Shown here: piece by piece, positions 1 through 64,000 of the stretch
Layout: every line of letters begins with the position of its first letter
Position numbering within the stretch: position 1 is the first letter of the stretch
Origin: Octopus vulgaris
Lineage: Eukaryota
Direction of reading: 5' to 3'
DNA: 64,000 nucleotides
Assembly (NCBI GenBank): GCA_951406725.2
Contig: OX597833.1
Coordinates: 40,424,001-40,488,000, forward strand
The notes under the pieces: model-generated
Seen by the model: the letters and a program-made list of their open reading frames with translations, nothing else
Database searches by the model: none
Told to the model about the DNA's origin: nothing
Program-made: the position numbers and the translations under genes

Positions 1-196
1 CCTGGAGCCATGTGCTTATCAAATGAACTTGTCAACAATAAAGGTCACGGATATGAGTTGCAAAACAAAATTAGATATTATTTTGAAAATAATTCATATG
101 AAGAATTATAATCTATTTTTGAAACACCTCATATGTTATTGATATTTAGCTACATGGCTGCCCTTATCAAACAGATATGTGATCATTGGTATTCTA

Positions 197-1548
197 CAAG
201 GGTCAGCTGAAAAGTTCTTAGACTGACCAAGATACTCTTATGGAATGTGATCAAATGAGGTTTATTTTTCAACGTAGTCCTCTTTGCAGTCCACACACTT
301 TTTCCATCAGTGTTGCAGTGCTTGGATCCCATTGGTGAAGAAACGTTATCAACAACAGACATGATGTCATCATCACAGCAATACTGGTTCCAAGCCAAGT
401 ATGTTTTCATGTCGGGGAATAGATGATAGTCAGATGGTGCCAAATCAGAATATGGAGGGTATTCAACTAGTTCGAAGCTACAATCACACACAGCAACCAT
501 TGAAGCCAAGGACTTGTGTGCTGGAGCATTGTCCTGATGAAACAAGACCCCACCCCTTTGTCGGTTTTCCTAGGTGTTTGATCTTGATCGCCTTTCATAA
601 CTGCCTCAACAATTTGACACAGAACTTTCCATTGATGGTATGGCTCTTTTGAAGATAGTCAATAAACACAATGCCTTTTGCATCGTGTTTATACAATAGG
701 ACAAAATTTATATTAATTAATCTCAACCGTAGCAAGGCTCTATAACCTCACTACCTCCTCTTGGTCCAAAAAACAAAACAAAAAACTGAGGCCATCACCT
801 TCCCTGCAGATGAAATGATCTTGACTTCCTTTAGGATAGGCGAGGAGGGGTGTTTCCACTGCATGGACTGTCTCTTTGTCTCTGGTTCAATGTGACGAAA
901 CCAATGCTCATCCTGGGTTAGGAAACGTTCAAGGAAAGCAGCTGAATCTGCATCAACAATGTCAGATGTGATCAGCCTGATGTGCTTTTGATCAGGTGTC
1001 AGAAGACATGGCACCCACCAAGCAGAAACCTTCATCATGAGAAGTTGATTGTGCAAAATATTCTCAAATCTCTCATGGGATATGCTAATAGCATTAGTTA
1101 TTTGATTTATTGTCAATCACCTGTAATCCATTGCCATGTGATGAATTGATGAATGTTTTCCTTGGTGGTGTCAGTTGCAGGACATCCAGATGTTCGGTCA
1201 TCTTCAAAACTCTCACTTCCCCCCCTAATTTCAGCTGCCCACGTTCGCATTGTTGATAAAGCTGGAGTGTCATCCCCTAATGTAGGAACTATGTCAGAAT
1301 GAATGTCCTTGGCAGGGCTAAACCCTTTTTCTGCAGGTACTTGATAAGACAATGATACCAAATTTTGTCCATTTAAAGAGAAGTTGCAATCAGTTACTTT
1401 TGAAGTCTTCTTTGAACAGTCAGATGTCAGTTTGCTTGGAAAGCAATAATGCAGTTATTGATAAGAAGTGTTGACACTAATGTATGCAAGATTTCACAGC
1501 TCTAGCACCACTCCATTGTCAGCCTATGAACTTTTCAGCCCACTCTCG
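197..1548 (-). mobile_element. Near full-length degenerate mariner transposon
   Basis: About 30-bp imperfect TIRs with TA at both ends; frameshifted transposase pieces with WVP, QDEHW..HIEPETKRQS, HQDNAPAH and YSDLAPSDYHLF motifs. Confidence 0.92.
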
Positions 1549-1753
1549 TAGTCATGATCAATCCATCCTTTTCTTGAGCATTATGTATCCATGATTACAT
1601 CTTCCAATATATTTGACTCTTTTCAAAATAAAGTATAATTTGAGGAATATTCGGTCGATACTTCTTTCATGAATTAACTTACTGCTTTTAAGTTCTGTCA
1701 AAAAATTTAAGGATTGACATTCTTTGAACTGCTTAGATCTTAATAACAAGTAA

Positions 1754-2104
1754 TCTCTATATACATAAACGGCAAAATGTCTGCATGTGTGTCCTTCATA
1801 GAAATCCACAATTTTTCAGTTAGAGGGCTCGCACTTTCTATGGTCATTCAAAACCGTCCAAGGGTGGTCGTGCACATCTTTACATTTCCCCAGTCACCCC
1901 TCAAAGCCATTAAAAAATCAATAGAAGTGATTTTTGGTGAATTTTTTTCAAAAATGCCCGAAACTTGATACGCCAATTGAATGCCAGCTAGCTGTATGTG
2001 ATTGGTCGGAGATTTGGACAGTACTCGCGTGTATGTGTGCATGCACGCAGCTGTATATGCATGCACTAGCACCATGACCCGGCAACGCCAGGTCATAGTG
2101 CTAG
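1754..2104 (+). mobile_element. Non-autonomous Helitron-like element
   Basis: A|TC start, CTAG|T end, 19-bp terminal hairpin (2065-2105), no TSD. Confidence 0.65.
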
Positions 2105-2550
2105 TATAGTATAAAAAGAGATGTCAGGTGAAAGGAGTATTCATTTACAGAAAAGTTGTAGGGTTGGTTAAAACAAGAATGTATACATACATATACACTG
2201 CAGAATAAAGTAGATACTCTTAAATCAATAGAAAGCATTAGTGACAATTGATTTCTTTTGAAATAAATCAGTCGAGATTAACTTAAACTGACTTAAGGAC
2301 AAATGTTCTTTGATCAACAACATCTTGGTGAATGTGGAACTAAATAAAGCTCACTCTGTATTTCAAAAGATCAGAAATGTTAATTTAAGTTCATTATCAT
2401 CGTTTTAAAGCCCTCTTATCATGCTTGCATACATTAGATGGAGTTTATTGAGGCAGATATTCTCAGCCAGATGCCCTTCCTGTATCTAACCCTCACACAT
2501 TTCCCAGCCATGCAATATTTCCCCATGGCCAGAAATGTTTTTGCATTTAA

Positions 2551-2780
2551 GGCGGCGAGCTGGTAGAAACATTAGCATGCCGGGCAAAATGCTTAGCGGT
2601 ATTTCGTCTGCCACTACCTTCTGAGTTCAAATTCCGCTGAGGTCAACTTTACCTCTCATCCTTTTGGGTTCATTAAATAAGTACCAGTTATGCACTGGGG
2701 TCGATATAATCGACATAATCCATTTGTCTGTCCTTGTTTGTCCTCTCTGTATGTAGCCCCTTGTGGGCAGTAAAGAAATA
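2551..2780 (+). mobile_element. tRNA-derived SINE family A, monomer
   Basis: A-box-like TGGTAGAAAC, B box GAGTTCAAATTC; 15-bp TSD AGAAATGTTTTTGCA (2531-2545 / 2781-2795). Confidence 0.9.
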
Positions 2781-2959
2781 AGAAATGTTTTTGCAGAATT
2801 ATGAAGGAGAATGAGGCTGCATGTTTGACAGTGACACTCATTTACACCTATCACACAGTGTCAATACACACTCACACATTTATAAATTAGGATAGCTAAT
2901 AAACTTGAGGAGAGATATGAAATAAGAGCTGATACAGAGAATTAGTAAGATCTACTTGT

Positions 2960-3610
2960 CAGAACAACGCTAAAAAAATCGACCAGTTCATAGAAAAGAT
3001 ATGTTCTGTTGTGAACATCTGCTGCCTTCTGGACATTATGACGTTAGAAAGATACAAGAGAAAGAGGACATCCATGGACTATTGTTGAGGAGCTTGCAAA
3101 TCCAGTACCCAAGATACACCTTCAGCTTCATACTTATTATTATTAGAGCAACAGGATACATACCAACCCATCTGGACCAATTTTTTTATTTATGCGCCCT
3201 TTTCAAGCCTAGCCAGGCTCATGGGCCCAGTTTCCTGGTTTCTGTAGCATATGTGTTCCCCTCAGCTGGACGGGACGCCAGTCCATCACAACATTAGTCA
3301 AGAAACAGGAAGTAAAAGTGAAAGTTGGAGCAAAAGAGTACAACAGGGGTCACCACCAGCCCCGTGGAGCTTTAGGTGTTTTCGCTCAATAAACACACAC
3401 AACGCCCAGTCTGGGAATCGAAACTGCAATCCTCCGACCATGAGTCCACTGCCCTAACCACTGGGCCATTGTGCCTCCACCATCTGGACCAAAGTATGGT
3501 TGAATTTGGGATCTTGAGGAAGAGAATGCAAATCCTTAATTCATATGCTACAAATGATCGTGATATCTGAGACTATAGATGTCTGCAAGACTTTCTTAAG
3601 ATTTAAAAGA
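2960..3610 (+). mobile_element. 3' fragment of a REL-endonuclease non-LTR retrotransposon (R4/Dong/HERO-like), interrupted by a SINE
   Basis: Frameshifted KICSVV...RKIQEKEDIHGLLLRSLQIQYPRYTFSFILIIIRATGYIP...VCKTFLRF resembles the C-terminal restriction-like endonuclease of these elements. Confidence 0.6.
3181..3479 (-). mobile_element. tRNA-derived SINE family C (tail type 1)
   Basis: TGGCCCAGTGGTTAG A box, TTCGATTCC B box; 13-bp TSD CCATCTGGACCAA; sibling copy at 16138-16445. Confidence 0.88.
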
Positions 3611-3733
3611 TGATAGTCAAAAGAAAATACTTACTTCACAATCTTGTTACCAAGTAGGTGGCTGGTCAAAATTTACTCTAAAATTAGAAAAAGAACATAC
3701 ACACACACATGAGTGCAAAACTTTCAGCTTCTC

Positions 3734-4210
3734 ATCATCATCATCATTATCATCATCATTTAACGTCCGCTTTTCATGCTAGCATGGGTTGTATGATTTG
3801 ACTGAGGACTGGTGAACCAGATGGATGCACCAGGCTCTAATCTGATCTGGCAGAGTTTCTACAGCTTGAAGCCCTTCCTAATACCAATCACTGTGAGAGT
3901 GTAGTGGGTGCTTTTACATGTCACTGGCACGAGGGCCTGTCTGGCGGTACTGGCAACGGCCATGCTCAAATGGTGTTTTTTATGTGCCACCTGCATAGAA
4001 GTCAGTCCAGCGGCACTGGCAACGACCTTGCTCGAATATTTTGTTTACATGCCACCGGCACAAGTGCCAGTAAAGCGATGCTGGTAACGATCATGCACAA
4101 ATGGTGCTTTTTACGTGCCACCGGCACGGAAGCCATACAGCTGCACTGGCAGTAATCCTGCTCGGATGGAGCTGTTAGCACTCCACTGGCATGGGTGCCA
4201 GTCATCGAAT
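3734..4210 (-). mobile_element. RTE-associated 3'UTR fragment with internal ~60-bp repeats and an (ATG)n tail
   Basis: Matches the sequence 3' of the RTE ORF at 23820-24240; other copies near 27495, 30055, 37640, 57486, 60090 and 61353. Confidence 0.8.
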
Positions 4211-4658
4211 TAGGTTCAATTTTGATACATTAAAATAAAATAAAATCATTGATAAATAATACTTAACATTGGTTTTAGAATATTTAGCTCCACTGTGGTA
4301 AATATATTTTTATCTTTTTTGGGGGGTCTGACTACTCCCATGACATCTGTTATATGTTATTTATGCAACGAAATGCAAGTTTCTTGGTTGTCTCTCAGGA
4401 ACCACTGACAACATATTCTCCTTTTCACCCAGCAATTTACTTTCCATTCTAATAATATGCTGAAACATTTGCAGTCACATTTCTAGCACACTTCGATTCT
4501 CTCATCCCTCTTGTGCACCACCTTTCACATAAAGTTACCATTATATATCCAACAAATTACATTCATCTCATCCCCTCCCAGGTTCAGCAAATCTTTCCTA
4601 TTCAAAAGCCTGTCTTTTATTTCTCCATAGTATCACACTCCTCACACATATTTTATAT

Positions 4659-5004
4659 AGGCGCAGTAGTGGCTGTGGTAAGTACTTGATTTTGGGTTCA
4701 GTCCCACTGTGTGGCACCTTGGGCAAGTGTCTTTTACTATAGCCTCAGGTCAACCAAAGCCTTGTGAGTGGATTTGGCAAGCAGAAACTGAAAGAAGCCC
4801 GTCGTTATATATATATATGTGTATGTGTGTGTTTGTCTCCCGCAACATTGCTTGACAACCGATGCTGGTGTGTATACGTCCCCATAAAGAGACCAATAGA
4901 ATAAGTACTAGGCTTACAAAGAATAAGTCCTGGGGTCGATTTGCTTGACTAAAGGCGGTGCTCCAGCATGGTCGTAGTCAAAATGACTGAAACAAGTAAA
5001 AGAG
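4659..5004 (+). mobile_element. CORE-like tRNA SINE family B with an internal (TA)n(TG)n microsatellite
   Basis: GGGTTCAGTCCC B box, GCACCTTGGGCAAGT core-like motif; copies near 18909, 26220, 34806, 39799, 58294(-) and 61890. Confidence 0.85.
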
Positions 5005-8000
5005 TCTGTCTTCGTGTTAAGGGCAGAAATCATTTGTTACCATGGTTATAAACCACATAAACCACAAACTTTAGCTCAGAATGCAAACCAACTCTAGAGC
5101 CAACCAGAGGTACTTTTTAGTTCATTGCAATCAACAGAACAATAGTCATGCTAGAATAGTGCATTCAGCATCAACTATTCCATTTTGTTGATGTCTTTCT
5201 GCTTTGTGTTCTGAGCTCATAAGTTACTGAAGTTGTAGAGGCTGTTCTACTCCAGTTTAACATACTCTGAAAATAGTTGGTTTGATGCATTAAAAAATAT
5301 TTTAGGTAAGTTTTTTTTTAATTCTTTAGTTACTTGGTAAAAAAAGTGAAATAATTGTGGGTCTTGTAACATCATGATGTTGTAATATAGTGACTGTGTA
5401 CAGGTATGAGAAGGAAGTTTGGTAATTATACATTGTTTACAATCAACAGTTTCTTCTTTCAGCTAAATATTTACAATATTTGATGATTTACAACATGATG
5501 TTTCAGTCGGGTTGATCGCCAATCATTTCCAGATTAAATATTACTGAATATGTACATGGTTTCAAATTGGATTCAAACACTATTTTCATGGGTAAGGATA
5601 TCGCAAACTATTCCTTCTGTAGAAAGAAAATTTCTCCTTTCAAATCCAGTCTGGAACTACATACATACATACATACATACACATTCACGCACACACACAC
5701 ACACACACTGATCTCTCTTTGTCATGTCAGCTGAGTAAAATTTGCTTGCTTGTGGAGCTCTAAGACTAAAGTATCTTTATTGCTTTCACCAGCTAGCTTT
5801 AAAAACCAGAACCAATCCAATGGCATTGTCAAAAGTGCTTAAACGTTTCTACTAAAGGTTTTTCAAATCCTTATATTACATATACGATACATGTATTTAG
5901 TATGTAGAACTATTGCTAATTGTTTCAATAATCCCAGATAGATTAAAAGGCAAAGTCGGCCTAAGTTGAAACAAATGTTGTTCAACTGAAAAATATATTT
6001 GATGAATATTTTCACGTATTACTCGAAAACAAATTGATTGCTGCATGAAGTTACTTTTTTGGTTCACTTACTTTTTATCCGTCCAGTAATGATGCTTCAA
6101 TAAACTCTATAACTTCCGGCAATTCAAGTTAAAGAGAGAGACTCTGTGGTCGTTTGACCTGCTGCAAATAATAGGTAAATCATTTTTGAAACCACACCCT
6201 GCTGTCTTAAACAAGGAAAGTTGGTGTAGTCACAGCTGGAATGCTATCGATCACATGTCTGCTCGGTCAGGCTTGACTTTTGGCTAACCAACAACAAATA
6301 CTACAACTCTATCTCTTCCTTGTGCCCAAAGCCTAGAGCTGTGGAGTTGAAGAATCGAGTATCAGTAAAAATGGATTTTGGTAGTTAATTATGCCCAAAG
6401 AGATAAAATTATAATACTGAAGTTCTGAGTTGAAATCTAACCAATGTCGAATTTTTTCGTTTCATTCCTCAAAGTTCAATAAAAATATAGTACACGGATC
6501 GATTTAATAGACTACGCCCCAAATCGTGGGGCATTAAATATGTTTTAGAAATCATTATTTGTGTAATGTTCTTCCGCGGTCAATAAAGTACCGATCAAGG
6601 GATGAGACTGGTTCAGTCTATTAGCCTCCCACCATCAAATTCACGGCCTTAAACCTGTGTTAGAAATTATCATTATTAGAATGATATAGGGCGGTGGATT
6701 AGCAGAATCATTGGAGCATGACATTGAATCCGTATTTTTATAGTCTGAGTTCAAATCCTTTCGGGGCCACATTTTGCCTTTCGTCCTTTTGGGTGTGATA
6801 AAAAAAAGTCCCAGTCAAGTACGGGGATCAATATACTCCACTAACCCCTTAAAATTAATGGCTTTTGCACCTAAATTAAAAACAATTAGTTCAATAGAAA
6901 ATGAGTGAGCGTAGGGCATCAGCAATGACATTTTTCAGAAGACACCAAAACAGATTTTAAAGGTCACAGCTCCACATTCAGGCCGTCCTTAAGTTTTTAA
7001 CAATAAGGAATAATACGCACTCGATTGAATGTCAAATATATTTTATCCAAAATTAAAAAAAAAAAATTTTACCTCCTAGTCTACGAACCCTAAATACATT
7101 ACCATTAAGAAAAATATATTTCTTGGGTAAGTGTCTATGGTAATTGTTGTCGAAGTTATAAGCAACATATCTGAAGATTTAAGGTTCTGTGTTTGTAGAA
7201 AAAGAAATAAAAAGAAACATTCTCAACATTTTACCATTGCGACCCATTTGGAATATAAATAATCCCTTGACACCCTTTAAAAAATATTTACATAAACGAT
7301 TTCCAAATCTTTTTTTTTAAATCACAGTACTTTTCTTGGGGGAAATATTCACTTTTTGTTTACAGTAAATTCAAACAAATGCCTTTGGTTTATTGTATTT
7401 GACATTTCTTGTCTTTTTTTCTTTCTTTACATTTTACCAAATATTTTGTAAGTAAAAGACTGTCTACTGAAGTTGATCAAAGTCAAGTCCGGAGTCATTT
7501 AGCAATTAGAGAAATAGAAAATTATTTAATAGCCTGACACTTGTTAATTTCTGAAGTATTTTGACAACTTAGCTAGCATACATTTTTTAAAATTGGTTTC
7601 TTCACCCGATGATATATTTGTGTTGTAGACTAGAATAAAACCAAATCAACATAAAAACCAGTTACGTTTCACACACACGCAAGTGCCTCTATATGGTTGC
7701 TCAAACTGCTAGAGACAGCAGTAAAAAAGTCTTCCTGCCGTTTGAAAATATGAAGACCACTTTGAATACAAAATCGTTGAAAGTAATGATGGAATAAACA
7801 CGAATGGAATGCTTTTGATTGTATGTATGCTGGATCAGTGTTGATCAATAATAGTAACCTTCACATTTCTCAACATCATTACATTCGTTATCGAGAGACG
7901 AAAGAGAATTAGAGAAAGTAATTACATGCCAGGAAAACAAACAAATCATGGTAGGAGGTAGATATACCAGTAATTCCGTATCGACCAGCATGAATATACC

Positions 8001-8879
8001 TATGATGATCAGATGCGTTCCAGCCGTGACCACCCAGTGTCTTTATTAATTAATTTATTTATTTTTCAGAAACTGTACGAGAACTTGTGTCTCAAAATCT
8101 AGGCGGCTTACGGCCAAAGGGTATAATGAATTTGACACCATCACAGCCTGTAAATAGGGGGCTCACAAATTAAGTAGCTTCTGTTCATCTAAATCCGACA
8201 CTGATAAGGACCACGTTATCTAATGTGTCCTTCCTTTGATAATACAGTAGGGTATGCTTAGAAGGAGATTTGCTTGCTTTTTCTAGCAAGCTCGGCTATA
8301 GACTTCCTTGTTGGCTTGAACTTGAGTAGTAAGTAAGGATTGTCACAAAAGTTTGTACACAATGCTGGTCTGGCTGTATTAGTAAGAATCGGATTGGTAA
8401 TAAATAGTGTATGTCGTGGACCACAAAATCAAAAAGTTACTAAGGTTTTGGACTGATCCCTTCCCCAGTAAAAAAGGGGGGGAGGGTGAAGAAAACGGCC
8501 GGTTCAACAGTGTTTTAGAATCACTCTATCAAGTGACTACCGATTTCAAGATTTTGGATTTAAAACCATGTGGTTCCTGCAAAAGAACCTTTGAGGGATA
8601 TATATGGCTGCTACATATGAGGCATGTCGGAGTGAAGAGGTTGAAGTTGCCTCGTAAAAAGGAAGAGAAGGCTTGGATTATTAATGAAAACACCCAAGAG
8701 GAAAGATATATTCCCATACTCTCTAAATACGCATGCATATTTATATAAGCATTCTCACACACATACTAGTATACTTCTGAAGAAATACATATACACAGAC
8801 ATTAGGAGAGGTAAGAAAATATGAATGAAAGAAAATGAGTAGCAGCAGCAGGAGACAGAAGAATGAGAGAAGTACGGAG

Positions 8880-8990
8880 TGAGTGGTTTTCTCGTTGTCT
8901 GCTTAGCCTTCTTTTTCCTCTACGCTTCTCTCTATCTCATTTACGTTTACTATTTCAACTTCTCCTTCACCTCTTGCTCTTTCTTCAAAG
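8880..8990 (+). other. Candidate non-coding 5'UTR exon of paralog A (start approximate)
   Basis: Strong AAG|GTAAGT donor at 8990/8991 and a CTTTCGCCTGCAG acceptor ending at 9680, 6 nt before the ATG. Confidence 0.4.
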
Positions 8991-9686
8991 GTAAGTATGA
9001 ATGAAAGAAAGAGGGGGAGAACCGGCGGTAATAATAGAAAGAAAGATGAGTTAAAAAATAACAAAAAAGAGGAGGAGATGGAGGAGCATGAGATAAAGAG
9101 TGTGATAGGGAGAGAGAAAAAGAAAGAAAGCGGAATTATGACAGCAGAGAAGAGGAAGAAGAACGATAACGACGAGAAAAAAGTAGTGTAAAAAGGGAGG
9201 AATATGTGTGAGAGAAAAATGAAAGGAAGAAAGGCAAACAAAAGGTGACAAAACTTAAAAATCACTGGAGTGGGAACGAAGGGGAGATGACGTACGAGGA
9301 GGAGGAAGAGTGAAAAAAGCAATTATAAGTAAAAGAAGGAGGGAATAAAATAAAAGAGTAAGAGTGAAAGAAAGAATGAGAGCAGGAAAGGAAAACAAAA
9401 AGTGAGAGAGAGAGGTGATAATGGGAGGGAGGATGAAGGCGAAATGAAAGACAACAACGGCTGGGAAAAGAAAGAGAAGAAAAGATGGAGGAATAAGTAA
9501 AAGGAAAAAGAAATAAGAAGCAAATAAAGAAAAGTGAGGGTTAAGAGAAGAAGCAAAAAATTGCAACAGCTCATATTATTGAAAGAAAAAAAAAAGGTAG
9601 GGACGAAAACGAGATAAAGAGGATCTACCCAGCGTACTGTGCGCCGACAACCCAATTTATCGTGGTGCTTTCGCCTGCAGTTACAC

Positions 9687-9806
9687 ATGATGGCTAGTGC
9701 AGAACAAACACCACCTAGCAGGCACGAGAAAAGTCTCGGTCTTCTTACCTCGAAGTTTGTGTCTCTGTTGCAAGACACTGAAGATGGAGTACTTGACCTA
9801 AGAGTG
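9687..9806 (+). CDS. E2F4/5: E2F4/5-like paralog A, coding exon 1 ([40 protein letters not shown])
   Basis: Hand translation gives the start of the E2F winged-helix DNA-binding domain ([17 protein letters not shown]...DGVLDL); 120 nt, followed by a GTAAGT donor at 9807, phase 0. Confidence 0.95.
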
Positions 9807-12800
9807 GTAAGTTAAACGTATAGGCAAACAAAAACCAAAATGCAAAAAAAAAAAAAGATAAAAAAAAGCAGCTTGTTACCTTTTTTTTTTTTTTATGTAT
9901 GCCATGGAATTTTGACAACTTTTTCTGCTGTGCAGTTTAACTCATTTTCATCGCTTCGCCACTTGGTTAGATGCTTATATATAAATATACACGTATATAT
10001 AAGTACCAAAATGTTTATCACTCTTTACCAAATAACGAAGCCTCAAAAATAAACAGAAATACGATATAATATCTGAATCTTATAGGGTACGTAAAGGTAA
10101 CAAGTGCTTTCCTGTTTCCCAAAAATAAGCAAAGAAGAATCCAGGTCCGCAAAATCATTCTATGTCCTTTATAAATCCACGTTGATTGTTATCGGGTCTT
10201 CTGCCGAAGGCAATTCTTTTAGTTTTATTTGTTTATTGATATTTTCGACCGCATTATTGGACGTTTTGGAACCCTAAGTAGAGCATAGTTGCTCGACCTG
10301 CTAAATATAGTAGTCAAATTTCCCTCATATTACATTTTAAGGAAGGATACTTTAGTTAATGTAGTCATATCTCTGATTTTAAAAAATGACGGAATGTCAC
10401 GGCTGGAACGCCCTCGAGCATAGTTTTGCTGGTCAGGGCTAAACAGTCGACCAGTTTTTGATTGACAGAAATTAAAAAAAGCTTTGATTTCTTTCTTTTT
10501 TTATCCTTTTGTCTCTACTCTTTCATATCTTTCTATCTCTTTAACTTGTGTCAGACGGTGGAGTGTGATTTGAGAGATTTTGATTGCCTTTTCTTACACT
10601 TCCTATGAGTTAAGCGTAGATTTTTCAGCTACGAAATCTAAAATAAGTTAGAGCGCATTTGAAATTACAGTGTTGAGTAGAACATTTAATATCGAACAAT
10701 TGTTGATTTAATTCAAGTAAAAAAATAAAAAAGCTCTTCCTCTATAACCAATAAGAGAAACCCTGTGTGGACGCTCGACCTACTAGAGAAAACAGCCAAG
10801 TCGCCACCAATTCACATTGCACGGTCCTAAAAATTAAGAACACATTAGGTAATGTAGTCCTAGATGACGGTAATCGCCGATACTTCCTCCAAAAGGACGG
10901 GATGGTCATGTTTGGAATAATCAAAGGCCTACTTGATGAGAATTGGTCTTGAGTTGAAAAATTTAGGCGATATTGGAGTATAACGTACCGTTCCACTTTT
11001 CGTATAAACTTTTACCTTTTCTTTCAATTTTATAAATAAATGAATGAATATCAATAATAACGATGCTGTAACAACAAAATTTTAACCCCCCCCCCAAAAA
11101 AAAAGCAAGGGGTTTTAGGTCAGTGCTCGACTAGCACAAGGCTCTTAAATGTAATTCCAGTATAAATCAAATTACTTTGATATTAGGGAACACTAGTATC
11201 CGTTTAACAAAATGAATAAACAATTACAGAACACAATCAGACAAAACTAATGATAATGATAATGGTCGGAGGAAACACCAGCAAATATGAAAAATTAATA
11301 TCCTTAAGGAAAGCGAAAACGGCACGTTATGATCACCCAGAATTTAAGCCCTGTCTATGGTGTGTGTGAGAAGTACAGTAAGGGTACGATAGTCAACTTA
11401 GTAGTATTTTGTTTTTCGCTATCTTCGAGTATTTATATCCTTATATATTAAGGCTGTAGTCGTTTGCTCTCCCTAGCCCTTGTTCTCTCGTAGCCCTTCC
11501 TTGCTCTCGATTTAATCTTTTTATTTCATACACGTGTTCCCTTTTCACAATCTAATTTCTTTTTTCGACCGGCACTTTTTTACGTATCCTATTTGATTAA
11601 CTTTTGCAGTATGTTTTTTTTTCTCTCTCTTAACTTCCGCTGTTTCATTACTTAATACTATATATGATAAATGTGTTTTTCATATATATACATATAGGTT
11701 AACTTTCTTCTTTCTTCTGCACATCATTATCACTAAGTGGTGAAATGGAGTAATCCTTGCTGAAAAAGTATAAAGAGGGTGCTCTAACGTGAAGTATCTT
11801 TCGTCACGTGAACCTTGGGAGTATGTATTGCTAGATCATTATTAGAACATCGGACAAAATGTCTGCTGTTTTTAATTATAGCCCTTCAAGTTCTGAGTTC
11901 AAATCCCACTGAGGTCAATTTTAGTCTTCCTCTTTTGTATGTATGTGTGTGTTGGGGGTCGATAAAATAAGTACCAGACAAATACTAATGTCAAATTAAT
12001 CAACTGCAGCAACTCCCTCCACAATTTTGGTCTTGTACCTATGAAAAAAATATCATTATTGATATTCTTCTGTTCGCTAAACTGAAAAGAAAGCTAGTTT
12101 CTGTTAGTGAAAACGGCATCTACGATCTCGCCTTCTCTAATACTCAAGTCAACAAACTATAACTATTTATTTGGAACTATTGTGTACACTCGTTGTGAGA
12201 TTCTTTGTTAGAGCTACAATAAAAATCCAATTGCCTCTTTGCTTAATTATTTTTGCACTTCTCCTTGGTCCCAACAGCTCTGTCAACTTAGGATTATGAC
12301 CAAAAAAAGTAACTGGAAATAGAATGATAAAACACAAACATTTAAATAAACAAATAAAGGAACCCTTGGTACTGAGTTCGTTTGACATCTCGGTCAGCAT
12401 GTGGTTGTATTGGAGAAATGAGTGCTTCCACCCCTCTTCCCTCCCTCCCTCTTCCCTCCCTCCCTCTCCTACGACTGCTTTGAATATAAAATAAAAATAA
12501 AAACTCGCACCAGCACAAGTCCTTGCTCTGTTTCTTCTACTCTTTAACTCCATTCATTCTATATTTTCCTTTTTTTTCTTTTCTTTTCCTCGCCCTATTT
12601 TGATATTCTTTTATTTTCTCTCTCTCTCTCTCACAAACTTTCTATACCTTACTTTTTATTTTGCTCTAAGCTTCGTCTTTTACACTATCTTCTACACCAC
12701 TCTTGTCACATAACTATTCGTTCTTTCTTTCACTCCATCTGAAACTTTCATTCATTCCTTTTTTGATTCTCTGAGTCTATCTCGAAGTGGGTCTTTTTTT

Positions 12801-14847
12801 TTTTTTTTGTCACTTAGCACTTTCTCTTTTACTCTTTCTATTTCTTGTTTGTGTGTGCACTATGGGTACATCTTTTTACTTCTGCCCCCCCCCCACCTCT
12901 ACTCTTTTTCACGATTCTTTTTTTTTTTCTACTTTGTTTATCCTTCCTATTATTAGTCCGCTTCTCATTGTAATAATACTGAACTTATAATATTTTTGCC
13001 GTTACGTTCTGGGTTGAAATTCCGCCGAGGTTGACTTTGCCTTTCATCCTTTCGGGGGTCGATAAATTAAGTACCAGTTACGCACTGGGGTTCGATGTAA
13101 TCACCTTAATCCGTTTGTCTGTCCTTGTTTGTCTCCTCTGTGTTTAGCCCCTTGTGGGTAGTAAAGAAATGAATATTTTTATGACAAGAAAACTGAAGCT
13201 ATTTCTTTGTGGAGGTCACGATAGGAAGACATTTTATCTTCGACTAAATACTTGCTTTGTGTATCTGTAATAAACACAGATAATTTTAATCACCATTTTT
13301 GTAAATATTATTTTAGATCAAATATAATGGTAAAATGAACTGAATTGAGTCTATAAAAAAATTAAAACGAAAGAAAAAACTATTTTAATCTTCAAAAATA
13401 TTATGCTCACCTATTTAACAAGTTACCCGGTGAGCACAGAAACCTACTTGACACAACAAGAAGTCACCGATTTTTAAATATTTTAAATTTTAAAAAGAAA
13501 TCGAAAGTCTCTAGGTGCGATCGATCGCAAATTAGAATTTTGTATGTATAAATTTCCTTATCCATACAAAGAGAAGAAAAAGTAGTTTCTTATGATTCTT
13601 TTTCACCCGGGAAAGGAATTTCATCAACATAATCGGAGTTAGAAATTGACTAGTTACTTGTTTTATTGTCCCGGGAGAATGGTAGGTTGAGTCGACTCGG
13701 GCGGGATTTGAACACCTGACCTAAAGGGAGATTGCTTAATACTACTGCAAGACATTTAGTCTAAGTACTCCACCGATTATCCCTAAATATGTCACGAATA
13801 TTACAACTTCCCGTCTTCGTAGAAGAAAGAAAAAATTCAGGTAAAATCGTACACGCGTATTCGAATGTGTGGGCACGGTTTTTTTTAGTTTGACGCCAGT
13901 TCACTTTACTCATGCTTTTTTGAAAGGAAGACTCAAAAGACTCTTGCGGGACGGAGAAAGTAAATAACATACACGGTGGGTCGACTGTACGACTTACCCC
14001 TTGCAATTTATGATACTGTGTCAGTATAAAGAATCGATATTTGATATTTTATTAAATGCTACTGAAAATCAACTCTGTCATGTTTATTGCTGTAAAAATA
14101 TATTTTCAAATTTCTGGTTTCCTTCTGATAATTCTCAAATGTTTACAGCTCTTGAAATTGTGAGTTAAAGAGAAAAAACCCATAATTCGACGAATATGAA
14201 ACTAAGCCGTAATTGCAAATGATTTCCTCTTTCATTAAAATTAAAATGAAATAATCAGATTTGAAATTGTTTGATAAATTGGGGCGGCGGGGGAGGGGGA
14301 AGTTCATGACTAGCAGGGGAGATAACTCTGAACAAATTTCCGACCTAATTCTGAAACGACCCTTGTCTTGGCGACTTACCCCGTTGATTTAGTGAAAAAA
14401 AAGAAGGGGGTATCGGATACTGTTTGAAAGTAGACCCAAAACGGAAATTTAGCGAGTAATTTAAATTACATAATCTGTAAGCCGGTTCTAATTTACTTAG
14501 TTGATAATTTAATGATACTCAATGGGATTTTTTATTTCTTAGAATATTAAAGTAGAAAGTAATTTTTTAAAAATAGCTTTCAGAATAATCTACAAATATC
14601 GTAATCTACTCGTCCAATTCTGGCAACCCTGCTCCCAGCTGGAACTACTTTTTAAACATTTTCTAAAAGTGAGCATCAATAAAATCCATTACCTAGTCTA
14701 AAATAACATTTATTCCGACTTCTCACAATAGAATTAACGTTCCAAAGATCCTCAATGCGGTTTCAAATTTCATTTATTCCCATGTCAGTTACAGTCACGT
14801 TAACCTTTTTTTTTTTTTCACCTGGTTTATTTAAAAATGTTATATAA

Positions 14848-15121
14848 GGCATTCTTTCGATATAGCTCGACAAAATCAAAACATTTCAATTCGGGTATTT
14901 CCGTGGTAGCAAATGACTGTTCGATTCTGTTGTCTGCTTGGAAATTTGCGGGTTATACATACACACATGAAACGGGTAAGAACAAATATGCAAGGCTTTT
15001 TTTTCTTCAAGTTTAAAATGAGACATTGCTGGCATAATTTCGTTATACCTATACTCCACAACCCACGGAAATACCCGAAGTGAAATGTTTTGGTTTTGTC
15101 GAGTTATATCGAAGGAATGCC
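14848..15121. mobile_element. MITE/foldback element with ~59-bp terminal inverted repeats
   Basis: 14848-14906 is the reverse complement of 15063-15121 with about 4 mismatches; TATA-rich flanks. Confidence 0.85.
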
Positions 15122-15622
15122 GTTATATATAACCTCACAAAACCTCACTCCGCCTTCAAATATTGATGGTTACGAAGCAGAACAGTGGTGATAGTAATGT
15201 ATGGTTTACTAAGCGGAAGAGGGGCTGGAGTATAAAGTGAATAGAGAGCAAAATATTCAAAGCTGATCCTTCAGCTTATAAAGAGACAAAGGGCAATATT
15301 TCACACAATTACTCGTTTCTTTATTCTCTCTGTCGTGACTCTCTTCATTATTACCGTTGTCGTAATCCACCGACGTTTTTTCACAGCGACTACTGGGTGC
15401 CCATGAAAGATCCACGTTGATAAATATTGTGGTTTATAAGTCTTATTTATTACTTGCAGCAAATTCTATTACTGAAAGGCATCAGCTGTAGAGAATCTGT
15501 CCCATCTAATTCCGTCTCACCGATGCAAGCGTGGAAATGTGGACTTTAAATGATGGTGATATATAAAGTGACTTGTTTTCATACAGCAGACATGGTGACT
15601 GTATAAGTAACTACCACAGGAT

Positions 15623-16040
15623 CAACTCCTTTTTGTGGTATGATGACTTCTGTGTCTCAGTGACCTTGAGGTCTATGCCAGTAGTGTGCAAGCTCCTGGA
15701 TGGGTCTGCCTTGCTGGACAAGTCAAAGAGGCCTGGCTAATATGGGTCACTTCTTCAAGATCTAAAATAGGTGTGCAGAGAGCCAATATCACTAACTAGA
15801 AAAAGAAAGCAAAGTTACTGAAGCATCGATGACACTTTATAACCAATATGATCAGGGAAACATATGACTTGTCAGGCCCTGATCTGAAACCCACAGGGGA
15901 GGGAGAAGAAAGGAGCCCTAAGACTAGCTAGAAGTTGGTTACTGAAATAAAGCAAGGATTCAACTGAAAAGTAGAAAAGGCAGCCCAGAGTTGAAAAAGT
16001 TATTGATGACCTATGCTCCCCAGCAAGCAATGGGTTTAAT
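15623..16040 (+). mobile_element. Internally deleted RTE-clade element (5'UTR plus ORF C-terminus)
   Basis: RTE-type 5'UTR-like motif followed by decayed QALI*NPQG...KAAQ...IDDLCSP, the RTE ORF end. Confidence 0.6.
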
Positions 16041-17502
16041 AGTAACAGAATGTATAAGAAATAAAGTAAATGATCTACCAGTATTCCCACAAAATTCAGG
16101 CAGTGAAAGTATCGTAACAGCTAATTGCTTTTGCTGTGGAGGTGAAATGGCCCAGTGGTTAGGGCAGTGGACTCGCGGTCGGAGGATCATGGTTTCGATT
16201 CCCAGATCGGGCATTGTGTGTGTTTATTGAGCGAAAACACCTAAAGCTCCACGAGGCTTCAGCAGGGGGTGGTGGCGACCCCTTTTGTACTCTTTCGCCC
16301 CAACTTTCTCTCACTCACTCTTCCTGTTTCTTTAGTAATGTTGCGATGGACTGGCGTCCTGTCCAGCTGGTGGGGAAGACATACGCCACAGAAACCAGGA
16401 AACTGGACCCATGAGCCTGGCTCGGCTTGAAAAGGGTGCATAAATAATTTTTTTAAAAATAATTTCTTTTGCTCTGTGTCACAAAGATGATGATATACTG
16501 GCTAGATTAGATTTGGATGGATGAATGGATGGTGTCAAAGTAATTAGTGGATTAAACTTTTGACAGTCATGCTAGTGGTTAGAGTCCTGTGGTATAAAAA
16601 AATAAAAATGTTGGGGAAAGAGGATGGTAAATGTGTGTGCAAGAAAGAGAGCGATTCAAATGAATGCTACTGACATATGCACATATACACACACACTCTT
16701 ACATGAATGTTCTTGATAAAGCACATGCAGACAATAATAGGTTGTGTAAGAGTAACTGGTTGTATGTGTATGCATTCATGTGCCAGGTGTGTTTGTTTGA
16801 TTTTCTCTCTCTCTCTCTCTCACTATTTACTGACAACTTGGATCATATCATTGTCATGAAGATTGAACATCTGTCTATTCTATTATCTTTATGTTACCCA
16901 ACTGAGGTGGCTGGCATCAGATATTCAGCTATAGAAAACACACCTAAGCTGACACTGAAGCTTAGCGTAAAACTGCAGCTTCTTGGATCCATCCTGTCAA
17001 ACTATTCAACCCATCTCAGCATGGAAAACATGTTAAATAATGATAATGATTTTGCTCCTTACATCCTATGTAAAATGTGTGTGATGTTATGTCCTGGATG
17101 GTTTTTTCCAGCAAGTTATATATTAATAACCATGTTCTTAACTTTCTTTGAAAAAGATGTGAAATGTTATATCTTGGGGATTGGGTATGGGTGTTACTAT
17201 ATAATATTGAGTGCTTCTTGATTATTTTATTACTGAAATGGAGTTTGGTGTTTCAGTGGACATTAATTGTTGAGCAAGGCAGCAAGAAGTGGAAGAGAAG
17301 ATACTGGGAAAAGGCAAAGAGAAGAAATAATAAATAGGAATAAAGAGTTGAGAATCAAGAATGAGAAATATTGACTCTTGAGGAAAGGAATGAAATTCTT
17401 GTAAGAAATGGCGACAGAGGGTGCCATGTGATGAGCAACAAAGCTGAAGCTAATTGGGAAAGAATGAGAAATGTTAACCAAGAATGAAGCACAGTATGAA
17501 TG

Positions 17503-17679
17503 TATTTCTTTACTGCCCACAAGGGGCTAAACATAGAGGGGACAAACAAGAACAGACAAAGGGATTAAGTCAATTACATCGACCCCAGTGGGAGACTGGT
17601 ACTTTATTTATCGACCCCTGAAAAGATGAAAGGCAAAGTCGACCTCGGCGGAATTTGAACTCAGAACGTAACGACAGAC
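17503..17679 (-). mobile_element. 5'-truncated SINE family A
   Basis: 16-bp TSD GAAGCACAGTATGAAT (17486-17501 / 17680-17695). Confidence 0.88.
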
Positions 17680-18260
17680 GAAGCACAGTATGAATAATGA
17701 AGAAAGGCAAGGATATTTTACACAAGCCATATTGAGAAAACAGGTTAGAAGAGGTAACCTGACTGAAGGGAATTAACAAGATTTCCAGGAAGTTAAAGGA
17801 TTATGAAGAAAACTGATAGAAAATTATCAAGTGGAGAGATGGCTAATACTGTACCACAGGCTGTGAATTTCCACAGGTTCTACTAGTTATCATTAACAAA
17901 AATGATTTCTACTGTAGACACAAGGCCTGGAATTTTGGGGATGAGGGCTAGTCAATTATATTAATCCAAGTGCTTGACTGCTACTTACTTTATCAACCCT
18001 GAAAGGATAAAAGGCAAAACTGGCTTTCATAGAATTTGAACTCAGAACATAAGGCTGGAAGAATGCCACTTTATATCAATGATAAAATAATGGTTTCAAA
18101 TTTTAGCACAAGGCCGGCAATTTCGAAGGGGAGAGACTAGTAGATTACATTGACCCCAGTGATCAATTGGTACTTTATCGACCCCACCGGTCATTCAAAG
18201 AGAACCTTGTGAGTGGATTTGTTAGATGAAAACTAAAAGCAGACTGTATGTATGTGTGTG

Positions 18261-18731
18261 TGATATATTTAACCTCTCTGCAATCTCGCGCACAGTTATA
18301 TGACAATCAGATTCAGTTATGGCTTTGATTCGGTCATTATCAACTTCAGTAGGTTGACCAGAACGTTGCTCATCTTTGAGTGAAAAATCTCCAGAACGGA
18401 AATTTTTAAGCCATTTCTGACATGTGCATTCTGTTAAGCAATTTAACACCATAAACTTCACATATCTCTTTGTAATCCTCAGCAGCTTTCTTACCTTTTA
18501 CAGAAATATAAAAGCAAAATATGGCGAAAATGTTCATTTTTGCACTCCATGTTAAAATTGACACTGAACTAACAGCGGTAAACAAAATTAAGTTCAATTT
18601 GCTTCTAAAGTAAGCTAAAAGTAATGGTCATTAAATGTTAAAAGGAAAAAATCCTAACATTTACAAAAGTCATTAAAAAAAAAATTGTAACTTTATTCTC
18701 AAAAGATGAAATTACTTTCTTACCAGCCCTG
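18261..18731 (-). mobile_element. Mariner 5' fragment (HTH region plus TIR)
   Basis: QKWLKNFRSGDFSLKDEQRSGQP...TVREIAERLNISH. Confidence 0.85.
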
Positions 18732-19064
18732 TATATATATATATATATATATATACTGTATATATATCATTGCTATTATGTTAAACTGTCATGTGTTCAA
18801 ATTTGGTCAAATGCATTTTATTATTGATATTATTATTTTATATATATATATATATATATATCTCAAGACACTCAACGTCCAACCCATGCCAGCATAGAAT
18901 AAGGATTTTGTGGCTTTGTGGTAAGTAGCTTGCTTACCAAGCACGTGGTTCTGGGTTCAGTCCCACTGCGTGGCACCTTGGGCAAGTGTCTTCTACTGTA
19001 GCCTCAGGCCAACCAAAGCCTTGTGAGTGAATTTGGTAGATGGAAACTGAAAGAAGCCCGTTGT

Positions 19065-19114
<50 letters not shown>

Positions 19115-20130
19115 ATATATATAAATAAATAAATAAAATGTGACTGCGCGTGTGTACCGTTGGCGATTTTTTTTTTCCTCTGTCTTTGCTTCTCTGGATC
19201 TTTCCTTCTATATTTCCGACGAAGAGCTCCGCTCGAAACATTAATCCTTCCTTCTTTCCTGAGCGTCCAATAATACTATATTTGTTCCACGTCCTCGCGT
19301 TGTTGTGTTTTTTTGTGCTGTCTTGTTTGGATTAACTATATATATGTATATGTCTGTGTTTGTCCCTCCACCATCGCTTGACTACCAATGCTGGTGTGTT
19401 TACGTCCCCATAACTTAGCGGTTCGGCAAAAGAGACCGATAGAATAAGTACTAGGCTTATAAAGAATAAGTCCTGGGGTCGATTAGTTCAACTAAAAGGC
19501 GGTGCTCCGGCATGGCCGCAGTCAAATGACTGAAACAAGTAAAAGAAATATATAATATATATTGCACAGTCATCTGCAACAAAATGTATTGTGATAATAT
19601 AATTTTCTGATTTTGCTACTTGACTAGCAAATTTGAGATATGGGGTTTGTTGATACTATCTACCCTAGCACTAAACTGGTACTTTATATCAGCCCTGAAT
19701 GGATGCCAAGTATCCTTTCAGGGTTGATAAAATAAAGTAGTGCTCCAGCATGGCCACAGTCAAATGACTGAAACAAATAAAAGATATGACTATTATTTGC
19801 AAGGTATCAATCTATCCATTCTGCCATGATGATGATGAGTGGAGAGAAAGTTTTGAGTGGAGAGAAAGCCAATTTCTTTCCATCGGTCATAGATATCTTT
19901 GAAAGGATTTTGGACATTGTGCCACTAGGAATTGAACTCGTGACCTTACAACCAAGAGCCGAATACCTTAACCACTAAACTTTGTGCCTTGTGTTGTTTT
20001 AATGATTCTGCCAGTCCCCCTCTAATGTTGATTTCTGACATAAGCTGAGTTCATCATACAGATGGTACAACTTAATCCCTTAGCATTTAAATTGGCCATA
20101 TTCGGCCAAAATATTCTGTTTTAGGTTTTA

Positions 20131-20531
20131 GGCAGCAAGTTGGCAGAAACGTTAGCATGCCGAGCGAAATGCTTCACGGCATTTCGTCTGCCACTACGTT
20201 CAGAGTTCAAATTCCGCTGAGGTCGACTTTGCCTTTCATCCTTTCAGGGTTGATTAAATAAGTACCAGTTACGCACTGGGGTCGATATAATCGACTCAAT
20301 CCATTTGTCTGTCCTTGTTTGTCCCTTCTGTGTAGCCTCTTGTGGGCAGTAAAGAAATAGATATTTCGTCTGCCGCGACGCTCTGAGTTCAAATCCTACC
20401 AAGGTTGACTTTGCCTTTCATCCTTTTGGGGTCGATTAAATAAGTACCAGTTACACACTGGGGTCGATATAATCAACTTAATCCGTTTGTCTGTCCTTGT
20501 GTGTAGCTCTTTGTGGGCAGTAAAGAAATAA
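20131..20531 (+). mobile_element. Dimeric SINE family A inserted in a piggyBac-type MITE
   Basis: Two tandem units; a 17-bp TSD ATATTCTGTTTTAGGTT (20111-20127 / 20533-20549) flanks the whole dimer. Confidence 0.9.
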
Positions 20532-21490
20532 GATATTCTGTTTTAGGTTCAAACCGGTCAGATCCTGCTTCTCACACCTACCCTACAATATCGTGTTCTA
20601 CTGAGTGTTTCTGATATTCATGATAATATCGATAACAACTGTGTGTACACACACAACATATTTAAACTACATGTCAATGCACTTTTGAAATAATGGAGGG
20701 AAAGGGAGTTGAATTTCTATTGCAAAGTAAACTGATAACCGACTTCCTGATAGTGGTGGTGGTGGTGGTGATAGGGAATTTGATAGTTGGGTTGTGATGG
20801 TGGTAGTAGTAGTAGTAGTAGTGAATGAAAAATGGTGAGGTGAGGGTGGTGTCAAGAGAACTCTTTCACTTCAGGAAATTATCCTTTTTTCTCTCTCTCT
20901 CTACCCCCTCCTCGCCATGCTATTACAACCACTACTATCACCACACCACCACCACTGCCAGCATGCCACTTGTCCCTTTACCTGGTATCGAGATGATGTT
21001 GATAGGTGCAGAACTGAAGACTTTGAAAGAGATTGCATTTCATGCCATCATCTCTCTCTCTCTCTCTCCCTCTGTTAAGGAAGTGATTAATTGAAATATG
21101 ATAAGTAGGTGAGGGATGAGGAGGAGGAGGAAGATTTGTTTGAGATTGTAAGAGGAGGAAGGGTACTATATAACATACTTTGAGATATCGTGATTGGAGA
21201 GAAAAGTGTGGGTGTTGGAAGAATACTGAACAACTGCTCACCTATTATTTCAGTAATTATAAGTATTTAACCCTGAAGCATTTGGATTTCTTTGTCAAAT
21301 GTAATGCTTAATTTACATTGTTTTGAATTAATTGTGCATTATAGCTTCAAGATTTCGGTGATGTGATTGTTTATTTTTAGAATGACAGTGTAGGGTAGGT
21401 TTGAGAGGTTGGATTTGGTCAGCTCTAGCATAAAGCAGAATATTTGGGCTGAATGGTTAAATCTTCATAGTTATCTATTTATTATGATAG

Positions 21491-21866
21491 GGCAGTGAGC
21501 TGCCAGAATCGTTAGTATGCCTGACGAAATGCTTAGTGGTATTTCGTCTGCCGTTAGGTTCTGAGTTCAAATTTCGCAGAGGTCAACTTTGCCTTTCATC
21601 CTTTCAGGATCGATTAAATAAGTACCAGTTACGCACTAGGGGTCGATATAATCAACTTAATCCCTTTGTTTGTCCTTGTTTGTCCTCTCTATGTTTAGCC
21701 CCTTGTGGGTAGTAAAGAAATAGGTATTTCATCTGCCGCTACGTTCTGAGTTCAAATTCCGCCAAGGTCTACTTTGCCTTTCATCTTTTCGGGGTCGATT
21801 AAATAAGTACCAGTTACGCACTGGGGGTCGATATAATCAACTTAATCCCTTTGTTTGTCCTTGTTT
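21491..21866 (+). mobile_element. Dimeric SINE family A (3' end lost)
   Basis: Same internal junction, AAAGAAATAG-GTATTTC, at about 21722. Confidence 0.85.
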
Positions 21867-22274
21867 TCTTTCAGAAAGCAGCTGGTTTTTTTTTTTTTTC
21901 TTGAAGTTTGAAGGTCCATGGCCTTTGCAGAAAAGGTTGGTTAAGTTCAATGACCTTCTTGAGGTAGATGCAAATAGGTCAGGGAGTAGGTGTGAGAGGG
22001 AGTACACTTCTGTTTCATCCTGTACCCAGCTCCCTTTGTTTTGAGGGAGTGGGGGTAGTTCTATAGTAGAGAAGGAGGGAACAGTCATGTGTTTCATAAT
22101 TGTTTATCTCTGTTGGGGTCCACTCATCTCCATTAATGCCATGACATAGAAAAGAGATTATAATTGATAACACATGAGGAAGATATTTTAGTTATTTGCA
22201 TTAGACAACATTTGAGAAATTATCAATAATTACAGAACATGAGCTCGAAATAATTACTACTGATATTGCCTTAA

Positions 22275-22496
22275 CCCTTTCATTACCAACCCGGCTGAAA
22301 CCGGCTCTGGCTTTGAGTAGAAATGTCTTGTTTTCATAAGTTCTGAATTAAATAAAACCTTTCACCAAACCTTAGTCACAATTTATGTTCCTAAAACTGG
22401 CTGAATGATAACTAAGTTCTTTTACTAAATTCTTTGTTATATTTAAAGTAATTGAAAGAAACACAGCATTTCAAAATAAATACAGTAACGAAAGGG
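22275..22496. mobile_element. piggyBac-derived MITE
   Basis: TTAA|CCCTTTCATTAC ... GTAACGAAAGGG|TTAA; same TIR as the element at 47176-48262. Confidence 0.88.
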
Positions 22497-23063
22497 TTAA
22501 TGCCATGTATGTTTTAAAACACATACCTCTCTACTTCTTCTTGAGGTTCCCTACACAGAGATTGGCATGTTTCTTCACTGCATAAAGAAGTACTGATCTC
22601 TTAGCTTGATGCCTCATCTCAAGTACAGCAAATTGACACAACTCCTGGTTAATTTACTCCATTTAGTGAACTTTTTTATAATGTAATAGACGCAGACATG
22701 GCTGCATGGTTAAGAAGCTTGCTTTGCAAGCTTTTAGTTTCAGGTTCAGTTCCACTTAGTGTACACATCTTGGGCAAGTGTCTTTTACTATAACCCTGAG
22801 CTGACCAATACCTTGTGAATGAAGTTGGTAGACAGTATAGTGTGTGTGTGCAATTGTTTGTCACTTCTCTTGACAACCAGTATTGGTTTGTTTATGTCCA
22901 TGTAACCTAGTAGCGTTTCCTCTGGTCCAACTCTAAAATCACACTGACTTATAAGAGGTGTCCCAGCCATGGCCATATTTTTTTATATTTTAGTTTTTGA
23001 GATGACTACATTGTTCAGTACTTCTTTTTTGTGTGCCTATAGGGTGTGATTTGAGGTAGAGGT

Positions 23064-24240
23064 GTGATCTGTGGAAGAGGTATAGGTAGAAACTCCATAA
23101 GATGTACTCGGTGCAGCAATATCAAAGGAAGGCTGACTGGCAAGATAGATTTTGTGTGTGGCAAATGCTCAGGGGCAATGAACACTGAAAATGTGCAAAA
23201 AACATCCTCCGTCACATTCCAGGGGGAAAAACTACAAGTTGTTGATAGCTTCCATTACCTAGGATGACCAAGTCAGTAGCGGGGGCAGTTTCTCTGAGAG
23301 TGTAGCTGCTAGAATAAGAATAAGCTGGGCAAAGTTCAGAGAGCTCCTAACTCTGCTGGTGACAAAGGGCTTCTAGCTCAGAATAAAAGGTAAACTGTAT
23401 GATGCATGTGTGTAAACAGCCATGCTACATGGCAGTGAAACATGAGCCGTGATTGCTGAGGACATGTGTAAGCTTGCAAGGAATGAAGTTTGTATGATCC
23501 GCTGGATGCATAATGTCTGCATACACGACAGTGTAAGTGCCCCGAGAGAAAAGTTGGACATAAGAAGCATCAGATGTGGTGTGCAAGAGAGACAACTGCA
23601 CTGTATAGTCACGTTTTGCATATGGATGAGTACAGCTGGGTGTAAAAGTGTCAAACTCTAGCAGTAGAGGGAACCTGTGGAAGAGGTAGACCCAAGAAGA
23701 CCTGATATGAGGTGGTGAAGCACGACCTTCAGACGTTGGGCCTCACCAAGGCGATGACAAGTGACTGAGACCTTTGGAGATATGCTGTGCTTGAGAAGAC
23801 CCAGCAAGCCAAGTAAGACCCTAACTGTGGCCTATGCCAGTGCAATCATTGGGTAATAAACTACACTTGATGCAAGTGAAGTCTTTGTTATGGCTAATGA
23901 CAGTACCACCTGATTGGCCCTGTGCTGGTGGCACGTAGGAAGCTCCATTCAAGCATGATCGATTCCATTTCCAGCTGACTGGTCCTGTGCCGATGGCACG
24001 TAAAAAGCAGCATTCGAGCATGGCCAATGCTAGTACCACCTGACTGGCCCTCATGCCGGTGGCATGTAAAAAGCACCCACTACACTCTCGGAGTGGTTGG
24101 CGTTAGGAAGAGCATCCAGCTGTAGAAACATTTCCAGATCGGATTGGAGCCTGGTGCAGCCTTCTGGATCACCAGTCCCCAGTCAAATCGACCAACCCAT
24201 GCCAGCATGGAAAATGGACGTTAAATGATGATGATGATAT
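23064..24240 (+). mobile_element. RTE-clade LINE, degenerate 3' part
   Basis: EKLQVVDSFHYLG, ARIRISWAKFREL, KGKLYDACV, HGSET, MIRWM and GRGRPKKT motifs with stops and frameshifts, then a 3'UTR and (ATG)n tail. Confidence 0.9.
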
Positions 24241-27200
24241 ATAAAAAAGTGTATGTGTGTGTACGTATGTTCCTTATGCATTCGAAAACTAAGTTGCCGA
24301 TTTTGACATATAGGGTATCAAAAGATTCAGTAATCTTTCAACTACCAAATAAATTCTTTCATTTACATATATTCTACATTATCTCCATAACCAGCTATAG
24401 TTACTTGAAATACATTGCTCTACAACAACCAGGTTTTATTAGGGAGTGAAAATAGTTTGTTATTCAATTTGAACCAAAATTATAATGTTGCATTACAAGA
24501 GTGACAGTGTGTGAATAATGAAAGTAATGTTTCTCCGAATTAGTCACATGTACTAAAATAAAGAAAGCTGCTTATCTATCTACCAAATAAACTGTTTTTA
24601 GCACAACTCTTTTTCATTACTAAAATAACCTTGGAAATGAGGTCAGGTCAAGCAATTTTGAGGTCATCTTTGGGCAATATTTCAATTTGCTTCAAACGTT
24701 TCACTTTTGTCTGATGTTTCACACATGTGTAGAATTCTACTCAGGCCAACATTTATGAAAATGTACACATAAATATTGTATTAAAATAAGCTCCAGCCAG
24801 AAACTTATGAGGAAATACAGTCACTCTCTCTCTCACATGCACACGCACACATACATACAAAAAAGATGTATGCATATGTATTTATGTATGTGTATATGAA
24901 AGATAATGTGTGAAAGGGAGAGAAAGCGAGTAAGTGCCACTTACACATACATGCAAAAATGTACATAACACACCCCTCTCTCTCTCTCTCTCTCATGCAC
25001 ACATACACACACGCACATGTCCATTTCATATACAAGTAAATACATATTTCACTTTCGCATTCATTTCAAAGCAAAAATGTACATAACACACCTCTCTCTC
25101 TCTCATGCACACATACACACATGCACATGTCCATTTCATATACACGTACATACACTTCACTTTTAAACAAACAATACCATATTTCACTTTCTGCATTCAT
25201 TTCAAAGCAAAGTCACCTTTTCACTTTCTCCTCTATTTCAATTTCTGCTCTCTTCAGTGCATAAGGAAAAAAAAAAAAAATTAACAATCATATGATCAAC
25301 CATATGATCAAGTTGACAACTTTGCTGCTTCAAATGAAAGAATGCCTTAAAATAACTTCCTTGGGCACACACATGCATGCATGCATACATACACCCTAGG
25401 TAAAACTTCTGCATGAATTATGTTATTTCTTGCTGTGTGCACATGCAAAATTACAGCTGAAATCCAATTGAAATTACCTTTTTCTATTCTGTAATTTGTG
25501 TTTGTGATGAGTGTATTTAAAAACTTGATCTTCAATTTAAACTTAAAAGAAGTTTTCTCAGAAATCCTGTCCATTACCTGTTGTTTCTAGTATGTCCAAG
25601 GTGACATTTTCACCCCCACCCACCCCTTATTTTTTTCCTAAATTTCTTCCGATTCTTATGATTTTGACACAGATTAGGATTTCACCCAAAAAACATGTTC
25701 TTAATATTTTCCCACTTTCCCCACCCCAAATTATTCATTTTTTTTACTTTTTTCCAAATTTTTTTCTTGGTGATCCATGCAGAAAAAAACAGAGTACAAA
25801 TCTTAAACAATTTTTTTCTTAAAGAAACACTAAAATCTCCTTTCCAAACATCCACCCATCACCTCACCACTTTCGAAAAGCTACAAACTTCCAATGTTTC
25901 ACTTTAAGCTTTTTGGAAAGCAGAGAAGTTTCTTCAGAAATAATGTCATTTACCTGTTGTTTCTAGCATATTGGGTTTTCTGGTGGTGGTCTGGTATTTT
26001 TTACGTCTGATATTTCAGTACAATTCTACACATGCGCGAAGCATCAGATGAAAGTGAAACATAGGGAGGTTTTAGCTTTTTGAAAGCGGGTGGGTGAGGT
26101 GGGGGAAGGGGCATTGATTGTTTCTTTAAGAAAAATTAAACTTTAAAAAAAATATTTCCAGATATGTAATCTCTGTATTTTCCTAAGAGGATAAAAAATA
26201 AGAAAATTCTAAAAAAGTTAGGAGTGGTTGTGTGGTAAGTAGACGAACCACATGGTTCCAGGTTCAGTCCCACTGCGTGGCACCTTGGGCAAGTGTGTTC
26301 TACTATAGCCTCAGGCTGACCAAAGCCTTGTGAGTGGATTTGGTAGATGGAAACTGAAAGAAGCCTGTCGTGTATATATATATATATATATATATATACC
26401 CGTCCAACCCATGCTAGCATGGAAAACGGACGTTAAACGATGATGATGATGATGATGATATATGTTTGTGTGTCTAAGTTTACGTCCCCTTTCGGCAAAA
26501 GAGACCAATAGAATAAGTACTATGCTTACAAAGAATAAGTCCTGGGGTAAGTTTTTCTCGACTAAAGGCAGTGCTCCAGCATGGCCACAGTCAAATGACT
26601 GAAACAAGTAAAAGAGTATTAAGAAATTGTGGTGGGGATGGGGGGTATAAATTAAAATTATAAAAACGTGATTTCTGAGCAAAATCGTATTAATCCCCTT
26701 TTATATGATGAAACAATACATAGTTTGTGATCCTTCTTAAGAACAGGAAGCACTTTTATGCAAACCCATGCAAATTGTACCTTCCCCCACTTCACTTTTA
26801 AACAAACAATAACTTCCATTACACCAGAAATCCGGTTTACTATATTTCAGCTGTGCCAATTCTGCCCATAAAAAAGGAACAAATAAAACAATGTGGCTGT
26901 AGGCCACAACATCCAGGCAACACCAAATGCATTGTTAGTCCAACCATAAAAACCAAACCAAAACAGCCTGGAGCAACTTTCTGGCTAATCAGTTCCAGTC
27001 AAACTGTCTAACCCATGCCAGCTTGGAAGATGAACACTAAATGATGATGATACATTTGTTAATAATATCTCTCTCTCTATCCACTATTTTCACTGTCCAC
27101 TATTCCTGTGAGGGTTATGGGTTAGAATTCTCAGGCACCTTTTCCATAACATCCTATCAGAAACAGCCGTCACGAAAATTTCTTACAGGATTCCCAGCCA

Positions 27201-28003
27201 TGATCAAGTGAAACTATGGATATTGTCCTGAGACCTTCCCATTTGTGGTCTAATCCTAGGTCACCTGTCAGTTGACTTGGCTTGAAGAATCTTCCTTGTG
27301 ATCCTTTCTTGAAGCATTCTAACCACATGTCCATAGAACTGGAGCTGTGTGTGTGTGTGTGTGTGTGTGTTCCAAACCACATAGTTCTGGATTCACTTCC
27401 ATTGCATGGCACTTTGGGCAAGTGTCTCCTATGACCTCAGGCTAACCGAGGCCTTGTGAGTGGATTTGGTTAACAGAAACTGAAGGAAGCCCGTCATCAT
27501 TTAACATCCGTTGTCCATGCTGGCATGGGTTGAATGGTTTGACCAGGACTGGCGGCTGGCAAGCTGGAAGGCCACATCAGACTCCAGTCTGTTTTGGCAT
27601 GGTTTTTATGGCTGGATGCTCTTCCTAATGCTAACCGCTCTGAGAGTGTAATGGGTGCTTTTATGTGCCACCAGCACAGGTACCATTTGTGTGAGACCAG
27701 TTTTACTTGGCTTGAAGGGTCTTCTCAAGCACAGCATAATGCCAAATGGACTTGGCCATTGCCTCTATGAGGCCCAGAGTGAAATGTTGTAACAAGGGGT
27801 CATGTGAGAGAGCAAAATTGTTGTAGGAGAGGAAATTAGTCAGCTTCTTTTACATCAATAAGTAAGGTCTCTTTCATTAACCGTTTTGATGCCAACCTTC
27901 CTAGCATGTATTAATCATGCTTTATCTCATAGCTTTCAGATTTTGATGAGGTAACTGTTAATTTTTAGAATGATATTGTAGGGTTGGTGTGAGAGGCCAG
28001 ATT

Positions 28004-28492
28004 CCTCAAGGAATTCTTTCTAACCCATATAAGCATGGAAAAGTGAATGTAAAAATGATGAAGCAATAACTATGGTAATTGGTAATGGTTTAGAGATGTC
28101 GGAGCTTATTTTAAGACAAGTTTTGGGTTGAGATCATCATCTTTTTATCTTTTGCTTGTTTCAGTCATTAGACTGCAGCCATGCTGGGACACCACCTTGA
28201 AAAACTTTTAATCAAATTTAAAACTTACACATTTAGAATTCCATTTCTCATTATAAGCATTTTCATTGTCCTTTTGGGCCTTTCTGTTTCACCTCCATTT
28301 ACCTAACTAGGCAATAGGTACTGGAGGTGGTGTGAAGTAAATTATTTGCATCCAGGAGCAGTAATAGATATCTCTCTTCACATGTTTAACCCTTTAGCAT
28401 TCAGATTATTCTATCATATGTAATGTTTATTTATTCACATTGTTTTGAATTAATCATACATTATCTCATAGCTTTGAGATTTCAATGATGTG
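28004..28492 (+). repeat. ~490-bp local direct duplication, copy 1 (copy 2 at 30506-30979)
   Basis: High identity by eye across both repeat-derived and unique sequence. Confidence 0.92.
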
Positions 28493-29089
28493 ATTGTTTA
28501 TTTTTAGAATGACATTGTAGGGTTGGTGTGAGAGGCCAGTTTTGATCAGTTTGAGCATAAAACAGAATATTTTGGCCAGATATGGCTGGTTTAAATGCTA
28601 AAGGGTTTGATGTAAATTAAAACTTTCCAATAAAATTTCATGTTAATAACCATTTGATGTTTAAAAAATCCTTTTGATCAATGTTGTTTTAGCCATGGCC
28701 ATTTTTTTAAAGTTTTTTTTTTAAGATTTCATGTGTCTAATGAGGGTAGGGTATAATTTGAGGGAGATTTGACTGATTTCTAGCAGGTTAAGCAACAACA
28801 TAGACCCCCATATTGCTAGATATGAAGTATTTAACACTGTTGTTGTTTAACCCCCGAAGTCAATAGATCTCTGAAGTGCATTCCAGCTATAATCTCATTA
28901 TCCAACGTATTATTTCCTTAGACGGTGGGGATGTGATTTGAGAGAGATGTGGCTGCTATTTTAACCATGTAGAAGCACCTTCATGTAATTGTGGTAAGAT
29001 TCGTGGTGATGGAGAAGGTGAGATGGGAGGTAAGACCCTGAATGTTGCTAAAGATTTTTTTAACCCTTCTCTCTTAATTTCTGTTACAG

Positions 29090-29199
29090 GCTGCAGACAC
29101 ATTGGCTGTACGACAGAAACGACGGATATACGACATCACAAATGTTTTAGAAGGAATCGGGTTAATAGAAAAGAAATCAAAAAACAGTATCCAATGGAA
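29090..29199 (+). CDS. E2F4/5: E2F4/5-like paralog A, coding exon 2 ([37 protein letters not shown])
   Basis: Contains the [16 protein letters not shown] signature; pyrimidine tract plus TTACAG acceptor, GTAAGT donor at 29200; frame continuous with exon 1. Confidence 0.97.
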
Positions 29200-29569
29200 G
29201 TAAGTTTCTTTTTTTTGCTTTTAAATAAATATGGTATATGCAGGTGTGGCCGTGTCGATAAGAAGCTTGCTCCATAAACATATTCTTTCTGGTTCAGTTC
29301 CTTGGGTGTCTTCTAATGCCCTGGGCCAACCAAAGCCTTGTGAGTGGATTTGGTGGACAGAAACTGAAAGAAGCCCGTTGTATATATATTTGTGTGTGTG
29401 TATAAATTTTCTGTATCATTTGTACTCAGTGTAAGTCAGACTTATTGATATAAATATCTATATTTTAATACACCTGAAAATTTCTACCCTTTGCTTTCCC
29501 TTGTTTTGCATATATACATATATACATATTTTGTATTTGATGAATTTAATATATTTAATGTGTGTAATT

Positions 29570-29782
29570 CAGTGTTTCTCAACCAGAGTTCTGCAAAAGG
29601 TTCCTAGGGGTTCCGCAAGAAAGAGTGAAATAAGCTAATGCTAATTTCATGATCGTAATATTACTATACATGTACAACATATTGTTGGTTATTGTAATAT
29701 AGACATCGTCTTGTCTAACTTATTATCAAAAAAATATAACAACCATTGGGGATATATTTAGTGATGTCTGTAACTTATGGAC

Positions 29783-29828
<46 letters not shown>

Positions 29829-29959
29829 ATTTACTATGTGAACTATGTTGAAAAAATATGAGAAAGATATGATATATAATTTTTTTTTGTGCTGGGGTTC
29901 TGTGAGACATGTAATACATTTTAAGGGTTATGCAAGGGTAAAAAGGTTGAGAAACACTG
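29570..29959. mobile_element. hAT-type MITE
   Basis: TIR CAGTGTTTCTCAACC / GGTTGAGAAACACTG; 8-bp TSD GTGTAATT / GTCTAATT. Confidence 0.85.
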
Positions 29960-30301
29960 GTCTAATTTGTCTATCTGCATAATTGCCTATATATATATAT
30001 ATATATATATATTAACACACTATTGCTAAATTTTGTTACTTTAAAAAGTATGTAAAAAGCACCCACTACACTCTTGGAGTGGTTGGCATTAGGAAGAGCA
30101 TCCAGCTGTAGAAACTCTGCTAGATCAAGATTGGGGCCTGGTGCAGCCATCTGGTTCGCCAGCCCTCAGTCAAAATCCCCCAACCCATGCTAGCATGGAA
30201 AGCGGACATTAAATGATGATGATGATATATAATTAATCTAAGCAGTTAGGTGCAGTGTGATACCATAAAGGAAAAATTCAATCATTAAGTGTGATTAAAC
30301 A

Positions 30302-30351
<50 letters not shown>

Positions 30352-31151
30352 GTGTTTGTCTATATGTACCTGGGTCTTGACATCATATGACAGGTGTAAA
30401 TCAGTCTTCTGTGAAACACATCTGGCCATAGCAGAATATTACCTTGCTTGGAAAAAAAAAAGTGAAGGTTGGTGGCAGCAAGAGCATGCAGTTTTAGAAA
30501 ATCTGCCTCAAGGAATTCTGTCTAACCCATACAAGCATGGAAAAGTGAATGTAAAAATGATGAAACAATGACTATGATAATTGGCAATGGTTTAGAGATG
30601 TTGGAGCTTATTTTACGACAAGTTTTAGGTTGAGATCCTCATCTTTTTATCTTTCACTTGTTTCAGCCATGCTGGGGCACCACTTTAAGTAATTTTAATC
30701 AAATTTAAAACTTACACTTTTAGAATTCCATTTCTCGTTATAAGCATTTTCATTATCCTTTTGGGCCTCTCTGTTTCACCTCCATTTACCTAACTAGGCA
30801 ATAGGTACTGGAGGTGGAGTGAAGTAAATTATTTGCATCCAGGAGCAGTAATAGATATCTTTCTTCACATGTTTAACCCTTTAGCATTCAGATTATTCTA
30901 TCATATGTAATGTTTATTTATTCACATTGTTTTGAATTAATCATACATTATCTCATAGCTTTGAGATTTCATTGATGTGTACAATGACACTCTAGATTAG
31001 ATGTGAAAAGCTGTACATGGCCAGTTTTAACATAAAGCGAGGAGGAGATTTGGGCTGGATGTGTCCAGTTTAACTGCAAAAGTGTTATAATGTTGTCGTG
31101 CTATTGAAGTCTTAATATTAGTCCTGTTTTAATACATACTCTCTTTCTCAG

Positions 31152-31309
31152 AGGAGCAGGTCCAGGCTGCACTTCCAAGGAAATATCCAATCGGCTTTCA
31201 ATTTTAAAGAACGAAACTTCCAGGTTGGACCAGCAGGAGAAGGCCCTCGACTCTCATAAGAGCTGTATACAACAAAGTATTAAAAATATCACTGAAGAAG
31301 CATCCAACA
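31152..31309 (+). CDS. E2F4/5: E2F4/5-like paralog A, coding exon 3 (GAGPGCTSKEISNRLSILKNE...CIQQSIKNITEEASN), DP-dimerisation coiled coil
   Basis: CTTTCTCAG acceptor; GAGPGC and QQSIKNITE motifs typical of E2F4/5; the 3' end is 31309 (GTAAAT donor) or 31313 (ATATCA U12-like donor). Confidence 0.9.
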
Positions 31310-32656
31310 GTAAATATCATTTTTTTGTTTTTGTTTTGTTTGGTAATCTGATGGACATGTTATTGTTTTGTGTGGTGGGTGTTTGTGGATTGGATTGTTT
31401 TGATTGTTGGATACCATAGAGAAAAAGGCATTGAGCACTTGGTGATAACAGGGAAACGAAAAGAAAGAAGCTGCTAAGAAAGAGAGAGAAGATATGCAAT
31501 GGCTTTACCAGCTGGAATCAGAGAGACTAGCTCAATAACATGGGCTGATTGCATGTGTGATAAGAGAGAAGGAGCTCCATGGTTGCTGATTGGCTGTAGG
31601 CATGGCACAGAAAAAATTGTGTTTATAATAGTGATGAGGTGTGAGAAGGACAGAGGTGATTACTGCATTGCCTCAAATCAGCCCTGATTAAGAAAATCCA
31701 GTCAAAGGTGTTTCAGTTTTGACTATCCCATTTTTTTTGTATTTTCAAGATTACTTTATCCAACATGTTCTTTTTCTTTTTTTTTCTTTTTTCAAGATGG
31801 TAAAGTGTTTTGTGAAGCAGTTTTGGTCAAATAATCATAGATTCCCTCAGTGATTTGTGTATATATGTATGTTTATACAGTAGCTACAATATAGTAATCA
31901 TCATCATCATCATCATCCAGTGTTTTAAATCTAGGTTTTGTTCCTGTTAACAGGGATGGCTGGATCTACCTCAATGCCATAGCAACTGAGGTAGGTAGGT
32001 GCAACCCACCCCAAACTTTGGGCTGGCTGGTGCCCATTCTCCTTTGCTATCATGAGGCTTTCTTAGAGCTGGATTTTCTTCAGGGAGCATGCCCTTGCTT
32101 ACCCCCAACCTCAGTATCTAGACTTGAGTGGTCCCGAGACTGAGGCCTCTACCACGATTTTTAAAGAATGTGGTGGTAAACTAGCTCAGGAAGGTAGGGA
32201 TGCTACTCCCTGAGACCCCTTTCAGAGCTCCCCTCCCTACCTATAATGAATGTGAGAAAAACTGCTTTATGGTACTGGAAGCATCTACTCCAGGCAAATT
32301 GTAGCATCCCAATGCTTTCCACTTACTCAGCCTGTGCTGAGCCTTGAACTATCAAATGGACTGACTGAGTCACCAACAATGAAGTCTTGCTTGATTCATG
32401 CCCCGACACCAAGCCTTCTCATCTTACTTTGATAATGATGCCTTTGGTAGTTGGGCCACATATGCTGCATGTTAGATGAGAGGATCATAAAGACTTGCTG
32501 TACAAGTAACTGACCTCCAGTAAGAGAACATAAAGACAACTGCCATCTTCATTTCAAAAACGACAACAGACACGTGTCCTCTCTATATGAACATTGAAAG
32601 GTGGGAAGACATTGTTAGTGATCTTGTTGTAGACTGGAACTAAACAAGGGTTTAAC

Positions 32657-32876
32657 CCTTTAGTGTTCAGATTATTCTGCCAAATGTAATACTTATTAAT
32701 TCATATTGTTTTTAACTAATCAAGCATTATCTTGTCACTTCAAGATTTTGATAATGTGGTCATTTATTTTTAGAATGACATTATAGAGTAAATGGGGGAG
32801 GCCAGATCTGTCCAGTTTAAACATAAAACAGATGGAATAATTTGGCCAGATTATGGCTGGTTCAAATGCTAAAGGG
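32657..32876. mobile_element. ~220-bp TTAA-flanked (piggyBac-type) MITE family
   Basis: TTAACCCTTTAG ... CTAAAGGGTTAA; copies near 20072, 21268, 28386, 30873 and 60541. Confidence 0.8.
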
Positions 32877-32942
32877 TTAAAAACAAGAAGAGAAGCCAAA
32901 GCTTGCCAAACAAAACCAGGAAAATAGCACCAGGACAATACT

Positions 32943-33170
32943 TATTTCTTTATTGCCCACAAGGAGCTAAACATAGAGGGGACAAACAAGGACAGACAAA
33001 GGGATTAAGTCGATTATATTGACCCCAGTACGCAACTGGTGCTTAATTTATCGACCCTGAAAGGATGAAAGGCAAAGTCGACCTTGGCGGAATTTGAACT
33101 CAGAACGTAACAGCAGACGAAATCCCACTAAGCATTTCGCCCGGCGTGCTAACATTTCTACCAGCTTGCT
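32943..33170 (-). mobile_element. SINE family A, monomer
   Basis: 16-bp TSD GCACCAGGACAATACT (32927-32942 / 33171-33186). Confidence 0.88.
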
Positions 33171-34081
33171 GCACCAGGACAATACTGGTTGGCAATACCT
33201 TCGAAAGCAGTCACTGCAACTGGAACTCTCATTTACATGTGGGTCTCTGCAGTCACAACAGACACTGTTTTACCACAAAGACAGGTCTATAGCAGGTCTT
33301 TCTATGCACAAACTCATGGTGTTGTGAAATAACTCTTTATTTTTGACAAACTGGAATATACTAATATCCTTGATTGGGGATATTTCTTCACTTTTACATT
33401 TTTCTGACTTCTCTCACTCTGATGATGGAATACTTAGCTCATATGGAATCCTTACTCAATATCACAATCCACTTGCTTGACTATTCTAGAAACAACTGGA
33501 AGAAACTTTCTATGTTCATATTTTCTCTCTAAATTAAATGGGGTTTTTTTTCAAGTGATGCCATATGCTTTGTGTTTTCACTTTTATTTCAATACAGTGT
33601 GTGTGTATGTTAATATTCCATGTCTTCACTTGGCAGCATTTGAGCAAAGAAAAAATGTACTGTTACGCTTTTGACTTGTAATGACGAGAAATAATTTTTA
33701 AAAAATCCTTTACTTGACAAACCGCTGGGAGTTGATGATAGGAAGAGCACCCAGCCATGAAATACTACTAAATATTCATGCGTAACTGGTACTTAATTTA
33801 TCGACCCTGAAAGGATGAAAAGCAAAGTTGACCTCAGCGGAATTTGAACTCAGAACGTAACGGCAGACGAAATACGGGTACACATTTCGCCTGGCGTTCT
33901 AACGTTTCTGCCAGCTCACCGCCTTCTTTATGTTATGTATGATGAAATAAGTGCCAGTTATGCACTGGTGTTGATGTAATTGACTAACCCCGTCTCTCAA
34001 AGTTTCAGGCCTTTTGCCTATAGCAGAAAGGCTTATTATTTAAAATATTAAAGCAAACTCTACTTCAATGTTCTTTTACAG

Positions 34082-34197
34082 ATACCAAGATGGCCTATGT
34101 AAGTTATGAAGATGTTTGTAGTGTTTTTCCTGGGAGTATCTTGTTATCTGTACAGGCACCATCAGGGACACAACTTGGAGTACCACTACCAGAAATA
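34082..34197 (+). CDS. E2F4/5: E2F4/5-like paralog A, coding exon 4 (TKMAYVSYEDVCSVFPGSILLSVQAPSGTQLGVPLPEI), marked box
   Basis: AYV..ED.C..F...LL.V.APSGT.L.VP marked-box motif; TTTTACAG acceptor, GTAAGT donor at 34198; the 5' boundary could alternatively be 34086. Confidence 0.9.
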
Positions 34198-34990
34198 GTA
34201 AGTGGCAAAAATTCTTATTGTGTAAATGTCTTAAGGTGAGTTGTATTACTAAAATACTATAATTATAATTTTTCTGGGTACTAGTTGGGGGGGGGGGGTA
34301 AATTTTTTAAGGAAAATTTCACTTCAGCATGATCAAATAACTCACTGTTATTGGCATGTGGATTAACTTATAAGATACTGAGTAGGTTGGTTGATGTTTC
34401 AGTTTTAGCAATCTATAATAATTTGTATTTGGGGGCACATTATAGATGTAGGCATGACAGTGTAGTTAAAACGTTTGCTTCGTTATCTTGTGTCAAGTGT
34501 TCAAGTCTGGTGCATGGCACAATGGCCAAGTGTCTTCTACCATAACTTTGAGTTATTTCAAACCTTGTTTGTGAAGGTGGATAAAAACTGTGGAAGCTCA
34601 TTAAATGGTTTGTGCCTATTTTGAAGTAGTATACTTAATATGTTGCATGAGCTAACACCACATACACTCACCACCTTTGAATGCTTTTAATGGAGTACAC
34701 TGTTTTATATCCCTTGTCTGAGGATAACAAGCTTCCTTCTTAGTCTTAGGAGACATTTGTAAAAAAAAAAATTATGGTTATATAATGTTTACAAATATTG
34801 TCATAGGCACAGGTGTGACTCTGTGGTAAGAAGCTTGCTTCCCAACCACATAGTTCCAGTTTCAGTCCCACTGCAGGGCACCTTGAGCAAGTGTATTTTA
34901 TAGCCTCGGGCCGACCAAAGCTTTGGAGTGGATTTGGTAGATGGAAACTGAAAGAAGCCCATTGTGTGTGTGTGTTTATGTGTGTGTTTA

Positions 34991-35050
<60 letters not shown>

Positions 35051-36162
35051 ATATGTGTCTTTGTGTTTGTCTTCCACCACCACTTGACAACCGGTGTCAG
35101 TGTGTTTATATCCCCATAACTTAGTGGTTTGACAGAAGAGACTGATAGAATAAGTACTGGGGTCAGTTCGTTCAGCTAAAAATTCTTCAGTGCAATGCCC
35201 CAGCATGGCTGCAGTCTAATGACTGAAACAAGTAAAAAATAAATTTATTTTCTATCATACAATTGAGAAGAAACAATTTTTGTGGATAGAAAATTTTAAT
35301 GGATTTATGCCTGATTTTCTGAAATGAGATATCTCTAAAACTGTTTGAATTTCTGATCACTGGTTATTATCTATTGTACCTCTGTTCTTTAAACTATTTT
35401 CTTAGCTTCATTCGCCAGTCATCAAATACCTTATTTCTTCATACATAACATAATCTTAGACTAAGGTCTTAAACATGCCCCTCCCCTTATTTTTAATGCA
35501 GAAACGCAATGCTGCCCTGATGGATTTAAATTTCTCATTTTAAAGTATCTTGCATGCGCATGCATGCACACATACACATACATGCCCTTTTGCCTACAGA
35601 CCTCTGTAATTTCTCTTTTACTCAGGTGGACCCTCATAAATGTTCAATGTTTAAAATAGTTCCTATTGTATTTTTATAATTAAATATTAGGAATTGTATA
35701 AAATATTAAAATATTTTGTGTATTATAGAAATATAACCAATTTATTGCACAAATCTTAACAAAATCTTTTGTGGACCCCAGTTGAGAACTACTGATGTAA
35801 ATTAAACAAATATTGTATTTTATTGAATAGTCATATAACATACAGCTACATGTACATTGATGTAAATTAATGTGGGTTATAAGAGGTTTTGGATCATCAG
35901 TGTTTAGAAAGTCTTGATCATAGTCTATTTGACTCAGTTTCCACACACACACACACACACACTCTTTCTCTCTCCCCACCCCTCTCTTTTATTTACAATG
36001 CTGGAGTTATGAGAAGATTATGTCTGAAGAAAATATTTGTTCAAAGTGCCATAAAGTGAGATTAACTTAGGGATGTCATAATTGCAAAGTGAACTGCTTG
36101 ACCATTTACTCATAGTGCACACACAGATACATACAACAGAGCTGTTGAAGATTTTCATGAAA

Positions 36163-36505
36163 GTAAAGTAAAGACTCCCTTTGGTCATGAATGACCATGA
36201 GATTGCACTTAGAAAGTTCCCCTCCAAGGCACAAGTCCAGGCAAGGTTGTTTATGGAAGACCAGCAGTCACCCATGCGTCCCAGCCTCCTCTCTTCATGC
36301 CATTGATGTTATCCAAGAGAAAGGCAGAGGCCAATACAGTTTGGTACCAGTGACATTGCAACTCATTTCTAAAACTGAGTGAACTGGAGCAATGTGAAAT
36401 AAAGTGTCTTGCTCAAGAACACAATACACTTCCTGGTCCAGGAATTGAACTCACTATCGCATGATTGTGAGTCTGATTTTCTAACCACTGAACCATGTGC
36501 CTTCA
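36163..36505 (-). mobile_element. tRNA-derived SINE family D with a (TTTAC)n tail
   Basis: TGGTTCAGTGGTTAG A box and GAGTTCAATTCC B box on the minus strand; similar heads near 19930 and 56230. Confidence 0.7.
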
Positions 36506-36600
36506 TGAAATACACCTATCAGAATGCATTTCAGGACAGAAGAATACATGATAGAGTTAATGTGGATGCATTTATACAAATATATATATATATATATATA

Positions 36601-36815
36601 CATGGTGTCCCAGAAGTTGCGCACCACTCTGGTTTTTTAAAAGAATACACCCTTATTGATTTCAAAAACACGTTATTGAAATTAATTGTAACAAATGCTC
36701 AAATTGAGCACCCTCTACAATAAAACATGCAGAAAAAAATGTAATAAAATAAAATAAAATGCTTTAATTATTTTAAATGTAAACCAGAATGGTGCATGAC
36801 TTCTGGGACACCCTG
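36601..36815. mobile_element. Tc1/mariner-type MITE in a (TA)n tract
   Basis: TIR CATGGTGTCCCAGAAGT / ACTTCTGGGACACCCTG, TA flanks. Confidence 0.8.
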
Positions 36816-36852
<37 letters not shown>

Positions 36853-37973
36853 AGCTAGACATTTTAAAGAATCCCATCATAGAAAATGCTGTGCAAAACA
36901 ACATGAAGTAGGATTACACGCACATAAACCACCTCTGGGAATTTCTTTGACATGTGCTTGTCAAGGTACTTTTGTAAGAGAAGATTGCTTTTATTTGCCT
37001 TCCCTTTACAGGTTACCATGAACATTTTTGTTAATCCACTTGTGGGACATAAAGGCACAAGCTGGGCAACGTTTTTTTATGGAAACCCAGCAGATACCCA
37101 TGCATTCAAGTTACTCCTGATCCCTTGCATTCAAGTTACTCCACTATACACCACATACACTGTCCAAGGGAATAGCAAGGGCCAGTACAATTTGGCACCA
37201 GTGTCATCACAACCATTGCAGAAAGAATCCAAAGATCCAGAACAAATACCAGAAGGCATCCAACATTGACTATTCTCTCAATAAGGAGAAAGCTGACCTT
37301 GGGATTTACACCAAGGGTGCTGAACCTGAACAAATATGACAGTGTCTCTGGCAATTTGTTCTCTCTTTCATTCCTGCTCTCATTTCCTCTCTCTCTCAGT
37401 TTACCCACTTTCCAATCTCTGGTCCACTCTACTATATACACCACCTTGAAACTTGGGTGTATGGTCCCTGTCTCTTCTCTTGTCACATCTACACCATTTT
37501 TCTTTCCTCGCTCCCTCTCTTCTCCATCTGAGGAAGCCATGTCTGTCTTCTGATGCAAGACACCTTTCTGTCCTTCAGTACAACTCCCTCCACCCATTTG
37601 AGGAATCTTGTCCTGCAAGTTACTTGGTGACCTCACTGTTGCTGGTGCTGTATAAAAAGCACCCAGTACACTCTGTAAAGTGGGTGGTGTTAGGAAACGT
37701 ATCCAACTGTAAAGAGTTTGGTGTAATCTTTTGGCTTGCCTGTTCTTGTCAAACCATCTCAACCTATGCAAACATGGAAAACTGGGCAGTAAATGATGAT
37801 GATTCTGATGGTTCCCTCCCTCTTTTTCCCTCTCATAATCACAAATACACATGCATACACACATCTAATGGAAATTTTAATTTTCTTTTTATATCTATTT
37901 GTCCATTGCATTTTTGTAGAGTCTGGCATTAAAAGCAATATCTTAATATTTTTTTGAATTATTTTTTTTTTAG

Positions 37974-38198
37974 GGCCCAGGTGTCTTAAGGAAGTACCAA
38001 ATCCATTTGAAGAGTACATCTGGTCCCATCAATGTAATGCTGGTGAATAAAGATACAGACACTTCAATTCCTGAAGTTGTCCAAGTTCCACCATACCATG
38101 ATGATAAGAAGATGGAGATATCCCAGAAACAGATGTTGATACCTGCTGTCAACAGTGTGAAGTCTCCCTTAAAGACTCCACACAAACAGCTAAGAAAG
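37974..38198 (+). CDS. E2F4/5: E2F4/5-like paralog A, coding exon 5 (GPGVLRKYQIHLKSTSGPINVMLVNKD...SPLKTPHKQLRK)
   Basis: KYQIHLKS.SGPI.V.LVNK motif; poly-T plus AG acceptor; AAG|GTATAT donor; 225 nt, phase 0-0. Confidence 0.9.
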
Positions 38199-38504
38199 GT
38201 ATATCTTTGCGTTTTAAGAAATTTAGAAAAGCTTTTAGACTTTGTGCACATTCATAGGTATAGGAGTGGCTGTGTGGTAAGTAGCTTGCTTACCAATCAC
38301 ATGGTTCTGGGTTCGGTTTCACTGTAAGTGGAACCCCCTCCTTTTTTGATAACAAACACTCCAGTTCAATTAATAAATTTTTTTTATTCCTTTTGTGTGA
38401 GTATTCCACTGGCACTTGTGCCTGTAACTTATTTTTCAGACAGAATCTGTGCAACACTGTTGTGGGACAAGGTGACCATTTGAATTACATTTGGTCATAG
38501 ACAT

Positions 38505-38841
38505 CTATCTATCCGCTCAGTCGAAGTCGACTCTCGGTTACTCGATGGATCAGTGTCCTCCAGTCAGTTCTATCCTGGGCTGCTTCTTTCAGATTGGCTC
38601 TGTCCATTCCGGTATCACTCTTGATGGTGTCAAGCCAGCGGGTTCTTGGTCGGCCTCTTCCTCTCTTAGCCCGGGGGTCCCACTGTTTGGTACCATCATA
38701 TTAGAATTCTTACACTTTTGATCCATAGAGTATATTGGCCAGGTCTTTCCCCAGGCCAGAGCTGTTTAGCCAGCATACTTACCATATGCCGTTGCCAACC
38801 CCAGCACCACGGTGAGGAGAATGGTTGGGCTTTGGAAGAGG
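38505..38841 (-). mobile_element. Short bipartite non-autonomous RTE derivative
   Basis: The minus strand ends in KRGRGRPRTRWLDTIKSDTG...LKEAAQDRTDWRTLIHRVTESRLRLSG* plus (ATAG)n; imperfect 12-bp TSD GGTCATAGACAT / GTTCTTAGACAT. Confidence 0.82.
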
Positions 38842-39210
38842 GTTCTTAGACATATTAATACATATATACATGCAGACCTGCATACACACACTCTTTACAT
38901 GGCACCAGCACAGATTTTATAGACTAATCCTCTTCATCAGGGAGAGCAGCATAAATACTTACACTGTGGTGGATGGGTTTTCTTAAGTACAGCAAGATAC
39001 CAGATCCTTGGCCTTTGTCACCTCTAAGGTTCAGTGCCCTGAGATCAACCTTTGTCCCATGTCTTCCTGGGTCTCCTCACACAAGTAGAAGGAATGAAAT
39101 AAGTAAATAAATAAATGTCTAAATAAAACCTACTAATTGGAAATAGAATCATGTGATGTCATTATAATTAACTTTTTTTTTCTTGTCCTCACCCTCCTAT
39201 TATTTTTCAG

Positions 39211-39304
39211 AAATCTCCTCTGAAAACACCTCTTTCACCTGTGAACCGAATGACCACACGATCATCACCACGCAAAATGTCTCAACCCTATACGAATATA
39301 TTAC
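39211..39304 (+). CDS. E2F4/5: E2F4/5-like paralog A, coding exon 6 (KSPLKTPLSPVNRMTTRSSPRKMSQPYTNIL)
   Basis: TATTTTTCAG acceptor, C|GTATGT donor, open in the required frame and phase-compatible with its neighbours; low-conservation region. Confidence 0.72.
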
Positions 39305-40258
39305 GTATGTTATCTTTGAGTTTTTTACTCTTTCTGCTTGTCTGTCTTTTCATTTCTCTTTTTCACCCTCTCTCTCTTTTTATCTGCTTTCCTTTCTCCC
39401 TCTCTCCTCTTCATCTTTCTGTTCTCTCTCTTTCTCTGTCTCCTCTTTTTCATCCCTTTTTCTCTCCCTCCCATTTTCACCATTTCTTTTGCCTTATTCT
39501 CCCTCTTTGTCCTTCCTGTCCTCTAATTTTTTTTTCTCCTTCTCCAAAAATATTTCTGTAACAAATAAGCAATCTAGCCTATCCTATCTGCTTCAGCCAG
39601 CAAGCATGTCAGTTCGTAATAATATATATATAAGTGATAATTTCAGTTAATCATTAAATATTTTTAACACATGCACATAGCATAAACTTTTTAAAATCAA
39701 AATCACTACTGCACTAATACTTAGTTTTTCTATAATGCATTGCCAGAATTTGAAATGGATTCAGAATGTAAATATATATATATATATATATATATATAGG
39801 TGCAAGAGTGGCTGTGTGGTAAGTAGCTTGCTTACCAACCACATGGTACCAGGGTCAGTCCCACTGCATGGAGCCTTGAGCAAATGTCTTCCATAGCCTC
39901 AGGCCGACCAAAGCCTTGTAAATGGATTTGGTAGATGGAAACTGAAAGAAGCCTGTCATATACATATATATATATATATATATACACACATACATACATA
40001 TATTTGTGTCTATGTTTGTCCCCCCCACCATCGCTTGACAACTAATGTTGGTGTACTTACATCTCAGTAACTTAGCAGTTTGGCAAAACAGACCAATTGA
40101 ATAAGTACTTGGCTTACAAAGTATAAGTCCTGGGGTTGATTTGTTCGACTAAAGATGGTGTTCCAGCATGACTGGAACAAATAAAAGAATATCTTTTACA
40201 TGATGATTGTTTTAGGAAATTGATTCTTCACAAAACCATGATTTTCTTTATTTTGCAG

Positions 40259-40345
40259 CTCATACCAACAATCAATTCACCAGTTCCAACATTACTGATA
40301 ATCTCACAAATGATCTACTTTTCAACAGTACAAAACCTTCATTTA
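40259..40345 (+). CDS. E2F4/5: E2F4/5-like paralog A, coding exon 7 (PHTNNQFTSSNITDNLTNDLLFNSTKPSF)
   Basis: TTTTGCAG acceptor, GTAAGT donor, 87 nt, phase 1-1, open frame; no homology support. Confidence 0.68.
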
Positions 40346-41125
40346 GTAAGTATTGCACTTCGTGTGTTACTTTTGCTACACATTACACTTTCAGTCTTTT
40401 ACTTTTTCTGTTACACTCTCTACAGAGTTCTCACCAATATTACAGACATCCAGCCACCACAATTATTAAAGATCCCACCCATAAAACACACTTCTAACCA
40501 TGCAACCCCTACAACATTCTTGCTTCTAACAAGCAGATGTGTTAACTTCAGTGTTTTTTCTTGAACTGTTAGAAATAATAGCTAAATTTTCTTCAAGTTA
40601 CTCATGATAAAGATTGATATGGTAGATAATTATGTTGGAATTCACAATAATTGAAATCCAGACGTAGTAGTCGTGGCTTGATTTTTGGTTCAATGCCCTG
40701 AGGTCATCCTTTGTCCTATGTCTTCCTGGGTCTCTGCACACACAAGTAGAAGGAATGAAATAAGTAAATATGGTTTTGCCTGATGGAAGCTGACTTGGAA
40801 CTAAATAATTTCTTAGAAAATCTCCTATAGAGCTAAAATATTCTACCCCTTACTACATCCTTCACTAATAATGTTACACACTTGTACTGTAACATCAGCT
40901 ATGCCACTATAATGCTCCCATCTGGTGTCACATGCCACTTACTACAACACAAATATGAACCAAATACCTGCCAAAATATTGGCTTCAAATTATGGCACAA
41001 GGCTGCAATTTCAGGGAAGAGAGTCAGTCGGTTACATTAACCACAGTGGTCAACTGGTACTTATTTTATTGACCCCATAAGTATGAAAAGCGAAGATGAC
41101 TTTGGTCGAATTTGCACTTGGAAAT

Positions 41126-41257
41126 ACTAGGTTGAGGGGAAAAGTTTGTGTGCTGTGTTAAAATAATGAACTGAATGAATACACACACCATGAAAATATA
41201 TTTTAAAAAAAAAGTGTTATTTTAACATGGTGCACACACTTTTTCCTCAACCTAATA
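41126..41257. mobile_element. Small mariner-type MITE
   Basis: Imperfect ~40-bp inverted ends TAGGTTGAGG...AAAATAA / TTATTTT...CCTCAACCTA. Confidence 0.6.
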
Positions 41258-42581
41258 TTAACCAAATCATTCTCATGGAACATCCAATCTATTGTTTTTA
41301 AGAAATATACAAAAACTTGAATTAATGAAAGTGTCGAAGTTGAAATATTTTTAATTGTAGGCTTGTAGCTCTACATGATCAGGTTTAATTTGGGATTAAA
41401 CAAACACACCATTACCACTATCACACACCTTCACCACAATGTGTGTCCACTGCCGTTGCCACCACCACCACCAATACTACATGTTGCCATCCCTACATAA
41501 TTCTTATCTCATATTTCCATCTAAAGCTATTTTCACTTCTTACTTTCAGGTGGTAAAGAATTTATTGATGATCTTGGCTTCATCTCAGCTGACGGTTCGT
41601 TTGTTTCTAATTAATATTTATTTATAATTGTTGCTGATGGGTGGGTCAATGCATATCTCCTCCATTTTTATTGGGTCAGCAAATAGATGATGGGAGGGTC
41701 ACAGTCTCTTCTCTTTTTTATATAGCGGTTACAATAGAGGGTGAGTGGGTTTGTGAGTATCTCTCTAATCTCTGATTTGGTCAACAGATAAAGGCTGTAT
41801 AGGTCACACTGTCCCTTTTCCTCTGGTTAGCACATTAGATTGTGTGTAGGTCACCATGTGTCTGCTCCTCATCTCTAATTGGTCAGTATGGTAAAAGCTG
41901 GGTGGCTCACCATCCCTCTCCCTCTAAGCATGAAAGAAGATGAGTGGGTCACTGCCCTTTCTCCTTCTCTGAATGATCAATCAGATAGAGAGTGAGTAAA
42001 TCAGTGTCTTGCTCCCCTCCATCATTGTAGGAGTAGTTCCAGATTTTTTGTCCTTATGTTGTTCTGTTGCTGGTGTTTTTGTTGTTATTTTGAATTAAGC
42101 CATAGTAAACTTCACCTCTCATCCACCTGAGATTGATAGTCATTTAGTGAGTATTGATTAAAACACTACCCAAAAGTTGTAGTAAACCCTGTATTCATGT
42201 AACAAATGGGGTGGGGGAAGGTATCTTTTTTCTTCACAAATGTAAATAAACCTAATCTGTTTCTTAAACGAGGGACATATTCATATGGCACAGAATGTTT
42301 TTTTACCTCAATGGACGTCAGTGATTGGTTGAAATTGCCGAAATGCTCGAAATTAAAGATGAAATATCTTACAACATATAGAATTTTCTCAATAAACCAA
42401 GAAAAAATGATGTTTTATAAACACATTCTACCAGTATACGAAGTTTAAAACTTTTTAGTTACCTAGAAATTATGTTAAAAACTGCCGTTGAAAAGGAAAA
42501 GATCCAATGTTACAAGTTATTTTGTTGTTGCTGTTGTTCTAGTAAAGTTGCTAGTTGTAGCTGTGATGTTGTTTAGAGTTA

Positions 42582-43442
42582 CAGGGCACTCAAGCTAAAT
42601 TTGACAGCATGAAAAGAAAAGGAAGCATAATATCCCATCCAAAAATAAAAATATTTAAAAAATATCAAATAAAGCTGGGAACAATTTACTCAAAGTAGCT
42701 GTCCTCAACGTCCACCACAGTCTCAAGATGGCCCCCAAACCTGGAGCTTGCATTCTTCACTGTGTTCTTAGGAAGATATTCAAACACCTTGATTTTGGCC
42801 ACCAGCTCAACCTTGGTGTTACAGGCGGTGTGGTTGGTATCTTTCTCAACTGTGTTCCACACATAGTAATCCATGGAGTTACAATTGGGGTAATTAGAAG
42901 GCCAGGAACTTAAGGCTGGTGAAGTTATAGAAATATTCCAACAACCACATCTGACTCTTTCTGAAGGTATGGCAAGAAGGCAAATCTTGCTACCATGCTT
43001 ATGGCCTTCCAGCAGCAACCCTCTCCAGCCATGGATTAACCATAATCTCCAGCAGCTTCACATAGCTGTTTGAATTGAACCTAAGGCCCTGTTCATCGGT
43101 TGCTGGATGAATTCTAGTGTTTGTATGCAGTCAGAATGCCTGCTGTGTCCCTTTCTGCGGGCCACAGCTTTGTAGTCACCATTGCAGCTCTCCATGTCAC
43201 ATCTTACAGCCTTTACAGTGTCCATAGAGCATTGAGCAGTTGTCATGATGTCAGCATTTCATCATGGTACAATCATGATACAGGTGACTCTTTTCCAATA
43301 TGCAGACGGCTTTCAATTCTCTATGTCAGCTAACTTTTTCTCAAATACAGTTTTGAGGTTTGTGCTCTCCAATGCCTTTGACATCAAGCTGTTACTGAGA
43401 AAAAAAGTGACAAAAAAAAATTATCAAATTTAGTCCCCACTG
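42582..43442 (-). mobile_element. Deleted Tc1/mariner-superfamily element (DD37D/maT-like)
   Basis: WPSNYPNCNSMDYYVW is a decayed WPxxSPDxNPxDY motif; partial TIRs with TA ends. Confidence 0.75.
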
Positions 43443-44269
43443 TAGTTTAACAGGTGGGCTTGTAGCTGACAAAATCACTAATGTATTGTTTAACTAAAAG
43501 TTCAGTGGACCACTTTCTTCTCTCTCTTGGTATTCTGGCAGAGAAGAATATTGTTAACTAAAATATAAGCAACGAAATTTGTGTGGTTGGGTTAGCGTGT
43601 TTGATGGTTTTTGTTATTGTTGTTGGTCAGCCTCATGACAGCAGTCCTGACTGAGCAGCCCTGTGATGATCAAAATCAATTCAGCTGTGACCATCTTCTC
43701 TTTCTTTCAAACATCGTATATTTACAACTTCATTATCCAATATATTCTTTGTTTAAGATGATGTGGTGTGTTATGAGGAGAGGAATATTTGGCTGCACTT
43801 TCCAGCAGGTCAATTGACTTGAATGTTGCATTTCTATGTGGATAGGAGCAGTTCCTAATTGGTAATTTTCCTTCAAAAATTTGGCATGGATCTATGGACT
43901 CATCATAATTCTTTTATGCTGGTCTGTTAGCAAACATCCTCAATGCCATGGCCATATCGTACCATTGAAGGAGCCTCTATGCAATTACTTGATTTGCTAC
44001 AAGTAGCAGCTAAATTGTCCTCAAATCTTATCCTGTTTTCTTTTAAAAATAAAAGACACATGTAGTCCTAAGTAAACACAAAAGTTAGAATATGATAGGA
44101 ATATCCCAACAGGAATGCCTTTTGATCATAGATCTGCTACCTAGGGTCTTACCTGGGGTTGCACTACAACTAGCTGTTTTAGCAAAATTTTGAAATTGAA
44201 ATTTAAAAATCTAATCCAGATCATGAATAAAATGGGATTTTTCTCTTTTTTATTTTTTATTTTTCACAG

Positions 44270-44421
44270 GCTTGGAACCGTTGTTGCATCTAAGTCCTCC
44301 ACCTAGTGAGAGGGATTACCATTTCCATTTGGATGATAGTGAAGGCGTCTGTGATTTCTTCGATGTTCCTCTGCTACCCCCCCATGCTACTGCTGCATCT
44401 TCAGCCACACCCTTCTACTGA
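44270..44421 (+). CDS. E2F4/5: E2F4/5-like paralog A, last coding exon ([36 protein letters not shown]...PFY*), pocket-protein-binding domain
   Basis: LSPPP...DY...[12 protein letters not shown] Rb-family binding motif; TTTTCACAG acceptor; the exons sum to 1062 nt = 353 aa plus stop. Confidence 0.93.
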
Positions 44422-45341
44422 TACCTCAGGCATTTGTCTCTTCTCTTCACCTCTTAAAACATATCTTCAACAGCCACTTATGCCTACTATTACTACTACT
44501 ACTACTACCACCACCATCACCTCCACCACTATTCTCACTGTCGTCATCACAGTTATCACACCATTCCATATAAATGTTCATTCCTATTTTTATAAATAGG
44601 TTTGTATGCTCCTCCTCTTCACTATTTCAATATCCCTTTTCCAATGGTAGGTATAGAGTGGAGATAGTAATGGTGAAAAGTGGTTCTTCAACACACACAT
44701 ACACACACACAAATGAAAAGGGATCTTATAATAGACATTGTCAAGATGTCTTTATCATTGTCCTCATCCAAGGGAACCATACTACTCACTCTCAGGGTTT
44801 AAAATACTACATAGATCACAAAATATTCCACCTATGTCATCACAGTTTTAATTATTCATTTTACTTTTTCTTTATCTTTCATTTATTTTACCTTTAATTG
44901 TTATTTCTAAGTGTGGCAGATTGGTAGAATTACTAAAGCATCACATTAAATGCCTTGCAGCCTTTTTCATGTTCTGAGTTCAAATATTGCTAAAAGTCAA
45001 CATTGCCTTTCATCCTTCGAGGATCAATGAAATATAGAATGAGTGAAGTATGGTACTGCTTATGTTAGAAATTATTCGAGAAACATTTCAAGTCCTATTA
45101 TTACTCAGAACTTAATACTACTAATTAATTATTGGTTTCAAATACTGGCACAAGGCCAGCAAGTTTGGAGGAGTAGGCAAATCAATTACATCAGGCCCCC
45201 AGTTCTTGATTGGTACTTATTGACCCTGGTAAGATGAAAGGCAAAGTTGTTCCTTAATGGAATTTGACCTCAGAATGTAGAGACAGGCGAAATGTTGCTA
45301 AGCATTTTGCCCTGCATGACTGCTAATGCATAATTACTAAC

Positions 45342-45390
<49 letters not shown>

Positions 45391-47175
45391 CATACATACA
45401 CATGTATATCACTTGTAAAACATACGCACCCATGTGGTTAAAAAGTTTGCTCCAATTAACCTTAACCACTATGTAATGGAGGTTTTAATGTAATTTCAGT
45501 AAAAATGTTCAGTGTATCTTTGGTTTTGAAAATAGGAACACTTTATCCCAGAGTGTTGTAAAAAGTGATTAAAACGGTTTGTATCTGAAAGGACATCTGG
45601 CCAGAAAACACTACCTCAAAAAATATCCCTTCCTAACTGTTCTAGAATGGAAAACATGGATGTGATAACAATGACAGTCAAGGTTTGATCTGAATGGAAA
45701 GCTAAAGAGGGTTGGATTGTGTTGTGATTATGGTGTTGGTACCATGGTAGGAATAAAAAGCAAGCACCAGTAATATACTGTCCAGCCCAGTAAACTCTAA
45801 CTTACTCCAAATTAGTGACTGTTGCAAATGTGAGAGATTGTTATTGGATTGGTAGAATTGAGCATCAGACAAAATGCCTTAGTGAGATTAAGTGAGATTT
45901 AGTTCTGATTTCAGATCCTGCTGTAATTCTCCTCTTTTAGTTGGAATGGAAATCAATAAAAATCCACTATACCCCTTTCCTTTATTGTCGTGGGCCCGTT
46001 TTAAAAATTGTTACTGCTAGTTGGAGTGGTGAAAGGGAGTAAAAACAGTCAATTTTGTGGTATCTTTTAGTCCAACCCATGCCAGCATGGAGCATGGTCA
46101 TTAAATGATGACTATGATCCGAGTTCAAATGCTACCAAGGTTGGCTTTTGCTTTTTATCCTTTCAGGGTTGATGTGGGAGGGAAAGGGGGTCAGTTGCAT
46201 TGGTTGTTTCTTGCTGTCACCAAATTTTACGACCTTGTGCCAATCTTTGAAATTAATTATAAAATAGTGAATTTGTTGTTCTGGGTTCAGATTTTGCCAT
46301 GGTTAAACTTTGCATTTCATATCTCCATATTTGATAAAATTAAGTGCCAGTCATGGACTGGGACCACTTAAAATTAACTAACTTCCAACCAGCAAAATTG
46401 CTAGCCTTGTGCCTATATTACAAAGAATTATTTTTGGAAAGGTGGTGGATTAGTGGAATCATTAGAATATTGGACAAAATACTTTGCAGCATTTCTTCTG
46501 CTTCTGTACATTCTGATTTAAAATTCCACTGAGGTCAATTTTAGCTCTTTAAGTTCTTGAGTATGATAATAGACCAGTGACATACTGGGGTTGATATAAT
46601 TGACTGTTTCCTTCCCTAAATTTTCTGGACTTGTGCCTATTATTATTATCATTATTATTATTAGCAGAGTGGGCAAAACTAATAAAAGTTTGTTAACAGT
46701 TATTATTATGTTATAATAAACCACTTTTTATTTTTTTAAGACTTTATTTTTACTGAGTTATGAGGGCAAATTTAATAAATAATGCAATTGTTTTCATTTT
46801 TAAATACATGACAGGTGGCATTACTTTTTTTTTATTATTATTGTCTTTGCCACTCTTACAATTTTGCTGCCTGGCTGCAGAAATTATTATTTGTTTTAAG
46901 TTTTTGCAATACTACAGGGCTGCTATAGTCTTTACATAGCTTTAAAAATTGCTCCCAAATTAATTTTTCTTTTTTGATATCTGTGTGGTCTACACACGTA
47001 CACATATGTTAACAAGCTAAAATATATTGATGGCTGATACTTTGTCAATAGGTACTTCTGAATGTTTGATATCATTGTTATGTCTAGACATGTACACACA
47101 TGTATATGCACACACACACATGTATGTGTGTGTAGATATATTTTGTGTGCGTGTGTAATATATATTTTTAATTAA

Positions 47176-48262
47176 CCCTTTCGTTACTATATTTCTGACC
47201 AAAATACACCCCTTATGTGTTTCAATTAATTTCTAACATAATCATAAATTTAGTCTGGTTTCATTAAACAACTATAACTTTTTTATTTATCAATATATTA
47301 ATGTGATTTTTGGATGATAATTTAATGAAATGTTCTCAACCAATTCTATACTATAATTTTTGTCACAAAGTGACTCTAATTGCAGGTAGATACAGGTAAA
47401 TTCAACAAAATATAAAATTATTAAAATTTTTGTTCAAACATCACTATAGAAAATGGGTTATTAGCTAATATTCAATTGGGTATACAACAAAATTTTACTA
47501 TAGAATTTGTTATTCTGGGTAACTTTCTGATACCCATAATAATATTTATGGCAAAATAGGCCTTAATTTCATTTAAGGTTGTGGGAAACCACAAACTATC
47601 CTTTCCTTCGCTTTGTTTACATTTAGCGTAACAGTTCGTTTCTGCTGTAATGATTTCAAATAGGCTCATTCGAAAAAGTAAAAAAGAAATAGTCTAAGGC
47701 TTTACTCTCCTGGGAAAGACTGTGGCTTGGTCCAGTTTCTTCAGAAAAATCATCGAAATAAACAGTTTTTAAATTTTCACTCCATTCAGGTGCCAATTCA
47801 TTTTCTTTATCGCTGTCGGAGCTCTCGGATTCACTGTTTTCACTTTCGGAAAATGAAACATCGGATTCATTATCAAATACCTCATGCTTTTTTTTTCAGT
47901 CGTAGTTAGATTTATCAAGGTCTTCAGTAGAAAAGCCTTCGAATTCTGACTCGCTGCTTGATATAATGAAATTCGTATACATTTTTTGTCAGAATTACAA
48001 ATTTTGAAAACACAATAGGAACAAATTTCGGAAAAAAATCTCCCAAAATTCACAGAATTAAAATTACACTTTGATCATTGTACAAAACTGTAGATGAACT
48101 GTTTACGAAGTATAATCACATGTTTTCACGAATGTACTAAAGAGATTTGCTCTGATATTCTCATTTAAATATGAATAGGTAAATACGGGCAGGTTTGGGC
48201 GGTTTGGTCACATTAACCAAAATTTTTTTCGGGCGGCTTTGGGCGGTTTGGTAACGAAAGGG
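47176..48262 (-). mobile_element. Internally deleted piggyBac transposon
   Basis: Perfect TTAA|CCCTTTCGTTAC ... GTAACGAAAGGG|TTAA; relic LFEIITAETNCYA...WFPTTLNEIKAYFAINIIMGIRKLPRI is piggyBac-transposase-like. Confidence 0.92.
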
Positions 48263-49206
48263 TTAAACTAATGATTCACTTTGTCACTATTTAGTTTCTG
48301 ACAAAGTGCAATAATGTAACAGGTTTTTCTTAAATGGTTGCATTTGTTGAGAAACTCTGAGTATTGATGGACTTAATCATGTCTAAAATAAATGAGTTCT
48401 ACTTAAAGAATTTTATCTATATATATATGCACACACATACACACGTGTGTGTGTGGTAAAAATATTTTGTTTTCAACACCAGCTTAACAATGAAAGAGTT
48501 CTTTTATTGAATCCCTCCAAATTCATTATTAATTTCACTAGAAATATAGTCAAAGGAAGGTTAAATATTATAACATTAACTTGTCTGTTTTTTCATACAG
48601 ATGGCAGCTATTATTATTTTTTTTTTTTTTTTGTAATTCCTAAACATATTTTTTTAGTTGCCTTTACCAATCCCCGCAAACAAAAAACAAACATAAACCA
48701 AGTGTTTCATTCATTTTCACTTCATGGATTATTATAAAAGAAGGCAGCATCAAACTACTTAGGCAAAAAAAAATATATATATATATATATATGGCGGTGC
48801 CCCAGCATGGCCACAGCTCGTGAGCTGAAACTAGATAAAATAAAAATAAAATAAAATAAAAATATATATTACTTCAAACATTGTATCTGCTAATATTTGA
48901 ATTTGTTAAAATATTGCAGAAAAACAACAAAAGAGAACTCATTTGGTAAAATAAAACTCATATGCACACAAACACACACCTTACAATCTTGGTGCCTTCT
49001 TGTTTCATAAAATTTTTAATGTGAAAATAAAAACAAATGAATACATTTTATTTTCTCTGAATTCCTGTCAGACAAAAGACAAAAAAAATACAAGCACAAA
49101 CGCATACATATATTAGCATATGATCAAAGTATTTTCCAAATTACTTTTTGAAGACCTTTTTAAAGTGCATTATATGCATTTCATCTAATTACATGTATTT
49201 TTATAG

Positions 49207-49242
<36 letters not shown>

Positions 49243-49786
49243 AAATCTCAATGTCTCACTCTTTCTCTTATGTGCACACAGCACACATACACTATTGTAT
49301 ACATCCATACACACACTCACACTCATGTATGTGTATGCATGTAACCATGAAACTTTCATTTTCAGCTCACTGATTTATAGTCTACCAATGAAATCTGGTT
49401 GCATGAAACCTTTAGGTATGGCTATATAAACTTGTTTATTACATACACTATACACTTGTAAATTCAAGAGTGTAGTTATCATTTACATGTTTTTGTAAAA
49501 TAAAATTAAAAAAAAAAACAATATGATTTAAATTTTTGGTGTAAAGATTCAATATTTATAACCAAGAACAAAAAAAAGTGACTGTATTTTTATTTGAATT
49601 AAAATAAAAAGGAAAAAAAATTGTTAATTTGTCTATTGGTGGTTGTTGAACTTTATTACCTGTCTGTATCTTTTCTGTGCTTCAGTCATTAGACTAATAA
49701 TGAGATAAGACATTGGGCAGTGTTCAGCACTGAACAATTTAGGTGATGGATAAAAAATGGTTAAGTGGTTGTGTAGATATGTGTAA

Positions 49787-50166
49787 GGAGGCGCAATGGC
49801 CCAGTGGTTAGGGCAGCGGACTCGCAGTCGTAGGATCGCAGATTCAATTTCCAGACCGGGCGTTGTGAGTGTTTATTGAGCGAAAACACCTAAAGCTCCA
49901 CGAGCTCCGACAGGAATGGTGGTGATCCCTGCTGTACTCTTTCACCACAACTTTCTCTCACTCTTACTTCCTGTTTCTGTTGTACCTGTATTTCAAAGGG
50001 CCGGCCTTGTCACTCTCTGTGTCACGCTGAATATCCCCGAGAACTACGTTAAGGGTACACGTGTCTGTGGAGTGCTCAGCCACTTACACGTTAATTTCAC
50101 GAGCAGGCTGTTCTGTTGATCGGATCAACCGGAACCCTCGTCGTCATAACCGATGGAGTGTTTCCC
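49787..50166 (+). mobile_element. SINE family C head with tail type 2
   Basis: 10-bp TSD AGATATGTGT (49775-49784 / 50167-50176). Confidence 0.88.
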
Positions 50167-51160
50167 AGATATGTGTGAAAGTGAATGAACCTTATTTTGA
50201 AAGCTTAAAAATAACTGAGAATAATTTGGCCGATTAATTTTGGTTGAGATTAACTGCTTGTTTATTAGTGAATGGCGACAGCAGTTTGGGACACTGCCTT
50301 GAAGAACTGACCCCCACCTCACCCCCAGTATTTTTTTTTTTTGAAGTCTTTATTCTGTTGGTCTTTTTCTGCCAAACTGCTGAGTTATAAGGAAGTATAC
50401 AGACCAAAAGCAGTGGTGAGGTACAAACACACATGTGCACATGCATGCTTCTTTCAGTTTCTACCTACCAAATCCACTAACAAGGCTAAAATAGAAGACA
50501 TTTCCTAGGTGTCACAATAGGACTGAACCCAGAACGATGTGGTTTGGAAACAAGCTTCTTACCACACAGCCATGCCCACATCTAGAGTATCATCTTTGAT
50601 TGAGAGATCAAAGCCTTGTGTTTGTGGTGTTGCACTTACGATTCCAAGATTGTAGTTTCTATTTCTAAAACTGGGTACCATGTTTTGTTCTTGAGTACAG
50701 CACTTCAACTTGCATTGCTCTGCAATCACTTCAGCTGATGTGTGGCACATTGTGCACCTGTACAGGCAATGTTGATTTAATGGGAGAGAGAGCTAATGTA
50801 CACCAAAAACATTTGATCACTATAAACAAATCATCTGTACTGGCTGATCAGCAAGAAATTACAAAATCCTCATAATTCATCTCTGACAATAAAGTCCACA
50901 ATATTATGGGTTGTAAGATCAATATAGTATTGCATCTTGTCTCCAGGTAACTTCTTTATATCACATCTGAATTAGTTCAGTAACTATCACTGTTACATAC
51001 CACCACAATTCTTACTCTTATACATTTACTGTAATCCCTTCAGTTCCCTGAAACATGCTTGTTGCATATTACCTAAAACACAGCTCTGCTATATATATGC
51101 TGCAACTACAATGACCTTTACACAACAATATTAGGTGGTTGAATATCACTGACCTCACTG

Positions 51161-51197
<37 letters not shown>

Positions 51198-51540
51198 GGA
51201 TCATCCCATAATGTTAAGATAAGGTTCTCTTAATCTAAAATATACTCTTTCATTTTCTACAATGTTCTATCCATCTGGTACACTTGCAGGGCCCATCTTC
51301 CAAAATTCACTTGTCTGTGATGAAAAATATGCCTCCAGTGCTGTTCCAACCTTGTCTACAGAATTCATATTTTTTTCTGTCTAAATGATTTTGAAGACTG
51401 CAGAATAAATGATAATTAGATGGGGCAATGTCTGGTGAGTAAGGTGAATGGGGTATCGTTTCCCATTCAAACTGCTCCAGCCTTTGGAGTGTCATCCTTG
51501 CTGTATGTGGCCGAGCGTTATCCTGATGGAAGAACTCACA
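51198..51540 (-). mobile_element. Mariner 3' fragment
   Basis: HQDNARPH...PHSPYSPDIAPSNYHLF. Confidence 0.87.
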
Positions 51541-51587
51541 CAAAAAGAGATGACAAATGAATAACCAATTATCTTATGAACTTTATT

Positions 51588-51664
51588 AGCTTACAGCTGT
51601 TTCCACTATGAGATGTGGTGGACTCAGTTGATTGCCTGAGTAACACTTTAGTTTCATCAGAACC
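51588..51664 (-). ncRNA. Type I hammerhead ribozyme-like motif (Penelope-type)
   Basis: GGTT-CTGATGA-stem II-GAAAC-AGCT-GTA-AGCT on the minus strand. Confidence 0.5.
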
Positions 51665-52448
51665 TCAAACATGAAGCCTGCATGTGTGTGTATATATATA
51701 TATATGTATATATATGAGAGAAAAAGTTCTATCTCAAAGACAAAATACCACAGTGAATGCCTTTTGCATACAGAAGTATGCTGTCCTCATCTACCTATAT
51801 ATATATAAAATGTGTTGAGCTGATCTCCAAATGTCAGCTGATTGCTTTGATGTAATTTTGCCTCTTTAGTCATTTAAAACCAAGCCATAACTTTTGTTCC
51901 TTGACAAAAATGTATAAGTGTGTGTAAACCAGCAATCAGTATGTTTGTTGGTATATGCTACACTTGGCTTGTCAATCTGGAATTTAGTATATGTACACAA
52001 TGTAGCAAAGATCAAGATAAAAATGTGTGCAGAATGAGAGGCATTTGGCACAGGAGTTTTTGTCTGGTAATTTGTCAACATTGCTCTTGACTCAGCTTGA
52101 TGTGTCTTTGCATACATGAGTACTGAAAGAAAGTTTTATTTCTGAAACAACCCTATACCAAGTGTTTTTTGCATTCTTAACAGGTGTGTGTAAAAAGTAA
52201 ACATACACATCTGTATTTTGATCACCACTGCTTTGTGAGGATATAAAATATGTATATGTGTATGGATATCTCTGTATGTATACATGAGTTTCCATCCACT
52301 AATTTCACTCACGTGGTATCAGTAAGCCCAATGCAATACAAGAAGATACCTGCTCAATGTGCTGCACAGTGGAACTGGAACTAGTACCACATAGTTTCTT
52401 GCACGGTGTGTGTGTGTATGTATGTATATTTATATATATATATATGTG

Positions 52449-52735
52449 TGGAGGCGCAATGGCCCAGTGGTTAGGCAGCGGACTCGCGGTTTCGATTCCC
52501 AGACCAGGTGTTGTGAGTGTTTGTTGAGCGAAAACACCTAAAGCTCCACGAGGCTCCGGCAGGGGGTGGTGGCGATCCCTGCTGTACTCTTTCACCACAA
52601 CTTTCTCTCACTCTTTCGTCTGTTGGCCTGCTCGCTTAGCCAGCGGGATGGCGTCATTTGAAGGCTAAAACAATGCGAAGCGCATTGTGACCAGCGATGT
52701 GTAGCAACATCTGATAGCCTGGTCGGTCACGGCGA
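52449..52735 (+). mobile_element. SINE family C head with tail type 3
   Basis: First ~170 nt match the 16138 and 49787 copies; the 3' part is unrelated. Confidence 0.85.
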
Positions 52736-52846
52736 TATATATATATATGTGTGTGTGTGTGTATTTAAGTTACAATTTATAGATTCAATCAATCCAGTAG
52801 TATTCATAAAAAAAGCTCCTTAATATATCATTTTGCAATACATATA

Positions 52847-53223
52847 CACTTGCGTCAGAAATTAATTAGCACTTCTCAAATTTCTACATTAAATAGGTTA
52901 AATCAATTAACCTATGAGCTGTTCAAAACGTCTTACGCGATGAGAAAACTTAGTATGGTGTGATTTCAGTCCTTGCGAGGCGCTATCTATATCTATTAAA
53001 CAAAGGAATTTGTCTGCATCCGCACTCCAAGTTGTTGTTGCACTGCTATGTCAACATCATAAGGCTGTAGACTCTCAAACTGCTCTGCAAACAAAATTAC
53101 GTCATCGTTCTGCGCAACAGTGACTCGCAACAAAGCAATAGTTCGAGATATGGCCACTAGGTGACAGCACATACCTTGAGTGAAGAGCAAATGAAGGGTG
53201 CTAATTAATTTCTGACGGTAGTG
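52847..53223. mobile_element. Tc1-type MITE
   Basis: TIR CACT..CGTCAGAAATTAATTAGCAC at both ends, TA flanks. Confidence 0.82.
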
Positions 53224-53732
53224 TAGAATATATAGTGTGGTGTAAGAGAAAGCAATAAAGAATTTCTTATTGTTAAACAAAATTTCATCAAACTGTCTCT
53301 TTGTCATTTATGACTTTATATATGCCTGCATGTATGTATATATGAATAATTATGAAATGTGTGCACACAAACAGAAGCACAATATGTGTGTGTATATATG
53401 TATATAAACAAGCACATATATCTAGATGTGTGTGTATACATATATATAAACATGTAATGATTAACCAAAATCCAGGGCTGTTATATATACTAGCTGAAAG
53501 ACCACCCTCTGGGCAGAGTGCTAGTCAAACTTGGAGTGTGTGTTTATATTACAGAGACCGCATGTGTGAGGGGCAGAGAAAACATTGCAAGCAATGAATG
53601 AAATAAACATTAAATGAAAGAATCATATAAATAAAAGCTTGTTAAAAACTATCAGCATTCTTTTGGTTGAGCTCTTAGAAATGCCAAAATGAAGAGCTGG
53701 TTTTGTTCCTTAATTTCCATAAAAGATTTTTA

Positions 53733-54100
53733 CTTATTGCCTTTGCCTTAGCAAAGGCAGATGCATTGTTTTCAGTCATGTTTGTTTGTCCATGGACAAG
53801 ATATCTCAAGAACTGCTGGATGGATTCGGATGAAACTTTCAGGGATGTTTGACCTCATGACTGGCACAAACTGATTAGAGTTTGGGATCGATCACATACT
53901 GGACAAGGACTCTGGATTATTTTTCCTGTTTTTTAACTTAATTTTGAGAATGGCCAGGTTCATTTTTAATATTCTTGTTTGTGAGAGCAGTCGAGTTTAT
54001 TTCAGATATTCTCATTTTAAAGATCATCTCCGGCTAATTGTTGAGAGGATGTTGGTGTTGCCTTGGCAGAGGCTTGCGCTCTCTTGAGTGTTCTTGTTTA
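53733..54100 (+). mobile_element. HINE/DINE-1-like (Helentron-associated) element
   Basis: Subterminal inverted repeats GCCTTTGCC / GGCAGAGGC, GTTTGTTTGTC microsatellite, short 3' hairpin. Confidence 0.55.
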
Positions 54101-55308
54101 CTTTTGTTTGAAAGTGAACGATGTATGGACGTGTGAGAGAGAGAGAGAGAGTGCCACTTAGACATCAGTCTCTGTCACACACACATACAAAATAGATGTA
54201 TGCATATGTATTTATGTATCTGAGTATACATGACAACACACCCCTTCACTCACTTTGTTTGTCTCTCTCTCTCTCTCACACACACACATAAATGTATACA
54301 AACGTGCATACAAAAACATGTGCATGTGTGACTGACTACAAATACATAGAGCTGAACATGGTGCACAATAAGTAAATAAATAAAAAAATTTTATAGAAAT
54401 TAATGAAGTGTACAGGTTCAAGTGAAAGAATGACCAACAATCTTGTACCAAATATTTAAATTTGTGAAGTTGAAATGAAGTTCAGAAAGTAGATTTTCTT
54501 GTGAACTTCAATTTCTAAAAAACCTCACTTGCTTAGTAAATATTTTTTTCAGTAATTTGTTGTAGTTTTAATATATCTGTAATTTAAACAAAGTTCAAGG
54601 TTTAGTGTGCTAGAAATAGCAAGGCTTATAGCGTTCCAAATATCCATACCAACAAAATCACTTTTTAAAAAAAAATTATACCAGTATATTAAAAAATTTT
54701 CATTTTATGAAAAATAAGTCTCAAAGTTATACAGTTATTTTGTCTAATAGCATTCATTCATACAATAAATAATTGTTTTAATATTATGTATATAGAATAA
54801 ACTGTGGGTTTTGCAAATAGCAACTTAAAACTTGAAATGAATATATATTATCATTAATGAAAATAGAGGTGAGAGACTGTTGCAAATGAAAATGGAAAAT
54901 TTCACCTGCAGCGAATTAATATTGTTTATTAAATCTACTCTGCAGTGAATGCAATGAATATTTAAATTTGTGAAAAACTTGTAGTTCAAATATTCAATAC
55001 ACTTCAGAAATTGAAATTATAGGAAATTTCTTGGAACATGAATTTATAACAAAAATAAACAAATTTCCAGATGGTCAAGCCTTTAATAATTGTTGTCTTT
55101 TAGTAATTATTACATACCTAATTAATAAGCAGCTTTCTCCATTATAATATAGATGGATATAAACACGTGTGTATATGTATTTGTATCCTTACATATATAA
55201 ATGCATATGTTTATGTTTGGTCAGCTCAAAAATAAATTGAAATTCAATAATCCCTACAATGATCTACAGCTACATACACACTTCCCTTAACACCCATACT
55301 ATTATCCT

Positions 55309-55492
55309 CATTCACTAATAAACAAGCAGTTAACCCCAACCAAAATTAATCGACCAAATTATTCTCAGTTATTTTTAGGCTTTCAAAATAAGCTGCCTTC
55401 ATTTTCACACCTATAGTTACACAACCACTTAACCATTTTTTATCCATCTTCTAAATTATTCAGTGCTGATCATTGCCCAATGTCTTACCTCC
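55309..55492 (-). repeat. ~185-bp inverted copy of 49700-50275 (without its SINE insertion)
   Basis: The reverse complement aligns on both sides of the SINE. Confidence 0.88.
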
Positions 55493-58400
55493 TCATCACT
55501 CGATATTCATCGGTAACCCATCAACTGTCTTTAAATCTCCTTACTTGTCTACACTCCATTGCTTGTCTCTAAAAGCATTCCCTTGTTTCTCCTTAAAAAC
55601 TATTCTTATGCTTCTCACTAAAAACACTCCCATATTTCTATCTGATTGTCACAAACTCATAATATGGAAACATGCCAAACGGTGCCGGTCAAATTGGTGC
55701 ACTAAGATGAGACCTAGGCAAATACTTATCAACCAAACCATATACACATCAACTATTCTCATCATATCAACTACCCATTTCTCCCAGTATCCATTCAACC
55801 CTTTGACTCCACCAAACCATTAACTCACTCTAAAACAACTATTACCTTCTGTAGTTCTCAAAGAAGACTATTTTTTTCATAAATATAACTTGAAACCCAT
55901 AAAAATATTTACTCAGTCTAAAGAATCACAAGAGGAAACCGCCAGTCACCAAACTATATTTGTCTTTTCACTTCCTGAAATGAATATTTCACTATACAGG
56001 ATATTAGATTTTCTGTTCCTTAGCAATATGCATACAAGGTACTCAAGCTTTTCATTTAGATTACTGGTACTTAGTCAGTTACGATGACAAGTGTCCCAGT
56101 TGACCTGATCAACCGAACCGCCTGCTCATGAAATTAATGTGCAAGTGGCTGAGCATTTCACTGACACAGGTACTCTTAATGTTGTTCTCAGAGAGATTCA
56201 GTGTGACACAATGTAACAAGGACAGCTCAGTGGACTGGAGCAATGTGAAATAAAGTGGCTTGCTCTAGGACACACAACACACTGCCAAGAATTGAACTTA
56301 TGACCTTACAATCACAAGCCGAATACCTGAACCATTAAGCCATGCACATTTATTTAGACACAAATACTCACACAAATGAAAGCACACATACTGGATTGCA
56401 CAATTTATTTCTAATCATTTCTGGCTTTCGGGGAAGTTTAGATAAGAATTAGCACATTACATTTTAAATATAGTGGACTAAGTAAATATTTATTAATTCA
56501 ATTTACACCCATAGTAACAAAAAATTCTTTGCTTTAAACATTTAATTCATAAATTAAATAAAATTGGTGCCATATTTGTCAATACAGTGATATTATGAAT
56601 ATGTTTCAGTATTATTAGAGCTTATTGAAGTATATAGTCTCAACATTACTGTCAATGGTCAAAGTAGATATAGGAATTATATTGAGTGGCAGGATATACT
56701 AAAAGAATAACTAGGAAAATAATGCCTATGGGCACCTGCTGCATGTAAACGGAATAGTAAAAGGAGTACTAACTTATCTGATTTTCTAAATCTCAGTAAG
56801 TTACAATGATGCTATTTATAAATGTGTATGTATGTGTGTATAGAAACAGCTATGTTGCTTTTCTTTGTAAGTGTGCATGCATGTGTACATAATAATAATG
56901 ATAATAATAATAATAATAATAACAATGGTTTCAAATTTTGGCACAAGGCAAGTGATTTCAGAGTAGGGGTAAGTTGATTACATCGACCTGTCTACTGCTA
57001 CATTCTGAGTTCAAATTCCGCCAAGTTTGACTTTGCCTTTCATCCTTTCGGGGTCAATTAAATAAGTACCAGTTACGCACTGGGGTTGATGTAATCGACT
57101 TAGTCCCTTTGTCTCTGTCCTTGTTTGTTCCCTCTATGTTTAGCCCCTTGTGGGCAATAAAGAAATAATTATTCAACTGGTATTTATTTTATCGACCCTA
57201 ACAGGATGAAAGGAAAAGTCAACCACAGCAGAATTTGAACTTAGAATGCAAAGACAGATGAAATGCCGCTAAGCTTTTTGCCCGGTGTACTATTGATTCT
57301 GTCACTTTCAAATAATAATGATGATGATGATGATAATTTCAAATTTTGGCACAAGGCCAGCAGTTTAAGGGGTGGGGCGAAGTCAATTACGTTGATCCCG
57401 GTACTCAACTGGTACTTTTTTTATCCCCTACAAAAGATGAAAAACAAAATTGATATATATAAATATATATATTTATATATATGTATCATCATCATCGTTT
57501 AACGTCCACTTTCCATGTTTGCATAGGTTGGATGGTTTGACTGAGGACTGGAAAGCTAGGAGGCTGCACCAGGCTCCAATCTGATGTGTCAAGGTTTCTA
57601 CAGTTGGATACCCTTCCTAATGCCAACCACTCTGAGAGTGTAGTGGATGATTTTTATGTGCCACTGGCATGGGGTCCCATCAGATGGTACTGACATCGAC
57701 CATGCTCAAATAGTGCTTTTTACATGCTACTGGCACGGGGGTTAGTCATGCGACACTGGCAATAATTACACTTGGATGGTGCTTTTTACTTTCCACCAGC
57801 ATGGGAGCCAATCGGGTGGCACTGGCAACAACCATGCTTGAATGTTGCTTTTTAGATACCACTAACATGGGAGCCAGTCAGACGGAACTGGCAACGACCA
57901 CGCTCGAATGGTGCTTTTTACATTACACCAGCATGGGAGCCACTCCAGCAACACTGACAACAACCACGCTCCAATGGTGTTTTTTACATGCCACTAGCAT
58001 GGGAGCCAGTCAGGCAACACTGGCAATGACCATGCTCAAATGGTACATTTTATGTGCTGTGGTTAAGAAGTCTGCTTCCCAATTAAATTTTGAGTTTAAT
58101 TCGACTGTGGAACCTTGAACAAGTGTTTTCTACTGTAGCACTGGACAGAGCAAAATGAGTTTGGTGAACAGCAATTGAAAGAAGCCTAACAGATACATGC
58201 ATACAAACAAACAGCCATCCGTCTGTTCATCCGTATATTAATGATCTGTGAGTGGTGTGTTTTTGAGTAGCAAAGATGAATATAGACATATACTCTTTTA
58301 CTGGTTTCAGTCATGTGACTGTGGCCATGCTGGAGCACCGCCTTTAGTCGAGCAAATCGACCCCAGGACATATTTTTTGTAAGCCTAGTACTTATTCTAT

Positions 58401-59398
58401 CAGTCTCTTTTGCCGAACTGCTAAGTTACGGGGACATAAACACACCAGCATCGGTTGTCAAGCGATGTTGGGTGAGACAAACACAGATACACAAACATAT
58501 ACATATAATATATACGACGTGCTTGTTTCAGTTTCTGTCTACTAGATCCACTCACCACAAGGCTTTGGTCGGCCTGAGGCTATAGTAGAAAACACTTGCC
58601 CAAGGTGCCACGCAGTGGGACTGAACCCAGAACCATGTGGTTGGTAAGCAAGCCACTTACCACACAGCCACTCCTACGCCTATAAAATAGTTTACGCCCG
58701 CAGAGGGACATATTAAATAACGTGCAAGATAAATTGATTTAATGAAATTATAACCACTTCCAGAGATGGTAGACCAAGTTGCTTGATGGCAACTGGTACT
58801 AACTTTAAATGAGAAAGGGAGATAATTTCAAGGATTCTCTAAAACTGACATGCTATTAAGCAGAAAATTGTGAATGTTCTAAGACAAGGGGACAGCTGTG
58901 GACTCATGTCAATAGGCATCGCCAGCATAGCAATTGTCCTGTTTTCTTCAGTTGATGAAGCACTTTGAGTGGAAAACATTCTTTTGCAGATGAGAGTAAA
59001 GAATAGAAAACATTTATGGCCTTGGTAATTTGCATAGATGAAATGAAAATGAGCTATGAGAAATAATTCAGTATGGCCACACTTGTTAATTGTAAGCAAA
59101 CATAATTAGTATACAAGCAATATCATTTGTTTGCAGTATATGTCCAGTCATTGCATTATTCATGTTTAAGGGACAAAGGAAAATATTACCTTGCTTGGAA
59201 AAAAAAAAGTGAAGGTTCACAAAAGAAAAGGTGTCTAGTCATAGAAAATCTGACTCAATGAATTTGCATTGATCCATGTAAGCATGAAAAAGTGTATGTT
59301 TAAACAACGATGATACATACAAGCTATATTTTCTTGTATCAATTTCACCTAACTGGCATGGTCATGTTATAGTAGATGTCTGTATATGTACAGACATG

Positions 59399-59812
59399 TG
59401 GTGAGCTGGCAGAAATGTTAGCATGCCGGGCAAAGTGCTTTGCGGTATTTCGTCTGACGTGACGTTCTGTGTTCAAATTCCGCCGAGGTCGACTTTGCCT
59501 TTCATCCTTTCGGGGTCAATTGAATAAGTACCAGTTACGCACTGGGGTTGATATAATTTACTTAATCCGTTTGTCTGTCCTTTTTTTGTCCTCTCTGTGT
59601 TTAGCCCCTTGTGGGTAGTAAAGAAATAGGTATTTCGTCTGCCGCTATGTTCTGAGTTAAAATTCTGCCGAAGTCGACTTTGCCGTTCATCCTTTTGGGG
59701 TCGATTAAATAAGTACCAGTTACGCACTGGGGTCGATATAATCGAGTTAATCCGTTTGTCTGTCCTTGTTTGTCCCCTCTGTGTTTAGCCCCTTGTGGGT
59801 AGTAAAGAAATA
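59399..59812 (+). mobile_element. Dimeric SINE family A
   Basis: Same junction at about 59629; 15/17 TSD TGTATATGTACAGACAT / TGTATATATACATACAT flanks the dimer. Confidence 0.9.
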
Positions 59813-62800
59813 TGTATATATACATACATAATGATGCATAAGCACATTATGTATACTATGGTTTGACAAGAGCTGGCAAGTTGGTGCAACTCCCTAGCTT
59901 GCTGGCTCTGGTTAAACCGTCAAACCCATGCCAGCATGGGCAACAGACATGAAATGATGATGATGACAATTCACTATAAACACACAAAAAGATATAAATA
60001 TAACTATATAAATATAACTCTGCATGTGAAGACCTGTTGAGGCAAGTGAAATCAAAATCGATATCGATCAAAAATCAATGGAAATTGCAGTTGTGATATC
60101 AGTGCTGGTGGCACGTAAAAGAACCATCCAAACATGGCCGTTGCCAGCACTGCCTCGACTGGCCTCCATGCCGGTGGCATGTAAAAAGCAACAACCGATT
60201 GTGGCCGTTGCCAGCCTCACCTGGCACCTGTGCTGGTGGCACATAAAAAGCACCCACTACACTCATGGAGTAGTTGGAGTTAGGAAGGGCATCTCGCTGT
60301 AGAAACACAGCCAGATCAGACCGGGCCTGGTGCAGCTTCCTGGCTTCCCAGACCCCAGTTGAACCGTCCAACCCATGCTAGCATGAAAAGCGGACGTCAA
60401 ACAATGATGATGATGATGATGATGAGGATACATATATAACTATGTTTGTTCCTATTTATGTGTTTCTCTGTTCAAATGGTATTTGTACAGTGTTGTTTTT
60501 ATTCAGCCCCAGGTTAAAATTAATCCCAACAGAATTGTCATTAACCTCTTAGTATTCATATTACTCTATCAAATGTAATGCTTATTTATTCACATGGTTT
60601 TGAACTAAGCATACATTATCTCATAGCTTTTGAGATTTCATTGAAGTGATGTGAAGTTTTATAAATATATAGTAGGGTAAGTATGGAAAGCTGGATACAG
60701 CCAGATTGAACACAAAACAAGTAGAACTGGATATCACTGGTTTAATTGCTAAAGGGTTAAAGTTATTTTGGCTGAGACCCTCTTACTTTTCATAGGTGGA
60801 GAAAACTGGTGTGCCCTTCCTTGTTAAAAGGATAGTATGGGAGCCATGGCAGTGTTTTTTTTTAACAAAACAATAGAATGCAATGGCAGTACCTTCATTT
60901 GCTTGTGTAAATGTTAATCTCTGTTATACCAGTATGTCATACTACATGTATTTGTGTGTGCACATGTAACCTATATGCACGACACGACTCTATTCAGAGT
61001 CCTTTGTCCTGCTTGTGATAGCAACCAAATTCCCTCAAATTACACTCTGCTATCTTTGTGTCATTGGATAGTGAGTGTCTCATTCTATCTATGTATTATA
61101 AAAGATTATAAACTGAAGCCATTCCATTCTATTCATTATAAATATTCCATTTCATATTTATCCTTCGTTATATGTACCCAATGTTTTGTGTTGTCCGTCC
61201 TTGTTATGTCCATACTTAGTTCAGGCTACATGCCTATAATAAAGGTTAAATGTATAGTAAAAGTAGATTATTATAAATAGTATGCTAAGGGAAGTAACTA
61301 AAATGGTCCATTGGAATGAATTTAGGTAATTCATATAGATGATGTACTGTTCATCATCATCATCATTATCATCATTTAGCGTCCGCTTTCCATGCTAGCA
61401 TCGGTTGGACGGTTCAACTGGGGTCTGTGAAGCCGGAAGGCCGCATCAGGCCCAGTCTGATCTGGCAGCGTTTCTACGGCTGGATGCCCTTCCTAACGCC
61501 AACTGTTAGACATGCAAAATCAGTTTTAATGAATTGAAATTTATATCTTAGTTTGAGAGAGAAAAAAAAAAAAGGCGTTGCAGGAATTGTTAGTGACACA
61601 CAGAAAAGGAGAAATTATTTCAAGAAAGTATAGATTAATTTCACAGTAAATTGAATGTCTATTCTTAGGAGGAAAATCTAAAACTTATTAGCAAGCGAGA
61701 AGACAGGTTTGGATATTGTTTCGGTCTTATTAGATTCATCAGTGACAGAGTACAACGGCTATTTAGATTTTTAGCCAGTATATATATTGTTTAATAAGAA
61801 AAAAAGTGAGCCAAGGGAAATAATTCAAAAGGACCAATGGCATAAATTTAAATAATTCAAGTTGATGATGATATAATTAATTCAGTACACACGTGCAGCA
61901 CCTTAGGCAAATGTCTTCTGATTTAGCCAAGAGCTGACTGAAACCTTAGTGATTTTGGTAGATGGAAACAGAAAGAAGCCCGTCGTGTGTTTGTGTGTAT
62001 ATGTGTATGCGTGAGTGTATGTGCATGTACACATCTATGTGCGTGTCTGTGTTCGTCTCCCACCACTTCTTGGACAACTGGTGTTGGATTGGTTATGTCC
62101 GATAACATAGCGGTTCGGCACAGGGACTGATAGAATAAGCGCTAGACTTCAAAAATAAGTACTGGGATCGATTTGTTCGACTAAACCCTTTAAGGCGGTG
62201 CTCCAGCATGATCGTAGTCCAATGACTGAAACAAGTAAAAAAAATGACATTTGTTTCTGAATTACTTGAGAGTCATTTGCGATCACCATTAGGCTTTTGT
62301 ATTCTTTCTCTAAGAATCAAAATTTCGATTCATTATAAATTATTGTGTACGTCATTCAGTACGCCAGCATCTACCCGAATTATACTAGACTGAACTTGAT
62401 ATAGTTAGTGCTCGCGCGCGCGCACGTGTTTGTGTATGTGTGTGTGTGAACACGTGTGAGTTCATATATCGATGTGTATCTAACAGTGCATGTATATTTC
62501 ACCGATGCTAGTAATAGCAACTAAATCTCTCTCAAATCACTCTATACTGTCTTAATCAGAGAACGATTCGTTCGTTACTGATATACAAAAAGACGAGATA
62601 GTCATGGTTGGATTGCCTTTAACCACAAGTCTGATCAACCAGGGTTAAATCACATTATGACTATTATTTAATATCTGTGCGTACATATAAATAAATAAAT
62701 ATATATATGTATATATATCATTATATTTATATCTGCATGTGGTTTACTAACTTATATATACATATATATATATCTCAGTATATACTACACATCTCGTATG

Positions 62801-63079
62801 TGTTTGTGTGTCTGTTCTACAAGGTGTATAAGCACCGCAAGGTGTGCTGGAGTAAGCAACCAGCGATAGCAGCAGTAACAATCAGCATGAGCGAGAGAAG
62901 CAGAAAGGGGAGGAGGGGGAAGACAAGAAGGAGAAGCAACAACAGCAGCCAGAGAGGAGGAGGAGGAGGATATAGTGGTGTTACGATGGTGGTGGAGGTG
63001 GAGGTAGTGGTGGTGTTGGTTGTTGCCGTACCCAGTGAGCTGTTTGTTCGTCCAACCAAACGGTTGGTGCTTTTGCTAG

Positions 63080-63199
63080 ATGATGGCTGCAACCGATCAC
63101 ACCACACCCAGTCGACACGAGAAGAGTCTTGGACTACTCACCACCAAATTTGTATCTTTATTACAGGAAGCCAAAGATGGAGTACTTGATTTGAAAGTG
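63080..63199 (+). CDS. E2F4/5: E2F4/5-like paralog B, coding exon 1 ([40 protein letters not shown]); gene continues beyond the window
   Basis: Same 120-nt length and phase as paralog A exon 1, GTGAGT donor at 63200, canonical E2F4/5 DNA-binding-domain sequence. Confidence 0.93.
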
Positions 63200-64000
63200 G
63201 TGAGTTAACCATTTATATATGTAACACGCATATACACATATGTGTGTGTTTATGAGTGTGTACACTGATGCATTATGTTTAATGATTTTGTGTGTCGATC
63301 TATATGAAAATGTGCGAGGCTGCCTATGTTTGTAGTGTGTGAGTAAGATATATATATATTTATATGTATACACACACATATATATATACACATAACACGC
63401 ACACATATATATATACACAGACACACACACGTATACACACTCATTCATAGAAGTAGGTCATAACTAGTTTGTTCCTGTGACATAAACAGATGGAATAAAA
63501 CAAATATACGTCAAAGAAAAACTATAAATTTGAAAAAAGTAACCGAAAAATTATGAAAAACAACAAATAAAACTTGTTTCGATTCTTGCGAATAACGGTG
63601 ATCCATTTCAAATTGTCCTCTGTTTGAATTATTTCCGACTGTTAACGACAGGTTCCCGTTTAATTTTTCGAATAATTTAAATTCAAATAAACACTTTTTC
63701 AGCAGGTATTTCCTTGCACAATGAACTCTGTACACATTTTATAGTCTCGATATAAATACAAATATAATTTGCAGTTTGTTTTTCTTCAGTGTTTCCATGT
63801 TTTATCTATTTGTTTTGTTTACTAATAGTATTAGTAGCAGTTAAGGTTTTGTTCAACTCCTTGAGATCACCAGTAAACCACTACAAAAACGAAAATAGAA
63901 ATTTATGTTCACTTAAAAAAACTATAAAGGACACCCTAATGTTATTGTCTTAGTCCTAGATGATCCCTGATTAAGGGAATTCCATCCGTGGCCTTCTTGC

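Follow-up and report, generated by a model that had tools for sequence, protein, structure and literature searches.

Probable conversion of a minor-type to a major-type intron by shifted splice sites in one of two tandem E2F genes of Octopus vulgaris

How a minor (U12-type) intron becomes a major (U2-type) intron without a harmful intermediate is an open question. A proposed answer is that neighbouring sites are activated and the old ones then decay. The closest described case is an SR-protein gene in which a U12-type intron gave way to a U2-type one through a shift of splice sites, reported from Trichinella spiralis EST EX501652.1 and C. elegans EEED8.7 (Bartschat and Samuelsson 2010, PMC2846911). 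As in the octopus intron described here, a minor intron was replaced by a major one a few bases away, not by point change in place. That comparison spans distant species, one of them thought to be without minor introns, and involves an AT-AC ancestor, whereas in the octopus both states occur in tandem paralogues of a single genome that has minor snRNA genes, and the old donor can still be read. Conversion by shifted sites is also named in a review (PMC3584512), and the prospero and ZRSR2/dUrp twintrons have led to the proposal of a cryptic-site route (PMC3291851, PMC3564746; reviewed in PMC3584512 and PMC8329584). The octopus intron resembles that route, in which activation of a neighbouring site of the other class is followed by silencing of the original one. 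The insect paper describes full conversion in neither of its two cases (PMC3291851); in contrast to the prospero and ZRSR2 twintrons, the intron of octopus copy A looks like a finished end state, with offsets of just 4 and 7 nt and a new donor that overlaps the old one.

Class conversion in place, the Burge/Dietrich model, has examples in IAOD (PMC7367187) and among minor-like introns (PMC11347168), and conversion from minor to major is reported to start most often from the GT-AG subtype (PMC2831892). The octopus case shares the direction and the GT-AG ancestor, but conversion in place keeps position and phase, whereas copy A went from phase 2 to phase 1 and its protein gained a residue. E2f1-6 are listed as minor-intron genes in mouse (PMC6717393). 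The octopus genes belong to the same family, and the homologous position before an LAYV-type motif is found in invertebrate contigs and in two octopus paralogues; unlike the genes of the mouse listing, copy A has lost its minor-type signals. In a 3000-genome survey, sliding counts as loss and is considered very rare at most (PMC10639083); further related work is found in PMC6865273 and PMC1557818. Our literature search found no paper on the copy A intron, which may be listed in supplements or intron databases, outside the scope of that search. The octopus pair is a new and unusually clean case of the already described conversion by shifted sites, with a control in the same genome.

The window, the whole stretch of 64,000 nucleotides of Octopus vulgaris DNA analysed here, contains a nine-exon E2F4/5-like gene (copy A, 9687-44421) and, in tandem, the first coding exon of a second copy (copy B), starting at 63080. 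Copy A encodes the DNA-binding (PF02319) and CC-MB (PF16421) domains and groups with mollusc E2F4/5, and its exon-3 peptide recurs without change in a protein named in both Octopus vulgaris and O. sinensis. Searches of the octopus genome (G000) with the exons gave two matches per exon, copies A and B, and a CC-MB family search of the same genome added a third E2F on contig C3. Window positions 183-1454 (minus strand) hold broken reading frames that, by motifs in the ORF list, we take to be a mariner-like transposase. The features of the locus are as follows.

9687..9806, plus strand: coding exon 1 of copy A (E2F4/5-like); exact match to residues 1-40 of protein P0001; PF02319.
29090..29199, plus strand: exon 2 of copy A, DNA-binding domain; 95% nucleotide identity to copy B.
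31152..31309, plus strand: exon 3 of copy A, coiled coil, ending in phase 1; contig pieces in four of four runs; PF16421 positions 1-37.
31310..34081, plus strand: present-day intron 3 of copy A, 2772 nt, GT-AG, of major type by sequence; contigs join 31309^34082 with 0 gaps; P0001 and P0121 read NNTKM.
31310..31315, plus strand: used donor GTAAAT of copy A intron 3, from the sequence; U1 pairing weak, at -1.9 kcal/mol.
31314..31322, plus strand: ATATCATTT, relic of a minor-type donor, where the ancestral phase-2 site lay; GTATCCTTT (copy B) and ATATCCTTT (third E2F) occupy this position.
34071..34079, plus strand: possible relic minor-type branch site TTCTTTTAC (weak evidence; 7/9 match), today the pyrimidine tract of the used acceptor.
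34082..34088, plus strand: seven bases, now coding, that were probably intronic, judging from copy B and 13 homologous acceptors; they include the AC at 34084-85.
34082..34197, plus strand: exon 4 of copy A, marked box with MAYV; contigs; PF16421 positions 39-74.
37974..44421, plus strand: exons 5-9 of copy A (about 37974-38198, 39211-39304, 40259-40345, 41550-41594 and 44270-44421), by exact mapping of the P0001 peptide, with inner boundaries taken from the flanks rather than from RNA.
63080..63199, plus strand: coding exon 1 of copy B; the gene extends past the window, to about 40526978 of G000:C20.
G000:C20:40514992-40515730: intron 3 of copy B, 739 nt, GTATCCTTT...TTCCTTCAC...TAG.

In a tree of 29 proteins, a clade of A copies (Octopus, Argonauta) is sister to a clade of B copies (Octopus, Argonauta) (100/98) and the cuttlefish gene falls outside both, so the duplication appears to be octopod-specific on this sampling. 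Of 31 four-fold sites in exons 1, 3 and 4, 18 differ between the copies. Across exon 2 and some 44 nt of the intron before it (window 29046-29205 against G000:C20:40510065-40510224), the DNA identity of the copies is 95%; given the divergence of the other three exons, gene conversion between the tandem copies is likely there. In an AlphaFold2 model of copy A, of low confidence (mean pLDDT 53.9), the residue added at the intron comes after a long helix (85-125), and residues 129-148 are below 50, too poor to judge whether the added residue is tolerated.

An earlier note, made from the letters alone, had placed GTAAAT at 31310, ATATCATTTT at 31314, an acceptor at 34081 and an AC at 34084-85 in copy A intron 3, and all four are in the sequence. 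The 3' end carries TACTTCAAT at 34061-34069 and TTCTTTTACAG ending at 34081. Both pairs of sites keep the frame, as the note had translated them: 31309^34082 gives SNNTKMAYV and 31313^34086 gives SNSNKMAYV, with an intron of 2772 nt in each case. The GT-AG use that it had anticipated was found. The phase-1 junction 31309^34082 is present in four of four runs from four studies, as one unbroken record with no gaps and 0-1 other letters, in assembled contigs, which drop rare variants; three of these runs are guessed to be RNA and one is of unknown kind, and the run search included 14 runs guessed to be RNA, none on record as such. Positions 31311-31347 were left out of the contig comparison as a repeat, and the junction was read among the contig pieces listed; a further 97 joints and 1243 loose ends lie outside the listing, in which repeats within the intron took up the entries for joints and loose ends. 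Annotated proteins of three Octopus species also contain the NNTKM junction. The depth of run X7 in the donor bin was 14.4, higher than the 12.76 accounted for by the spanning contig, with the surplus coming from a record outside the listing; in the other three runs the two values agree. The used junction differs in position from 31313^34089, the equivalent of the ancestral one. Among other pairings considered for copy A, 31313^34082, 31313^34090 and 31309^34090 were rejected as out of frame, and 31313^34080 was rejected because it would give SNSKDTKM, absent from RNA contigs and proteins.

The ancestral state of the intron can be read from its homologues. Copy B reads AGT CA/GTATCCTTT...TTCCTTCAC ACTTTTTTCTCTAG/G TTG (slashes mark the splice sites), a 739-nt phase-2 intron of minor type with GT-AG ends, and no other AG occurs within 40 nt upstream of its 3' end. 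In the third E2F the donor is ATATCCTTTT, with the phase of the copy B minor donor. This gene (G000:C3, loci L103/L104, minus strand) also has a branch-like TTCTTTAAT, and, judging by frame, its intron appears to close with AA, which would make it AT-AA, the most frequent of the non-canonical minor types. Genes for U11, U12 and U6atac are present in the genome, with scores over the Rfam cut-offs; 43 of 46 scored U6atac candidates exceed the cut-off and are scattered over many contigs of G000, and many of them are probably pseudogene copies. Among 80 metagenome loci the homologous site was found in 47, of which 26 read through it and 21 have an intron. Twenty of these introns start with GT and one (L056) is AT-AC. 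The 21 contigs are far from independent, since they comprise five donor types, four of them with GT, and 17 form one cluster of similar contigs. The homologous intron is of minor type in copy B, the third E2F, L056, L061, L079 and the 17-contig cluster. All 13 homologous acceptors that were found, together with that of copy B, lie one base before an L/M/C/A codon; the ancestral boundary in copy A is therefore 34088, not 34085, so that, in all, the donor moved by -4 and the acceptor by -7, and one codon was gained.

Protein spacing points to the same ancestor. The distance from QSIxN to the LAYV-type motif is nine residues in 121 of 126 proteins; ten are counted in two A-copy proteins of Octopus, in the Argonauta A protein and in one cuttlefish isoform out of two, and eleven in one fish entry. 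Because most proteins share the spacing of copy B, and given the tree, it is copy A that changed, not B. Codons suggest an AG end at the old boundary as well: the cuttlefish +1 isoform and Argonauta A both have Arg in front of L/M, and Thr would be expected there had the intron ended in AC. For the cuttlefish gene, NCQL and NCQRL forms are both annotated on one contig (P0003 and P0122), which fits a tandem acceptor at a minor intron. The idea that the cuttlefish +1 form records the octopus event was rejected, since NCQL is present on that contig too, and in two Logan proteins. Three expectations of the earlier note held in part. It had taken the E2F intron to be a conserved AT-AC intron, and both subtypes occur, with AT-AC in L056 and a GT start in copy B and 20 of the 21 homologous contigs. 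It had expected copy B to keep ATATCCTT...AC; the minor-type intron is kept, but with GT-AG ends (GTATCCTTT...TAG). Of the slide of 4 nt that it had proposed for both sites, the donor shift holds, while the acceptor moved by 7 nt.

The old donor in copy A is still recognizable. RTATCNTT has 42 matches on both strands of the 64 kb window (3.3e-4 per site) and follows 4 of 1400 GTNNRT sites there. The relic ATATCATTT is more than chance, since this pattern is rare and its position is preset by copy B and the homologues. Pairing energies with the snRNAs of this genome indicate that the relic is decayed: it scores -0.3 kcal/mol with U11 and -2.5 kcal/mol with U6atac, as +6 C>A breaks both helices, whereas the intact donors score -6.5/-6.3 (copy B) and -7.7/-7.2 kcal/mol (third E2F). 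Both values of the relic fall inside the range of ordinary major donors, which for U11 is +1.0 to -3.0 kcal/mol. The used donor, GTAAATAT, is without the minor consensus and is weak, with -0.2 kcal/mol for U11 and -1.9 for U1. Its U1 pairing is the weakest among nine donors tested, the eight other major donors scoring -3.2 to -9.2 kcal/mol (the copy A intron 4 donor was scored one base off). A similar GTAAAT donor is in use at copy B intron 5. The GT of the used donor derives from a former Ser codon, AGT, which copy B has at this place. In copy B a latent GTCAGT lies 4 nt upstream of the minor donor and pairs with U1 at -3.4 kcal/mol, better than the donor used in copy A. At window position 38199, the copy A intron 5 donor, AAG/GTATATCTTT, scores -5.2 kcal/mol with U6atac and -5.7 with U1; copy B has GTAAATAAAT, and the copy A donor is probably an ordinary major one.

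Minor-type introns have the branch-site consensus TTCCTTAAC. The best branch-like 9-mer in copy A is TTCTTTTAC (34071-34079), which matches it at 7 of 9 positions and stands right before the used AG. The earlier note had missed it and named only TACTTCAAT, which is present but matches at 5 of 9. The branch A of TTCTTTTAC precedes 34088 by 10 nt and 34085 by 7 nt. In the homologues the distance from branch A to the 3' end is 10-15 nt, and 11-13 nt is reported as optimal for minor introns (PMC3584512). As a relic the branch site is weak, because the same 9-mer ends one of 12 other major acceptors scored (copy B intron 1; two copy B acceptors were left out) and 5 of 372 pyrimidine-rich YAG sites reach a 7/9 match. 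For an AT-AC minor intron at 31314-34085, neither an RTATCCTT donor pairing with U11 (+6 is A) nor a branch site about 10-15 nt before the AC was found, the candidate sites lying at 7 and 17-18 nt.

Since the GT-AG junction is present in all four runs and copy B keeps a minor-type intron, the best reading is that intron 3 of copy A very probably converted from minor to major, with shifted boundaries. This conversion within a duplicate is what the earlier note had proposed, although the AT-AC predecessor from which it started may have existed only as an intermediate step. It is probable, with less assurance, that an ancestral minor GT-AG intron, as in copy B, was replaced directly by latent major sites, 4 nt upstream at the donor and 7 nt upstream at the acceptor. 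After the octopod-specific duplication the minor-type intron was retained in copy B, where the Ser codon AGT and the GT of the minor donor itself form a latent GTNNGT major donor at -4. In copy A, the AG right behind the pyrimidine-rich minor branch site could then have served as a major acceptor at -7, which would bring the reading frame back with the -4 donor. With copy B as back-up, the old donor of A may have degenerated through G+1>A and C+6>A, and AG/G, the former acceptor, may have turned coding, as Arg in Argonauta and Lys in Octopus. Several observations count against this direct replacement. The relic starts with AT, not GT; the homologue L056 is AT-AC; and the new major donor, weak in itself, is further impaired by G>A at +5. 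Argonauta A reads NSTRM, and two substitutions are needed whether the change was direct or took two steps. The good preservation of the relic in spite of the 18 differing four-fold sites leans towards a later conversion.

A change in two steps, in which the minor acceptor of A first moved 3 nt upstream (one codon gained; AT-AC or GT-AG) and both sites later slid 4 nt upstream, perhaps only in the genus Octopus, is unlikely but deserves weight. The AC exactly 4 nt behind the used AG is what it predicts, and the AT at 31314 and the AC at 34084-85 form a canonical in-frame pair with an intron as long as the one used. The cuttlefish isoform NCQRL resembles a -3 acceptor, the ancestral Ser is retained in the NSTRM of Argonauta, AT-AC occurs at the same site in L056, and the relic donor is well kept despite deep divergence of A and B. 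However, the old boundary ends in AG in the sister copy B and, judging by codons, in cuttlefish and Argonauta A, and the best branch-like 9-mer is just 7 nt from the AC, with the alternative TACTTCAAT a poor match. This course also needs a subtype switch, which is reported to be rare (PMC3584512), with none described for insects (PMC3291851).

The remaining readings deny a finished conversion, or any conversion. The earlier note had offered an intron usable by both spliceosomes, and a live overlapping pair, with the major junction dominant and the minor spliceosome using 31314 with 34085 or 34088 in some tissue, is improbable. Shifted twintrons exist (PMC3564746), the relic persists, both alternative junctions are in frame, run X7 has depth in the donor bin beyond that of the spanning contig, and the third E2F, if it ends in AA, would make an AT-AA intron possible in this genome. 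No positive evidence for dual use emerged: the relic has lost nearly all of the U11 pairing of the intact donors and its U6atac helix is broken as well. Contigs cross the GT-AG junction unbroken in four of four runs and, among the contig pieces listed, it is the only junction present, in a kind of record that hides rare forms. Still less credible, indeed very improbable, is that copy A lost the minor intron and gained an unrelated major intron 4 nt away, with ATATC there by chance. The intron bodies of A and B have no alignable sequence (best E 0.25), but this is expected at the divergence of the copies. Loss is reported to be commoner than conversion in metazoans (PMC2831892), and the TT of the relic could stem from the adjoining T run; yet ATC follows just 12 of 1400 GTNNRT sites in the window, and the extra codon sits exactly at the junction.

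If conversion by shifted sites is correct, copy A would be free of the minor spliceosome, and copy B and the third E2F would still depend on it. The pair shows a likely end state of the activation of neighbouring sites: the old donor can be seen, and the same genome holds a sister that has not converted. It also provides a natural control for whether the minor intron of E2F limits expression. Surveys that require introns to stand at identical positions cannot see a conversion of this kind. More tentatively, and with considerable doubt, minor GT-AG introns may hold their own escape route, in which the donor's GT would also supply positions +5/+6 of a major donor 4 nt upstream, and the pyrimidine-rich branch site the tract of a major acceptor. 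Shifted conversion might then be recurrent, scored as intron loss and released by duplication, giving E2F copies that are gated by the minor spliceosome and copies that are not. An animal E2F4/5 contig, L063:1715, in which the acceptor of the intron was not found, reads CG/GTACGGTA at the ancestral phase-2 site and may represent a minor-to-major conversion in place.
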